Shown: positions 1 through 64,000 of the stretch, one piece after another
How positions within the stretch are numbered: the first letter of the stretch is position 1
Layout: each line of letters opens with the position of its first letter
From: Promethearchaeota archaeon
GTDB lineage: Archaea; Asgardarchaeota; Lokiarchaeia; Sigyniarchaeales; SOKP01
Assembly (NCBI GenBank): GCA_019057865.1
Contig: JAHLWP010000003.1
Coordinates: 1 to 64,000, forward strand
Direction: 5' to 3'
Length of the DNA stretch: 64,000 bases
Notes under the pieces: generated by a model
The model's database searches: none
What the model saw: only the letters and a program-made list of their open reading frames with translations
What the model was told of the DNA's origin: nothing
Made by a program: the position numbers and the translations under genes

Positions 1-206
1 CTTTTAATTTTCTCTTTCAATTAGAGGATTTTACTTTATTTAAGAATATTATTGAGTGTTTTTCAAGAACTAATGCTATAGGATATTTTCTTTTAAGCAA
101 AAAAGGTATTAAAATCATTAGTTCAGATAATAATTCTAAGGTTTTTTTACATTATTACCTTTCAAAGCAATCTTTTGAAAAATTTCATTGCCAGAATGAA
201 TTTTCA

Positions 207-1208
207 ATGGAGATTAATTTTTGTTCACTATTTAATATTTTACAACGCACATTCTTTGGGAATAAGAGAAATTCCAGACTCACTAAGAAAATAGAACTTT
301 CATATAAACATTCTGATATTTTAGAAATTAAGATCATTAAAGAGATTCCTAATAAAAGGTTATCAGATACCACCAATAAGCACAACCATTCATTTACACT
401 TAAAATTGAATCCTTAATGTATGGTAAAAGATTAGTTAATTACTTACATTCTAATCATCAATTATTTAAAAAAAATATAAAGACGGTATATTATGCTCAC
501 TTCTCTTTAGATTCATATATACTTTTAGATACAATAAAAGATATAAAAGCTCTTTCTGATAAATTTTCCCTTCAAATTACTAAAGAACTGGTTAGATTTG
601 ATATAAAAGACCTTTATTATGATGAAATTACACAAGAGGATTTGCACACCCTAAATTGTAAGGAACCCCAATCAGAAGAATATCCAATTAATTTTTTGGG
701 GAGAATTTTTCTTAAGTTTTACAAATATACAGAAGTATTGAAATTTTTCTTAAGAGCAGGTAAGAGTTTAAAATTAAAATTTCAATTTCCCCATCATTCT
801 TATCTTAAATGTTATTTAGCTCCCATAAAGGAAGAACAAGAGGATTTTGAATATGAAGAATATAATACTACCTATTTTTATCCTGAAGGTTCAAATAAAA
901 TAACTAAAGTTCCAAAAGATCCAAAATCCAAAAATACTAATATTTCGAGACTCAAAAGAAAGGTTAGAAAACCAATTCCAAATGATCCAGAGCAATTTCT
1001 TAAGACATTTAAGGATAATCTAAAGACGAAAAAGAAATCTGCTCAGACTAATTTTACAGATTCGGGTAATACAATTAATTCAAGGGTTAGAAACCAATTT
1101 ATTAAGAAAAAGATTAAAGAGAGAAAAGGTAAAATAAAGACCAAAAAGTTAAGTGATAAAGAATTTAGAAAAAGGCAAATAAATTCAATTAAAAAATTGG
1201 GTGATTAG
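207..1208 (+). CDS. Hypothetical protein with Lys-rich basic C-terminus
   Basis: 333-aa ORF; no motif recognised; stop is 6 nt before the next ORF. Confidence 0.6.
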   Translation: MEINFCSLFNILQRTFFGNKRNSRLTKKIELSYKHSDILEIKIIKEIPNKRLSDTTNKHNHSFTLKIESLMYGKRLVNYLHSNHQLFKKNIKTVYYAHFSLDSYILLDTIKDIKALSDKFSLQITKELVRFDIKDLYYDEITQEDLHTLNCKEPQSEEYPINFLGRIFLKFYKYTEVLKFFLRAGKSLKLKFQFPHHSYLKCYLAPIKEEQEDFEYEEYNTTYFYPEGSNKITKVPKDPKSKNTNISRLKRKVRKPIPNDPEQFLKTFKDNLKTKKKSAQTNFTDSGNTINSRVRNQFIKKKIKERKGKIKTKKLSDKEFRKRQINSIKKLGD

Positions 1209-1214
1209 AATAAA

Positions 1215-2006
1215 ATGAAATATCAAATTGGAAAATTTCACGATGTAAGCATAATTGTAGATTTAGATAGTCAAGAAGAACTATATAATGTTAATCTTAA
1301 TGATTTACCTCAATCTATTAAGAATGACATCCTTCAATTAAAAAAAGAACAGTCTAAGCAATCATTACTGCAATTTGTAAATATTCAACTTCAATACGAA
1401 TTAAATTATACTTCTTATAAAGATCTTGTGGAATACCAAGCTTCTATTTTTAAGCATAGATCGGTTGATAATTCTAAATACCTTAGTTATTTACTTCAAT
1501 CCTATACTATTCCCGATTTGAAAATTATGTGTAGAACTTTTAATATTAAAGGATATTCCAATCTAAAGAAACAAGATTTAATTCAATATATCATCGATTA
1601 TCTTTCAGAGGAAGAAAAAGTGGATTTTTTAAGAGAACACGAATTAGAAATTATCGAGCAAGAGTTCAATAAAGCATTAACTATCCTTAAGACAGGCAAA
1701 CCGGAAAAATATATTTCTTCTAAGGTTATCAATCAAGAACGAGGAGAAATTGAAGTGTCCTTTGAGGGTTTAAAATGGACTACCACTACTTATTTAAGCA
1801 TAAACGAAGAAAATATAGGAGATCCAGAAAGAGATTGCGATTGTATTATCGGTTCAAATAACGGTTTTTGTCCTCATTTTTGGATCTGCTTTTTGCTTAG
1901 TGTTAAGAAAAGTTTCTTTTCTATTAAAGATTGGAAACTAACTATTCTTCCATCAAAATTTAAGAACATTTTAAGAGTTGATAATATTGTTTTTTTCCTT
2001 ATTTAG
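1215..2006 (+). CDS. Rho-N/SAP-like helix-extension-helix plus SWIM zinc-finger protein
   Basis: YTIPDLKIMCRTFNIKGYSNLKKQDLI (Rho-N/SAP-like); DCDC-x8-CPH (SWIM CxC..CxH). Confidence 0.7.
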   Translation: MKYQIGKFHDVSIIVDLDSQEELYNVNLNDLPQSIKNDILQLKKEQSKQSLLQFVNIQLQYELNYTSYKDLVEYQASIFKHRSVDNSKYLSYLLQSYTIPDLKIMCRTFNIKGYSNLKKQDLIQYIIDYLSEEEKVDFLREHELEIIEQEFNKALTILKTGKPEKYISSKVINQERGEIEVSFEGLKWTTTTYLSINEENIGDPERDCDCIIGSNNGFCPHFWICFLLSVKKSFFSIKDWKLTILPSKFKNILRVDNIVFFLI

Positions 2007-2266
2007 CTGATAAAATAAATTAATAATCTTAGTCTCAGTTAAGTTTTAATTATGGAATTTTACTATTTTTTTATTAGTCTAAAAAGAATTCCATATCTCA
2101 ATGGATTTTTGTCTTGTGGTTTGATTTCGCCCTGTATAACTTCTTCTATAAATTTTATGGGATTCTCTTGGACTATTTCTTTTTCTTTTATTAAATGTTA
2201 TTTTGTGAATTTAAGACGGTTTAGATTATAGTATAACCAGAAGTAGTTCGAGATTAATACAATATT

Positions 2267-2851
2267 TCATCTTTCTTCTTTATTTTCTACCCCGCCAGGA
2301 TTTACAAGTTTAATAGCATATCCTTTTGTAGCTTTAAGTATCCAGTTAACGTAAGCAGCTAATTTCTCTATTTCACCATTTTTAACATATTCCATTACAA
2401 ACCAATTGTTCCCAAAAAGAGGAAAAGCCAATTTATCTATAATAGGGGTTTCTAAAAATTCTTCATGAGTATGTCGGGCTTCGAGTAAGGGCATTGCAGG
2501 TTCTGCTACAGTAGTGAATCCTAATTGGGCATATTTATATCCAGTAATCCATGTGGATGGAACAGAAAACCCAGTACCACTTCGAGTTAATTTTGTTCTT
2601 TTCATAGTTGCTTCGAAATGCTTATCTTCAGGGCGAAGTGATCGACCGGCATTAACTTTCGCACCGGCAATGTGAGAATGAAGATCAACTCCACCCGGCA
2701 TAACAATCATACCGGAAGCATTAATAACTTTAGCATCACTATTAACTTTATCAACAATAACACCATCTTTAATATAGATTTCTTTCTTCTCACCATCAAT
2801 GTCATTTAAAGGGTCATAAACTAAACCATTTTTTATTATTAAATTACTCAT
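2267..2851 (-). pseudogene. fwdA: 3'-truncated formylmethanofuran dehydrogenase subunit A
   Basis: IKNGLVYDPLN, PGGVDLHSHIAG, ARHTHEE, GNNW and KLVNPGG are FwdA motifs; the ORF stops at 194 aa versus about 570 aa for FwdA; no continuation recognised downstream. Confidence 0.85.
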
Positions 2852-3061
2852 CGTAAATTTCCTTAACTATAGTTGCAGTTTCAATAAATCTAAAATTAAT
2901 ATTTAATTTTGAAATAGTTCTAATACTTTTAAAAATCTATTATTTTTATAAAGATTTATTATTAATTTAAAGTATATGAAGGATTTTGTTTATTCATTTT
3001 AAAACCTTATTTTAATAAAAAATTAATTATATTTTTTAGAATAAAATGTAAAGATAATATT

Positions 3062-3910
3062 ATGGACGCAAAAGAATTATATCAAAAGCTCGATGAGGAT
3101 TTCGAACTTGACCTATGTAAAGATGATTGGTCTAGAATGGATTATAATGAATATATTAGTGATAACTTTAGAAAAAGATATATGGGAGTCCTTTTAGATA
3201 ATTCAATAAACATAAATACTGTTTATACTACTGTATTTCCCTCTGATCTAATTTTAGATAAGATATTGAAATCTGGTAAGAAAGACGTGCTTTTATTTAC
3301 CCATCACCCAATGGTTTGGGATATTAGAAAAGCACCGCAAATTTTTACTGACATTAATCCTAAATTTCTTCCAATATTCAAAGAAAGACAAATATCTATA
3401 TATACCATTCATGTACCCTTAGATAAAAATGGTAAATATTCAACAACAACAAATTTAGCTAAAGCATTAGAGATTGCTCCAGAAGGAGAGTTCTTTGAAT
3501 ATTTTGGTGTAAAAGTTGGTATATATGGGAAGACAGAGGTAAGTACCCCTGAAGAATTAGCGGAAAAACTCAGATCTGTTGTTGGACATAAAATAAAATT
3601 ATGGAAATACGGCTCTGACGAGATAAAAGACAATAAAGTAGCATTAGTCGCAGGGGGAGGCAATGAAATTGAGATAGTTCAAGAAATAATAGATTTAGGA
3701 ATTAATACATACATTACTGGTATTACACTACTAAATGAATATTCAAAACCAACACATGATTTTGAAGAAAACCATAAAATAAATCTAATAGGTGGCACAC
3801 ATTATTCAACAGAAAAATTTGCTTGTATTGCATTATGCGATTATTTTAAAAAAATTAAACTCCCTTGTAAATTCATAGAAGATATTCCTGTTTTAGAGGA
3901 TTTAGAATAG
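3062..3910 (+). CDS. Nif3/YbgI-like dinuclear metal-centre protein
   Basis: THHP, HVPLD and GGTHYSTE motifs. Confidence 0.85.
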   Translation: MDAKELYQKLDEDFELDLCKDDWSRMDYNEYISDNFRKRYMGVLLDNSININTVYTTVFPSDLILDKILKSGKKDVLLFTHHPMVWDIRKAPQIFTDINPKFLPIFKERQISIYTIHVPLDKNGKYSTTTNLAKALEIAPEGEFFEYFGVKVGIYGKTEVSTPEELAEKLRSVVGHKIKLWKYGSDEIKDNKVALVAGGGNEIEIVQEIIDLGINTYITGITLLNEYSKPTHDFEENHKINLIGGTHYSTEKFACIALCDYFKKIKLPCKFIEDIPVLEDLE

Positions 3911-4059
3911 TTATCAATTTTCTATATGATTTAGTATTGAATAAAAATATTAATAAAATATGATTTCTGCCTTAGTTTTATAAATAAATTAGTATAATAT
4001 TAAATATAATTTCCAAAAAAATTAAAAAAAAATCATAAATTAAAAGAAGGTGTAAAATT

Positions 4060-4578
4060 ATGTACGGAGGAAAAATTTTATGTATAATAGCTGGAATACT
4101 AACACTTTTAGCTACGTTTGTATTTTCTTGGATTGCAATTGATTCTGGTGGAGTTCTTTATTATACTAATGGTTTTGGAATAATAAAGAACCTTCCAACG
4201 ATGTTCACTGATGCAGAAGATTTAGAAGCCATATTAGATATACCTGCCTTTGCATTTTATATTATTGCCGGTGTTTTTATCCTATTCTTAGCCTCAGGTG
4301 TTTTACAAATTTTAGGAGCTGTTCATCGCGCACCTATAATAATTGGAACACTTGTTGTACTTTGTATTACGACCTTACTCTTTTTGGGCAGTACCGATTT
4401 AATTAATAGAGAAGATTGGATAGTCAATATTTTAGGTACAGATGAACCTTTAATAGAAGGCTTTATTCCACTCAAATTATTTGATATTAATTCATTCGAT
4501 CTAGGGCTGTATCTATTATATGCAGGTGGCATTATAGGACTTATCGCTTCCATTTATGGACCATCAGAGTTTTTTTAA
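4060..4578 (+). CDS. Integral membrane protein (about 4 TM)
   Basis: Four hydrophobic segments; AGGTG SD-like sequence upstream. Confidence 0.75.
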   Translation: MYGGKILCIIAGILTLLATFVFSWIAIDSGGVLYYTNGFGIIKNLPTMFTDAEDLEAILDIPAFAFYIIAGVFILFLASGVLQILGAVHRAPIIIGTLVVLCITTLLFLGSTDLINREDWIVNILGTDEPLIEGFIPLKLFDINSFDLGLYLLYAGGIIGLIASIYGPSEFF

Positions 4579-4609
4579 TTTTTCTCTATTTTTTTTATAA
4601 TATACGTTA

Positions 4610-5278
4610 TTATTTATTTTGAGAGATCTTCTCTAATTTTTTAAAATCTTTTTGCGTGTTAATGTTAATAAAAGAAACCAAATTATCATCAAGGGGTTTA
4701 ATGGTTTGTTCTATTGATACATAATGGATTTTCCAACTTTTATCTAAAAGATTGGTTAATTTATATGTTTTTCTTTTTAAATTTTCTTCAGCTTTTAGAC
4801 ACGCTTCTTTTATGGGATATATCGCAAATAAAGGCTCTAAGAAGCCGTTATCCCATTTAGGAATGCAACAATCAAACTCTTTAGATTCATTTATCAATAA
4901 TTTAACGACTTCCTTTTTAATTAGAGGAATGTCACATGATAAGGCAAATACCTTCCTATATCCTAGTAAATTTAATTCTTTAAATGCAGAATATAATCCT
5001 AACATAGGAGTATGAGCATTTTGATCTGAAAGAATATCTTGATCATCAATAATAAAGGCTGTTACTAATTTAAAATTAATTCTATTAATATATTTGGCAA
5101 CTTGTTGTCTAGAATTTGCAATTATAAAAATATTATAATCTAATTGAGTTAATGTATCAAGTTGGTAAGATATTAAAGGTTTTTCTTTAAGCTCAAAAAG
5201 ACCTTTATCACTTCCAAAACGGTTACTTTTTCCTCCAATTAATATAATTATAGCAAGATACTTTTTGTTTATACTTAT
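4610..5278 (-). CDS. mobA: Molybdenum cofactor guanylyltransferase; probable AUA start (track ORF 4610-5005 is only the C-terminal part)
   Basis: Open frame upstream of the track ATG encodes ILIGGKSNRFGSDKG; CDIP, EPLFAIY and FININT downstream; bounded by in-frame TAA at 5284-5282; first plausible start is ATA 5278-5276. Confidence 0.85.
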   Translation of the reverse strand: MSINKKYLAIIILIGGKSNRFGSDKGLFELKEKPLISYQLDTLTQLDYNIFIIANSRQQVAKYINRINFKLVTAFIIDDQDILSDQNAHTPMLGLYSAFKELNLLGYRKVFALSCDIPLIKKEVVKLLINESKEFDCCIPKWDNGFLEPLFAIYPIKEACLKAEENLKRKTYKLTNLLDKSWKIHYVSIEQTIKPLDDNLVSFININTQKDFKKLEKISQNK

Positions 5279-5395
5279 TTTTTACCACTTTTTAGTAGAA
5301 ATCATTAATAAACCATTAAACCAATTATTAAAAGTTATACATGATTTAAATTAATTGAAGATAATAAAATTGCCTTTCTTATCCTAATAATTATC

Positions 5396-6925
5396 ATGCC
5401 CATTAGAAAAAAGAATTATAAAAAGAGGCATAGCCTTCGAGAAAATTGCGCAATTTTTGGGGTTACATGCGATGATATTGGATTTTCGGTATCAAAACTT
5501 TTAAATCAGGGATTGATTGCTTTACAACATAGAGGTCAAGAGTCTGCAGGGATTTCTGTATTAAAAACTGGTGGAAATATTCATACTTATAAAAAAAACG
5601 GATTAGTATCAAGGGTTCTAAATAATCAAGTATTATCTCAATATTGGGGAAATGTTGGGATAGGTCATAATAGATATGCTACTACAGGAGCTACAGGATA
5701 TAAATCAACTGATTATATTCAGCCTTTTCACTTTAAAAACAATGAAATTGAATTCTCTATGGCTTTTAATGGTACGATTGCAAATTTTTCTGAAATTAAA
5801 AAAAGTATGGATGAGATGGGACGTGTTTTCATGACTGATACCGATACTGAGGTACTAGCACAATTAATTGGTTCCATTGCATTAGGAACAGAAGATTGGC
5901 CAGAAGTTTTGAAATTAGCTAGTAGATTATTAGATGGTTCATATTCATTAATTCTTATGACAGATCAAGGTGATATCTATGCAATGAGAGATCCACTTGG
6001 GTTTAAACCTCTATGCATTGGAGAATTAAAGAATTCTAGACGAAATCTATATTTTGTCGCCTCTGAGTCTTGTGCAATAGATGTTGTGGGTGGAAGATTC
6101 ATAAGAGATGTTGAACCTGGTGAAATAGTACATTTAAGTCATCAAAAAGACATTCATTCCGAAATAGTTTTGAAATCAAAAAGAACCGCTCTTTGTCAAT
6201 TTGAATTCGTTTATTTCGCAAGACCAGATTCTATAATTGATGGAGTTTCAGTAGCGGAAGCAAGATTAAGATTAGGAATTAATTTAGCCAAAAAAGATCC
6301 ACTATTAAAAATTCCTGAAATAAGAGATAATGCGATTGTTGTTCCTGTACCAGATTCTGGAAGAGGTGTTGCCGTAGGATATGTTAAAGAATCGGGTTTG
6401 CCATATGTAGAAGGATTAATGAAGAATAGATATGTTCATAGGACCTTTATAATGCCTGGTAAAGCAAAACGCAAAATAGCTGTAAAAGAAAAATTAAACC
6501 CTATCAAAAGTGTTGTTAATGGTAAAGATGTAATTCTTTTAGATGATTCAATTGTGAGAGGAACAACAACTCAACAAATAGTTTCACTATTGAGAGATAA
6601 AGGTGGAGCTAAACGTGTCCACTTACGGATAAGTTGTCCTCCGATTATAAGTCCATGTTATATGGGGATAGATTTTCCTACAAAAGAAGAATTAATTGCT
6701 GGAAGATTCCAAAAATTATATGATAAGGATTATATCGAAGAGATTAGAAAACAAATAGGCGCTGATACTTTGATTTATCAAACAGTCGATGATTTAATAA
6801 GAGCTATTGGAAAAAGTGAATCTCAACTATGTTTAGCGTGCTTAACAGGAAATTATCCTTTAAAATCGGTTAGAAAGTTGGCAGAAATGGAAGAATCAAT
6901 CGTAGCGAGTAGAAAAGAATATTGA
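5396..6925 (+). CDS. purF: Amidophosphoribosyltransferase, canonical (propeptide plus Cys1)
   Basis: RENCAIFG, LQHRGQESAG, GHNRYAT, LLDDSIVRGTT, C-terminal CLAC. Confidence 0.95.
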   Translation: MPIRKKNYKKRHSLRENCAIFGVTCDDIGFSVSKLLNQGLIALQHRGQESAGISVLKTGGNIHTYKKNGLVSRVLNNQVLSQYWGNVGIGHNRYATTGATGYKSTDYIQPFHFKNNEIEFSMAFNGTIANFSEIKKSMDEMGRVFMTDTDTEVLAQLIGSIALGTEDWPEVLKLASRLLDGSYSLILMTDQGDIYAMRDPLGFKPLCIGELKNSRRNLYFVASESCAIDVVGGRFIRDVEPGEIVHLSHQKDIHSEIVLKSKRTALCQFEFVYFARPDSIIDGVSVAEARLRLGINLAKKDPLLKIPEIRDNAIVVPVPDSGRGVAVGYVKESGLPYVEGLMKNRYVHRTFIMPGKAKRKIAVKEKLNPIKSVVNGKDVILLDDSIVRGTTTQQIVSLLRDKGGAKRVHLRISCPPIISPCYMGIDFPTKEELIAGRFQKLYDKDYIEEIRKQIGADTLIYQTVDDLIRAIGKSESQLCLACLTGNYPLKSVRKLAEMEESIVASRKEY

Positions 6926-6981
6926 TTTAGTATTAGAATTAATATTTTTTTCCAAAAATTAATAAATTTCTCTTTTAAATA

Positions 6982-8379
6982 TTATTCTACACCATCCCAA
7001 CAATACGTACAAAGCTTTTCTTTTGGCAACCCAATTGCTTTAACTAAGTTTTCAAGTCTTTGGTATTGTAAAGTCGTTAATCCCAGCTTTTTACGGATGA
7101 CATTGACCATGGCTTTATATTTATCAGAATCTGGGTCAGTATACTCCTTAGGATTATCAATATTTCTTCCAATAAGCTCTTTTATAGCCCATCTTCCTGC
7201 TAAATCTAATTCAGAGCGAGATCGAGAAAAATTTAGAAATTTACAACTATATACAAGTGGTGGACAAGCAGGCCTCATGTGTACCTCTTTAGCACCCAAT
7301 TCGTATAATCTTTGAATAGTTTTTTTTAATTGTGTTCCTCTCACAATTGAATCTTCACAGAAAAGTAAACGTTTATCATTAATTAACTCTTTAATCGGGA
7401 TAAGTTTCATTTTAGCAACTTGGTCCCTAATATTTTGATCTTGAGGCATAAAACTCCGAGGCCATGTTGGAGTGTATTTTACAAATGGTCTTGAGAAGGG
7501 AATTTTTGCTTCACTTGCATAACCTAAAGCGTGCCCTGTTCCAGAATCTGGTATACCTGCTACGAGATCTATTAGCATACCATCATTTTTTGCTAAATAT
7601 GATCCGCATTTATAACGAACTACTTCTACATTAATACCTTCATAATTAGATGCTGGATATCCATAATATACCCATAAGAAACCACAAATTTGTAGCCTGC
7701 TCCTAGGCGCGATTTTCTGTTCGAGACCCTTCTCATTTATAAAAATCACTTCTCCTGGTCCAAGATATTTTGTTATATTATAACCAAGATTGGGGAAAGC
7801 ACAAGTTTCCATAGTAACGGCATAAGATCCAGGCTTTTTTCCTATAATGATTGGTGTCCTACCAAATTTATCTCGGGCAACATAGATCCCTTCATCTGTT
7901 AATATAAGCATTGAACAAGAACCATCAATAATATTTTGAGCTTTTTGGATCCCTTGTTCAAAAGTAGTTCCTTGGCTAATTATAGTTGCTACCATTTCTG
8001 TAGGATTTATCTCCCCTCCATGCATTTCTGAGAAATGAGAGCCATTCTTTAATGCTTCTATTGCTAAATCTTCTAAATTGTTAATTTTCCCAACGGTACA
8101 AATAGCAAATACTCCTAAATGTGAGTTTATTATCAAAGGTTGATCATCATAATCACTGATTACGCCGATACCTTTATTCCCGTGCATCTTCTTAATATCT
8201 TTCTCAAATTTCGACCGAAATTGAGATGTAGTGATATCTTTAATGAACCTTTGAAAACCACCTGCATTCTTTACCGCCAAACCGCCTCTTCTGGTTCCTA
8301 AATGTGAGTGATAATCTGTCCCGTAAAAGAGATCTTCTAAACAATCAGTATTTGAATATACTCCAAAAAGACCACCCAT
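6982..8379 (-). CDS. purF: Amidophosphoribosyltransferase paralog lacking the Cys1 nucleophile (MGG-type)
   Basis: MGGLFG start, HSHLGTRRGG, PDSG, CEDSIVRGTQ, RPACPP, LCTYCW. Confidence 0.85.
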   Translation of the reverse strand: MGGLFGVYSNTDCLEDLFYGTDYHSHLGTRRGGLAVKNAGGFQRFIKDITTSQFRSKFEKDIKKMHGNKGIGVISDYDDQPLIINSHLGVFAICTVGKINNLEDLAIEALKNGSHFSEMHGGEINPTEMVATIISQGTTFEQGIQKAQNIIDGSCSMLILTDEGIYVARDKFGRTPIIIGKKPGSYAVTMETCAFPNLGYNITKYLGPGEVIFINEKGLEQKIAPRSRLQICGFLWVYYGYPASNYEGINVEVVRYKCGSYLAKNDGMLIDLVAGIPDSGTGHALGYASEAKIPFSRPFVKYTPTWPRSFMPQDQNIRDQVAKMKLIPIKELINDKRLLFCEDSIVRGTQLKKTIQRLYELGAKEVHMRPACPPLVYSCKFLNFSRSRSELDLAGRWAIKELIGRNIDNPKEYTDPDSDKYKAMVNVIRKKLGLTTLQYQRLENLVKAIGLPKEKLCTYCWDGVE

Positions 8380-8474
8380 TACACATCCACTGTATTTATA
8401 ATTTGAATTAAAATTTTTAAATAAAACTATTAATCCAATATGATTTGAAAAAACTGAGAGCTTTCAAGAATAAG

Positions 8475-10880
8475 TTATTTATTCTTAAGATATTGTAATA
8501 ATCCACCAATTAATTGTCCCGTACTTATGCCAGCATCACCTGGAGCTACTAGATTATGTTCTAAAAACGTATATTCCGCTTGATTAACTATATTTTTAAT
8601 CATTTTTGAGAAAGAATAATTATAAGCTACTCCACCTGTTAATCCAATTTTTTCACACCCATTTTCTTCTGCAATTTTAATAGCAACATTAGCTAAAATT
8701 TTACCAAATTCAATTTGAAATTTTGCAGCAATATCCTCTCTTTTATTTTGAGAATTCATTATCAAATCTAATATATCTAAAACTAATTTTGATGTATCAA
8801 TAATATAATTTCCATTTTGTCTATAATATTCAACATTTAATTTAATTTCCTTCGGATTTCCTCTCGAAGCTAATCCTTCAAGCCTCATTGCGGGTTCTCC
8901 TCTATAAGTTTTAATATTCGATGCTCCTAGTAGATATGATACAACATCAAAAATTCTACCAGCTGAACTTGTTAAAGGGATATTTTCTGAAGGAAAATTG
9001 GCGTTTGACATTTCAAATTGTGAAATTAAAGCATTTAATTCAGTTTCTTTATATTCTAAATCATTTCCTAAGCCTATTTTTTTGAAAATTTTTAGTGCTT
9101 CTTCGCTCCCAAGGGCTTTAATTATAATTGAAGCAGTCATTCGAGCAGGATATTTAGTACATCGATCTCCACCAATCATTGGTTGATATTCTAAAAGACC
9201 TACTCGTTGATATTTATCATAAGAACATAATAAAATTTCTCCTCCCCAAACATTACCATCATCACCATAACCAACACCATCTACACTGATTCCAACAATT
9301 TTTTCATCAATTTTTACATTATTTTCAGCCATTAAGCTTAATACGTGAGCAATGTGATGCTGAATTTGGAACAAATCGACGTTAAATTGCGAAGCGAGCT
9401 CATTCGCAAGTTTAGTAGTTATAAAAGCAGGATGTAAATCACATGTTATAAATTCAATTTCAGAATCTTTTATCTGTAATAGATTTTTCATATGAAAGAG
9501 TGAATTTCTTAAAAATTCATTTGTTTCAAGGTGAGTTACATTTCCAATATGTTGGGTGGGAAAAATCCTATTTCTCCTTAAAATAGCTCCAGTAACAGCT
9601 AATTCAGGTCCTGTTGATATAGCAGCTGGTATATCTACATCAAAAGATAAGGCTAAATATTCGGGGACATAACCTCTAGATCTTCTTATTAATTTAACTT
9701 TATTTTCGTGAATTCTTAAAACACTATCATCAGCTCGTTGAAAAATTGGTCTATTATGAAGAAGAAATACATCTGCTAGATTTTGAAGTTGCTTAAAAAT
9801 CTTATCATTTTCTATACCCATCGGAATATTTGATTTATTGCCACTAGTATAAACTAATGGTTTCTCTCCAATATAATCAAATAACAAATGGTGGATTCCT
9901 GAATAGGGTAACATAACACCTACATTATTTAATCCCGGAGCAACTTGTTGACTAATACTAGAATTATTAGAAGAATTTTTTCTCTCTAATAGAACAATAG
10001 GTCGACGAAAAGAAGTTAAAAGTTCTCGTTCTTTTTCTGAGATATAAAAATTCTTTTCAATTAATCTAAAATTTGGCACCATTAATGCAAATGGTTTAAA
10101 TTTCCTTTCTCCTTTTCTTTTTCTAAGTTTTAGAATAACGTCATCATCATCAGCTAAACAAACTAAATGAACACCCCCTATACCTTTAACGGCTATAATT
10201 TCTCCATTATTTATTCTATTTGATGTTCTTTTTAGTATTTCTGTTATAGAGTCTTGCTCTATTACATTACCTGATTTATTATATAGTTGATAATTTGGAC
10301 CACATATAGAACAAGCATAAGTTTGAGCGTGAAATCTTCTATTATTGAAATCAGAATATTCTTGAATACAGGACTCAGGTTCAGCTTTGTCACAGAAAGG
10401 AAACTTTATCATCGTTGTACGTTCTCTGTCGTATGGTAACTCTTTTACTGTAGTAAATCTAGGTCCACATACTGCACATGCGATGAATGGATAATTATAA
10501 TACTTCTTTAAATTCTTATTTCTTATATCTTTTAAACAGTTTTCACAAATAGCGATATCAGGAGGAAGAGTTAAACTTATTCCTCGTCCTTGTTCACTTT
10601 TCTTAATTTCTAAATTACTAAATGTTTTTTTGAAATCTATTTTTTTTACTTTAAAATGCTCAATATAAGATATTTTGGGTTTATTGCTTCTTACATCTAC
10701 AATAAAATTTTCAATACTTTTTGATTCACCTTGTAAGGTTAATCGAACTCCTGCATTTCCGCGATTAAGAATATACCCTTTTAACCCATTATTTCGTGCT
10801 ACATTAAATAAGAAAGGTCTAAATCCTACCCCTTGAACAATTCCAGTAATATTAATTTCGACAGTTCTAATATCATTCAA
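8475..10880 (-). CDS. hypF: [NiFe]-hydrogenase maturation carbamoyltransferase
   Basis: GIVQGVGFRPF acylphosphatase domain, CxxC zinc fingers, RRFHAQ, QHHIAH, DGVGYG, GDAGISTGQ. Confidence 0.97.
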   Translation of the reverse strand: MNDIRTVEINITGIVQGVGFRPFLFNVARNNGLKGYILNRGNAGVRLTLQGESKSIENFIVDVRSNKPKISYIEHFKVKKIDFKKTFSNLEIKKSEQGRGISLTLPPDIAICENCLKDIRNKNLKKYYNYPFIACAVCGPRFTTVKELPYDRERTTMIKFPFCDKAEPESCIQEYSDFNNRRFHAQTYACSICGPNYQLYNKSGNVIEQDSITEILKRTSNRINNGEIIAVKGIGGVHLVCLADDDDVILKLRKRKGERKFKPFALMVPNFRLIEKNFYISEKERELLTSFRRPIVLLERKNSSNNSSISQQVAPGLNNVGVMLPYSGIHHLLFDYIGEKPLVYTSGNKSNIPMGIENDKIFKQLQNLADVFLLHNRPIFQRADDSVLRIHENKVKLIRRSRGYVPEYLALSFDVDIPAAISTGPELAVTGAILRRNRIFPTQHIGNVTHLETNEFLRNSLFHMKNLLQIKDSEIEFITCDLHPAFITTKLANELASQFNVDLFQIQHHIAHVLSLMAENNVKIDEKIVGISVDGVGYGDDGNVWGGEILLCSYDKYQRVGLLEYQPMIGGDRCTKYPARMTASIIIKALGSEEALKIFKKIGLGNDLEYKETELNALISQFEMSNANFPSENIPLTSSAGRIFDVVSYLLGASNIKTYRGEPAMRLEGLASRGNPKEIKLNVEYYRQNGNYIIDTSKLVLDILDLIMNSQNKREDIAAKFQIEFGKILANVAIKIAEENGCEKIGLTGGVAYNYSFSKMIKNIVNQAEYTFLEHNLVAPGDAGISTGQLIGGLLQYLKNK

Positions 10881-11017
10881 GTAGATATCTCAGATTTTAA
10901 AAAATAATTTGAGGTTAAAATTAATTAATCATGCTTTTAAAAAAAAATCTAATATTATATTAGGAAAATTATTAAAATGATTAGATTATATTTTATTATC
11001 TATTACTCCTAAGAATT

Positions 11018-11899
11018 ATGATAAAAATGAACTTTAAAGTAAATAAATGGGATATTCCATATCATAAAGCCTTCTTTAAAACAAGCCATAATTCATATGA
11101 GCACTCAATTAGAGAACAATTAAACAAAGGAGTACGAGGGCTCGAATACGATATTCACGATGATAAGATTCAAGAATTAGACGATTTTGAAGTATATCAT
11201 CTCCAAAATCATTACGATGTTATGCTTAATGTAGATGGAAACCCAAGCGATTATTTATTTTCAAATTGGTTAAAAATAATTAAAGAGTGGTCTAATGAAC
11301 AGAATAATGAACACGCACCAATAACTCTTTTTATAGAATTAAAGGATAGCATTGTTGATTCAAACAATAAGCCAGATGAGCTTTATGGAATCAAAAAATT
11401 TAATATAGTACTTGTTGAGTCAATCTCTCTTGATAAATTATATACTTATAAAAATTTTAGAGAAAACAATTTTCAATGGCCTACAGTGAGAGAATTAAAA
11501 GGGCGAGTAATAATTGTTCTTACAAGCTATTGGGGCGGCTATTGGGCGTCAAATGAGGGTGGGTTTGAGTCCAGACTGAGATATTTAAAAAATTCATTAG
11601 AAAGTAAGGATGATATTAGCTTCGTTTCATGGATAGAAGAAGATCACGATGATAAGGTTCAATTTTTAAAAGATAATACATATTTTTGGAAATGTAGCCT
11701 TGATTATAGTTTTAAAGAACATCAAAAAATAGCTATTTCTCAGAAATTAACTAGAGTTGATTTTGATAAAATTATATTTGGAAGGCATGTAAAAACTTAT
11801 TATAAAAAAAACTTTGAAGCAGGATATCGTTGTAATTTTCCAGTAACAGACTCTTGGGCTGATAAAATGTATAATAAATCATTTCCATGGTCTATTTAG
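11018..11899 (+). CDS. PI-PLC-like phosphodiesterase
   Basis: SHNSYE, GVRGLEYDIH, VYH, HAPITLFIELKD, WPTVRELKGRVI. Confidence 0.75.
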   Translation: MIKMNFKVNKWDIPYHKAFFKTSHNSYEHSIREQLNKGVRGLEYDIHDDKIQELDDFEVYHLQNHYDVMLNVDGNPSDYLFSNWLKIIKEWSNEQNNEHAPITLFIELKDSIVDSNNKPDELYGIKKFNIVLVESISLDKLYTYKNFRENNFQWPTVRELKGRVIIVLTSYWGGYWASNEGGFESRLRYLKNSLESKDDISFVSWIEEDHDDKVQFLKDNTYFWKCSLDYSFKEHQKIAISQKLTRVDFDKIIFGRHVKTYYKKNFEAGYRCNFPVTDSWADKMYNKSFPWSI

Positions 11900-13004
11900 G
11901 ATACTCCTCTTTATAATACTTAAAATAAATATTACATGTCCCTTCCATTGAAACCATACATGGTCCTATTGGACTAATTGGAGTACATTCCTTTCTAAAC
12001 AACTTACATTCATACGGATATAATTTTCCTATCATAACTAAATGACATGAACATCCTGGAGGAATATCTTGTGATTTTTCTATATCAATATCAAATTTCT
12101 TATCCGCATCATATTCAACATATTCTTCCTTGATTTTTAAACCGCCGTCAAGAATACGTCCTATACCTCTCCAAGGTGAAGAAATCGATTTGAACACATT
12201 AGAAATAATTTCTTGTGCCAATTTGTTCCCTTCTGGTTTTACAACTCGAGAGTATTCATTTAAAGTCTCATATCTTTTTTCTTTTTTTTGTTTTAAAAGC
12301 ATTAAAATTGCTACCAATACATCATTCGGTTCAAAACCAGCAATTACATTAGGAACTCTATATGCATCTGAGAATAATTTAAAAGGTTTTAAACCAATTA
12401 TAGTCGAAACATGACCTGGTGATATAAATCCATCAATTTTCAATTGAGATTGAGAAATTAGAAGTTCTAATGCCGCAGGAATTAATTTATGGGCACAAAT
12501 TACTGAAAAATTTGAAGGTGGCTTGGATTGAATCTCATATCCGATTAAAGGTACTGTAGTTTCAAAACCAATTGCAAAAAAAATGACTTCTTTATCAGGA
12601 TTTTCTTTAGCTATTTTTATAGCATCGTGAGGGCTATATACTATTCTTATATCTCCACCTTTTGCTCTTAACTCTGCTAAAGAAATGTTTGTTGCTGGAA
12701 CACGAATCATGTCCCCGAATGTGGTAATTATTGTATCGTCTCTTTTTCCAAGCTCAATGGCCTTATCAATATCTGCTGCAGGACACACACAAACAGGGCA
12801 CCCTGGACCAGATAACACTTCAAGTTCTTTAGGTAATAATGATCTTAAACCATACTTTGAAATCGTATGTTCGTGTGTTCCACAAACATGCATTATTTTT
12901 ATGGGTGTATTCAAATCTTTTATAATCCTATTAATGGATTTAACAATCTTTTCCGTAAATATCTTACTTTTAAGCAATTCAGTTCCAGGGATTTCCATAA
13001 TCAA
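11892..13004 (-). CDS. hypD: Hydrogenase maturation protein HypD
   Basis: HVCGTHE, GPGCPVCV, GFETT, PGHVS, GPCMVSMEGTC. Confidence 0.97.
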   Translation of the reverse strand: MIMEIPGTELLKSKIFTEKIVKSINRIIKDLNTPIKIMHVCGTHEHTISKYGLRSLLPKELEVLSGPGCPVCVCPAADIDKAIELGKRDDTIITTFGDMIRVPATNISLAELRAKGGDIRIVYSPHDAIKIAKENPDKEVIFFAIGFETTVPLIGYEIQSKPPSNFSVICAHKLIPAALELLISQSQLKIDGFISPGHVSTIIGLKPFKLFSDAYRVPNVIAGFEPNDVLVAILMLLKQKKEKRYETLNEYSRVVKPEGNKLAQEIISNVFKSISSPWRGIGRILDGGLKIKEEYVEYDADKKFDIDIEKSQDIPPGCSCHLVMIGKLYPYECKLFRKECTPISPIGPCMVSMEGTCNIYFKYYKEEYPK

Positions 13005-13035
13005 TATTTTTATTTTAATAAAATTTTTTAATTTA

Positions 13036-14088
13036 TTAACAAATTCGAGGTATTAATTCTCCTAACGGCATATCTATAAATCGAGTACCTCCAACTATAG
13101 TTTTTAATAAAACTTGTTTATGATTTTCACTTTTAACTTCACCAATAATCTCTGCACCCTTTCCAATTTGAGTAGACTTTATTTTTTTTAATATTACATC
13201 AGCAAATTGAGAATCAACTGATAAGAGAGCTCGTCCCTCGGATGCTATATTGTATGGGTCTAAACCTAACATATCACATATTGCTTTTACCTGCTTTTTT
13301 ATAGGAATTTTCTCTTCTTCAATATAGATTCCCACATTTGATTTTTTCGCCCAATTATTTAAACTTCCAGCAATTCCTCCTCTTGTAGGATCTTTCATTG
13401 CATGAATATAATTATTTTTTATTTCAAACTCTAGTATTTTATTAATTTCTAAGAGAAAGCCTAAGTCAGATTTTAAATCTGTAGAAATATTCAAGCCTTC
13501 ACGACTAGCCATTAAAGCAGTGCCATGGTCTCCAATACTTCCAGTAATAATTATCTTGTCTCCAATTTTTAACCCATTATCCAATATCATTATTTGTTTG
13601 TCTTTTATTCCGATTCCTGTGGTGGCCATGATTATTTCATTTAAACTTCCATTAGGCATAACTTTTGTATCTCCAGCTATAATAGCAATATTTGCTTCTT
13701 TTGCTTTTAAATTGAACGAATGTATAATTTTTTCTAAAGTATCTAATTTAAAACCTTCTTCTATAATAATAACTGATGTAATGGCAATAGGATCAGCACC
13801 CATCATTAATAAATCGTTAACTGTGCCACATACACTTAACGAACCTAAATCTCCTCCAGGAAAAAAAATAGGATAAACTGTGTGCCCATCTGCGGTAATT
13901 ACAATCTCTTGGTTATAATCTTTTAATGGAATCGTTGCACCATCATCTAATTCTTCAACACCAATACCATTAGATATTTTCTTAATAGCAATATCTTTAA
14001 TGATTAAATTAATGAGTTCTTCTTGTAAAACTCCACCCGCACCATGAGCTAAACGAATTACTCTTGAGCTCTCTTTTTTCATACTCAT
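13036..14088 (-). CDS. hypE: Carbamoyl dehydratase HypE
   Basis: HGAGG, FFPGGDLG, GDTKV, DPTRGG, C-terminal PRIC. Confidence 0.97.
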   Translation of the reverse strand: MSMKKESSRVIRLAHGAGGVLQEELINLIIKDIAIKKISNGIGVEELDDGATIPLKDYNQEIVITADGHTVYPIFFPGGDLGSLSVCGTVNDLLMMGADPIAITSVIIIEEGFKLDTLEKIIHSFNLKAKEANIAIIAGDTKVMPNGSLNEIIMATTGIGIKDKQIMILDNGLKIGDKIIITGSIGDHGTALMASREGLNISTDLKSDLGFLLEINKILEFEIKNNYIHAMKDPTRGGIAGSLNNWAKKSNVGIYIEEEKIPIKKQVKAICDMLGLDPYNIASEGRALLSVDSQFADVILKKIKSTQIGKGAEIIGEVKSENHKQVLLKTIVGGTRFIDMPLGELIPRIC

Positions 14089-14439
14089 AAATGAAAGAAA
14101 GAATCAAAAATTATAAGAATTTAGGTTTTAGCTAATAATTTTAAAAACTATTAATTATAATTTAAAAAGAAAGGAATTCTAAATAATTAAAATAAAAATG
14201 CTAATGTGCTTATTGATTTAATAAAAAATGATCTGATTCTAATACAAAATAATGCATAATAAGAATAATCTAAATTAATAAAAAATAGATTATGAATAAT
14301 GATTCATATCAACCAAATAAAATAATTACTTGAAATTTAAAGAAAATTAGTAATTTTTTAATAAAGTTATGAATAAACTATTTTAACCACATTTTTAAAA
14401 ATAAAAAAATTAAAAAAATAAAAAAAAAACTGAGAGAAA

Positions 14440-15765
14440 ATGGCAGTAAAAGTAGCTTTTATGCAATGTTCAGATTGCTGGGGTTGCCACCAATCCCTCT
14501 TGAATGCTCATTTGGGATTATTACCGGTACTCCCAGCGCTTGATATTGTGTATTGGCCAGCTGTAGTCGATTTCAAGCATGACTCGTTGAAAGCAAGACC
14601 AGATGGTGATATCTTAGTTGGTTTTATGGAAGGTAGTTTAAGAACTAATGAGGATGTCGAAAATGCAAAACTGATGAGAGCAAAATGTCAACTTATTATA
14701 GCATTTGGCAGTTGTTCATGTTATGGTAATGTACATGGTTTAGCTAACCAATGGGATATACAAAAAGTAATTAATCGAAAATTTGTTGAAGCAGAAAGTA
14801 TTACTAATGAATCTCCACATGAACCTAAGGAACATGTGCCAGGTTTCACAGAAAAGATTGTACTATTAGATGAGGTTATTAAGGTTGATGCTTACATCGC
14901 AGGATGCCCACCTAAACCAGAGGCAATTATCAGTTCTGTAGATTTTCTATTAGGACAAAAACCACAACCTATGAATGACTTAGCGTTCTGCAATGAATGT
15001 TCTTTGAATACTGAAGGATGTTTATTGGATAAAGGAATAATGTGTTTTGGGCCTATTACAAGTACGGGATGTACATTAAAATGCACGAATAATGAAGATC
15101 CATGTGTTGGTTGTTTTGGACCGTCAAAAACAGTAGCATCTAGAGCTGAGAAATTAATTGGAATGACAAAAAATCTTGGTGCAATAAATACAGGAGATAA
15201 GAAGAATTTATTCGAATTTTTAACCTTGTTTTTAAATATACCGTTAATGGCAGGTTTTGATCTTGCGGGGGATATTTTAAAGCAAATTAAAAAACGAGGC
15301 GCTCCAGTAAGTCCTTTAGCTAATCTTCCTCCTACAACAGGAGAAATTGCTTCAAATATTTTGGGATTTCTAAGAGATAATAGAGATTTCACAGAGATTT
15401 CTAATGTATGTGATACATGTGATAGGATTATTGGTAGTAAATCAAGAATGACGAAAGTAAAAAGAGATTATGAAGGACTTCCAAACATGGATGATTGTCT
15501 AATTGAACAAGGATATATTTGTATGGGTCCAGTTACTAAAGCTGGGTGCGGTGGTTTATGCCTTCGAGTTAATGCTCCTTGTAGTGGCTGCTATGGTCAA
15601 ACTGAATGGGTTGCTGATCAAGCAAGTAGATTTGCTGATATTGTAACCAAGGGCTTTAATGTCGATATATCTAAAGAACAATTGTTAAGTCAAGTAAAGG
15701 ATCATTTAGGGACTTTTCAAAAGTTTACTTTAGCATCAAATAGAGATTATAAAGGAGGCGAATAA
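14440..15765 (+). CDS. mvhG: Group 3c hydrogenase small subunit (MvhG/VhuG), extended by a duplicated Fe-S domain
   Basis: CSDCWGC, GSC, GCPP, and two copies of CxxC...C(L/I)...CxGP(I/V)TxxGC...C...PCxGC(F/Y)G. Confidence 0.9.
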   Translation: MAVKVAFMQCSDCWGCHQSLLNAHLGLLPVLPALDIVYWPAVVDFKHDSLKARPDGDILVGFMEGSLRTNEDVENAKLMRAKCQLIIAFGSCSCYGNVHGLANQWDIQKVINRKFVEAESITNESPHEPKEHVPGFTEKIVLLDEVIKVDAYIAGCPPKPEAIISSVDFLLGQKPQPMNDLAFCNECSLNTEGCLLDKGIMCFGPITSTGCTLKCTNNEDPCVGCFGPSKTVASRAEKLIGMTKNLGAINTGDKKNLFEFLTLFLNIPLMAGFDLAGDILKQIKKRGAPVSPLANLPPTTGEIASNILGFLRDNRDFTEISNVCDTCDRIIGSKSRMTKVKRDYEGLPNMDDCLIEQGYICMGPVTKAGCGGLCLRVNAPCSGCYGQTEWVADQASRFADIVTKGFNVDISKEQLLSQVKDHLGTFQKFTLASNRDYKGGE

Positions 15766-15770
15766 GAAAA

Positions 15771-17075
15771 ATGGTAAAAGAAATAGAAGTTGAACCCGTT
15801 ACTCGTTTAGAGGGACATGGTGGTTTGAGGATCGTTTTAGGTGATGATGGGAAAGTTAAGGATGCTCAATTTAATATTACATCAACGAGATTTTTCGAAA
15901 AATTCTGTGAAGGGCGTTATTGTGAGCATGTACCAAGGATTACTCCGAGAATATGTGGTATTTGTCCAATTCCACATCATCTTACGCCTACAAAAGCAGT
16001 AGAAGATGCGTGGGGCGTAGAGATTCCAACTCCTGCTTTAAAATTAAGAAAACTATTGATTAACGCTAAACAATACTCTTCACATATGTTACACTTTTAC
16101 GCATTAGCTGCACCTGATTTCTTAGTAGGTCCATTTGGTGACCCTGCATTGAGGAATGTTGTGTATGTTATTAATAAAATGCCCGATGTGGGTGCTATGG
16201 CACTAAAAATGATGGATTTTGGTCAAAAATTATGTGCAGAAATTGGTGGAAAGTCAGTTCATCCTGTATCTGCAATTGTAGGTGGGATGAAAAAACCTAT
16301 GGATGAAGATGCAAGAGATAGATTTTTAAAAATGGTACCTGAACAAGTTGAGTTTATGAAGAAAACGGTTGATATTGCTTTAAAGGTTATAGATGATTAT
16401 TGGGATGTTGTTGCTAATGTAGGCGTTGTACCAACCTATTATCTTGGTATGACAAAAAATGGAGTCCATGATATTTATGAGGGTGACATTAGAATTGTAA
16501 CTCCCGATGGTAAAAAAATTGATTATGATATTCATAATTATTTAGATGTATTAGGTGAACATATACCAGAACATTCCTATGCGACACATATGTATTATAA
16601 ACCAGCAGGATATCCTGAAGGAATTTATCGTGCGAATACATTGGCAATGACAAATGCAGCTGATAAAATGGCAACTCCTTTAGCTGATGAAGCTTTAAAA
16701 GCAATGAAAGCAAAAATCGGAGAAGTATCACACCACACCTTTGCCTATCATTGGGCACGGATTATTGAAGCTGTAGAAGCAATTGAACTTATTGCACAAT
16801 TACTTGAAGATCCAGATATTGTGAATCCAGATTGTAAGACTTTAGATGTTGAACCGAGGGAAGGTGATGGAATTGGTGTTACTGAAGCCCCGAGAGGTTT
16901 ATTGTTGTATCATATTTGGTCTGATGCTCAAGGTATTTGTAAGAAACTTAACCTTTTAGTTGCTACCAATCACAATATTGCAGGTATTGAGAAAACCTTA
17001 ATGCATGTAGCTAAGCAGGTATTTGAAGATAAGGCGTTGGATGGATTAAAATTACCAGACCCATGGATTAAATAA
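15771..17075 (+). CDS. mvhA: Group 3c hydrogenase large subunit, split VhuA type
   Basis: TRLEGH, RICGICP (L1), EAPRG, LLVATNHN; ends without the DPCxxCxxH L2 motif. Confidence 0.93.
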   Translation: MVKEIEVEPVTRLEGHGGLRIVLGDDGKVKDAQFNITSTRFFEKFCEGRYCEHVPRITPRICGICPIPHHLTPTKAVEDAWGVEIPTPALKLRKLLINAKQYSSHMLHFYALAAPDFLVGPFGDPALRNVVYVINKMPDVGAMALKMMDFGQKLCAEIGGKSVHPVSAIVGGMKKPMDEDARDRFLKMVPEQVEFMKKTVDIALKVIDDYWDVVANVGVVPTYYLGMTKNGVHDIYEGDIRIVTPDGKKIDYDIHNYLDVLGEHIPEHSYATHMYYKPAGYPEGIYRANTLAMTNAADKMATPLADEALKAMKAKIGEVSHHTFAYHWARIIEAVEAIELIAQLLEDPDIVNPDCKTLDVEPREGDGIGVTEAPRGLLLYHIWSDAQGICKKLNLLVATNHNIAGIEKTLMHVAKQVFEDKALDGLKLPDPWIK

Positions 17076-17114
17076 TTATAAAGAAAAATTAAAAATTAAA
17101 ACGTGAACGATAAA

Positions 17115-17267
17115 ATGAGTGAAGATGTACCAGAAGGTGTAGTAAATCTCTTAGAAATGATAGTCCGTTGTTTTGATTGCTGACTATCGTGTGCCGCACA
17201 CATCACGGTTGTTGATGAAGAAGGCAATGAGATTTACTCTCGAAAATTAAACGTAGGCTTAGGATGA
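17115..17267 (+). CDS. vhuU: Selenoprotein VhuU, the separately encoded L2 peptide of the [NiFeSe] large subunit (50 aa, Sec at TGA 17181-17183)
   Basis: Manual translation MSEDVPEGVVNLLEMIVRCFDC(U)LSCAAHITVVDEEGNEIYSRKLNVGLG; the UGA sits at the first Ni-ligand position of L2, which the upstream mvhA lacks. Confidence 0.92.
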
Positions 17268-17324
17268 ATATCCAATAAAAATAATAGATTGGATATAACT
17301 GCCCACGCAAGGGTTAAAGCCTAC
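17253..17324 (+). promoter_or_regulatory. Candidate SECIS element for vhuU
   Basis: Outer helix GTAGGCTT(17253-60)/AAGCCTAC(17317-24); ATGA at 17264-67; 9-bp helix ATATCCAAT(17268-76)/ATTGGATAT(17288-96) with an A-rich loop; side hairpin GCCC/GGGT (17301-14). Confidence 0.7.
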
Positions 17325-17352
17325 CAATATAAAATAACAAAAAGGAGAAAAA

Positions 17353-17868
17353 GTGAGAAAAATGAGTATAGATTTCGAATTTCGAAAATTGGTAATGGAT
17401 TATCATCAGGGGTCTGATTTAATCAAATATTGTTATCAATGTAGCCGTTGTGCAGATAATTGCCCTGTTACAAAAGTCACAACTGATTTCTATGGAACTA
17501 CTGGTTACAATCCAAGAGCTAATATCCTAAAGGCATTATTAGGTTATAAGGATCTGATTTTTACAGAAGATGAACTGATTATTTGGGGTTGTACTGTATG
17601 TGATACATGTGATGAGGTATGTCCACAAGACATTGAGTTAACAGAGATATTTACACTCTTAAAGAATCAATCTATTGAACAAGGGAAGGGTCCAGAATTT
17701 ATATATTCCCAAGCAAAAGCGATATTTGATAGTGCTAAAGCAATCCCTTCACAATCTGCGATTGAGAGAAGAAGAGAACAAATGGGACTTCCAGCAGTCG
17801 CAGCACCAGATATAAATGAAGTTCAAACATTATTAAAAAATATTGGAGCAGCTAAAAAATTAAAATAA
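17353..17868 (+). CDS. hdrC: Heterodisulfide reductase subunit C
   Basis: CYQCSRCADNCP and CTVCDTCDEVCP ferredoxin motifs; AGGAG SD upstream. Confidence 0.9.
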   Translation: MRKMSIDFEFRKLVMDYHQGSDLIKYCYQCSRCADNCPVTKVTTDFYGTTGYNPRANILKALLGYKDLIFTEDELIIWGCTVCDTCDEVCPQDIELTEIFTLLKNQSIEQGKGPEFIYSQAKAIFDSAKAIPSQSAIERRREQMGLPAVAAPDINEVQTLLKNIGAAKKLK

Positions 17869-17886
17869 TTCGAGGGTAAGATAAAA

Positions 17887-18759
17887 ATGACAGAATTTAA
17901 AATGTTTGAAGGATGTACGATTGGTAATAGAATTCCTTTTATAGAAGCAGCATCTAGAAAAGTTTTTGAAAAGGTCGGGATTGAAACTTCCCAAGCACCA
18001 TTTTCATGCTGCCCAGATCCTACTGGAATGAAGAGTTTTGATAACAATGCGTGGTTAACCATTGGTGCTATGAATTTATGTTTAGCTGAAGCAGAGGGAA
18101 AAGATATAATCTCATTATGTAACGGTTGCACCAATACTTTACGAGGTGTACAACATCAATTAAAACACGATTCTTTGAAAAAAGAAAAAGTTAATAAAGA
18201 ATTAGCCAAAATTGGTAAAGAATTTAAAGGTACAATTGATGTAAAGCACTTTGTAGATGTATTAAAAGAGCAGCTTGATAAAATCAAAGGTTCCATTACA
18301 AAACCATTAAATGGTTTAAAAGTTGCTTGTCATCCTGGGTGTCATTACATGCGACCAGCAGAGTGGATGGAATCTGATGATCCTATGAGACCAGAGACGT
18401 TAAAAAAGCTTGTGGCAGCAAGTGGAGCGACTGTTGTGGATTATGATGAGTTAGTTTTATGTTGTGGTTCTGCTGTGACAAATGCATATGAAGAACATGG
18501 CCTAGCAAATCTTAAAAATAAATTAGATAGTATAAAAAAGGCAGGAGCAGATATCATCTGTGTAAATTGTCCAGCTTGCTTTCAACAATTTGATACAAGA
18601 CAGCGTGATTTATCTAAGAAATATGAAACAGAGTACAATATACCAGTATTATACATAACAGAGCTATATGCTTTAGCTATGGGATATAGTGCTGATGAGA
18701 TTGGCTTAAAATTTCATAGAACCCGCTTGAAATCCATTTTAGAAAAATATGGTTTGTAA
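17887..18759 (+). CDS. hdrB: Heterodisulfide reductase subunit B
   Basis: Two CCG domains: GC..FSCCP..LCNGC and HPGCH..LCCGS..CPACF. Confidence 0.95.
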   Translation: MTEFKMFEGCTIGNRIPFIEAASRKVFEKVGIETSQAPFSCCPDPTGMKSFDNNAWLTIGAMNLCLAEAEGKDIISLCNGCTNTLRGVQHQLKHDSLKKEKVNKELAKIGKEFKGTIDVKHFVDVLKEQLDKIKGSITKPLNGLKVACHPGCHYMRPAEWMESDDPMRPETLKKLVAASGATVVDYDELVLCCGSAVTNAYEEHGLANLKNKLDSIKKAGADIICVNCPACFQQFDTRQRDLSKKYETEYNIPVLYITELYALAMGYSADEIGLKFHRTRLKSILEKYGL

Positions 18760-18760
18760 T

Positions 18761-18810
18761 TTCTAAATTTATTAAATTTACTTTATTTTTTTTTATTTTA
18801 TTTTTCTTAG
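18761..18810 (+). terminator. Probable archaeal U-rich terminator of the mvh-hdr operon
   Basis: Long T tracts immediately after the hdrB stop. Confidence 0.5.
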
Positions 18811-19113
18811 CGTAAAACTTTTTTTTAGGAATAATAGTAGATTTTTTTCGCAATTTATACAATAACTACTACTGGAAAACTATTTTCCAATTACAGAATA
18901 TTTAAATGAAATCCTATTACAAATTAACACATTGTATGAGAAATATAAACTTAATGGGTTAATTAACCTCTTTATAGTATTTGTTAAATCTTTTTATTTA
19001 TATTGTAAAACGTATGTAAAGTTTAAATAATACCGAATAAAATTATAAATAGTTTTTTCATTTTTTTCAATTAAAATAAGAATATAATAAAATAATGATT
19101 AGAAGATAAAAGC

Positions 19114-19917
19114 ATGTCGTTATACAATTTAAAACGCGATCCCTCGTGGTTCTTTTCGTATATTGAGAATTATTATCATTTATTTTTGGACATAAAATTT
19201 GATAATAAAGTTGTTTCTAACGCAGTTATTAAATTTTCGATGGAATTGGGTTTACAGGGCTTTGAAGGATTGCTATTTTACATTTATAAGCCACATTCTA
19301 AAAAAATAAAGTTTGGTTTGGTTAAACATTCAATTGATCAAACGCACCATATTGAAAATTTGAACTATAATTTAAGTGAGAGTCCTACAAATTCACTAGA
19401 TTTAATTATAATTCCATTTGGATACTTTAAAGATGAATATAAGTTAACTTTATCTGTCCTATCTGAGAAATCAGAAGCAGGTTTTGAAGTATATGCTTGG
19501 TCACCGTCAAGCCTTTATAAACATGTGAAATCAGTGATTAGAATCGGCAATCAATATAATGAATTAATTCCTATTGCTGATTACAAGGGATATTATTTTC
19601 AAACAGATAGTGCTTTTAAAGGAAATGAAACTGGACGTCTTTTTGATCTGATAAATTTATTGGTAGAAATAGATAATAGTAAAGATGAATTTACTAATGA
19701 GCCAATAATTGAGCCAATGGATTCAGATATAAAAGCTCTAGTTAAAAAGAGTAATGAATTCTTATTTGAACTCTGTCAAACATCTGTTCCATTAGAAATA
19801 AAAAATTTACTACGAGAATTAAAAAGATTAAAATTTAATATAGATAGTTTATCAAAAGAAGAAATATTTAATTGGCTTGATGATTTAATTACCTTCTATT
19901 CAGAAAAACCTAAATAA
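19114..19917 (+). CDS. Hypothetical protein
   Basis: 267-aa ORF, no motif recognised. Confidence 0.65.
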   Translation: MSLYNLKRDPSWFFSYIENYYHLFLDIKFDNKVVSNAVIKFSMELGLQGFEGLLFYIYKPHSKKIKFGLVKHSIDQTHHIENLNYNLSESPTNSLDLIIIPFGYFKDEYKLTLSVLSEKSEAGFEVYAWSPSSLYKHVKSVIRIGNQYNELIPIADYKGYYFQTDSAFKGNETGRLFDLINLLVEIDNSKDEFTNEPIIEPMDSDIKALVKKSNEFLFELCQTSVPLEIKNLLRELKRLKFNIDSLSKEEIFNWLDDLITFYSEKPK

Positions 19918-19938
19918 AACAAAATAAAGATCATTTAT

Positions 19939-20487
19939 TCACTTTTTCTTAACTTTTTTTATAAGTAGGATAATTAGTGCTAAAACCAAGAAAATAATCG
20001 CTGCTATTAAAAATCCAAACTTAAATGTGGCACTTAGAGAAGCAGTAAATGAATTAGTAGATGAAACGGATGTTGGTGTGTCTAACATTAAGAGTAAATT
20101 GATATTCTCTATTACATCAAATAATCCTGAAATTGTGCCTAATTGGGTCATAAATATCCCAAAATTTTGCAGTTTTCCATCTAATCTTCTTGAAACTAGT
20201 AGATTGAGACTAAAAGCAATAGATACGTATCCAATAATGAATATAAAATCCCAATATATTGTTAAAATTTGTTTATTTCTTCCATTAGGTCCCCACGCAA
20301 ACATGATTGCTTCAGCCCTTTCTGCAGTCCATGCAAATTCGAAATCTAGGATTCCATAATCATTCAAGGTTGCTTCAATTGGAATAAAAACTAAAAGATA
20401 AATTAGAATAACGATAACAACCCCAATAATAGTAGTTAATATCAATAATTTGTCCTTTGGAGTATTTTTTAATTTATTTAAGAACAC
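19939..20487 (-). CDS. Integral membrane protein (about 4 TM)
   Basis: Hydrophobic helices; ILDFEFAW, WDFIFIIGY and FDVIEN segments. Confidence 0.75.
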   Translation of the reverse strand: MFLNKLKNTPKDKLLILTTIIGVVIVILIYLLVFIPIEATLNDYGILDFEFAWTAERAEAIMFAWGPNGRNKQILTIYWDFIFIIGYVSIAFSLNLLVSRRLDGKLQNFGIFMTQLGTISGLFDVIENINLLLMLDTPTSVSSTNSFTASLSATFKFGFLIAAIIFLVLALIILLIKKVKKK

Positions 20488-20657
20488 TATAAATCCCTCT
20501 TTATAATTATATATAATTTCTAAACTGAATAATAAATTATTATTGTTTTCATTTTATATTAAGATTAAAATCTTCACTTTTTACAGTAAATCAATAATTT
20601 TATTTTGTTTTAAATATTATAATTATAATATAACTTTAAATTCATTAGAAATTAATA

Positions 20658-20900
20658 ATGTGCCTTGCTATACCTGGAAAGATTGTAGAAATAAATGATA
20701 ATTGGGCTCTAGTTGATTTTGATGGCATTAAACAAAATGTAATAATAGCATTGATCCAAAATCCAGATGTAGGAAAGTATGTTATAGTTCATGCAGGGTA
20801 TGCAATTGAACAAATGGATGAGAAAGATGCTTTAGAAGCTATAGAGCAATGGAAAGAACTTGCTCAAGATCAGGATTTAAATCTTGAAGATATCTTATAG
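20658..20900 (+). CDS. hypC: Hydrogenase maturation chaperone HypC
   Basis: MCLAIPG, VIVHAGYAI. Confidence 0.97.
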   Translation: MCLAIPGKIVEINDNWALVDFDGIKQNVIIALIQNPDVGKYVIVHAGYAIEQMDEKDALEAIEQWKELAQDQDLNLEDIL

Positions 20901-21698
20901 ATCAAACAAATCCTTTTTTAAATCTTTTAACTTTTTGAATAAAATTTTTATTGAGTCAATTGCTTTTGAATCTGGGTTAAATTCTAATGGTGAAATGCCA
21001 TTTAAATCTGCTTTACCTATATCTGAATCAAATGGAATCGATTGGTAAAGCGGGATTTCCCATTTTTGGACTCTCTTATTAATTATATCTAATTGAGATT
21101 GATCTAATACCTTATTAGCTACTAAAAAAATATTTATGATTCCTAATTTTTTTGATAATTCTATAATTTTTGAACAAAGATCTAATGATTTTTGAGATGG
21201 CTCAGAAACAACTAACATAACATCAATCCCCTTTGCAGTACCTCGTCCTAAGTGTTCTAAACCTGCTTCAAAATCGACGATAACAACTTCGTCCCTTTTA
21301 ACAAACAAATTATATAATAAAGTTCTAATTAAAGCATTTTCTGGGCATAGGCACCCAGTTGCAGGTTCTTCAATAGACCCAAGAACAAGTAATTGTAATC
21401 CGTCAGGTCCATTAACTTTAAACCTATCAGGAATATCAGAAACCTCTGGATTGATGTTATATACACCTGGACCAGCTCCTGATACTGACGTTCTCTCTTG
21501 AATCATTTCTTTCATTTCTGAGATAGGCACTATTTTTTTTTTCACATCTTGGTTAATTCCAAGTGTATAACTTAAATTCATGGCGGAATCATTATCAATA
21601 GCTAAAACTTTAAAGCCATCTTTAGCAAATAATCTTGCTAGAATTCCAGCAATTAAAGTTTTACCAACTCCGCCCTTTCCTGAGACAGCAATCTTCAT
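20895..21698 (-). CDS. cooC: CooC/AcsF-type nickel-binding SIMIBI ATPase
   Basis: GKGGVGKT, GCLCPEN (CxC), DFEAGLEHLGRGT. Confidence 0.92.
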   Translation of the reverse strand: MKIAVSGKGGVGKTLIAGILARLFAKDGFKVLAIDNDSAMNLSYTLGINQDVKKKIVPISEMKEMIQERTSVSGAGPGVYNINPEVSDIPDRFKVNGPDGLQLLVLGSIEEPATGCLCPENALIRTLLYNLFVKRDEVVIVDFEAGLEHLGRGTAKGIDVMLVVSEPSQKSLDLCSKIIELSKKLGIINIFLVANKVLDQSQLDIINKRVQKWEIPLYQSIPFDSDIGKADLNGISPLEFNPDSKAIDSIKILFKKLKDLKKDLFDL

Positions 21699-21821
21699 GA
21701 TATTAGTTATTTTTTTAATGAAATTAAATGTTTAGGTTAGTTTTAATAAAATTATAGTTGTAATTATTTAAATTTAATAAGAAAATCTGGGATTTTATCA
21801 TAAAATTTATAAAAAATAACA

Positions 21822-21971
21822 ATGCCATCTGATATAAAAAGAGATGTTCAGGGGATAAAAGAAGAGCTATTAAAGGCTTTCAGAGAATATGTGAGAAAAG
21901 AAGTTAAAACTCAACTTGATGAGATCAAGAAGAAATATAAAAATGAGTTATTTCAGATGAGCTTTCTTTAA
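21822..21971 (+). CDS. Small helical hypothetical protein (49 aa; not in track)
   Basis: MPSDIKRDVQGIKEELLKAFREYVRKEVKTQLDEIKKKYKNELFQMSFL; TTTATAAA TATA-like box just upstream. Confidence 0.45.
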   Translation: MPSDIKRDVQGIKEELLKAFREYVRKEVKTQLDEIKKKYKNELFQMSFL

Positions 21972-22154
21972 TTATTTGTATTTGCCCCCTCTAGCTTATA
22001 TCCTATAAGAGCAATTAACATGATTCTTTAAATCAAAAGAGCGAAGAAATATATATAACATCACACTTATATTATTTGAAAAACACATTTAAAAATACAT
22101 AAATATTATAACACAATAGTTTTTATATATATATTTGGAGATGATAATAATAAA

Positions 22155-22328
22155 ATGACAAATAAAAAAGATGTTGATATAATGAGTGGTGAATGGGTAA
22201 TACTGAAAGATGACGAGATCGTTGAACAAAATAAAGATCTTGGAGTCATATTTGAACTCGCTAAAAATTATAGTGATCACGAAATAACTATCTCTAAATT
22301 GCCTTCTGCAACTTATTGTTTTTATTAA
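22155..22328 (+). CDS. DUF5678-like small protein (57 aa; not in track)
   Basis: MTNKKDVDIMSGEWVILKDDEIVEQNKDLGVIFELAKNYSDHEITISKLPSATYCFY; GxWV..D..IV..xKD pattern; GGAG SD upstream; stop 13 nt before the protease. Confidence 0.7.
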   Translation: MTNKKDVDIMSGEWVILKDDEIVEQNKDLGVIFELAKNYSDHEITISKLPSATYCFY

Positions 22329-22341
22329 ATCCTTTATTCTT

Positions 22342-22827
22342 ATGAAGAAAATTAAATTTACTTTTCCTTATAAACCTCATCCTGCATTAAGAAAGAAAAA
22401 CATCCCAAAAAATCAAATACTACAGCTTTATCCCTTTGTACCTGTTAGATTTTATCATAAAGGTAAGAAAACCAATATAATTGAAGCCTTGCTTGACTCT
22501 GGAGCTGACGCAGTTCATATCAATAGTTCTATCGCCTCTTATCTTAATCTACCTAAAGGAAAGAAAAGTAAGCTTGGTGGGGCAGGGGGTACATATATTT
22601 CTTATGAAACTAAGATTGGTTTTGTTTTAGGTCGTGGGGGCAATTTTGTTGATTTTGGTTATGTGAAATGTTTCTATCCTCAAAACCAAGATGTGCCTAT
22701 TTTAATAGGAAGATGCCCCGTTTTTGAAGAATATCAAGTAATTTTTGAAGAATTTGAAGACTCTAAAAATATACATAAGAAAAAGTTTAAGCTAATACCA
22801 AAAGAAGATATTTTGAAAAATAAATAG
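22342..22827 (+). CDS. Retropepsin-like (clan AA) aspartic protease
   Basis: ALLDSGAD catalytic motif, GGAGG flap, ILIGR. Confidence 0.85.
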   Translation: MKKIKFTFPYKPHPALRKKNIPKNQILQLYPFVPVRFYHKGKKTNIIEALLDSGADAVHINSSIASYLNLPKGKKSKLGGAGGTYISYETKIGFVLGRGGNFVDFGYVKCFYPQNQDVPILIGRCPVFEEYQVIFEEFEDSKNIHKKKFKLIPKEDILKNK

Positions 22828-22875
22828 ATTATTTCCTAATTCAATTTCAGAGAGTATGAATTTAAAAAGCTCTTA

Positions 22876-23181
22876 TTGTTAACCTTTTATGTGAGAAACG
22901 AAAAAGAATTTTGGAAGAAAAAGTTTTTTTTTGAAAATCCTATGAAAAGAGATCAAAATTCTGCTGTAAATATAATGGAAAGATTTCTTAAAAATAAAAA
23001 AGATTATGATTTCTTATTGCATAAACCCTCTTTGAATGAGGAATTCTATCTTAATAGATTGGGTTTGCGACGAAATACAGCCCTATCGTCACTTTATGTG
23101 GGAGATAATAGAGGACTCGTAGTGAATGGAAAAAAATCTATAAATCATAGAAAATTTTCCATAATTCAACAAGAAAATTAA
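22876..23181 (+). mobile_element. tnpB: C-terminal remnant of IS200/IS605-family TnpB
   Basis: MKRDQNSAVNIMERFL matches the TnpB RuvC-III xRDxNA/SAxNI motif; no RuvC-I/II or Zn ribbon upstream. Confidence 0.65.
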
Positions 23182-23253
23182 ATAATAATTCATGAGATAT
23201 TAAGTTCCTTAAGGAAATAAACTCTAAAAATAATTTCTTTAAAAGGTTGAAAG

Positions 23254-23976
23254 ATAATTAAAAGCAAATTATGTGAAAAGCATAACCTAGATTATAACTA
23301 TGTATGCCCTAAATGCGTTGAACCTTTTCTAAAAAGAACTCAATTTTTGAATTTAAATGAGATAAGGGAATATCAAAAAGTAAATGCGCTAAAAGTTAAT
23401 ACAAACGATATTATAGATGAAATGCGTACATTAGGATTTATGAAAATTAAAAATATTAAAGATAAAGCTTATTCTGGTTTAATATTATATGATTACAAGG
23501 AGAAAGTGATAATCAAATCTTATTTTAAAACGTATAAGCCTAAAATTAGTGAATATCTTCCTTCAATTTTATTTCTAACTCAAACAGATATTTTTTTAGA
23601 TTTAGTTGAAAATATTAAAGAAAAACCAGATTGCTATATTATTAATTCAAGTGGTCAAGTCCATCCATTCCTTTATGGAGCTGCCTGTGACTTAGGTTTA
23701 AGAATTAATACACCAGTTATAGGCTATACAAAAAAATTATTATTTGGAGTTTTAAAGATATATGAAGAAACATCAAACATTCATGGAATTTATTCTAATG
23801 ATCTTTTAATTGGCTATGCTATTCCTAAACCTAATTCAAAAAAATTTTATTATATTTCTATTGGGAATAACATTTCCCTCCCAACAGCACTTAAAATATT
23901 CTTAGAACTTGACTTAAGTGTAATTAATAAGTTGAATACAAAATTAAGCAATTACATTTTAAATAAAACAAAATAA
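23254..23976 (+). CDS. Endonuclease V-like protein with N-terminal Zn knuckle and degenerate catalytic residues (probable AUA start; track start 23347)
   Basis: EYLPSILF, GQVHP..GAACDLG, PVIGYTK and YISIGN are Nfi-like; the in-frame upstream extension encodes CEKH-x7-CPKC. Confidence 0.7.
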   Translation: MIKSKLCEKHNLDYNYVCPKCVEPFLKRTQFLNLNEIREYQKVNALKVNTNDIIDEMRTLGFMKIKNIKDKAYSGLILYDYKEKVIIKSYFKTYKPKISEYLPSILFLTQTDIFLDLVENIKEKPDCYIINSSGQVHPFLYGAACDLGLRINTPVIGYTKKLLFGVLKIYEETSNIHGIYSNDLLIGYAIPKPNSKKFYYISIGNNISLPTALKIFLELDLSVINKLNTKLSNYILNKTK

Positions 23977-23995
23977 ATGAATTTTACTGAAGATC

Positions 23996-24259
23996 TTATG
24001 TATTTTCCTTTCTCATACACTGCATTTTCTTGGAAATTCTCATCATTTCATTAAAAATCCTATCATTTTCTTCTGGATCATTTGTTTTCAATAATCTTTC
24101 ATTAAGATCTCTTATTTCCAGCGTTAAATCAATAAATTCTTGTGGAGGTTTTAATTGATAGAAATATTTATTCTCTCCTTTATCATCTAATTCTATGTAT
24201 ACCCATTTTCTTTCTTCTTGAGACCAATTCCATCGATTGGGTGTGAGTTTTCTAGGCAT
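23996..24259 (-). CDS. Small hypothetical protein
   Basis: 87-aa ORF with Trp-rich N-terminus and helical C-terminus. Confidence 0.7.
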   Translation of the reverse strand: MPRKLTPNRWNWSQEERKWVYIELDDKGENKYFYQLKPPQEFIDLTLEIRDLNERLLKTNDPEENDRIFNEMMRISKKMQCMRKENT

Positions 24260-24428
24260 TATTTAAAGAATTAATAAATAGGTTATTACTTAAATTTAAT
24301 TTTCTTAATAATTGATTAACTCTGTTATAAATTATAATTTCTATAAGATTTTTTATAATTTTTTTATTTTCTAATATTAACAGATTAATACTTTTTAAAT
24401 TAATAAAAATAGGTCCCTTAAGGTATCA

Positions 24429-25628
24429 TTATGAAAATTCTTTTAAAGTTTTTTCAGCAAGTTCTCTAACATCAACATCGGTGTCTTTTGAGAGTTTTTC
24501 CAATAAAGTCTTTAGTTCCTCTCCCTTATCTTCGAATTTACGAATTGCTTTAATTAAATTATATCTAATTAACCAATCCTTATCATAAATTAACTTAAGG
24601 AATGCGTCATACACTTTTTTATCTTTTATTTCACTTAAAATTTCTATTACACTTATTTTAATCTCAATATTTTGATTCTTTAAATCCATGATAAGAAATT
24701 CTATTACTTTATCTTTATTTGTTTCATCTAAAAGTTTGTACATATTCATAAAGAGAGATTTTTGATATGATTTAGGAAAACTAGGAGGTACTTTTAATTG
24801 CTGGTAAGATTGAATAGATATACTCGAAGATTTTTTTTTCTTTAACTCTAATAAAGACTGATTTAATTTCTCATTTTCTTTTTGAAATTTTAATAATTCA
24901 TTTTTGATCTCTTCAATTTCTTTTGTACTATCAGCTATTTCTTTTTCTTTTGCTTGTAAATAATTAATCTTAGCTTTATACTCTTCTATTTCTGATATTA
25001 ATGTCTCGATTTCTTTATTTGCTAAATCTAGTTTTTCAGATTGGGCTTTTTCAATTGCTTCTTGAATTTGAGCTTTTAATACTTCAATTTGTACACGTAA
25101 TAATCCATTTTCTTCCATTAATTGAAAATTTAATTTTTTAGCTTCAATTAATTCTTGATTTTCATCTACTTGATGATCATAAGTTTGCTTTTTCTCAATT
25201 TGTTCTTTTAGAGATTGAATTTGAACTTGATTTTGTTCATTTTCTTCAGTTAATTGAACAATTATTTTTTTAGCATTAATTATTTCTTCATTTATTTCAG
25301 TTTGAGAATTCGGCTCTTTATAATTTTCTAATTGGGTTGTTAGTTCCTGAATTTGCTGATTTAGAGAGTTGATATCTTTATATCTCTTTACTAAATCCTG
25401 TTTTTGAGTCGTAATAGTGTCTTTTAACTCTTTAACATTCTCGGGTGTTTTTTCTTGAAATTCTAAAAGTTTACTTTTTTGATCTTCAATTAATATTTTT
25501 TGTTCTTTTATCGTAAAATTTAACCTATTAATTTCTTCTTTTAAATCATCTATTATTTGCTTGAACTCTGTTCGAGCTTTGTTTTCTTCTTCAACAGTAT
25601 CAATTAAATTCTTTATGTCTTTAGTCAT
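24429..25628 (-). CDS. Long coiled-coil protein with C-terminal HEAT-like repeats
   Basis: About 260 aa of heptad E/K/Q-rich sequence; DKDWLIRYNLIKAI and DTDVDVRELAEKTL HEAT patterns. Confidence 0.8.
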   Translation of the reverse strand: MTKDIKNLIDTVEEENKARTEFKQIIDDLKEEINRLNFTIKEQKILIEDQKSKLLEFQEKTPENVKELKDTITTQKQDLVKRYKDINSLNQQIQELTTQLENYKEPNSQTEINEEIINAKKIIVQLTEENEQNQVQIQSLKEQIEKKQTYDHQVDENQELIEAKKLNFQLMEENGLLRVQIEVLKAQIQEAIEKAQSEKLDLANKEIETLISEIEEYKAKINYLQAKEKEIADSTKEIEEIKNELLKFQKENEKLNQSLLELKKKKSSSISIQSYQQLKVPPSFPKSYQKSLFMNMYKLLDETNKDKVIEFLIMDLKNQNIEIKISVIEILSEIKDKKVYDAFLKLIYDKDWLIRYNLIKAIRKFEDKGEELKTLLEKLSKDTDVDVRELAEKTLKEFS

Positions 25629-25987
25629 AGTTTTAACATCAATTATAAATAATTAATAATAGTTTTATATCAATTTATATATAATGAGTTGAATTCTAAT
25701 AACTCTTTACATATTTCAATAAATAAATTATAAATAAATATTTCTTAATTCCTCTTTTTTATATTAATTTTATATAGTTTATCCTTAAGAGATAATTCAC
25801 TTTTTGGTTAAGTTTCCAAAAGTGTCTTTTTTTGAACTACTCATATAGAAATCTTTAAAAAAGATATTAAAATATAATGATGGTGATTGGGATTATGATG
25901 ATGATGACGATTGGTGATTCTAATATATATAATACTTATATTTTATCAAAATAGAGTCCAAGTTAAAAAATAAAAAAATAATTTATG

Positions 25988-26464
25988 TTATACAATCTTT
26001 ATTTCCGTAATTTTATCTCCTTGTTTAATTGAATTTACAACTGCCTGATCCTCAGAACTTTTTACTTCTCCAAAGATCGTATGTTTATTATTAAGATGTG
26101 GAGTTGGAACATGTGTAATAAAGAATTGAGAGCCATTTGTATTTGGTCCAGCATTTGCCATTGCTAAAATTCCTGGTTTATTAAATTTTCTCCCACTCTG
26201 GAACTCATCTCTAAAAGGATATGTAAGGGTTTGCCCTTTAAACGGAAAAAATGTAATTCCTTTATCTTTTGGACCACCAGAACCTTTACCCAAAGGATCA
26301 CCTCCTTGAATCATGAAATCAGCAATAACTCTATGAAAAGTAACTCCATTATAAAATCTTTGTTGTGCTAGATATAAAAAACTGGCAACTGCAATGGGAG
26401 CCTCAGCATCGAATAACCTTAGGTTAATATTACCTTTATTTGTAATAATAATAATTTCAGTCAT
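25988..26464 (-). CDS. ppiA: Cyclophilin-type peptidyl-prolyl isomerase
   Basis: FHRVIADFMIQGGDP, AMANAGPNTNGSQFFIT, HTIFG. Confidence 0.96.
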   Translation of the reverse strand: MTEIIIITNKGNINLRLFDAEAPIAVASFLYLAQQRFYNGVTFHRVIADFMIQGGDPLGKGSGGPKDKGITFFPFKGQTLTYPFRDEFQSGRKFNKPGILAMANAGPNTNGSQFFITHVPTPHLNNKHTIFGEVKSSEDQAVVNSIKQGDKITEIKIV

Positions 26465-26581
26465 GTATTAAGGAAAGATCTAATATTTTTTAACCTTATT
26501 ACTCAATGAAAAGATTAAAAATCATTGTAATAATACCCTTTTATAACACTCATAAAATTTTTAATTACTGCACATTGAAAA

Positions 26582-28750
26582 ATGACTACGAATCATAGCA
26601 CTTCTTTTTTTTTCAATCCAAAATCAATTGCAGTTATTGGTGCTAGTAGTACACCTGGAAAAGTGGGATATAATGTATTAAAAAACATAATAGAATCGGT
26701 GTATTCTGGAAAAATTTTCCCTATCAATCCAAAAGCTGGTGAGATTCTTAATTATAAGGCTTATAAAAGTGTACTAGATGTTCCAGATGAAATTGATATT
26801 GCTATTTTTGTAATTCCTGGAAAGCATGTAAATTCAATTGCAGAAGAGTGTGGTAAAAAGAATATTAAGGGCTTAGTTGTAATCTCAGCTGGTTTTAAAG
26901 AAATTGGCGGAGAAGGAATTTTACGTGAAAAAAAGCTTACTGAAATTGCTAAAAAATATAATATGAGAATTATTGGTCCAAATTGTTTAGGATTTATTGG
27001 AATCCATTACAATGGATCATTTGCAACAGAGACTCCTAAGAAAGGACATATTGCTATGATTTCCCAATCTGGGGCAATGTTAACTGGGATGATGGATTAT
27101 TCTATGGAACAAGCGTTTGGTTTTTCGTGTAACATTAGCTTAGGGAATAAGGCTGATTGCTCCGAAATCGATTTCATTGAATATTTAGCAGAAGATAAGG
27201 ATACTAAAGTTATTCTTTGTTACTTAGAAAGTATAGAAGATGGTGAAAAATTTTTACAAATTGTACCACAAGCAGCAAGAAAAAAGCCAATAGTGATTTT
27301 AAAAGCTGGAGTGAGTGAAGCAGGTGCTAGAGCCGCCTCCAGCCATACTGGGGCATTAGCAGGGGCTGATATAGCATATGATTTAGCATTTGAAAAATGT
27401 GGAGTAATTAGAGCAAATTCGATTGGAGACCTTTTTGATTTTGGTGAAACCTTTCTTTATCAGCCAATACCAGAAAAAAATTCCTTTGCTATTATTACAA
27501 ATGCCGGTGGTCCAGGAATAGTAGCTACTGATGCTTTTGAACGTGAAGGTCTAAAATTTGCTCAATTTTCAGAAACGATATTACATAAATTAAGAGACAA
27601 TTTACCTCCAGAAGCAGCAATTTTCAATCCAGTAGATATCATTGGAGATGCATCGCCAGAAAGATATCGATTTACTATCGAATCTATTTTTGGATTAAAC
27701 AGCAAAGATGTTGAAGGAATATATGAAGATCACGTTACTACATATGGTGCATTAATAATTATGTCTCCACAAGCTCAAACAAGACCAATTGAAGTTGCTA
27801 AGTTAATTTATGATATCTCCTCGAATCATTTATCAACCAAGCCGATAATATGCGCTATGATAGGTGAAAAATCTATTAAAAAGGCAAGAAAATTTTTGAA
27901 ACAACATCACATCCCTTGTTTTCCCTTTCCAGAAAGAGCTGCTCGCTCCTTAAAAACATTAGTAAGATATAAAGATTTTTTAGACTCAAAACCTTTGGAA
28001 AAATTAGAAATTCCTGAATTTAAAGTTAATAAAGACAGAGTTAAAGACATTTTTAATGCTGTTAGGAAAGATGGACGAACTGTACTTTTAAGCCATGAAA
28101 CGAGAGAAATTTTTGAATGTTATGGGATTAAATCTCCAAAATCAAGATTAGCAAGGACTCCAAGAGAGGCCATGAAATTACAAAAAGAAATTGGGAAATC
28201 AGTTTTGAAGATTGTAAGTCCACAGATAATTCATAAAACTGATATAGGAGGTATTGTTTTTGGTGTCGAATCTGAGATTGATGCTTTCGAGGCCTTCATT
28301 CAAATTATTGATAATGCTAAAAAATTTGGGCCCCAAATAGCTAAAATTTATGGTGTTGAAGTGCAAGAGATGATTGATTTCAAAAAAGAAAAAAAAGTAA
28401 TTGAACTTATTATTGGTATGTCTCGTGACCCTCAATTTGGTCCAATGTTGATGATTGGTTCTGGAGGGATTTACGCTAATTTTCTAAGAGATATTTCATT
28501 TGCGTTAGCATATAAATTTACAGAACAGGATGCAAAAAATACACTTCAAAAAACTAAAATATACAGTCTGTTACAAGGAGTTAGAGGAGAACCAGCTTCC
28601 GATATTGATTCAATTATAGAAGTATTGTCAAGATTTTCACAGCTAGTAAATGATTTTAAAGATATTGTTGAGTTAGATATTAATCCATTATTATCCTTTA
28701 TTAAAGGATATAGTGCAGTAGATATTAAAATTACTATAAGCCGAGAATAA
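26582..28750 (+). CDS. acd: ADP-forming acetate/acyl-CoA ligase, alpha-beta fusion
   Basis: IAVIGAS, GPNCLG, SQSGA, SSHTG (phospho-His), TNAGGPG, NPVDI, ATP-grasp HKTDIGG, ELDINP. Confidence 0.93.
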   Translation: MTTNHSTSFFFNPKSIAVIGASSTPGKVGYNVLKNIIESVYSGKIFPINPKAGEILNYKAYKSVLDVPDEIDIAIFVIPGKHVNSIAEECGKKNIKGLVVISAGFKEIGGEGILREKKLTEIAKKYNMRIIGPNCLGFIGIHYNGSFATETPKKGHIAMISQSGAMLTGMMDYSMEQAFGFSCNISLGNKADCSEIDFIEYLAEDKDTKVILCYLESIEDGEKFLQIVPQAARKKPIVILKAGVSEAGARAASSHTGALAGADIAYDLAFEKCGVIRANSIGDLFDFGETFLYQPIPEKNSFAIITNAGGPGIVATDAFEREGLKFAQFSETILHKLRDNLPPEAAIFNPVDIIGDASPERYRFTIESIFGLNSKDVEGIYEDHVTTYGALIIMSPQAQTRPIEVAKLIYDISSNHLSTKPIICAMIGEKSIKKARKFLKQHHIPCFPFPERAARSLKTLVRYKDFLDSKPLEKLEIPEFKVNKDRVKDIFNAVRKDGRTVLLSHETREIFECYGIKSPKSRLARTPREAMKLQKEIGKSVLKIVSPQIIHKTDIGGIVFGVESEIDAFEAFIQIIDNAKKFGPQIAKIYGVEVQEMIDFKKEKKVIELIIGMSRDPQFGPMLMIGSGGIYANFLRDISFALAYKFTEQDAKNTLQKTKIYSLLQGVRGEPASDIDSIIEVLSRFSQLVNDFKDIVELDINPLLSFIKGYSAVDIKITISRE

Positions 28751-28818
28751 TTTTTAGGAAAATATAAAAAACCTATAAAATAAAATTAAATGGTAAAGAA
28801 AAAAGATTGTAGTGATTT

Positions 28819-29886
28819 ATGATGGTTAATACAATTTATCTATGCTCGTTAAGGGAACGAGTAGGAAAGAGTTTAATTTCAATCGGAATTATGCAAAAAT
28901 TACAAAATGAAGGCAAGAAGGTTGCTTATTTCAAACCTATAGGAATTCCTAAAGGAGCTTTCACTAATAAAGCAGATCGTGATGTCGGATTTATACAAAA
29001 TACTATTTTTAAGACGACGCTTCCATATGATATTTTATCCCCAGTTTCAATTCCAGATGGTTACTATGTAGATCTAATAGATACAAAACGAAAGGAAGAA
29101 AATCTTGGAATGATTAAAAAAGCTTTCGATGAGATTGCTAAAAATTTTCAATATATTATTATTGAAGGTTCCCCTAGTATTAAAAGATATATACGTGTAG
29201 GCTTAGATGACGTAACCATAGCACAGTCGATTGGAATTAATGATCTAGTTTTCATAGAAACACAATCCTCTGATAAATGTATTGATAATTTATTTTTCTC
29301 CAAGAACTATTTTGAATTTAGAAATATCAATATAAAAGGAGTTATCTTTAATAAGATTGACTATGACTATACAGCAAGAATTAAAGAATTAGAAGAAAAT
29401 CATATTAAAAGATATGGAATCCCAATACTAGGAATTATAGAAAAAAGTATTGAGTTGTTTGCACCTCGGGTGATCGAAATTCAAGAAGGTATTGGTGGAG
29501 AATTAATCAATGAAGCAGTGTCTGCGAGTCTAAATAATAGGATTGAAACCACAATAATCGGCGCAATGAATGCTCAAGCTGCTCTGAAATATTTGCGACA
29601 GTTAAAAGCAGTAGCAGTTATTACAGGTGGAGATCGTACAGATTTAGCCTTAGCCGCATTAAATGAAGATGTTGCTTGTTTAATATTAACCGGGTTTATA
29701 CAACCTGATATAAAGGTTATTCATACCGCGAATGAAAAAAGAATTCCAATAATACTTAGTCCATCTGATACATACACAACACTAAGAAATATGGATAGAG
29801 TAAAGCCTGGAATTCAAGAAGATGAAATAGATTTAGCTTTAAAATTAATTGAAAATGTTATTGATTGGGATTTGTTATTAAATTAG
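28819..29886 (+). CDS. BioD-like (Pta N-terminal) plus DRTGG domain protein
   Basis: VGKS, YFKPIG, IIEG, ITGGDRTD, ILTG; commonly adjacent to acd in archaea. Confidence 0.88.
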   Translation: MMVNTIYLCSLRERVGKSLISIGIMQKLQNEGKKVAYFKPIGIPKGAFTNKADRDVGFIQNTIFKTTLPYDILSPVSIPDGYYVDLIDTKRKEENLGMIKKAFDEIAKNFQYIIIEGSPSIKRYIRVGLDDVTIAQSIGINDLVFIETQSSDKCIDNLFFSKNYFEFRNINIKGVIFNKIDYDYTARIKELEENHIKRYGIPILGIIEKSIELFAPRVIEIQEGIGGELINEAVSASLNNRIETTIIGAMNAQAALKYLRQLKAVAVITGGDRTDLALAALNEDVACLILTGFIQPDIKVIHTANEKRIPIILSPSDTYTTLRNMDRVKPGIQEDEIDLALKLIENVIDWDLLLN

Positions 29887-30142
29887 ATTGTTATAGATAA
29901 AAACCGCTTTTCATTTGAATATTTTCATTCTTTTCTTTTTCCTTAAGATTAGATTAATAGTTATTTTTTTCTTCGATAATTTCCAACTTTATTAAGATAA
30001 AAGACTTAATATGATATCTTAAAAATAATTATTAAAATTTTTATCAAATAGATTCAAATTTTATTAGTGAATTTAATTTTATTTGATATATTTTTTTAAT
30101 TAAATTTACATGTTCAAAATATTGAATTTCCTTGAATGAAAA

Positions 30143-31258
30143 ATGATAATAGGAATCCCCAAAGAAATAAAGCTTGGTGAGGGAAGAGTAAGTCTCTCTC
30201 CATATAATATTGAAGAACTTATTAATATGGGTCATAGTGTATTAATCGAACGCAATGCGGGAAGAAATGTAGGATTTACTGATGATCAATATATAAATGC
30301 TGGTGCTAAAATTTCTGAGACCAAAAGAAAGATTTATACTGATTCAGATATACTTGTTAAAGTTAAAGAACCAGTTTTAGAAGAATTAAATTATTTTATT
30401 CCTGGACCAATCTTATTTTCTTTCCTGCATTTATCTGCTGTTAAAGAATTAACAGATGTTTTTATGAAGGGTAAATCAACTGCAATTGCTTTTGAATCAG
30501 TTGAATTGGATGATGGACATTTACCGATATTAATACCTATGTCTGAGATAGCAGGAAGAATGGCATTGATTAAAGGTGCTAATTTGCTTGCAATACATAA
30601 TAAAGGTAAGGGAATTTTATTAGGAGGCGCTGCTGGAGTATATAGAGGGAATATTACTGTATTAGGTGGAGGTACTGCAGGTTTAAGTGCCGCATTAGCA
30701 GGATATGGTTTGGGTGCTCAAGTAACAATTATAGAAAGAAGTATAGCACGAATTAGATATTTAAAAGATATTTTGCCTAAAGGAATTAATGTTATTATGT
30801 CCAATATCAGGAATATAAGAAAAAGTGTTAAAAAAGCAGATATTTTAATAGGTACTGTTTTAATTCCAAATGCAAAAGCGCCTAGAATCGTTTCAAGAGA
30901 AATGGTCAGATCAATGAAATCTGGATCTATAATTGTAGATGTTTCAATTGACCAAGGAGGGTGCATTGAAACTAGTAGGCCTACAACTCATGAAGACCCA
31001 ATTTATATCGAAGAAGAAGTTATACATTATTGTGTAACAAATATGCCGGGGGCTTATCCAAGAACAGCTACAGAGGCTTTGTCTGAAAGTTTATTTCCAT
31101 ATTTATTAGAATTAATTTCAGATGATGATATAGTAAAAGTACTTAAAAGAAATCCTCCACTAAAAAGAGGTGTGAATCTTTTTAAGGGTAATATTACAAT
31201 TAAAGAAATAGCAGATACTTTCCATTACCCATATAAACCAATAGAAGAACTTCTATAA
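30143..31258 (+). CDS. ald: Alanine dehydrogenase
   Basis: [43 protein letters not shown]. Confidence 0.95.
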
Positions 31259-31497
31259 TTCTTTTTAACCTTATGGCGAATTAACGATAAGAAAAGATAT
31301 TTGAAAAAGAAAAACGCTGTAGATAGCCCTAGATTTAGCGATTATGGTAAGGAAAATGTAAGATACTCTTTCTATCAACATATAGGTTTACTAAAAACTT
31401 AATATAATTTACTTAAGGTTTTTTTAAAGTGATCAACTTTATAACAGAATAGTATTTAATAACTAAAATTTAAAAAAAAGAAGAAGATGTAATATTT

Positions 31498-31773
31498 ATG
31501 GGACACTCCGAAGAAAAAAATGAGAGAATTTCAGTTTATGTAGATTGTATATTGGGGACTATCTCATCAAGTTTAGCATTATTCGCTATCGCTTTTACAA
31601 CAATTAAATATGGCATTTCAAATCCCAAATGGTACACAGTAGGTCTTACTTTTTGGATTTGTTGGTTAATATTCTCATTGTTCCTAATAGGTTTAGGCAT
31701 TTATACACATATTAAAAACAAAAATTTTGATGTAACAAAGGCAAGGAAAGACTTAAGACCACCTATAATATAA
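31498..31773 (+). CDS. Small 2-TM membrane protein
   Basis: Two hydrophobic helices. Confidence 0.65.
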   Translation: MGHSEEKNERISVYVDCILGTISSSLALFAIAFTTIKYGISNPKWYTVGLTFWICWLIFSLFLIGLGIYTHIKNKNFDVTKARKDLRPPII

Positions 31774-31935
31774 GGTCTATCATCCTAATCAATAGTAAAT
31801 TTTAGGATGAAAAATCTATTTATATGATTTTATAATAACTTTTAATTAGATTATTCCAGTTAAAAGAATAATTTTGATAAGAATATAATTAAATATTTTA
31901 GTACTTTTAATTCTATGAAAATAAAGTGAATTACT

Positions 31936-32919
31936 ATGCCGGAAAGTAGTCGCCAATTAAATGATCTTAATAAAGTGTTTATCCCATGTCGAACTGTCTT
32001 AGAAATGGAAACACTGACTTCCCTATATTTATCGACTCAAAATTATGATCAGATAAAAGAATTACCAGAGAGTCAACCATCGAGTCAAACTCTTATTCAC
32101 ATTTTTGGGATAGAAGTAAATGAACCTTTAATGAGTATTGTCGACTACTTTATTAATTGTGCGATTCCGAAAGTTAAACCAGTGGTAATGTACGAAAGGG
32201 ACCACCATGATAGGTATAGAATGGGTAATATTGAAGCTTATACTAAAACACGTGTTTGTCTTTATCTTGCTTTACATAGATTAAAATTAAAGTTCTTAAT
32301 CTTAAAGAATTTCTTGGATAGATTTAAAAAAAACGAATATGAACTTGATTTTTATCAATCTCATAATTTAAGTGCGAATCAAACCTTACTCTCTACATTG
32401 TATAAATTCTATCATGATAAAAATAAGATGAATCTAATATTAATACTTCCAAAAAAGAAAATCTCAGAAAGGGTTAGTAAGCTAATAGATACTCAAGACT
32501 CTATTACTACAGATAAAATAATAAATATGGTTGCTACTCGTTTATTTACAGATGAAAAAAATCAAATAAAATTTATTATGAGGGAAATAAAAGCATCTCT
32601 GTTTGTTTGTAAACTAATTTTTGCTACAATGGATGTTAAGAATCCATTTTTACGAGCACAAGATACAATGATTAGTCCGGAAGAAACGATGATTAGTAAT
32701 GATTTTATTCCAGAGCTAATTCCCGCGATGTCAAAATGCTTCTCTGATAATAATTATGTCCAATTGGAGGAATGCATAAATGCTTTTGATTTTTTAATGA
32801 ATAAAGTATTAGATGGAATCAACTATGCTTATGAAGTCGCTTCTGGAGGTATTATAAAGTTAGAATTAGACGAAACACTATATAATACAGGAAATATTTT
32901 TACGGAATTAGCATCATAA
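31936..32919 (+). CDS. Hypothetical protein
   Basis: 327-aa ORF, no motif recognised. Confidence 0.7.
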   Translation: MPESSRQLNDLNKVFIPCRTVLEMETLTSLYLSTQNYDQIKELPESQPSSQTLIHIFGIEVNEPLMSIVDYFINCAIPKVKPVVMYERDHHDRYRMGNIEAYTKTRVCLYLALHRLKLKFLILKNFLDRFKKNEYELDFYQSHNLSANQTLLSTLYKFYHDKNKMNLILILPKKKISERVSKLIDTQDSITTDKIINMVATRLFTDEKNQIKFIMREIKASLFVCKLIFATMDVKNPFLRAQDTMISPEETMISNDFIPELIPAMSKCFSDNNYVQLEECINAFDFLMNKVLDGINYAYEVASGGIIKLELDETLYNTGNIFTELAS

Positions 32920-32996
32920 TTAAAATTATATGAATAACTTTGCTTCTGAATTAACAAATGAAAAATAAAAAAATAAGGAATTAATTTTTAATAGCT

Positions 32997-33491
32997 TTAT
33001 TTATCTGGTGCTTTTTTCCCTAACCATTTCTCATAGAATGCATCAATATCAGGTAAAAAATTAAAAATCGTTGGATAACCAGGTGGGACAGCTTCTGTGT
33101 CTAATAAAGTAAAACAACCAGGACAATAATATTCCCTTAATTCTTCCCATTCAGGATCAGACCCCATATATTTTGGATATAGTTCTCCGATTTCTTCAAT
33201 TGTATCTCTAACTCTTACTCGACATTTTGTTTTCCAATTTTCTTGGTAATCTCCAAACTCATGACCACAGTCACATTTAACAATTCTCTGACCATCTTTA
33301 GAAACTATATATAGATGTTCATGAAGTGGTAATATTATTCTTTCTTTCCAAGGAACACGTTTTTGTAATATTTCAAGAATCATATTAAATCGGTTTGGAT
33401 CTTTTCTTCCACTAATTATTGGTTTTAATTCTTCCCATGACAAATCTCCATCTATCATTCTTTCTAACGTTTTTTTATCATATTTTTCCAT
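32997..33491 (-). CDS. acxC: Acetone carboxylase gamma subunit
   Basis: KDPNRF, CDCGHEFGDYQENWK, REYYCPGC (Zn ligands). Confidence 0.92.
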   Translation of the reverse strand: MEKYDKKTLERMIDGDLSWEELKPIISGRKDPNRFNMILEILQKRVPWKERIILPLHEHLYIVSKDGQRIVKCDCGHEFGDYQENWKTKCRVRVRDTIEEIGELYPKYMGSDPEWEELREYYCPGCFTLLDTEAVPPGYPTIFNFLPDIDAFYEKWLGKKAPDK

Positions 33492-35708
33492 TTATTTCAC
33501 CTCAATCTGAAAATCTTCAGGTAATTTCCAAAATTCTTTGAAGAATTTAGACCACATTTTTGATAAATTAAGACTCTCAGTATACATAAGTCTTACAGGA
33601 TCATTCAATTTATTTTCTGTTATTTTTTTTCTCTCTTTTTCCCAAAATTCTTCAAATGTCATCGATTTTTCAATTCTTTCATTTTTAATTTCTTTTCTCC
33701 GATTTTCTGTAGCTTTTTCGTCAATAATCCATTCTCTTTCTTTATCATTGAATTTAGCGACCACACCATATACATTATTTACTATATTTTCAGTATAAAA
33801 ACCATCATCGAGATCCTGCTTAATTTGCTCAATTTTTCGTTCTAGCGGATCCCCATATCCAGGACCACCACTCATAAAGTAATAGATAAGATCGTAATTC
33901 TCTAAGGTGATAGGATAGATACTGCAGTAAGGCTTTCTGGTTATATCAGCTCTCAATAATCTTTCAAATTCACCATTACTAGGATCTGGATCTCCAAGTG
34001 GATAATCTTCTCTATTCCGAATTATTTCTTCTAAATTTGTGTTTTTTGCATAAAGACGATAACCTGTTGCATTGGGATAGCCTCCATGCATTCCACCAGC
34101 TCCATGAAAAACCATACCTTCTCTAGCTCCGAAGAAGTCCACTTCTTTTGAATAAGCAACCAATGCTACTCCTTCATAATTTGCTCCTCCCCGAAATTTA
34201 CCATGTCCTGATAAATTAGGCTTTATTCTCCTTGATAAGTAAGGTACACCTCCTTGAAATAATTCCCATGTTTCCACATCACCAAGATCTGATTCGGGAT
34301 TCCACATTGCATAACCCCAATTTAATCCATCTCTCACGGCGCTTGCTCCTAAACCTTGACCACTAATTTCGAATGTTGATAATGACCAGCGTTGTCCTAT
34401 AAGGGGACCATCAGAATAAACACCTCCACCTTGAATTGCATCTCCTGTAAAAGAATATCCTGAAACAACTTCTTCTCTATATCCTCGAGAAAATAAACCA
34501 TATGATAAGCATTTCATCATTCCTGTGTAAGCAGGTATTAAATTTCCCCAAGGAGCTTGGTAAGAAAGATAAATATCACCTGGGTTACACCATGATCCCA
34601 AAGGATAATTTTTTTCTACCGCAAAATATGCACCATCATTTACCTTATCTGCGTAAATTAAGATTTGTGTTAACAGAACCCATTGTCCCCCTTCCATTGC
34701 ACCCTTTTCTGCATTCATACAATTTGGACCAGGTCCGCTTGCTCCCTCAAATGAAAGGGACATTTTTCCATCTTCTTTAATAATAATCTCTAATGGTTGA
34801 TTAGAAATTTTATCTAATCTAGCCCTTGGTTGCCATGCCTCGTTTTTTTGTGGCATGTCCATGAAAGCTGCTGCTCTGTATCTTCCTGGTATTAAGCGTT
34901 CTTTTATTCTTTCTAGGAAAACTCTTCTCCCTTCTTCTATTGCTTCTCTTATGAAACGTTTATAGTAGTCGATTCCCTCTTTCTTTATAAATTCTAAGAC
35001 AGCATCTCTAATCATTAAGTCCCCTGCTAATCTACACTTTTCATCTAACTCCCAATACATTGGAGTTCTCACGGATCTTTTAGCACTTATCAAATGATCT
35101 TTCCAAATCCTGTCATTTGAACCAATCTTTCTACAAGTATAATAAACTCCATCATCAAAACGTTGCATCGCAGGAACTAAATCATGACCAGGAGTTATTC
35201 CTCCAGTATCAATCTGATGAGTTACCCCCCCAGCCCAACCTACTAATTCTTCGTTCCAAAATATTGGTATTAATGTTTGAACATCTGTTGTATGAACATT
35301 TCCGCAAGCTGGGTCGTTATTAAGAAAAATATCTCCAATATTTATTCCTGGATCATCTTCATAATCTTGTCTTATCATAAATTTCACTGCTTCACTCATG
35401 GTATGAACATGAACTAATATACCTGTTGATACAACAATAGAGTCTCCTTCAGGAGTATACAAAGCAAAACATAATTCTCCAATTTCTTTAACAATTGGCG
35501 AAGCTGCTACATGTAACGCAGTTTCTCTGGCTGATACTAGTGCACCTCTCAGGGAAGCATAATTACGTTCAAATCTAAAAGGATCTTCTTCTTTTAGTGT
35601 AAGTTTAGTTATCCCATAATAGTATCCTGTTTCTTTAAAAAGTTTTTCACTTTCTTCCAAGATTACGTTTAATGTTTTTCCATCCCAACCTAATGGTTTT
35701 TTAGACAT
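33492..35708 (-). CDS. acxB: Acetone carboxylase alpha subunit (hydantoinase B family)
   Basis: SPIVKEIGELCF, STGILVHVHTM, NDP..HTTD, GVTHQID, GGPGYGDPLER. Confidence 0.9.
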   Translation of the reverse strand: MSKKPLGWDGKTLNVILEESEKLFKETGYYYGITKLTLKEEDPFRFERNYASLRGALVSARETALHVAASPIVKEIGELCFALYTPEGDSIVVSTGILVHVHTMSEAVKFMIRQDYEDDPGINIGDIFLNNDPACGNVHTTDVQTLIPIFWNEELVGWAGGVTHQIDTGGITPGHDLVPAMQRFDDGVYYTCRKIGSNDRIWKDHLISAKRSVRTPMYWELDEKCRLAGDLMIRDAVLEFIKKEGIDYYKRFIREAIEEGRRVFLERIKERLIPGRYRAAAFMDMPQKNEAWQPRARLDKISNQPLEIIIKEDGKMSLSFEGASGPGPNCMNAEKGAMEGGQWVLLTQILIYADKVNDGAYFAVEKNYPLGSWCNPGDIYLSYQAPWGNLIPAYTGMMKCLSYGLFSRGYREEVVSGYSFTGDAIQGGGVYSDGPLIGQRWSLSTFEISGQGLGASAVRDGLNWGYAMWNPESDLGDVETWELFQGGVPYLSRRIKPNLSGHGKFRGGANYEGVALVAYSKEVDFFGAREGMVFHGAGGMHGGYPNATGYRLYAKNTNLEEIIRNREDYPLGDPDPSNGEFERLLRADITRKPYCSIYPITLENYDLIYYFMSGGPGYGDPLERKIEQIKQDLDDGFYTENIVNNVYGVVAKFNDKEREWIIDEKATENRRKEIKNERIEKSMTFEEFWEKERKKITENKLNDPVRLMYTESLNLSKMWSKFFKEFWKLPEDFQIEVK

Positions 35709-35709
35709 T

Positions 35710-37878
35710 TTACTTCACCTCCATATGAAAAATTCTATGTTTATCGAGTTTTACTTGAAACCCTGGAGGAACTATAAGAGTTGTCGCTGGAGCTTCGATA
35801 ATAGCAGGACCACCAATGATGTTACCAGCATCAAGTTGTCCCATTTCCCAGATTAAAGCTTCATGCCATTTCTTCGCCCAATACATATCTCTTATACCCT
35901 TTGAGGACTTATCTTCAGGTTTTTCTCTACTCAGTTCATGTTCTGGTAATTTAGGTTTTGGTACTGGTACTATTCCAGTTCCTATTGCTTTAGTTATATG
36001 GTATCCAAGTTCAGGACTCTTTGTACCCCTACGGAAAATCTCTTCAAAAAGTTCGTCATAATTTAGCATGATTTCTCCTAATTCTTTTGAATCATACCTT
36101 TGTAAATCGGGTGAATAATCTAGAGTTAGCTCAGCTACTGGAGATTGAACCTCTAAGTCATCAAACATGCCAAAATATTGTATTCGTAAAGATGGTTTAA
36201 AAATCATTTCATTGGGATCTCTCCCTTCAGCTTCAAATTCTTTAATAATGTTATTCTTTAATTCTGTCCAAGTGGAATTGAGTATTGAAGATACAAATGC
36301 TATCATACTTCCATCGGGTGGAATAACTAGATCAACAGATTTTTCATGTCTATAGGAGTGATCCGCACAAGCACAACCGAAAGCAGAAAAAGCAGGTGCC
36401 CATTCTGGTATAAGAATATCTTGGAAATTTAACTCCCTTGAATATCCAGCAACATGTAAAGGTCCTCCACCTCCAAATGATATTAATGTATAATTCTCAG
36501 GTCTATAACCTAATCCTTGGATCATACCATTAAGATGATTTTTCATATTGATTTCAATTAGATCTAAAGCACCTCTAGCTGTATCATAAGGATCAGCATT
36601 TAATGGTTCAGCAAGCTGTTCTTTAATAAATTTATATGCTCTATCCTTATTTAATAGAATTTTTCCTCCAAGAAAATATTCTGGATTAAGATAACCTAAT
36701 ATTAGACTGCAATCTGTCATTGTAATTGTTTCCACTCCTGATTGTTCATTACAAACTCCTATTTTATAACCAGCACTTTCAGGACCAAATTCCATTCTAC
36801 CTGAAATATCGTTATATCTAACATACATACCAGTCCCAGCTCCTATAGAATCTAAAGCAAGCATGGGAATGTTTAAAATAAACCTTCCAATTGAACTTTC
36901 CCATTTTGTTGGTACATATCTTTCCATAACTAATCCAACATCGAATGAAGTCCCTCCTACATCAGAAGAAACTAAATTTTTTATTCCATATCTTTCAGCG
37001 ATAAATTTTGTCCCTATGAAACCACCAATTGGTCCTGATACCATAGTAGGTATTAGTGTTTTATGATACGGAGATATTGTTCCACCATATGTAGTTAAAA
37101 TTCTAAGAGGAGCAGGAATCCCCTTTTTTTTTAATCTTTCAGCAATGCCTATTAATTGTTTCCTTGAAGGCTCAGCTGCATATTGTTCAATAATGAGAGC
37201 ATTTAATCTTGGTGTTTCTCCCCTTACAGGATTGTGTTCACTTGATAAAATAATAGGAATTTCTTTATTTTTTTCTTTCATTACTTGTTCTGCTATCATT
37301 TTAACCTGCAATTCATGGCTATTATTCATGTATGAACAAAGAAGGCATACACAAATGCTCTCAACATTCATATCAAGTAATTCTTCTACAACCTTTCTAG
37401 CATCTTGTTTATAGAATGGGATTAACTCATCTCCCCAAAAATTAATTCTGCCACGAACACCTTTTATTTGTTTTCTGGGTACTAATGGTTTTGGGTGTTC
37501 ATGTTCTCTTGCATGTAAACGACCTCCATAATCAAGCCAAATCCAGCATTGCAAAGCTCGACCAAGTCTATGTAAATCTTCAAATCCTGCGTTTACAATT
37601 ACTCCTATATTGCTGTTGCCTTGCCGTTCTAAAAGCCTATTTACCATAGCAGTACCAGAATAAACTAATGCCTCTATTGAATGACCTGATTCTTCTATTT
37701 TTGTATTCCATTGCTCTAAAGCATCACTAATAGAGTTTAAAATCCCCTCAGATTCATTTTCAGGAGTTGTTTGTGCTTTTCCTACTACAAAAAATCCTTG
37801 TTCATCTATTATAAAAGCATCTGACATTGTACCTCCAGTATCGAAGGCCATAGCGATAAGACTTTTTGTTTTTGACAT
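35710..37878 (-). CDS. acxA: Acetone carboxylase beta subunit (hydantoinase A family ATPase)
   Basis: DTGGTMSD, YSGTAMVNR, SGPIGG, DVGGTSFD, FGGGGPLH, GPAIIE. Confidence 0.9.
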   Translation of the reverse strand: MSKTKSLIAMAFDTGGTMSDAFIIDEQGFFVVGKAQTTPENESEGILNSISDALEQWNTKIEESGHSIEALVYSGTAMVNRLLERQGNSNIGVIVNAGFEDLHRLGRALQCWIWLDYGGRLHAREHEHPKPLVPRKQIKGVRGRINFWGDELIPFYKQDARKVVEELLDMNVESICVCLLCSYMNNSHELQVKMIAEQVMKEKNKEIPIILSSEHNPVRGETPRLNALIIEQYAAEPSRKQLIGIAERLKKKGIPAPLRILTTYGGTISPYHKTLIPTMVSGPIGGFIGTKFIAERYGIKNLVSSDVGGTSFDVGLVMERYVPTKWESSIGRFILNIPMLALDSIGAGTGMYVRYNDISGRMEFGPESAGYKIGVCNEQSGVETITMTDCSLILGYLNPEYFLGGKILLNKDRAYKFIKEQLAEPLNADPYDTARGALDLIEINMKNHLNGMIQGLGYRPENYTLISFGGGGPLHVAGYSRELNFQDILIPEWAPAFSAFGCACADHSYRHEKSVDLVIPPDGSMIAFVSSILNSTWTELKNNIIKEFEAEGRDPNEMIFKPSLRIQYFGMFDDLEVQSPVAELTLDYSPDLQRYDSKELGEIMLNYDELFEEIFRRGTKSPELGYHITKAIGTGIVPVPKPKLPEHELSREKPEDKSSKGIRDMYWAKKWHEALIWEMGQLDAGNIIGGPAIIEAPATTLIVPPGFQVKLDKHRIFHMEVK

Positions 37879-38091
37879 AATTTTAACCTTCTTTTATATT
37901 TTTATTTAAGATGTGTTAATAAATCTATTTTCTTTAAGAATTAATAAAACTTTTTACAATGAATATTGATTTTTTTCATTATTTTCAAGAGGTTTTTTAG
38001 AAATTTGGAACATTACTTTCTACATCTATTATAAAATCAAATTTGGAATTTAATTGATACAATTTAAATTTTAAGGAAAAATCTTTAATGT

Positions 38092-39201
38092 ATGATAAAT
38101 CAATTTTATGAAAAATTAGCGAAAATTGTAGTTGAATACTCACTTGAAATTCAAGAAGGGCATAGGGTTCTTATCAAGGGTCCAGAGGTTGCAAGGGAAT
38201 TATTCCAAGCATTATATGCTGAACTTATCAAAATTGGAGCTTACCCAATGCTTATAGTTGATCTGGAAGGAATAGATGAAATATTTTATAAGTATGCATC
38301 TAAAAAGCAATTGGAGTATGTAGATAATACTTTTAAACAGGCACTTAAAGAATTTGATCGAATGATACAAATAAAAGCAGATTATAATACACATAAATTT
38401 TCCATGGTTGATCCTAAAATATTAGCAACACATAGAGGTTCTCCGGCACAAAAAGAATTATATTTAATATCGCAAGAAAGAGAAGCTAAAGGAGAATTTA
38501 ACTGGAATATATCTCCCTTTCCTTGCCAAGCGTTAGCACAAGAAGCAAATATGGATATATTCACTTATACAGATTTTGTCAGAAAAGCATTGTATTTAGA
38601 TAAAGATGACCCTGTTGGAGAATGGAAAAAATTAAAAGAAGAACAAGAACACTTAGTTAATATTTTAAATCAAACAAAAAAAATAGAGGTAATTGGAGAA
38701 GATACAGATCTAAAATTTTCAGTAGAAGGAAGGAATTGGGTTAATTGTTGGGGTGATCACAATTTACCTGATGGTGAAGTATTTACTGGTCCAGTCGAGG
38801 ATTCAGTTAATGGGCATATTAGATTTACTTACCCAGGAATATATATAGGAAGAGATATTGAAAATATATTTTTAGAATTTAAAGAAGGAAAAGTAGTAAA
38901 TGCAACAGCAGATAAAGGAGAAGATTTGCTAAAGGAAATATTAAAGATTAAAAATGCCGATAAAATAGGAGAATTTGCAATTGGAAATAATTATGGTATT
39001 ACACAATTCACTAAAAATATGTTATTTGATGAAAAAATTGGAGGTACTCTACACTGTGCCCTTGGATTAGGATTTGAGGATTCTGGATCAAAAAATGTAT
39101 CTGCTATTCATTGGGATATTTTGAAAGATATGAAATTGCCAGGCTCAAAAGTTATTGCTGATGGAAAAGTCGTTTATGAAGAAGGACAATGGAAAATTTA
39201 A
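38092..39201 (+). CDS. Aminopeptidase, M29 (AmpS/AmpT) family
   Basis: NLPDGEVFTGP, GEFAIG, LFDEKIGGTLHCALG, SAIHWD. Confidence 0.95.
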   Translation: MINQFYEKLAKIVVEYSLEIQEGHRVLIKGPEVARELFQALYAELIKIGAYPMLIVDLEGIDEIFYKYASKKQLEYVDNTFKQALKEFDRMIQIKADYNTHKFSMVDPKILATHRGSPAQKELYLISQEREAKGEFNWNISPFPCQALAQEANMDIFTYTDFVRKALYLDKDDPVGEWKKLKEEQEHLVNILNQTKKIEVIGEDTDLKFSVEGRNWVNCWGDHNLPDGEVFTGPVEDSVNGHIRFTYPGIYIGRDIENIFLEFKEGKVVNATADKGEDLLKEILKIKNADKIGEFAIGNNYGITQFTKNMLFDEKIGGTLHCALGLGFEDSGSKNVSAIHWDILKDMKLPGSKVIADGKVVYEEGQWKI

Positions 39202-39260
39202 AGTTGGAATTTGATTAATATTGAATAATAATTAGTTAAAACTATAAAAAGTATATGCCA

Positions 39261-39277
39261 AGGAAAACTTTTATATA
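39261..39277 (+). promoter_or_regulatory. Archaeal BRE plus TATA promoter
   Basis: AGGAAAAC followed by TTTTATATA; no long ORF within 380 nt downstream. Confidence 0.55.
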
Positions 39278-39328
39278 CACTTTTGTCTTATTATTTTAAT
39301 GCAGAAAAAATATCATTTCCTTTAAAAA

Positions 39329-39464
39329 GGGGTGATATATAGACAATCGAGTATACAATGTACTGAAAAAGTTCATAATCACATTATCTACAGAGTAAGT
39401 ACATAAAATACACGCAACTGGAAAAAATCCGTTTTTCCCTAAAAAAAAATTCTATTATCACCCC
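39329..39464 (+). ncRNA. Candidate structured small RNA or small-peptide mRNA
   Basis: Terminal helix GGGGTGATATATAGA/TCTATTATCACCCC encloses ATGTACT/AGTACAT and GGAAAAA/TTTTTCC helices; promoter upstream and T tract downstream. Confidence 0.45.
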
Positions 39465-39662
39465 ACCTTTTATTTATTTTATCTCTTAAAATATCCATTA
39501 ATAGTTTTTACATGCTCATATCTAAATTCTTAATTTTAATTGAGCTAAAGTAAATCAATACTAAAAAGGAATAAATAAAATTAAATACAAATATATTTTA
39601 TTATCTATCAAATCTAAAAATTTAAGGAAATCTAACATAAAAGTATAAAATAAAAAATAAAG

Positions 39663-40391
39663 GTGAATATTATGGCAGAGGCTAAAGATTATATTTGGTT
39701 ATTCCCATTTATAGGTGCCATCCTTACTGCAATTAGTCTTTTCACTCCTGCTGCATTTAGATCGTTCCCAATGGGAGGTTCAGCATTTGTTTGGATGAAT
39801 GGTTTTGCTGTATTAACTGGTGGACCGTCTGGCCCCGAAACTGACTTTTTTGATATAGCTGGATATTATATTCCTGGAATTATTGCTACAATTTTATTAA
39901 CAGTATGTACAATTATATTGTTTGTATCATCCCTTACTCATAGACAAAAAGAAACTCCTGGTTCATGGATTCCTTTAGGTATCCTTCTTATTGGAGGGGC
40001 AATTTATTTTATAGTAGGTGTAGAGATAGGTGTTGCAATTTATTGGTTTAACGAAATGAGTGTTTACCCATACCCATATACCCCCGAATGGATTAGTTTT
40101 TGGAACGATTATAATTATAATCCTGGTTTCGCAGTTATTGCCCCTTTTATTGGGGGTGGATTGGCGCTTTTAGGAGCAATTTTAGGTAAAACGATTGGTA
40201 GACAAGAAGGTATTGGTAAACCAAAAGCTGTTCCTCATGTAGAGAAACCAGTTCCTGTGGCAGAAACTCCTCCTCCTACTCCAACTCCCGCTACTGAAGA
40301 AGTTAAGATTGCTCGCTTTTGTCCCGAATGTGGTACAAAAATTGATAAAGCAGATGCCACGTTTTGTACTGTCTGTGGCCACAAATTTTAA
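39663..40391 (+). CDS. 4-TM membrane protein with Pro-rich linker and C-terminal zinc ribbon
   Basis: Hydrophobic helices, TPPPTPTP, FCPECG..FCTVCG. Confidence 0.85.
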   Translation: MNIMAEAKDYIWLFPFIGAILTAISLFTPAAFRSFPMGGSAFVWMNGFAVLTGGPSGPETDFFDIAGYYIPGIIATILLTVCTIILFVSSLTHRQKETPGSWIPLGILLIGGAIYFIVGVEIGVAIYWFNEMSVYPYPYTPEWISFWNDYNYNPGFAVIAPFIGGGLALLGAILGKTIGRQEGIGKPKAVPHVEKPVPVAETPPPTPTPATEEVKIARFCPECGTKIDKADATFCTVCGHKF

Positions 40392-40804
40392 TCTTCATAT
40401 TTCTTTTTATTTTATTTAGTTTCAAATCATTTATTTTTCTATTTTTAGTAGTTAAATATCTTAGTTAGAAATGATTTTATTGTTTTTTCCAAAAATTATG
40501 TATAAAGAAAGTAAATTCTGTTCTAGCTGCGGTTTTGAATTAATTAACTAAAAGATAGAAGAATATAATTTATTTAATAATCTTTTTTTCATCTTCTTAT
40601 TATTTCCTTATAAGTTTAAAATATGACACGAATATATCTTAATCAAATTTCTACTTGTGCTAGTTAATCTAATTAATTTAAATCATTTTGTAAATCTTAA
40701 TTATTTAAGTGACTCAAATAGGAAATAATGATCGTTTTTAGTGATCCTTATTATCAATTTTTGATAGTTACCCAAATCCATCATCTTTTTTTGATTAATA
40801 ACCA

Positions 40805-40835
40805 TTATAATGATCATATTTCGCGATCATTATAA
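40805..40835. repeat. Perfect 11-bp inverted repeat (operator-like)
   Basis: TTATAATGATC-n9-GATCATTATAA. Confidence 0.7.
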
Positions 40836-40913
40836 CTAATACTTGACAATTATTAAAATCCTACATTTTCTCCTTTATGATTTTCAGCAATATATGACTC
40901 ATAATGTACATAT

Positions 40914-40965
40914 TCCGTCGATTCCCACAGATAGTCCGTCGAAAAATGATCATAAAAATGATCAT
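40914..40965. repeat. Direct repeats upstream of a TATA box
   Basis: TCCGTCGA at 40914 and 40935; tandem AAAAATGATCAT at 40942 and 40954; TTTAAATA at 40967. Confidence 0.7.
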
Positions 40966-41011
40966 ATTTAAATATGCATGTTAACTATCATTAATTGAGG
41001 TAATACAAAAA

Positions 41012-41275
41012 ATGGAAAATATGAATTTTGTAGTAAAACTGCAGACCAAAGCGGACGAAAATTTCGAAAATATAAAGGAATCCATTAAGGGATTATACCA
41101 AATCCTAAAAATATCATGTGATGATGATACTTTTTGTAAAATTGGGTTGGATAATCTTGAGGCTCTATATAGAAACTTACTAGAGCTATTGCTTAATGAT
41201 TATGGCGCAAGACAGCTAATGAAAAAGCTGAAAAATTCTGATGAAGAATTTTTGACTATCGAACTTGAAGAATAA
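41012..41275 (+). CDS. Small helical hypothetical protein
   Basis: 87 aa; GAGGT SD and TATA box upstream. Confidence 0.75.
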   Translation: MENMNFVVKLQTKADENFENIKESIKGLYQILKISCDDDTFCKIGLDNLEALYRNLLELLLNDYGARQLMKKLKNSDEEFLTIELEE

Positions 41276-41324
41276 TTAAATAAATTTTCTCCTTTTATCC
41301 TTTTTTAAACTAAGTCCAAATAAA

Positions 41325-41950
41325 TTATTTAAGTATTTTACCTGTTTCTAAATACCACAGAAATAAATCTAATTCAGCTAAATTTAAGTTTAATTCTTTT
41401 GCTATTCTTTTTAATAGATTTTCAATATCAAGATATATTTTTTTAGTTAATACTTTTGGTTTTTCAATTAATTCGTATTGGACTAAGAGATCTAAAATAT
41501 GGAAATCTACAATTGCTAGATTTTTATAGCCTATATTTCTAAGAAAATGACTTCCTTCTTTATATCCAATTCCTTTTATATTTTTAACGAGCCATTCTCT
41601 TAGTTCAATCTCATCATTATTTAATCTAATTATCTTATTTAGGTTCTTCATTTTCTTTCTGGCTTCTACAATAAATCTGGAGCGCACATTTGGAAATCTA
41701 TACCCTAAATCTTTAAATCTCTCTGTTAATTGGGTTGAGAAAGATTTAAGAATTCTTTATTAATTTTTTCATGAATTTCAATGCATTTTTCAGCTCCACA
41801 ATTCGCAGTCATTATACAGAAACATAATTCTTTAAAAATATCATTAATAGAACCATGTTTGATATCACTGAATTCATTTATACGCGTTTTTATTAATGTT
41901 TCTAATTCACTCTTTTTTAATTGTTCTACAGTTTCCAGTAAGGTTTCCAT
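41325..41950 (-). pseudogene. ogg: 8-oxoguanine DNA glycosylase/lyase (archaeal Ogg) split by a 1-nt frameshift near 41733
   Basis: N part ELCFCIMTAN; second frame QLTERFKDLGYRFPNVRSRFI..IKGIGYKEGSHFLRN..AIVDFH..LDLFLWY..TGKILK (HhH with catalytic Lys and Asp). Confidence 0.88.
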
Positions 41951-42274
41951 TTTTTCTTAGTAATTAACCATACTATAAAATTCAAATTATTTAATCATAT
42001 AAGTTAATTAAGTCGTTTTTTATTGTTTCTCTTCCTAATTATCGTATATATATGATATCTACGTATCATAATAGAAAATAAAATAGGCAAGAAATTTAAT
42101 AACTAAAAAATAGAAAATTTTTACACACAAATATTAATTTAGTTAAATGATATATTAAATCCGCGAAAAAAGAAAAATGTGCGGAATGATATAACATAAA
42201 AGAATAAAAAAATATCAATTTAAAAATAATTTCTAAGTTTAAATAATTAGCTAAGAACGTGTAAGTAGACAAAG

Positions 42275-42589
42275 ATGAGTTTAATTAATAACGACATAGA
42301 TTTCGAGTTAAACTATTATACAAAAATAATTAACTACATTCAAAAAGGAAATTTTGAATATAGAAAAGCAGAAATTTGGAGAAGTAAGGCTCTGATTGAA
42401 TTAATGGAATTTTTTAAACGTACAAGGAATAGAACTTTAGTCACAAATGCACTTCTTTTGTTGATATCCTTGTTTGAAGATATTCCGCCTGACACTTATA
42501 ATAATCTTGGTGAAGACGCTAATCACATATCTAAAGAAGAAAGAAAGATTTTAATTGAGGATTTAAAAAATGAATTTTTACCAAACTAA
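42275..42589 (+). CDS. Hypothetical helical protein
   Basis: 104-aa ORF. Confidence 0.7.
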   Translation: MSLINNDIDFELNYYTKIINYIQKGNFEYRKAEIWRSKALIELMEFFKRTRNRTLVTNALLLLISLFEDIPPDTYNNLGEDANHISKEERKILIEDLKNEFLPN

Positions 42590-42766
42590 TTTATTAATTA
42601 AGCTCCAATGTTTAAATTAGCTACTTTTATTTAAATAACAAAAAGATAATAATTAAAAATCCAATAAGGGTTTCAAAATTGTAAAAGCTTCTGCTTTTTA
42701 CTTTCGCAATTATTTAAATTTGTATACTTTTTTTCTTATTACATAAAAATATATTTTATTTAATTA

Positions 42767-45700
42767 ATGGGGATTTTTTTGTCTAAATCATACTATAAAC
42801 GTAAGTTTAATAATAAGATCATTTCAGTAATTTTCATTATATCCATATTTATTATCACTATAAGCGCATATTCTAATCATTTTAGTAATTCCGAGAGAAA
42901 TAAAACATTTATTGACTATAAAGATGATTTAAAAAGTTCTAATCCATATACATTTCAAGGAAGTGAACCAGCTTTGAATATAACTGATGAGGGTAATTTA
43001 TATAAGTTAAATCAAGAAATTTCACTATCTAATGAAGAAGAATTAAATTTATCTTACTACTTAGATGATGAGCATGATTGGAAAATCTTAGAAATTCAAA
43101 ATGAAATCACTAATATAGAAGATACAAGAAATTGGGTTAATAATAGTGTAATCCAGCCTGTAACAATATATAGAGAATATCAATCATTTCAAAGTGCTCA
43201 TTATCCTTATGCTAATAATCGTGGTCGACTTATTATTGATAGTACAGTCTATGAAGAGGGTGCTTTTTACATGAGGGTACATTTTAGTAATATTTCATTT
43301 GACGTTCAACCTTTAGTTGAAGACACTGATTATATTTACCTTTATAATTATAGCGCTTATGAATTCTTTGTTGAAACTGGTTTTAGGGAAAATCTTTATT
43401 CTCCATGGATCTCTGGAGATACAATATATGTTACTTATAGTTCTGATAATATTAACAACAATGACTATGGATACTATATTGATTATTATGAATTTGTAAA
43501 TGCATCTTCAAATATATACCCAAATGAATATTCATGGGGTTTCAAGTATAAGCAAAATTATAATTGGGGTGCTAACAATTATGGATTTGGAGAAATGGGG
43601 AATAATACCGCAATGTTCATTGGATATTATGGTGATTATATAGATCCAGAGACATTTGATTATGATATCGGAACATTTTCAGAAGCATATCAGGAGTTAA
43701 CGATACCTAGAGGGCAAGTTATAGATGCCTATCTTAAATTTGATTATTATCTTGAGTTTGGATTAGCGACAAACGATAATTTTATGTATGCTTCAATAAA
43801 CAATCAAAAGGTTTTTTCTAGAGGAATGCTTGATATTGAAAACTTAGGAAAACATAAGTGGCATCATACTGGTAATATTCCTATGAATTTATGGGTAAAT
43901 TCCTCAGAAATTTTCGAAACAACTTATGTAAAAGATCAACAGTTAAATATATCCTTAGGTATTAAAAGTGGAGGTGCTTGGCAATATAGCGGTTCTGAAG
44001 ATTGCAATATTAATGTTATTTGGTTTGATAATATTTCTTTAGTGGTAACTTCAATTGCTAATTCAAGTCAAGATGGTATAAATTTGACTATAAATTCGAT
44101 AAATTTATCTGAGGGAGAAGAATGGGGTAAATCTTATTTAAACTTAACAGATGGATGGGATACAAACCCCGTCATTTTAACAGTTAATACAACTTCACTA
44201 TCATTAGAATTTGAACTAGATTCAATTTTATATGGATCACATAATTCTAAAACTAAAATTAATCAACAAAATGAAGAGGGTATTTCATATAAAGTATTAA
44301 ATAATAACACAATATATTGGGAGTTTTACCATAATTTCTATATGCCAGCAGAATATTCTGATTTCGAATTTACTGTTATAAAACCTAATAATTGGAAAAT
44401 TATTTCTGTTTTAGATCCAACATTTATCCCAATTCCTTTTGAAGGTGGTAATCTAGGAGAAGATTATATCAAAATTAATAGTACTTATGCATTATTTCCC
44501 GGTTGGTGGAGATTTAAAGCAAGTTCCCCAAACTATATTAGTGAAAATAACACAGATATATCAAAAGATGGTCAATGGGGATTTAATGAATTTCATTCTG
44601 GAGATTCTATAAGAGTTAAGACTCAGGTAAATTCTACTAATGAAATACCTTTAAATTTAGATACAACTGTAGTAAATTTGACCATTTACTATCCTAACAG
44701 TAGTATTTGGTATCAAGAATCTAAAATACCATTATCAAATGGAACAATAATTTTTTCAGATATATTACTTACTTCCCTAAATTCAGTAGGAGGTGTTTAT
44801 AATTATACCTTATTTTGGAGTAATGGGACAGCAATAGGAGGATTGCTTTCAAATTTCATTGTAATTCATGATAGTTATTTAACGATCTTAAAGCCTGATG
44901 ATGCAAAATTAGATAACCAGACAGGGGGTACTGTTGGTGATATTATTCCATTGAGAATTTATTTACGAGATGCTGAAAATGATATTTATATCTCAGATGC
45001 TTTAATTTCTTATAATTGGACAACAGGTACAGTATTTTTAGTAGAGGCATCATTAGGAATTTATGAAGGTGTTCTTGATACAGCAGATTTAGGTGGATTC
45101 GGATTATATAATATAATCATAAGTACAAGTAAGGTTGGTTTTATCAATAGTAACTTAACTTTAAGAATAAACCTTGGAGAAGATACAAATTTACAGAGAT
45201 TAGAGTCTGATTCAAAAATAGTTATACATACAAATAGTACTATTAGATTCTTTTATTATTCAGAATTTGATGAGGAAGGAATCCTTGGAGCACAAGTTTT
45301 AGTAAATATAAGTAATCCAGCCTATTATACAGTTCAGGAAGAATCTGATGGTTATTATTCAATTGAATTTAGTACAGAATTTATTGATAACATAGGTGTT
45401 TATCGATTGGTATTCGAATTTTCAGTAATTGGATATGAACCACAGACTCATATATTTCAGTTTGAAATTATAAATCCTCCTGTAACACGAGAAAAGCCAA
45501 ATTATATGTTATTGGGGATTTTGTTTGCTTCTATTGGAATAGGAGCGATATTTGCTGCTCTTAGTTTAAGATCTTATGTAATATTACCAAGAAAAAGAAG
45601 GAAGGAATCCGAACTCTTAGCAGAAACCCAAAGATTTAAAGATATCAGAAATATTCAGGCGATAGTGATAATTCACAAATTAAGCGGGATTCCAATCTTT

Positions 45701-46321
45701 TCAAAAAGTTATTCTATTTTAGAGAAACATAAAAAAGAACTTTTTTCGGGATTTATTCAAGCAATAACTACAATTGGAGAAGAATTTGTTGAGCGAGAAT
45801 CTGCAAAACCTAAAATGAAAGAATCAGCTAAAGGTTATGGTAGCGAAAGAATTATGGAATTAGATTTCAAATACTTCTATTGCCTTATTGCTGATTTAGA
45901 AGAAGTAAGAGCAGTGTTAGTACTTAATGAAAAATCATCTGAACGATTAAAAAGTCAACTTAGACACCTTTTATTAGCCTTAAATTTGAATTTATCAGAA
46001 CAATTACAAAGCTGGGATGGGTCATTAGATCAATTTGAGGTAATCTTGCCATCAATATTAAATGAATATTTTGAACTTTATTATAAAGAATCATTTCAAT
46101 TGAATATTAGAGATAATGAATTCCTAAAGATAACAAAAGATAAAAGCTTAAATAAAATGGAAATTAGGGTTTTAAACGTTATCAATTCTGTTGCCAAAAG
46201 TAAGGAGAACATTATTAATTTAGAGATGATAATTAATCTAGCTCATGAAGAAAATAAAGATATAATTATAAAAGCCATAGAATCATTAATAGCACAAAAA
46301 ATAATTGTTCCATTTAATTAA
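42767..46321 (+). CDS. Large membrane protein: signal/TM, CUB-like and beta-sandwich ectodomain, TM, cytoplasmic longin-like plus winged-helix tail
   Basis: MRVHF..DYIYLY..SPWISGDTIYVTYSSD..YGYYIDYYE (CUB-like); many NxS/T sequons; TM near aa 913-934 followed by PRKRRK; IVIIHKLSGIPIFSK..LFSGFIQAI (longin-like). Confidence 0.8.
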   Translation: MGIFLSKSYYKRKFNNKIISVIFIISIFIITISAYSNHFSNSERNKTFIDYKDDLKSSNPYTFQGSEPALNITDEGNLYKLNQEISLSNEEELNLSYYLDDEHDWKILEIQNEITNIEDTRNWVNNSVIQPVTIYREYQSFQSAHYPYANNRGRLIIDSTVYEEGAFYMRVHFSNISFDVQPLVEDTDYIYLYNYSAYEFFVETGFRENLYSPWISGDTIYVTYSSDNINNNDYGYYIDYYEFVNASSNIYPNEYSWGFKYKQNYNWGANNYGFGEMGNNTAMFIGYYGDYIDPETFDYDIGTFSEAYQELTIPRGQVIDAYLKFDYYLEFGLATNDNFMYASINNQKVFSRGMLDIENLGKHKWHHTGNIPMNLWVNSSEIFETTYVKDQQLNISLGIKSGGAWQYSGSEDCNINVIWFDNISLVVTSIANSSQDGINLTINSINLSEGEEWGKSYLNLTDGWDTNPVILTVNTTSLSLEFELDSILYGSHNSKTKINQQNEEGISYKVLNNNTIYWEFYHNFYMPAEYSDFEFTVIKPNNWKIISVLDPTFIPIPFEGGNLGEDYIKINSTYALFPGWWRFKASSPNYISENNTDISKDGQWGFNEFHSGDSIRVKTQVNSTNEIPLNLDTTVVNLTIYYPNSSIWYQESKIPLSNGTIIFSDILLTSLNSVGGVYNYTLFWSNGTAIGGLLSNFIVIHDSYLTILKPDDAKLDNQTGGTVGDIIPLRIYLRDAENDIYISDALISYNWTTGTVFLVEASLGIYEGVLDTADLGGFGLYNIIISTSKVGFINSNLTLRINLGEDTNLQRLESDSKIVIHTNSTIRFFYYSEFDEEGILGAQVLVNISNPAYYTVQEESDGYYSIEFSTEFIDNIGVYRLVFEFSVIGYEPQTHIFQFEIINPPVTREKPNYMLLGILFASIGIGAIFAALSLRSYVILPRKRRKESELLAETQRFKDIRNIQAIVIIHKLSGIPIFSKSYSILEKHKKELFSGFIQAITTIGEEFVERESAKPKMKESAKGYGSERIMELDFKYFYCLIADLEEVRAVLVLNEKSSERLKSQLRHLLLALNLNLSEQLQSWDGSLDQFEVILPSILNEYFELYYKESFQLNIRDNEFLKITKDKSLNKMEIRVLNVINSVAKSKENIINLEMIINLAHEENKDIIIKAIESLIAQKIIVPFN

Positions 46322-46368
46322 TAGAATTTCATCAAAATTATAATATACTTATTTTTTTTATTTATTTT

Positions 46369-46995
46369 ATGAACAATATGAAAGAATTCAGATTTAGATG
46401 TACTAGATGCGGTAATTGTTGTAGCGATAAAAATACAATAGTTAATTTGACTTGTTTTGATATTTTAAGAATCAGAAATGGTTTAAATTTAAGCATTGAA
46501 GAAATTCTTGAAGTTATTGGGTTTTATATTTTTGATAAAGAAACAATAAATGAAGAACATAAAATGGTGGTTTCTCCAATAGAAACAGAAAGAGGATTAG
46601 CATTTATTGGACTTCTTAAGAAAGATTCAGGTTTTTGTTATTTTTATAATGATTCAGAAAAGAAATGTTTTATATATGATTTAAGACCAATATTTTGTAG
46701 AACTTTTCCTTTTTCATTCAATCTTATTTTTAGTAAGTCTAATAAAACAAGTGCTAAAATTAAAATGTTTTATACCGAAAAAGGGAAACAGTATTGTCCT
46801 GGTATTGGAGTTGATGCCCCTCTTATTAATGAAGATAAATGGATAGAATTAGGAAAACAAACAATAGAAGAATTGAATAATAATGAAATTTTAATAGAAA
46901 AATGGAATAAAGCTGTTAAACTTGGTCAAGTTACTCCCACAGTTAAATCTTTTCTTTTAACCATTTTTAATATAAAAAAGACTAATCAAGATTAG
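46369..46995 (+). CDS. YkgJ-family CxxCxxCC Fe-S/Zn cluster protein
   Basis: FRCTRCGNCC, CYFY, CFIYDLRPIFCRTFPF, CPGIG. Confidence 0.9.
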   Translation: MNNMKEFRFRCTRCGNCCSDKNTIVNLTCFDILRIRNGLNLSIEEILEVIGFYIFDKETINEEHKMVVSPIETERGLAFIGLLKKDSGFCYFYNDSEKKCFIYDLRPIFCRTFPFSFNLIFSKSNKTSAKIKMFYTEKGKQYCPGIGVDAPLINEDKWIELGKQTIEELNNNEILIEKWNKAVKLGQVTPTVKSFLLTIFNIKKTNQD

Positions 46996-47019
46996 AGATA
47001 TTAATAGTTAGAGCTATTT

Positions 47020-48681
47020 TTAGGAAAGTAGTGATCCATATTGAGAGCTTGCTAATAATGCCCAAAATAACATCCTTAATTCAACTTTATACCCTAGTTT
47101 ATCATTTCGCCAGTTAAAGTCTTTATTAATCTCTTCTAGGCTAAAAAAATTTGTTGAATTAGTTATGAAATTTAGTAATCGACTACAAAATTCTGATTCT
47201 TGTTCTTTTAACTCAAGTAGATCATATATCAATAATACTTTAGCCGAATCAGTAATAATATCATTGATCGATCCATTGGATTTTATTAACTTTTTTAGCT
47301 CATTATTATAACGAGATTTAAATGGTTGAAGGTTTATTTTCTTATCAATCAATTTTATCAATGCAAGTTGATGATAAATATCAAGAGAAGGTTTATATTC
47401 TTCTAGATTGTGCAAATTGAGGTTTAAAATAGGGTTTAGAAGATCTCTCTTATTCATTATGATAGTTCCACTTTTTTCCAATAATCTCAAACTAAATAAA
47501 GTATAGAAATTCAAACTTAATTTCTCTGGAGTAAAATTCTTTAATTCTGCTTCAAGGAACATTTCAATAGCAAGAAGATCTATAATATCGGCGTTATTTA
47601 GGAGATTTAATTCTGAAAATATAATAAGACCGAAAAAAATATTTACAGGGTCAGGTTTAGCTTCTCTTGAAGAGCTAAACATCTTTCCATTTATATACTT
47701 CTTTATAATTTCTAAAATTTCAATAAAAGTAAAAGGAAACTCTATATTTAACATTTTTAATATAGAAACATAATAAAAGAGATTTTCTAAGTCAAGAAAG
47801 TCAGGATTTACGACTCTAGAATTTAAAAAATTCATAATTTCTATTTTAATTTTATTGATAATCTCTGGATGAATAGAGGGGAAATTCCCAAAATAATCAA
47901 GATATGTTGATTTTGGTTCCTTATCGTAATTAATGGATCTCAAATCTATTACTTGGTCATTCGGTGTGATTTCAGTAATATTTGCTTTAAGTGAGGTTTC
48001 TTCTTTGATTATCTCTTTTTTTGGGGTTTTTAGAGTCTCAATACTATCTCTTTTAGCAATTTGAAGCTGTTTTAAAATATCACTCTCTTGCTTTTGTTCT
48101 TTAGATTTTTCAACTGATCCAACCTCCCCTACTTCTTCAATTATTAGATGTAAATTAATATAATCAATAAAATCATAGATTTTACTTGTTTGAAGTACTT
48201 CCTTAATATGTGGTGTAGTAATATTATTTTTTTTAAAATTATTTAGTTTCTGAATGAAATTCTGGGGTATTATGTTAAAAAGGTTTAAATTTTCAATTTG
48301 TTTCTTGTCAAAATCAATAATATATTTGACTAAAATTTCAAACAAGATTTTATTTACATAAATAGTTAAATTCTTTTCAAAAAAAGTGTTATAATCAGGA
48401 AATTGTTCAATTTTAAAATTTTCTTCAAATTTTTTCTGTTCATCTGATATTTTATCCATTGAAACTCCTATTGTATTTAAACCTGTTTTTATTGCTTTTG
48501 TAATATCCTTTGATGTATTCTTCATTGATTTCTTGCTTTCATCAGATGTTTTTTTATTCAAATCAATATTTTTGTAAGAAATAAGATCCTTTAAATATGA
48601 GTAGCTATGGTTAAAGTAATCTAAAATCTCTACTTTTAGAGATGATAAAAAGTTAGTTAATATTGGCTTTATTTCTTCCAT
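47020..48681 (-). CDS. Hypothetical protein with helical-repeat C-terminal half
   Basis: 553-aa ORF; repeated helical patterns reminiscent of alpha/alpha-toroid folds (weak). Confidence 0.7.
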   Translation of the reverse strand: MEEIKPILTNFLSSLKVEILDYFNHSYSYLKDLISYKNIDLNKKTSDESKKSMKNTSKDITKAIKTGLNTIGVSMDKISDEQKKFEENFKIEQFPDYNTFFEKNLTIYVNKILFEILVKYIIDFDKKQIENLNLFNIIPQNFIQKLNNFKKNNITTPHIKEVLQTSKIYDFIDYINLHLIIEEVGEVGSVEKSKEQKQESDILKQLQIAKRDSIETLKTPKKEIIKEETSLKANITEITPNDQVIDLRSINYDKEPKSTYLDYFGNFPSIHPEIINKIKIEIMNFLNSRVVNPDFLDLENLFYYVSILKMLNIEFPFTFIEILEIIKKYINGKMFSSSREAKPDPVNIFFGLIIFSELNLLNNADIIDLLAIEMFLEAELKNFTPEKLSLNFYTLFSLRLLEKSGTIIMNKRDLLNPILNLNLHNLEEYKPSLDIYHQLALIKLIDKKINLQPFKSRYNNELKKLIKSNGSINDIITDSAKVLLIYDLLELKEQESEFCSRLLNFITNSTNFFSLEEINKDFNWRNDKLGYKVELRMLFWALLASSQYGSLLS

Positions 48682-48787
48682 CTTTCAATTTTCTTAATTG
48701 AGCAATTTATTTATTAATCTTATATCTATAATCAATATAAACATTTATGTTTTATATTGAAAATCTTAAAAAAGAAGAATTCGCGTT

Positions 48788-49534
48788 TTGCTGATGGAAA
48801 ACTGCTTTTTTAACCATATTGCTAAAGATTATCATTTGAAAAGAAAAAAGCCTTGGAAACCTTTTAAATCATTTATAGTATATTTAGAGAAGAAAGGCTA
48901 TACCTTTAAGGGACTTAATATTGATTTAGGATGTGGTAATGGTAGACATTTTAAATTATTACAAAAAAAAAGTTTTAAATTAATTGGAATTGACAATTCA
49001 ATTGAATTTCTAAAGATTGCTCTTGAAGACTTTAAGGATAGCGATCAATATACTAATAATGAGAAAAATTTTATACAAATTGTTCTTGCGGATCTAAGAT
49101 TTCTACCTATAAGACTGAATGTAATACAAAACATTTTTTCAGTTGCATCAATTCATCATATAAGACATAAATTTGAAAGACAAGGTGCAATTAAGCAATT
49201 ATTTAATTTGCTAAAAGATAATGGCTATATTTTAATAACTGTATGGCGTAAATGGCAAAAGAAGTATAAAAGTTATTTTTTTTACGATTGGTTTCGAAGA
49301 ATAATTAGTTCTACGTATAAAAGAGAACGATATATGGAAGGATTAGATGAATTTGGAGACAAATATGTCTCTTGGAAAATATCGAGTGAGAAAAAGAAAT
49401 ATAATAGGTTTTATCATTTCTTTTCAAAGTGTGAGATTAAGAAGTTAATCAAAAAATTTAAAGTCCAAGAGTTTAAGATATTGGGTGGACCAAATAATCG
49501 AGATAATTTTTTTATCTTAGCCCAAAAACTATAA
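48788..49534 (+). CDS. Class I SAM methyltransferase, Trm9/ALKBH8-like
   Basis: RKKPW, IDLGCGNGR, SVASIHH, ILITVW, YVSW, RFYHFF. Confidence 0.8.
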   Translation: MLMENCFFNHIAKDYHLKRKKPWKPFKSFIVYLEKKGYTFKGLNIDLGCGNGRHFKLLQKKSFKLIGIDNSIEFLKIALEDFKDSDQYTNNEKNFIQIVLADLRFLPIRLNVIQNIFSVASIHHIRHKFERQGAIKQLFNLLKDNGYILITVWRKWQKKYKSYFFYDWFRRIISSTYKRERYMEGLDEFGDKYVSWKISSEKKKYNRFYHFFSKCEIKKLIKKFKVQEFKILGGPNNRDNFFILAQKL

Positions 49535-49564
49535 ATATTGAATTTTAATCATTATATTTTAACT

Positions 49565-50062
49565 TTAATGACATACCATTGAATTAAATGCTTTTAAAAT
49601 GAATGGTTCAAAATTTTCATATAGTTTTCCTATTACAATCGCATGGGCGTTAAATATTCTTTCAGATATATCGCAATAAAAAATCTCATGAATTGCCCTT
49701 TCGACATAATATCGTTTTCTCATCATTTTTCTTCGTTGTCCAAACCAAATTGTTTGTTCATGACTCAGCAACCAATCCTGTTCTTTTTTTGTAACTACTA
49801 AACCGATGGCATTGTAAACATCTATTGAATTCTGTACTTCTTTATAATAGAAGAGATTTAACCTATCCTTATTCTCCCAATTTATTTCTAGTGTTGAATT
49901 GGGACCCCAAATTTCATCATAATCATCTTGAGAATGAAAAATAATGGAACCATGAGTTTCATCCCCTTCAAATTTAACTTCTCTGTACCATTTTGGCATT
50001 TTGTTAACTATAACTTTACATTCTGGTTTGTTATACACATAGTAATTGTATTCCATATTCAC
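49565..50062 (-). CDS. Hypothetical protein
   Basis: 165-aa ORF ending in CH; no family recognised. Confidence 0.7.
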   Translation of the reverse strand: MNMEYNYYVYNKPECKVIVNKMPKWYREVKFEGDETHGSIIFHSQDDYDEIWGPNSTLEINWENKDRLNLFYYKEVQNSIDVYNAIGLVVTKKEQDWLLSHEQTIWFGQRRKMMRKRYYVERAIHEIFYCDISERIFNAHAIVIGKLYENFEPFILKAFNSMVCH

Positions 50063-50215
50063 ACCTAATTATTAGTTTTAAGAAAAAACTTATTTTTAAC
50101 ATATATTTAGATTTTTTAAAGTTTTTTTTTTTTTTAAAAAGGAGATTATTTGAAGTGTGATAATTAAATTGATAAATTAATCAAACAATTCAAATTAAAA
50201 ATAAAAAATATAAAA

Positions 50216-50806
50216 CTACTTTATTAACTCTATCGCTTCTTCAATCCATTTTTTTAATCTTTCTTCTGAAACACCTTTAATTAATGGAGCTAATTCTTCA
50301 GGATTTTCCTTACTAAGTTCCTCTATATTATTAACTCCAAGTTCTATAAATTTCTTAGCTGTTGCGGCACCTAATCCTGTTAATCGTGTTAGGGGAGTTC
50401 CTTTAGCCTCAACAGTTATTTTTTCCTTTTTAACTTTCTCTTTCTTAATTGGCTTTGGTTTTTCTTTTATTACAGGCTTTTTTGGAGTGACAACTACTTT
50501 CTTCGCAGGTTTTGCCTTGGGTTTCTCTACTTTAAGTTTGAATGGAGTTGGTTTCTTTTCTTTCTTAACAAATGGCTGTCTTTTCTTTCTTTTTTCTTTA
50601 GGTATTTCAATTGATTTTAGTTTTTCAATATTCTCCATGAGTGCAGATTTTCTAAAGAAGTCTATTTGAATATTTAATTTTTTTAATGATTCAATAGTCT
50701 TCCCAGCTTCTTTAATTTCTTTTAGAGAAAATCCTTTTCCTTTTCTGATATGTCCATCTTTAGCTGGGCTTTTTACCATAGCAATGAGTTTTTGTTTGCT
50801 TTCCAT
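50216..50806 (-). CDS. rpl13e: Ribosomal protein eL13 fused via a Lys/Pro linker to a C-terminal helix-hairpin-helix domain
   Basis: RKGKGFSLKEIKEAG..IDFFRKS..ENIEKLK (eL13); LTRLTGLGAATAKKFIELGV (HhH). Confidence 0.85.
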   Translation of the reverse strand: MESKQKLIAMVKSPAKDGHIRKGKGFSLKEIKEAGKTIESLKKLNIQIDFFRKSALMENIEKLKSIEIPKEKRKKRQPFVKKEKKPTPFKLKVEKPKAKPAKKVVVTPKKPVIKEKPKPIKKEKVKKEKITVEAKGTPLTRLTGLGAATAKKFIELGVNNIEELSKENPEELAPLIKGVSEERLKKWIEEAIELIK

Positions 50807-50934
50807 ACTTTCAACACAGCTTTGTTATGTTAATAATGTAATTTAGATAAAATTTGAAAGTTTTTATTTTTTTCTATTGAAAATAGTAAAACCATAAATT
50901 CTACTTAAAAATAATTAAACCTAATTTTTTCTTT

Positions 50935-51573
50935 TTATTTAATCTTAATGATATCAAGCTGTTCTAATTTCTTTAATACATCAATTATTTCTGATCGCTT
51001 TTTATTTAATATTCTTGAGATTTTAAGTGGTGAATTTTTACAAGTACATTGTATCGCAACTTGAAAATCAATGTCTGATATCATCCCCATTGAGAGAACT
51101 TTTTCTAATACATTTTTAACTACTAATAATTTAGGAAACTCTTCAGCAACATGCCCCCCAATGGTTAAATTCTCAATATCTGCTTTTAATGTGTTAAACC
51201 TACTTTTTTCTGTTGTCGATCTATAAACTTTAAGATCAGATTTATGTTTTTTCCAAAAGCGATTTGCTATTTTATGAATTACTTCTTTGATCTTTTCAGT
51301 ATTATCATCGGCATCAGAAATAGAACAGAATAAAACCCGTGATATAGGATGATAATAAATAAAGATAGTTGAATCTTCTGATCCTAAGACTCTATTCATT
51401 TCATTTACTCGCCTCCCTTTAGTCATCGCTTCATGGACAAGATCAATTGTTTTATTGATTGCATTGAAAAATCCTGTTAAAATATCATCTTGAATTTTCT
51501 TTAATTCTTTGAATGTTAATTCTAAAAGAGAAATCGAGCTATCTCCATCAATTAAATATACTTTATAGATCAA
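50935..51573 (-). CDS. Longin-like domain plus C-terminal winged helix
   Basis: VYLIDGDSSISLL..DILTGFFNAI..LFCSISD (longin-like); SPLKISRILNKKRSEIIDVLKKLEQLDII (wHTH). Confidence 0.7.
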   Translation of the reverse strand: MIYKVYLIDGDSSISLLELTFKELKKIQDDILTGFFNAINKTIDLVHEAMTKGRRVNEMNRVLGSEDSTIFIYYHPISRVLFCSISDADDNTEKIKEVIHKIANRFWKKHKSDLKVYRSTTEKSRFNTLKADIENLTIGGHVAEEFPKLLVVKNVLEKVLSMGMISDIDFQVAIQCTCKNSPLKISRILNKKRSEIIDVLKKLEQLDIIKIK

Positions 51574-51717
51574 AATTGAAATAGAAAAATCTAATTTTTT
51601 TATTACTATGATAATAAAAATACTTTCTTTTGAATACTCGCATAAATTTAAATGATTAAAATTAAATGTTCAAATTTATATTGATTTAATAAAAATTAAT
51701 AAAACCAATTTAGGGAA

Positions 51718-52983
51718 ATGAAAGTTAAAAAAACATTTTTTATCGTATTTTTATTTATTTTTCCTTGGATATTTTCGACAACTCTAACAATTTCGGCACC
51801 TACTGAAATCTTCAATCATTCTTTTCCAAGATTGTTTACAAGTAGCGGAGTATCTAACTTTAATATTGGTGGAAGTGTGATATATCAGGTAGAAATTGAT
51901 TTTACATTAACTGTTAACTCAGGGACAGGTAATTATTGGTTTAAGTTCTCTAGATTAAATGATCGGCAACCCAACTCATTATTGACTCAATATTGCCCGC
52001 CATACCAAGAGAGTGAATTACTTTATTCAAATATTGTAGGATCTGATAGCACTCCATATTTAATGCAAGATAAATTTAATAATACATATGATCTGTTCAA
52101 TAGCACCTTAAATCAAGGTCAATCGGTTAGTCTTAGTCAAATATATAATGTTACTTTGAATGCCGTTTCTTTTAAAAATGTTAATTACTCAGATATTGGA
52201 CCTTATGACGTATATGATGAAATGTTTGATTTATATTGTAATAATTCAGAAACTTATTATGAGCGTGATAATGCAGCATTAATTAGCGAGTCGAATAGTA
52301 TCGTAAATCCTACTGATAATCCAATTGAAAAAGCTGAAAAGATTTGTAATTGGGTATCAAGCTTTCTCACATATGATGGTATGTTACCTGCAGAAGAGAT
52401 GGGTGCTTTATGGGCTCATACTAATGAACGAGGTGATTGTAGTGAATTCTCAAGTTTAATGGTGACTTTATTAAGGATTCAAGATATTCCTGCTCGCAAA
52501 GTTACTGGATATTGTATTTCCGCTAACCCAACAACTAAACCTTATGAAGGACAAGTCTGGACTTTTATTGCTAGTAGCAGTTCAGGTTCAAACTTTCTAG
52601 GACATGCTTGGGTTGAATATTATGTCCCAGATATAGGTTGGATTGCTTGTGATCCAACATGGCATAGTGGAGGATTTGATTATTTCAATCGGATTGATTA
52701 TCTTCGATTTAATTTAAATATAGGGCAATGGTTTTCCATACCAATGTTATCTGATGTAAGTGAATTTCCCAATCCTTGTATTGTTTATAACAATCCCAGC
52801 TTTGATTTTATCTATCAATTTAAAGTAACAGCAACCGAATCTAGTTTAAGTCCATCAGATCAATTTCCTATGTTGATTGTTATAGTTGTAATGGCTGCCA
52901 TAGTTATCGCTTTAGTTGCTATAATCTTACCTATGACTATAAAGAGAAAACGTAAAAAAGAAGTTACTTACTATGAATACTAA
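51718..52983 (+). CDS. Membrane-anchored secreted transglutaminase-like protein
   Basis: Signal peptide; GDCSEFS/HAWVE/DPTW Cys-His-Asp triad; C-terminal TM plus KRKRKK. Confidence 0.9.
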   Translation: MKVKKTFFIVFLFIFPWIFSTTLTISAPTEIFNHSFPRLFTSSGVSNFNIGGSVIYQVEIDFTLTVNSGTGNYWFKFSRLNDRQPNSLLTQYCPPYQESELLYSNIVGSDSTPYLMQDKFNNTYDLFNSTLNQGQSVSLSQIYNVTLNAVSFKNVNYSDIGPYDVYDEMFDLYCNNSETYYERDNAALISESNSIVNPTDNPIEKAEKICNWVSSFLTYDGMLPAEEMGALWAHTNERGDCSEFSSLMVTLLRIQDIPARKVTGYCISANPTTKPYEGQVWTFIASSSSGSNFLGHAWVEYYVPDIGWIACDPTWHSGGFDYFNRIDYLRFNLNIGQWFSIPMLSDVSEFPNPCIVYNNPSFDFIYQFKVTATESSLSPSDQFPMLIVIVVMAAIVIALVAIILPMTIKRKRKKEVTYYEY

Positions 52984-53016
52984 ATCTTTTTTTTTTATTA
53001 CATCTATTTTGAAAGT

Positions 53017-54480
53017 CTAAATATACGTATGAATTAAATCAATAAGATTCTTTGAAAAATTTGGTAGGTTTTTCTCAATTTTTTCTACATCAAGAGTCTT
53101 TTCTATAAAGAGAAGTAAATACAAATTGTACTTTTCGACAGTTATCTTTTTAAAGATTATTTTCTTGGATTCATCAGTTATGCCTGATGAAATAATAAAA
53201 TCTTTCTTCAATAATTTAAATTCTTTGAATGTTTTATATAAAGTTTCAAAATGAGGTGCTGAAATTTCAAATACCTTCTCGTAAATTTCAGATTTTGAAT
53301 AGGTTGATAATATAATACCATTTTCATTTAGCAATAATATTGAATCTGAGTTTATTTTCTTCGCGAATTTTCTTAATTGATTCCTAAACAATTCCCGGTT
53401 TGGACTTAACTGTGATAAACCATAAGAGTAAGCAGTAATTAATGACCAATGATCAAAAATAGATGTCTGAAAAATTTTTATGAAAAAAGTATCAGTATTT
53501 TCGTTGATTTCATCTGCTATAACTTCTAAACTTTTAAATATTTCTTTAGAACCTTTCAAATCTGGATCAAATTTATTTAAACAAACTACAATTGGTGGAT
53601 ACTCATCTAATTCTTTCAATGAATTCAATATATTTTTAAATAGAGATAATGCCTCCTTAATTCTTTCAATATCCTGTATATCAATAAAAAAGAACATCAA
53701 GTCAATATTATATATATAAACCTTTCCTTGTTGAAGGAATCTTTCTCTATATTGTTTTTGTCCTCCTAAATCCCAAATAGTAATAGTAGAGTTTTGTTCC
53801 TCAAAAATCTTTTCTTCTGTCCTATCAACTCCTTTAGTAGGAAGTGATTTGATAATTTCGGAGTATTTTCTCTTTACTCCATAAAGAAAACTTGTTTTAC
53901 CAGCTTTATCGAGGCCTGTTAATAAAATTTTTATCTGTTTTTTAAGAGAAAAAGGATCTTTTAATTCTTTAGTAAATTCAAACAAATCTGCTCTCAAATT
54001 AGCCAAAATCTCCTTATATTCACTAGAATTATTAGAATCTTGTATTCTTGTAGCTGCTCTATCAATAATAATCCGTAAATATTTCATATTTTCATAGAAA
54101 AATACCTTATCGTCTTCATTTATTAAAATTGTGATTGTTGATGCTAGAGCTTGACCCCGCGCTTTTGCTTCAGGGATCAAAAAAAAGTAAGTTAATCCGT
54201 TTAACTTTAAATCAGGAAAGGGTAGGATTCCAAAGTAATTAATCCCTTCTGTTCCAGTTCCGTCCTGATAAGTGCTCTCTCCCATTAAAAGTGAGATTGT
54301 TTTCATTGCGATGGAGAAACGGGCTTTATCATCTAACTCTTGAGGCCAGACTAATTTTGGAGTAGGGCCATTCTCATCAAAAATACTTAAAACAATTGAT
54401 TTTATTATGTTCTCTTTCTTATCATTTGGCTTTTCTTCAGTTGCTTTACTTTTCTTCGATTTTAAATTTGATTTAGGCAA
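53017..54480 (-). CDS. Longin(uDENN)-small GTPase-roadblock fusion with an ARG arginine-finger-like motif
   Basis: IVLSIFDENGPTPKLVWP and FFLIPEAKARGQALASTITIL; GLDKAGKTS, PTKG, WDLGGQ, NKFD, TSIFD; Rag-like C-terminal domain QLSPNRELFRNQLRKFAKKINSDSILLLNENG. Confidence 0.85.
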   Translation of the reverse strand: MPKSNLKSKKSKATEEKPNDKKENIIKSIVLSIFDENGPTPKLVWPQELDDKARFSIAMKTISLLMGESTYQDGTGTEGINYFGILPFPDLKLNGLTYFFLIPEAKARGQALASTITILINEDDKVFFYENMKYLRIIIDRAATRIQDSNNSSEYKEILANLRADLFEFTKELKDPFSLKKQIKILLTGLDKAGKTSFLYGVKRKYSEIIKSLPTKGVDRTEEKIFEEQNSTITIWDLGGQKQYRERFLQQGKVYIYNIDLMFFFIDIQDIERIKEALSLFKNILNSLKELDEYPPIVVCLNKFDPDLKGSKEIFKSLEVIADEINENTDTFFIKIFQTSIFDHWSLITAYSYGLSQLSPNRELFRNQLRKFAKKINSDSILLLNENGIILSTYSKSEIYEKVFEISAPHFETLYKTFKEFKLLKKDFIISSGITDESKKIIFKKITVEKYNLYLLLFIEKTLDVEKIEKNLPNFSKNLIDLIHTYI

Positions 54481-54603
54481 TTTATCCCCAGTTATATAAT
54501 TAAAAGAGCATGAATTTAATTCATAATATTATACTAATATACCTAAGATAATTATTACTATTAAATTATCTTTTTTCGAAAAAATTAAGGGTTTATAATT
54601 TTA

Positions 54604-56412
54604 TTAAGGAAAAAATTTCAAACATGCTATTTTTGAGGTGTTACAAATCTTTTTTACGAAATCTTTTAAATTTATATTGTTTTTATCAAGTTCATTAAGG
54701 GAAATTTGTTCAAAAATTTCATTTTGAATTAATGGGTGGAATTCTCCTTGCTTAATTACTTTCTCATATAAATCAAATTCTATATTATCTCGAAAATGAG
54801 CAGAATTAGTATAATATTTTCTTTTTCCTTTAGAATAAGGTATTGCTAATTTTGGAAAATGTTTTAAATCTAATCTGACAAATCTATTTAATGCTTTTTT
54901 TGATGAATTTTCAATAAGCGAATAATTTTTACCTTCTTTAGAAGATAGTTCTTCACAAGTTTGAATCATTTTCTTTAAAATTTTCTTTCCTAAATTATAT
55001 GCTTCGGAATGATCATGTAATTCATAATCGGTTAGAATTTTCACTGCTTCATTTAAGCCGACAAAACTTATTGATAAATTTTGGTTTTTCAAATCAAAAA
55101 GATGGTGATTATTAATAAAACCACTACAAAAAGGCAAATGATTTGTGTTCAATCTTTTTCTTATTATATCATATTTTTTTAATAATATAACAGAGCAAAA
55201 CTTCATTTTTTCCTCTAAGATTTCCATATATTGATCTTCTTCCTTCGCGATATAGGCAAATCTTGGTAGATTTAAACAAATACTTTGTAGTACCCCAATA
55301 TTAGAGCTATTAAGTAAATTTATTTGATTTTTTAATTTAGTTTTAAACCAATTAGAACATAAATTTAGAAGATAAGGTGTTTTCACTTTTTTGATCTCTT
55401 CCCAAACCTTTGAATAGGCTGATTCAAAATCATCTAACGATTTTTCAGTAAAAAATATTTGATGTTTTAAAAAATTAAATGAATTACTTAAAAAATCTCC
55501 TTTAATAAAGACGTTAGTAAGAGTATTAAATAGTTTTAAACATTCATCATTATAATCGCCATATACCCCTTTGATTTTTCCATGGGGACCTATTGCAGGA
55601 TATTCGGAGAGATCTTCAAGGATAAATGGTGAAGTTGATATAAATGTTTTTGAGATATTACGACCAATTATTGTGGGCAATTGATTAAATTCATAGACTA
55701 ATTCCCGTATTCCATTAGTTATTTGTTCGTTAGATAAACCCTTTATATAAGGAGCAAGATAAGTAGTGATAGCAGGAAATCCTTGATTCCCACAAAATTC
55801 ACTTTGAATTAAGCTTAACCAATTGGAAAGGTGCTGAATTGCAATGTTAAAATTATCAGCTGGTCCTGATTTACAACATGTAATCTTATTTATTATAGGA
55901 GGTATACCATTCTTTAAGATTATTCGTGGATCCCAGATTTGACTTAGTGGTCTTAAGTCAAAATATTTAAGTTTATTAATATGGATATCTCCATATAAAT
56001 GCGCTTTAGCCTCATTATCATCTAAAATTCTTAATAATGTGTATTCTTCAGCTAATTGATCTGCTGCCCAATTATGTACTTTTTCAGGATTAATCACCTC
56101 TTTAGTAAAGGGTTTACGTCCTTTTTCAAGAATTTCTTCATAATCCATTAGTGGCATACCAATACGGGTATAAAGTTTTCGTTCTTGCTCAAAGTGATTC
56201 TCTGAAAGCATTGAACAAACTATTTCTCTTATATGGGGGCCAGAAAGAAATTTTATGCCTGAACTTATTATTCTCCGTACTACAAGCTCTGTTATATGCT
56301 TAGCATCTTCTTCACTCATTTTTGTTTCTTTAATAATGCTATTAATAATTTTTGAGGGATCAAATTCAGCCATGTCACCCTCTGTTCGAAATACTTTAGG
56401 TAATAAATCCAT
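54604..56412 (-). CDS. ATP-cone plus degenerate class III ribonucleotide reductase (NrdD-like) lacking the glycyl-radical domain
   Basis: FDPSKI..IREIV ATP cone; HLYGDIHI, LNLPR, SISFVGLNEAV, YYTNSAH; no C-terminal CxxC ribbon or RxxGY. Confidence 0.8.
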   Translation of the reverse strand: MDLLPKVFRTEGDMAEFDPSKIINSIIKETKMSEEDAKHITELVVRRIISSGIKFLSGPHIREIVCSMLSENHFEQERKLYTRIGMPLMDYEEILEKGRKPFTKEVINPEKVHNWAADQLAEEYTLLRILDDNEAKAHLYGDIHINKLKYFDLRPLSQIWDPRIILKNGIPPIINKITCCKSGPADNFNIAIQHLSNWLSLIQSEFCGNQGFPAITTYLAPYIKGLSNEQITNGIRELVYEFNQLPTIIGRNISKTFISTSPFILEDLSEYPAIGPHGKIKGVYGDYNDECLKLFNTLTNVFIKGDFLSNSFNFLKHQIFFTEKSLDDFESAYSKVWEEIKKVKTPYLLNLCSNWFKTKLKNQINLLNSSNIGVLQSICLNLPRFAYIAKEEDQYMEILEEKMKFCSVILLKKYDIIRKRLNTNHLPFCSGFINNHHLFDLKNQNLSISFVGLNEAVKILTDYELHDHSEAYNLGKKILKKMIQTCEELSSKEGKNYSLIENSSKKALNRFVRLDLKHFPKLAIPYSKGKRKYYTNSAHFRDNIEFDLYEKVIKQGEFHPLIQNEIFEQISLNELDKNNINLKDFVKKICNTSKIACLKFFP

Positions 56413-56712
56413 AATAAGCCTTTAAATGGTTTTTTTTAGTATAATATTCTTTTTCTTGAATTATAATATTCAAGAGACTTAAAAAAAAATATTATTAACT
56501 GATTAAATTGGAATTATTTATTATATAATTTTTAAGTATGCTGGAAGCTTCCTATAAATAGAATTAACCTATGAATTTTTGTCGTACCATACAATAACGC
56601 TTCAAAAAAAGATTCTTTTTAGGGTTTCTGTTTTAAAAAAATTAAAATAATAGTTAATTAAAATTTCGATACTCCCTTTGCTTTATTTTAATGCAATACA
56701 CTCTTCTGACTT

Positions 56713-57516
56713 ATGTTAAAAATATTGCCGGAGACATTTTTAAAAAAATTGTTTATCGAAATATATAATATTTTAAAAAAAACTGAAAAAGCAGCAACTG
56801 AAATATGGTGTGAAGCTTCAGAAATAGATTTTTTTAAGAGATTTAATGACTATGAACTCAGAGATTTTTTAAATTTTTTTGAATTTCTCTCAATTCAAAA
56901 AGGGAAATATTTAGATTACATTGTAATTAATAAAATTTTATTTGTTATGGAATCTGTCAGAATTTTACAATTTGACATTAAAGACGTTTCAGTATTGTTA
57001 GATTATAAAGGTTTTGAAACATTAATAAAAGAAATTTTATTGAAAAACAATTATAAAACTACGACAAATTTTAGGTTTTCAGATAAATCCAATTTTAAAT
57101 CAAAAACTTTACAAAAAAGATATGAAATTGATGTCATAGGTATTTATTTAAATTATGTATTGGTTATTGATGCTAAACAATGGAAACACAAAGATTCGTA
57201 TAGTTCATTAAATAAAGCAGCCAATTTACAATATCAACGTGTTTTAGCTTTGAAGAAAAATCAAGATGCTTTTTCTAAATTAATTCAAAAACTTATGGGT
57301 ACAAATCTTAGTTTAAAAAGAAATTTACCTTTAATATTAATACCTATCATGGTCACAATTGAGGATAATTTTATCAAAATAAATGATAATCAAGTACCTC
57401 TAGTTTCAATATATGAATTGAATTCTTTTTTACAAGAAATACCTAATAACATAGAGTATTTTAAGAAAGTTATGATCTATAAGGTTTCTATACAAAAACA
57501 ACTGTTAAAATTGTAG
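56713..57516 (+). CDS. PD-(D/E)xK restriction-endonuclease-like (Mrr_cat) protein
   Basis: GFETLI..EIDVI..VIDAKQW. Confidence 0.75.
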   Translation: MLKILPETFLKKLFIEIYNILKKTEKAATEIWCEASEIDFFKRFNDYELRDFLNFFEFLSIQKGKYLDYIVINKILFVMESVRILQFDIKDVSVLLDYKGFETLIKEILLKNNYKTTTNFRFSDKSNFKSKTLQKRYEIDVIGIYLNYVLVIDAKQWKHKDSYSSLNKAANLQYQRVLALKKNQDAFSKLIQKLMGTNLSLKRNLPLILIPIMVTIEDNFIKINDNQVPLVSIYELNSFLQEIPNNIEYFKKVMIYKVSIQKQLLKL

Positions 57517-57624
57517 AACCTTAGCCACAATCTCCAAATTTTTCCTTCCATGTTAAAAATATTAATAATATAGTTTATCTGCTTAAATTTCAAAAAATTA
57601 AAAGGAGTTTAGTTCAAATAAATA

Positions 57625-58566
57625 TTAACTTTTTATACCTAAATATTCTATAAGCTGTTTTTTAACAATATTTGCTGCGAAATTAATAATTCCACTTTTA
57701 GCTTTTGGATATGAGTAAATGACTAAAATCATATCTTTAATGCTTTGAGATTCTTTACCAATTGGAGCTAAATCTAAGACTCCTTCTGTCCCTCTTACTG
57801 ATATAGACTTTAAAGAACCAGCACTTAAACCATTAATAATATCTGCTCCAATTTGATTTAAGGTTTGACCAATAGTAGCAAATAACGTATCAGAAATTCT
57901 ATTTGATAAAGCTGATGCCAATATTGTTCCATCACTCTTTATAATTGCGGAAGCTTCGATATGAAGGTCTAATGTTAATAATTGGTTTAAAATTTCATTC
58001 ATACTAGCGGGGGGGATTTTTTCAGTTACTTGTTCTTTTTTAGTTTTAGATTTAGGTGTATCTAATTTTTTTACTGTAATTTTTTTTGATAAGAATCCCA
58101 AAACTTCAGTCATATCCTTCTCCAATTGTTTCTGTTTCATAAGTGTTGATTCAACTTCTGCTTCTGTACTTTTTGGCAATGTTTGAGTTCCTGAAGTTTC
58201 TCCACTCGGATGTAAAATAGAAACGCTATTTGATGCTATAATTGAGCTTCTATAAGGTTGTGGAGTAATCTCTTTCAAAATTTCTCTTTTGTCTTTTAAA
58301 GATTCTTCGCTTTCAGGTACAATAATTGATTCCGCATCTTTATCCATAAAATCTTCTAATATCTCATCTTCCACTTTTGGAATTTCTTGTAAATCTAAAT
58401 CTTTTAATTTCTGTCCTTTCTCTTTTTTCGTTTTAGAAACTGATACGCGCAATCGTGGTGATTTAGAAGAAACTGGAAGTAAAGCCCCACATTTCCTGCA
58501 AAATTTAACATCTTGATTTGTTGCACCGCAATTTTGACAAATAATTATGGCAAATAACGCCTCCAA
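57625..58566 (-). CDS. Zinc ribbon, disordered linker and roadblock/LC7 domain protein
   Basis: CQNCG..FCRKCG; IEASAIIKSDGTILASAL..SISVRGTEG roadblock pattern. Confidence 0.85.
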   Translation of the reverse strand: MEALFAIIICQNCGATNQDVKFCRKCGALLPVSSKSPRLRVSVSKTKKEKGQKLKDLDLQEIPKVEDEILEDFMDKDAESIIVPESEESLKDKREILKEITPQPYRSSIIASNSVSILHPSGETSGTQTLPKSTEAEVESTLMKQKQLEKDMTEVLGFLSKKITVKKLDTPKSKTKKEQVTEKIPPASMNEILNQLLTLDLHIEASAIIKSDGTILASALSNRISDTLFATIGQTLNQIGADIINGLSAGSLKSISVRGTEGVLDLAPIGKESQSIKDMILVIYSYPKAKSGIINFAANIVKKQLIEYLGIKS

Positions 58567-58801
58567 ACAAACTATTATTCAATTTAAAAATTTGCTTTTT
58601 TCATTATTAATATAAAAAAAATTCACTATTATTAATGTTCTTAACTATAAATTTTCTTTCCTTTAACAGTACTATGTCCTATATTGTAACCTTAGAAGTT
58701 AATTTGGTTTACATATTAAACAATAAATGAGAAATCTATTAAAATATTCTATTGAAATAAAAATCTCTAACTAAATATAACTATAAATGAAGTAATAAAT
58801 A

Positions 58802-59767
58802 TTATTTGTATAAAATTTCTCTTAATAAACTAGCAAACGTTTCAAAATCTTCTTTCCGGAATATTGGATCTCCTTTAAGTAGAAGTAGATAATAGGGTGT
58901 TAATCCCTTTTTCACTGTGATCTGTTTAAAAATAAAATTTCTTCCAAATCTCTGAACTATCATTCTGTTTTCATATCTTTCTTCCATGACATCAGTGAAT
59001 TCAAATGAATCATTAAGTGTTAAAAAATATGGGGTTGAAGCGGTGAGGAGATGCTTTACTTCATCATCCTTATAATAAGCCCCAATAATAAGAGAATTAT
59101 CGTCAATCACTACTATTCCTTCAGAATTTACTTTTTTAGCAAATTCTTGAATTGTTTTTGCTATTAATTCAGATTTAGGATATAAACTTAAAAGAATTTC
59201 ACTCATTGCTGTTATAATTGAAGAAAAATCATATATCGATGTTTCATAATAAAAAACTTTTTTATAATCTGTGGCTCTTTTAAAATTCTCTTTTAATTCT
59301 AAAATAAGACTAGTCATTTCATTCTTAGCATTTCTTCTTAATGCTGGATCATATTTATGTAAAAATATGTAAATTGGGGGCTCTATTTCTAATTTTCTAA
59401 ATTGTTCAACCACATCTTTAAAATAGCTAATAGCTTCAGAAATCCGTTCTTTATTCTGAATATCTATAACATATATTGCAATTTCTGTTCCATCAAAAAA
59501 TTTACCCGGGCTCTTTAAATATGATATTCTATAGGAAAGTTGCCCTCCTAAATCCCACTCTGATATATCTTTTCCAAGAAAATTGAATATTCTTCTCTGA
59601 GCCCCTCTCGTAGGAGAAAGTAATGCGATCTTAGAAAATTCTCGCTGAAGGCTTAAAATTATTGAAGTTTTCCCCGCTTCATCAAGCCCCGTAAAGAGAA
59701 TCTTATTCTGAACTGGTTTTTCAACCTCTTCTTTTTTCAGGTATAAGATGGATTGACCTTTTTCCAA
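58802..59767 (-). CDS. Rag-like small GTPase with C-terminal roadblock domain
   Basis: GLDEAGKTS, PTRG, WDLGGQ, HKYD, TSIYD..AMSEILLSLYP; IQEFAKKVNSEGIVVIDDNSLIIG. Confidence 0.88.
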   Translation of the reverse strand: MEKGQSILYLKKEEVEKPVQNKILFTGLDEAGKTSIILSLQREFSKIALLSPTRGAQRRIFNFLGKDISEWDLGGQLSYRISYLKSPGKFFDGTEIAIYVIDIQNKERISEAISYFKDVVEQFRKLEIEPPIYIFLHKYDPALRRNAKNEMTSLILELKENFKRATDYKKVFYYETSIYDFSSIITAMSEILLSLYPKSELIAKTIQEFAKKVNSEGIVVIDDNSLIIGAYYKDDEVKHLLTASTPYFLTLNDSFEFTDVMEERYENRMIVQRFGRNFIFKQITVKKGLTPYYLLLLKGDPIFRKEDFETFASLLREILYK

Positions 59768-59945
59768 AATAATTTCACCTATGAAATCATTAATGTAATT
59801 TATAAATATATTCTTTTGTAAGATAAAAAATTATATTATTATTTATTTAAGTTTCGCATTAAAAGTTATTATGTAAAAATAGCTAAAAATATTGATAATC
59901 AAAAAACCCATTGAATTGCTAAATCCTTTCCTATTTTGAATAGAT

Positions 59946-60506
59946 TCAAAACTTATTAGTAAAACTTAAATTTTTTCTATATGCAGGTTTTTCCAATATC
60001 TCAATTACTTTCTTAATTGCTTCTTGAGGTGTTTCTGCTCCATAAATTATATCTATTCGCCTATCATCTAATTTCTGATTAGCTATTTTTGAAGACCATC
60101 CTTCACAACTAGTTAAAGCAACAATAGGTTTTTGATATATCCAGGCAAAACAAATTTCTGATAATGTACCTGCCTTACCACTAATAGCTATGCAAGCATC
60201 ACCAGTTAAAACAACAACTATATTTCTAGCTTGAGAAAAGGGGCATGGGATTACTATATCAATATATTTATTAGCAACACTTTTTTCTGCATGTGGAATA
60301 ATACCAATAGTTAATCCATTTTCTTCTTTTGCACCCTTACAAACAGCTTCCATAACACCTGATAATCCTCCACATGCTACAATATATTTACTTTTTGCGA
60401 TTAATTTTCCAATTTCAAATGCCATTTTCTCTGTTTCTTTATCAGTTTCACTAGCACCAACTACTGATATAATTCCTTTAAATTCTTTTTTAAAATCAAA
60501 ATTCAT
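59946..60506 (-). CDS. TIGR00725-family LOG-like Rossmann-fold protein
   Basis: CGGLSGVMEA, TIGIIP, ARN, GTLSEI. Confidence 0.88.
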   Translation of the reverse strand: MNFDFKKEFKGIISVVGASETDKETEKMAFEIGKLIAKSKYIVACGGLSGVMEAVCKGAKEENGLTIGIIPHAEKSVANKYIDIVIPCPFSQARNIVVVLTGDACIAISGKAGTLSEICFAWIYQKPIVALTSCEGWSSKIANQKLDDRRIDIIYGAETPQEAIKKVIEILEKPAYRKNLSFTNKF

Positions 60507-60566
60507 TATCTTAGACTCCTTAGCAAATATTCTCAGTTTTTATAAACAATTATGACTATTATATTT

Positions 60567-61526
60567 TTAAAATTTGAATATTTCTATAGATTTTTGACCA
60601 TCATTAATTTTTAACTTTTTTTCTTTAATAATTTCACCAATAACTCTTGCTTCTAAACCACAATTGCTAAAAATTTCAAGAATTTTATCACAATTAGCTT
60701 TTGGAGCAGTTATTACAAATGATGTTGTTAAATACATTTTTATATAAGTTTCTAAATTATATTGTGCTTCTAGAAGTTTTGGAGGGACATTGATATTATT
60801 AATATTAACATCTGCTCCAACATTCGAATATTTTGTCAATTGTAATAGAGTTCCAAATATTCCTCCATTTGAAATATCTTTTGAAGAATTTGCAAGATGT
60901 ACTTCACCAATCAGATTCATAGATTTACGTTTGTTTAGAATTTCTTCTGAACTTTTAAAAGTCACTGTATCCCAATATAATTTGCTAGCTTTCCCAACTT
61001 TTCCATCAAAATCTACAACTAATATTATAGAATCATTTATTTTAGCATTAATAGCTGATAGATAATTTTCCTTCTTTATTTCTCCAATCATTGTAGAGCT
61101 TAATTCATAGCATTTCCCATGAATATTAGTATGACCTCTTATAATCGGAACTTTAAATTTTTTAGAACCCTCACATATTCCATCAAGCAAACTATTACAT
61201 GTTTTTACATCTTCTACAGAAATAATAATACTAGCAGCTAAAGGAGTACCTCCACAAGCATAAATATCATCAACTCCGACAAGTATAGACGAAAATCCTG
61301 CACCAAATGGGAATTTTTCAACAAAGGTTGTCTTAATTCTATCTGTTGTTATTAATATGAATTTATCATCAGCTTTTATTGATGCTGAATCTTCTCCTAT
61401 ATCTGAAAAGATATTTGTACTTTTAAATGAGTTATTATCTATATGCTGAATTATAGGATTTATCTCAATTTTTTCTATGATATTTTTATTACTTCTGATG
61501 CTTTCTGCTATTTTTTTAAGAACCAT
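60567..61526 (-). CDS. AIR-synthase (PurM/ThiL)-related protein, sll0787/methanogenesis-marker-2-like
   Basis: GEDSA, DDIYACGG, RGHT, KDISNGG. Confidence 0.8.
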   Translation of the reverse strand: MVLKKIAESIRSNKNIIEKIEINPIIQHIDNNSFKSTNIFSDIGEDSASIKADDKFILITTDRIKTTFVEKFPFGAGFSSILVGVDDIYACGGTPLAASIIISVEDVKTCNSLLDGICEGSKKFKVPIIRGHTNIHGKCYELSSTMIGEIKKENYLSAINAKINDSIILVVDFDGKVGKASKLYWDTVTFKSSEEILNKRKSMNLIGEVHLANSSKDISNGGIFGTLLQLTKYSNVGADVNINNINVPPKLLEAQYNLETYIKMYLTTSFVITAPKANCDKILEIFSNCGLEARVIGEIIKEKKLKINDGQKSIEIFKF

Positions 61527-61620
61527 CTATTATTCTAAAATAAAGCTATTTATAATTAATTTTGCTTAAGTTATATATAGAGAGATTAATAATTTAGAAA
61601 TAAAAAAGAAATTTTAAACA

Positions 61621-63123
61621 ATGGAAGAATTATTTGAATATTCAGTTATTAAGGGTCTTGTTTTTAGTACCTATGATAAGTTAGGTCCTCAACCATTTTA
61701 TATGTTTCCTGAATTTATCAGTGAGATTGAGTTTAAAGAGCATTCTGCAGAAATTAATGAGAAAAATCTATTCAAACTAACCTTGCGCGATTATACCCAA
61801 ATTTCAATAAAAAATTTAAGCTTATTTATAAGTGATAGAAAAATATCGAATGATGATGATTTCCAAAGCGTACAATATTTCGCAATTCTACCTCATCCTG
61901 ATTTTAATGCAACGTCATTAACATTTTTTCATTATATAAAAACTAATTTTACTGAATCTCCTCTTGCTAATAGTTTTTCTATATTGGTTGATGAAAATAG
62001 TAGAAGTTTTCTATATAATAATATAAATAGGATAAAACCACTAATTATAGAATTTTTTACTGAATTTGATAAAGAATTATTTAATGGTTATAAAAAAAAG
62101 GAAGAAATTGAACCCCTGTTTAAAAACTTGTTAAAAAAGTTAATTGAAATTGAAAAAGCACCATCAACAATTATAACCAGTAAAAGAAAAATGAAAATTT
62201 TATTTTCAGGACTCGATGATTCCGGAAAAACTTCATTTCTGTTATCAGTTGACCGTAAATACTCGAAATTAATTGGTTTAAAGCAGACAGCTGGAGCTAA
62301 AGTGAATTCTATTAAAGCTCTTGGAGCAACAATATTTTTATGGGATTTAGGTGGCCAATTAATTTATAGAAAAAGGTATCTTAGCAAAGCTCATATTTAT
62401 TTATATGAAGCAGATTTATTATTTTACTTTATTGATATTAAAAATAGAGATAGATTCGAAGAAAGTATTGATTATTTACTGAATATTAAAAAAATTCTAA
62501 ATGAATATAATCAACAAACACCAATAATATATATTTTGTCAAAAGGGGATTCAGATATATTAAATTCTGATGAAATCCAAGAAAATGCCAGAATTATAAA
62601 AAAAAAATTAAGAGAAATCAATCTTGACGATTCTCTTGAAATCTATATAACGAGCATTTTTCAAATTTTTACAATTTTAAGAGCATTTTCTTCAGGTATT
62701 TCAAAGTTAAGTCCAAATAGAGAGATAATCAATTTTAATCTTAAAACCTTTTCTATGAAAACAAATGTTTATTTAACATTATTATTAAGTACGGATGGTT
62801 TAGTTCTTGCCGATTTCTATTCTTCTGAAGCAAAAAAATTGATTGAAATTCCTGAATCTGAACTTATTAATGTTTTTGAGATTACAGCACCTCAGTTTGC
62901 AATTATATATAAAATATTTTCTAAATTTAAGACTTTACAAAAAGAAGAAGCAATTTTTAAAGTGGCTGATTCTGTAATTATCTTTAAAAAAATTAATATT
63001 ACTGATAATAATATGTTCATTTTATTTTTAGTTGATGATGAATCTAAAGAAGAACTAATTAATGAGCAATTAGACCATTTCTTAGATTACACTAAAGATT
63101 TACTCTTAAGATATATTTCCTAA
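61621..63123 (+). CDS. Longin(uDENN)-small GTPase-roadblock fusion without the arginine-finger motif
   Basis: GLVFSTYDKLGPQPFYMFP, YFAILPHPD; GLDDSGKTS, WDLGGQ, SKGD, TSIF; KLSPNREII..LLSTDGLVLADFY. Confidence 0.85.
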   Translation: MEELFEYSVIKGLVFSTYDKLGPQPFYMFPEFISEIEFKEHSAEINEKNLFKLTLRDYTQISIKNLSLFISDRKISNDDDFQSVQYFAILPHPDFNATSLTFFHYIKTNFTESPLANSFSILVDENSRSFLYNNINRIKPLIIEFFTEFDKELFNGYKKKEEIEPLFKNLLKKLIEIEKAPSTIITSKRKMKILFSGLDDSGKTSFLLSVDRKYSKLIGLKQTAGAKVNSIKALGATIFLWDLGGQLIYRKRYLSKAHIYLYEADLLFYFIDIKNRDRFEESIDYLLNIKKILNEYNQQTPIIYILSKGDSDILNSDEIQENARIIKKKLREINLDDSLEIYITSIFQIFTILRAFSSGISKLSPNREIINFNLKTFSMKTNVYLTLLLSTDGLVLADFYSSEAKKLIEIPESELINVFEITAPQFAIIYKIFSKFKTLQKEEAIFKVADSVIIFKKINITDNNMFILFLVDDESKEELINEQLDHFLDYTKDLLLRYIS

Positions 63124-63145
63124 GAAATATAGGATAAATATAACA

Positions 63146-64000
63146 TTAAAAGATAAGTTTTAATGGTGTTTTTTCTGATATTGATTTTCTTAAAATCCGC
63201 TTTCTGTAATAAGAATTAATACCAGAAATTAAAGCAATTGATGGTACAATACATTTGGCAAATTTAACTGGGCCAAATAAAATGAAATCACTTCCTGCTG
63301 AGGCACAATAAGTCATAAGGGATGCGATCGCACCACACCGGGGTATATCACCATATTTTTTAACAAAATCCCAACCATATATTGCATTAGCAGGAGCAAA
63401 ACCAGTTGGTATTCCTAATTCTTTTTTAACTAATCTTGTTGTTTCAACATTGATTGCAATTGAGGGCAAGTCTAAAACAGCAGTATCAACAATTATATTT
63501 TCTATATTCGCTTTTTGGGCATTAGGTATCAACTTTTCTTGTAGTAAATGCAATTTTTGATGAGGAAAAATATATTTACTTCCAAAATCCAATAATACAG
63601 CACTTCTAACTCCAATATCTTTAATTTTTTCAAGGTTTTCAATAGTTGTATTCTCATCAATACTATTCAAAATCGCTCTATTTAACAATCCTTTTTCTTG
63701 CAATCCTTCCATTGCAGGAATCCTACTTGAATCATTTAAACCATCAACTAAGAATGGACAATCTACAAGATCTGCTATATATTCACATTCTTTTAAAAGT
63801 GCTTCAGGGTAGGCACCTACTACATCAATAATTGCTTGCATTCCATTCTCATCAACTATACTTATAAATTCATTAACTTCCTTTTCAACAATATTTTTAT
63901 CGATTTTTCCCATCTTTTCATCTAATAATGCTTTATGTCTTGCATAAAATACAGTACCAATTAGAACTATTGAATTTTCTCCTGGTTGACCACCTAATTT
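63146..64000 (-). CDS. mtrH: MtrH-family pterin-binding methyltransferase (5' end beyond the window)
   Basis: Frame stays open to the window edge (KLGGQPGENSIVLIGTVFYARH); ILNSI, IVDTAVLD, GFAPANA, DFILFGP. Confidence 0.9.
   Translation of the reverse strand, partial: KLGGQPGENSIVLIGTVFYARHKALLDEKMGKIDKNIVEKEVNEFISIVDENGMQAIIDVVGAYPEALLKECEYIADLVDCPFLVDGLNDSSRIPAMEGLQEKGLLNRAILNSIDENTTIENLEKIKDIGVRSAVLLDFGSKYIFPHQKLHLLQEKLIPNAQKANIENIIVDTAVLDLPSIAINVETTRLVKKELGIPTGFAPANAIYGWDFVKKYGDIPRCGAIASLMTYCASAGSDFILFGPVKFAKCIVPSIALISGINSYYRKRILRKSISEKTPLKLIF

Follow-up and report, generated by a model that had tools for sequence, protein, structure and literature searches.

The gene at positions 53017 to 54480 (minus strand) of the window, i.e. 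of the whole 64,000-nucleotide stretch analysed here, encodes a 487-aa protein that unites three domains in one chain: a longin of the FLCN/NPRL2/SMCR8/C9orf72 class, a Rag/Gtr-like GTPase and a C-terminal roadblock. The longin bears a conserved arginine, R108, which is a candidate arginine finger, and a paralogue of the same layout without this arginine is encoded on the same contig. Rag and Arf GTPases are turned off in eukaryotes by folliculin (FLCN), by GATOR1 and by the C9orf72 complex, by means of an arginine finger on a longin. The fusion bears on the age of this pairing between regulator and client, the longin GAP and the GTPase. From the sequences and the models, we lean slightly towards a built-in GAP, in which R108 would stimulate GTP hydrolysis within a dimeric Rag-like assembly.

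According to the ORF listing and the translation, the ORF is unbroken. It begins with a TTG start codon with GGGG upstream, and its product has 529 homologues, nearly all of which are about 487 aa long. A first-pass annotation, made from the sequence alone, had claimed that a longin, a Rag-like GTPase and a roadblock are joined in one polypeptide. This organization is established, all three domains having been found in the ORF. The longin covers residues 24-175 (53956..54411), the GTPase residues 183-356 (53413..53934) and the roadblock residues 362-487 (53020..53397), all on the minus strand. The full-length model is of moderate confidence (pLDDT 74.5, pTM 0.67); in it, a linker of about 8 residues connects the last longin helix to β1 of the GTPase. 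No DENN domain follows the longin in the 487-aa protein, the GTPase and roadblock coming directly after it. Yeast Lst7, too, is a longin domain only (bioRxiv 10.1101/2020.04.16.045708), so that a DENN domain is not found in every member of the class. Upstream of the longin, residues 1-23 (54412..54480, minus strand) form a tail that is disordered in the model (pLDDT <50), mildly basic and poorly conserved, with a length of 10-26 aa in the orthologues. A role of this tail as a membrane anchor was considered and dropped, given its poor conservation and its mild charge (mean net charge +2.6 in the orthologues).

The GTPase assignment is based on Pfam, on the nearest solved structure and on motif conservation. 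The domain matches Pfam Gtr1_RagA (PF04670) with 93.2 bits (E 2e-26, cut-off 22), and of the solved structures, PDB 8yl2 is the closest homologue of the GTPase and roadblock portion (E 9e-34). The conserved G motifs are G1 GLDKAGKT (residues 189-196), G2 T215, G3 WDLGGQ (236-241), G4 NKFD (302-305) and G5 TSIFD (339-343). The roadblock, which is similar to the CRD of Rag proteins, was recognized by its α-β-β-α-β-β-β-α topology in the full-length model (residues ~362-487) and by Foldseek. The Foldseek matches extend over about 300 columns and comprise LokiRagO (a Loki Rag-like protein), RagA/C and Gtr1/2, with their CRDs included. With 342 and 385 aa, the solved Lokiarchaeota chains 8YL2 (LokiRagO) and 8ZLA/9M28 (LokiRagM) are shorter, and the longin region at the N-terminus of P0001 gave no alignment with them. 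These solved relatives differ in assembly, 8yl2 being a homotetramer and 8zla a monomer. A literature search on 8YL2, 8ZLA, 9M28 and "LokiRag" found nothing relevant.

The N-terminal 159 residues gave a confident AF2 model (pLDDT 89, pTM 0.86) with the longin topology β-β-α-β-β-β-α-α. In fragment numbering, the strands and the first helix are E7-16, E19-26, H32-47, E63-69, E74-84 and E92-102, while the final helices span 103-129 and 134-154. The VIA Z scores of this N-domain were 18.9 with 8yqg, 13.6 with Lst4, 13.1 with FLCN, 12.8 with C9orf72 and 11.8 with NPRL2; when the chains of the SMCR8 complex are included, the GAP longins range from 11.3 to 13.6. Among other longins, DENND1 reached 10.4 and the SNARE, TRAPP and AP longins 8-9.4, the range in which the TRAPP, VAMP7, Sec22 and Ykt6 chains were found. 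The first-pass annotation had proposed a structural comparison with FLCN, SMCR8 and NPRL2, and this comparison places the class at Z 11-14 versus 8-9 for generic longins. The named eukaryotic neighbours of the N-domain in the Atlas are all C9orf72, FLCN/SMCR8, SMCR8-like or Avl9, and the archaeal neighbours include clusters partly annotated as Folliculin or NPR2. Fold, VIA Z and Atlas neighbours agree in assigning the N-domain to the longins of the FLCN/NPRL2/SMCR8/C9orf72 class, as the first-pass annotation had proposed.

Pfam Folliculin (PF11704) was matched by 32 of 76 relatives of the N-domain, two of them above the curated cut-off of 23.3 (P0175 with 27.1 bits and P0213 with 24.5 bits). 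The match of the 487-aa protein itself is weak (13 bits versus this cut-off) and covers residues 96-153, the region of the arginine loop; in the Pfam search with the whole protein, the N-domain had no match. PDB sequence searches with the family profile (A1), the Arg-loop profile (A3) and P0175 reached the archaeal longin 8yqg and no FLCN, NPRL2 or SMCR8 chain. This 8yqg, the longin domain of a Lokiarchaeota Roadblock-Longin protein, is the closest homologue of solved structure that the N-domain has (E 6e-28 with the family profile); it is a dimer and has no Arg in the β4-β5 loop. The lack of a significant Pfam match is the one point in favour of a chance likeness of motifs, in a region that would be no real longin-GAP-type domain. 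Such a coincidence is extremely improbable and was rejected: it is already refuted by the 8yqg match, the AF2 fold and the VIA Z scores, and the 111 cluster representatives and the conserved motifs also speak against it. The GP motif (residues 38-39) and R108 are not there by chance, as they occupy conserved positions in a confident longin fold.

The GP motif lies within IVLSIFDENGPTPKLVWP (residues 29-46). G38 and P39 (54364..54369, minus strand) sit at the β1-β2 turn of the AF2 fold, where the FLCN/SMCR8/NPRL2/C9orf72 class carries GP. The second stretch, YFFLIPEAKARGQALASTITIL (residues 98-119), contains the β4-β5 loop between strands 93-103 and 111-121, i.e. residues 104-110 (EAKARGQ; 54151..54171, minus strand), where the candidate finger is located. 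The codon of R108 is CGG (54157..54159, minus strand), and the model puts the residue in this loop, like SMCR8 R147 and FLCN R164. Both strings, the GP pattern, the codon position and the placement of R108 in a loop between strands had been given by the first-pass annotation, and all are borne out by the translation and the model. Human FLCN presumably reads ...FFIKDSLARGF...SIITIM... around R164 and, close to the N-terminus, ...ELHGP...; the 487-aa protein has the similar YFFLIPEAKARGQ...STITIL and DENGP. SMCR8 R147, the equivalent of FLCN R164, has been located in the β4-β5 loop (bioRxiv 10.1101/2020.04.16.045708). The GP motif was described at the end of the β1-β2 loop or the start of β2 and is reported in GAP longins only (PMC12290439).

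These positions are well conserved. F34, D35, P39, A107, R108 and G109 are invariant in 121 orthologues (71-99% identity), with G38 found in 120/121 and P39 in 121/121, and loop positions 105, 106 and 110 are variable beside the invariant A107-R108-G109. Among distant relatives, drawn from 111 representatives of 50%-identity clusters, the counts were 83/86 for G38, 79/86 for P39, 71/100 for R108 and 69/98 for G109. The conservation of R108, on which its proposed role had been made to depend, was thus found in the orthologues and in most of the distant relatives. We regard R108 as a candidate finger, a conserved arginine in the same loop as the known fingers, the match being one of loops and not a superposition of residues.

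The arginine is missing in 29% of the family representatives and in 8yqg, so the longin domain can function without a finger. The longin may then be a non-catalytic platform, which dimerizes, tethers the GTPase or binds effectors or a GEF, while the Ala-Arg-Gly would have a structural role or serve to bind a ligand other than the γ-phosphate. This is a tentative though reasonable alternative. It is favoured by the closest solved relative being a dimeric longin without Arg, by the Arg-less fraction of the family, and by the Arg-less paralogue, which retains the whole longin and the GP motif; moreover, longin and roadblock dimers are mainly GEFs or platforms (PMC10933270). It fits poorly, however, with an ARG tripeptide that is invariant in an otherwise variable loop, and with the position of R108 in exactly the loop of the characterized fingers. 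The arginine is also found together with the GP motif, confined to GAP longins according to PMC12290439, and the nearest eukaryotic folds are those of GAP longins, not those of GEF longins, for example TRAPP or Mon1. Among 23 fusion proteins, no clear correlation was observed between the presence of the Arg and an intact G3 glutamine in the same chain.

The Arg-less paralogue (500 aa; 61621..63123, plus strand) has the same three-domain layout and is a candidate partner subunit. It is 32% identical to the Arg-bearing protein over the full length (E 9e-76). The GP motif is kept, its loop reads KTNFTESP, without Arg, and its G4 motif is SKGD. The Arg-bearing and Arg-less genes share a contig in 17 sampled genomes of the family, at a distance of 6-20 kb, and they are also linked in a genome where the N-domain of the orthologue is only 45% identical. 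In the phylogenetic tree, a single branch with support 100/100 separates the Arg-bearing from the Arg-less proteins. The existence and the conserved linkage of the Arg-less paralogue are established. By analogy, this pairing resembles those of FLCN/FNIP2 and RagA/RagC.

Complex prediction with the full-length protein and the Arg-less paralogue gave a median ipSAE of 0.52 (0.54, 0.44 and 0.52; best of 3 controls 0.00), which lends weak support to a heterodimer; the score may stem from a resemblance to solved Rag dimers and does not distinguish a heterodimer from a homodimer. The ipSAE mark is reached by 58/80 solved complexes and 2/110 mismatched pairs, values up to 0.60 accounting for 7 of those 80 and for both mismatches. 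At least 90% of contacts are common to the runs, and the partner pLDDT is at least 76.

Under the preferred reading of a built-in GAP, the 487-aa protein would be a self-contained small-GTPase switch made of longin, Rag/Gtr-like GTPase and roadblock. Like Rag/Gtr proteins, it would dimerize via the roadblock, most probably with the Arg-less paralogue, whose gene lies about 7 kb away. In this dimer, the longins would pair like FLCN:FNIP2, NPRL2:NPRL3 or SMCR8:C9orf72. Of the two GTPase domains, one would receive the single R108 finger, located beside the GP motifs, in its nucleotide pocket, and GTP hydrolysis would be stimulated there. The target of R108 could be its own chain or that of the partner; for action in cis on the fused GTPase, the linker in the model may be too short. 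A bolder and doubtful extension is that the two proteins form an obligate heterodimer, combining in two chains an archaeal Rag heterodimer and a longin GAP heterodimer. As the only finger of the assembly, R108 would bring about GTP hydrolysis on just one GTPase, which would enforce opposite, RagA/RagC-like nucleotide states, and the eukaryotic Rag GAPs would have arisen by the splitting of such fusions.

Between the two fusion genes lie a stand-alone Rag-like GTPase gene (58802-59767; Pfam Gtr1_RagA, E 2e-26) and the gene of a zinc-ribbon/roadblock protein, an arrangement that recurs between the fusion genes of a second genome. R108 could therefore be a true finger whose substrate is a separate GTPase, for example this stand-alone protein, with the fused GTPase as a regulatory or targeting module. 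Besides the recurring arrangement, the short linker, which may hinder action in cis, is in line with this idea, as is the fact that, to our knowledge, eukaryotic longin GAPs always act in trans. We consider it unlikely, however. In neighbouring genes, longins of this type are joined to Ras-like GTPases, and the fusion to two GTPase families (Rag-like and Ras-like) suggests that the fused domain is the partner. In addition, the stand-alone gene was not seen beside the Arg-bearing and Arg-less pair in a more distant genome. The fusions to Ras-like GTPases also point to a general functional link between longin and GTPase.

FLCN-FNIP2 is the GAP for RagC/D (PDB 8DHB, 6NZD and 6ULG), and the yeast complex is Lst7-Lst4. 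The archaeal longin shares with these complexes the longin fold (Z 12.7-13.6, 135-139 residues aligned, rmsd 2.5-3.2). It also shares with FLCN the GP at the β1-β2 turn, the conserved Arg-Gly in the β4-β5 loop and a Rag-family GTPase as client, a putative one in the archaeon, the Arg-less paralogue being a candidate partner as FNIP2 is to FLCN. In contrast to FLCN, it is covalently fused upstream of the GTPase, has neither a DENN domain nor a zinc-binding insertion, and scores below the Pfam cut-off for Folliculin, and its candidate partner is itself a longin-Rag fusion. NPRL2-NPRL3 of GATOR1 (finger R78, client RagA/B) and C9orf72-SMCR8 (finger R147, clients Arf and Rab) are of the same structural class (Z 11.3-12.8), with the GP motif and the finger loop. 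They also have the logic of a heterodimer of a catalytic and a non-catalytic longin, which in the archaeon is predicted from the gene pair. The eukaryotic proteins differ in being separate subunits of larger complexes with extra C-terminal domains. The aromatic-Asp pair corresponding to the WD motif of C9orf72, F34-D35, is located 3 residues before G38 rather than 4.

Longin-GTPase-roadblock Rag-like proteins have been published for 'Ca. Prometheoarchaeum syntrophicum' MK-D1 (Tran et al. 2024, PMC10933270). Their architecture, with the GTPase flanked by a longin on its N-terminal side and a roadblock on its C-terminal side, is identical, and the 487-aa gene is a member of this group. In that work, however, the fused longin is not classed as GAP type, and neither arginine and GP motifs nor a pair of Arg-bearing and Arg-less genes is described. 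Asgard 'FLCN/SMCR8-type' longins with GP motif and arginine were published in Traffic in 2025 (PMC12290439). This survey covers 14 Asgard longins, gives them the same structural arrangement of GP and arginine as here, and proposes a common origin of the Asgard GP longins and the eukaryotic GAP longins. It leaves the GTPase partner, ArfR or Rag/Gtr, as a question, whereas here the fusion supplies a Rag-like one. The first-pass annotation had presented the fusion as a Rosetta-stone link between GAP and GTPase. The fusion is real, but its novelty was overstated, since the architecture and the GP/Arg longins were already in print. What appears to be new is the joining of the fused layout with a GAP-type GP/Arg longin, which is not stated in the literature searched.

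Which GTPases the GP/Arg longins of Asgard archaea work on is a question put explicitly by the 2025 survey (PMC12290439). The fusion answers this question by architecture, with a Rag-like GTPase in the 487-aa gene and Ras-like GTPases in the neighbouring genes, and so suggests on which GTPases these longins act. It also offers a small, soluble system of one or two proteins for longin arginine-finger catalysis, without the large eukaryotic complexes. Finally, judging from the linked pair of a finger-bearing and a finger-less protein, the asymmetry between a catalytic and a non-catalytic member in the eukaryotic complexes may be older than eukaryotes.

The target gene (53017..54480, minus strand) is an uninterrupted ORF encoding 487 residues, with a TTG start codon just preceded by GGGG, in a window of about 27-30% G+C. 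Its translation contains both peptide strings cited in the first-pass annotation. A word search recovered 529 homologues, nearly all of about 487 aa; the best 120 of them share 71-99% identity, and the source labels of the close homologues are Lokiarchaeia or Promethearchaeota, which marks the gene as Asgard archaeal. Pfam assigns residues 184-399 to Gtr1_RagA (93 bits, cut-off 22), scores Arf at 78 bits and finds no match in residues 1-180. The closest solved sequences are the Lokiarchaeota Rag-like GTPases 8yl2 (LokiRagO, E 9e-34) and 8zla/9m28 (LokiRagM), followed by Arf and Gtr1/RagA. The full-length AF2 model (pLDDT 74.5, pTM 0.67) comprises a disordered tail (residues 1-23), a longin (26-174), a GTPase (183-356) and a roadblock of order alpha-beta-beta-alpha-beta-beta-beta-alpha (362-486). 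Its best PDB fold matches are LokiRagO, RagA/RagC and Gtr1/Gtr2, over about 300 columns that correspond to the GTPase and the C-terminal roadblock. The G motifs GLDKAGKT (189-196), T215, WDLGGQ (236-241), NKFD (302-305) and TSIFD (339-343) are intact and conserved. The three domains lie in a single polypeptide, as had been proposed.

The N-terminal domain was modelled separately (residues 20-178, pLDDT 89, pTM 0.86) and its elements follow the beta-beta-alpha-beta-beta-beta-alpha-alpha order of longins. When residues 1-178 were used as the query, an exhaustive HMMER search retrieved 111 cluster representatives. The profile of 76 aligned N-domain segments matched, among solved structures, the 'Longin domain' 8yqg (E 6e-28), a dimer from a Lokiarchaeota Roadblock-Longin protein. 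Foldseek ranked 8yqg first, then GATOR1 NPRL2 chains, Lst4, DENND1A and FLCN. VIA-align gave Z-scores of 18.9 for 8yqg, 13.6 for Lst4, 13.1 for FLCN (8dhb_J; 135 residues, rmsd 2.7), 12.8 for C9orf72, 11.8 for NPRL2, 10.4 for DENND1 and 8-9.4 for the longins of TRAPP, VAMP7, Sec22 and Ykt6. Archaeal neighbours in an ESM Atlas shape search were longin-Ras fusions, a Heimdall cluster annotated in part as Folliculin and an NPR2-annotated cluster; the others were C9orf72, FLCN/SMCR8-type uDENN proteins, Avl9 and SMCR8. Pfam Folliculin (PF11704) is matched by 32 of the 76 family members (best E 9e-7), two full-length relatives score above its curated cut-off, and the target itself scores only 13 bits, below that cut-off, at residues 96-153, around the Arg loop. 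No sequence search of the PDB from the target family reached FLCN. The fold scores, the shape neighbours and the Folliculin matches in relatives place the N-domain among the longins of the folliculin/NPRL2/SMCR8/C9orf72 class, and the FLCN/SMCR8-type assignment of the first-pass annotation is upheld.

In the AF2 model, G38-P39 lies at the beta1-beta2 turn, exactly the place of the GP motif in FLCN, NPRL2, SMCR8 and C9orf72; this motif is reported to be missing from FNIP2, NPRL3 and other longins and to be spatially adjacent to the arginine finger (PMC12290439). R108 (codon CGG, 54159-54157) is in the loop joining beta4 (93-103) and beta5 (111-121). The SMCR8 finger R147 is reported to occupy the longin beta4-beta5 loop as the counterpart of FLCN R164 (bioRxiv 10.1101/2020.04.16.045708), which was observed next to BeF3 within the RagC pocket (PMC9473554). 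Across 121 orthologues A107, R108 and G109 are invariant, as are F34, D35 and P39, and positions 105, 106 and 110 vary. For the 111 distant representatives, retention is 83/86 at G38, 79/86 at P39, 71/100 at R108 and 69/98 at G109. This placement, which bears out the proposed likeness to R164 and R147, and this conservation make R108 topologically equivalent to the known finger, as a loop-level match, and strongly constrained.

By analogy with Rag/Gtr, the protein would dimerise via its roadblock, and its longins may pair like the 8yqg dimer and FLCN:FNIP2; R108 is a putative finger for one GTPase domain of the assembly. The modelled linker from the last longin helix to GTPase beta1 has only about 8 residues, and R108 may therefore act on its own chain or on that of its partner. 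The main rival to a catalytic R108 is a non-catalytic platform or GEF-like longin; the solved relative 8yqg and 29% of the representatives are without the arginine, in favour of such a role.

The window carries a second fusion of the same layout (61621-63123, plus strand, 500 aa), which is 32% identical to the target across all three domains (E 9e-76). It retains GP, its loop KTNFTESP is without arginine, and its G4 is SKGD. Between the two fusions, a stand-alone Rag-like GTPase of 321 aa (58802-59767, minus strand; Gtr1_RagA E 2e-26) adjoins a 313-aa protein (57625-58566, minus strand) that carries a zinc ribbon at its N-terminus and matches Roadblock/LC7 weakly (E 0.09), in the same order as in the related locus L001. 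As a lesser rival to action within the assembly, the finger may serve a third GTPase such as this stand-alone protein. The Arg+/Arg- pair with its intervening genes recurs in a genome with a 76%-identical orthologue, and in another genome, where the orthologue's N-domain identity falls to only 45%, an Arg-less 479-aa fusion lies 6 kb off. The longin domain is carried by 71 of 151 sampled genomes of the phylum and all 25 sampled from the window's family; Arg+ and Arg- genes share a contig, 6-20 kb apart, in 17 genomes, a count that is not independent evidence because these genomes are kin. In an unrooted maximum-likelihood tree of 23 fusion proteins, picked by length among representatives and including the long branches P0133, P0135 and P0154, a single branch (100/100 support) splits all Arg+ from all Arg- proteins. 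This topology is consistent with a single ancient duplication and a finger gained or lost once. The analysis shows that the target combines a longin of the GAP class with a Rag-like GTPase and a roadblock in one chain, and that it has a constrained finger-loop arginine and a linked finger-less paralogue.

Other genes surround the target. A 602-aa NrdD-like protein (54604-56412, minus strand; NRDD E 2e-65, ATP-cone) is encoded on the same strand, its gene ending 123 nt upstream; the adjacency is present in L001 and absent in the more distant locus L002. A 212-aa protein (50935-51573, minus strand) has no significant Pfam or PDB sequence match; by eye, its first ~120 residues appear roadblock/longin-like, with a possible winged-helix tail (TrmB E 0.07). 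Its gene lies beside a transglutaminase gene, a placement conserved in L001.

The GP/Arg longin occurs in longin-Rag-roadblock (~470-520 aa), longin-Ras-like (~340-350 aa, loop often RRG), roadblock-longin (~287 aa), stand-alone and longin-Ras-TIR layouts. An example of the last from the representative search, P0190 (525 aa, outside the window; TIR_2 E 7e-19), recalls defence or signalling NTPases. Four copies of the longin occur in the window's genome (4.26 Mb, 99.7% complete), all inside 22 kb of the same contig: the two fusions and, just past the window, a tandem pair of 349/350-aa genes (73689-74738 and 74930-75982, both plus strand). These carry the same GP longin with the loop SRRG and a Ras-family GTPase (Pfam Ras E 1e-47), so this longin type is not specific to Rag-like clients. 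RING-like proteins follow the pair.

The architecture itself, a Rag-like GTPase flanked by a longin and a roadblock, was already described by Tran et al. (2024, PMC10933270) in 'Ca. Prometheoarchaeum syntrophicum' MK-D1. NPRL2-like longins and FLCN-like proteins were noted in Asgard archaea by Liu et al. Asgard longins that combine the GP motif with the arginine were published in PMC12290439, where a shared origin with the eukaryotic GAP longins is proposed; that paper raises whether ArfR or Rag/Gtr GTPases are their partners and does not mention the fusions. In the literature searched, no statement was found that assigns the longin fused to a Rag-like GTPase to the GAP type, or that describes fusions with and without the finger as a linked pair. 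As a whole, the first-pass annotation was right on domain class and finger position and overstated the novelty; catalysis, as read from sequence and models, is putative. The main value of the fusion lies in offering a compact system in which ideas on how Rag regulation arose can be tested.
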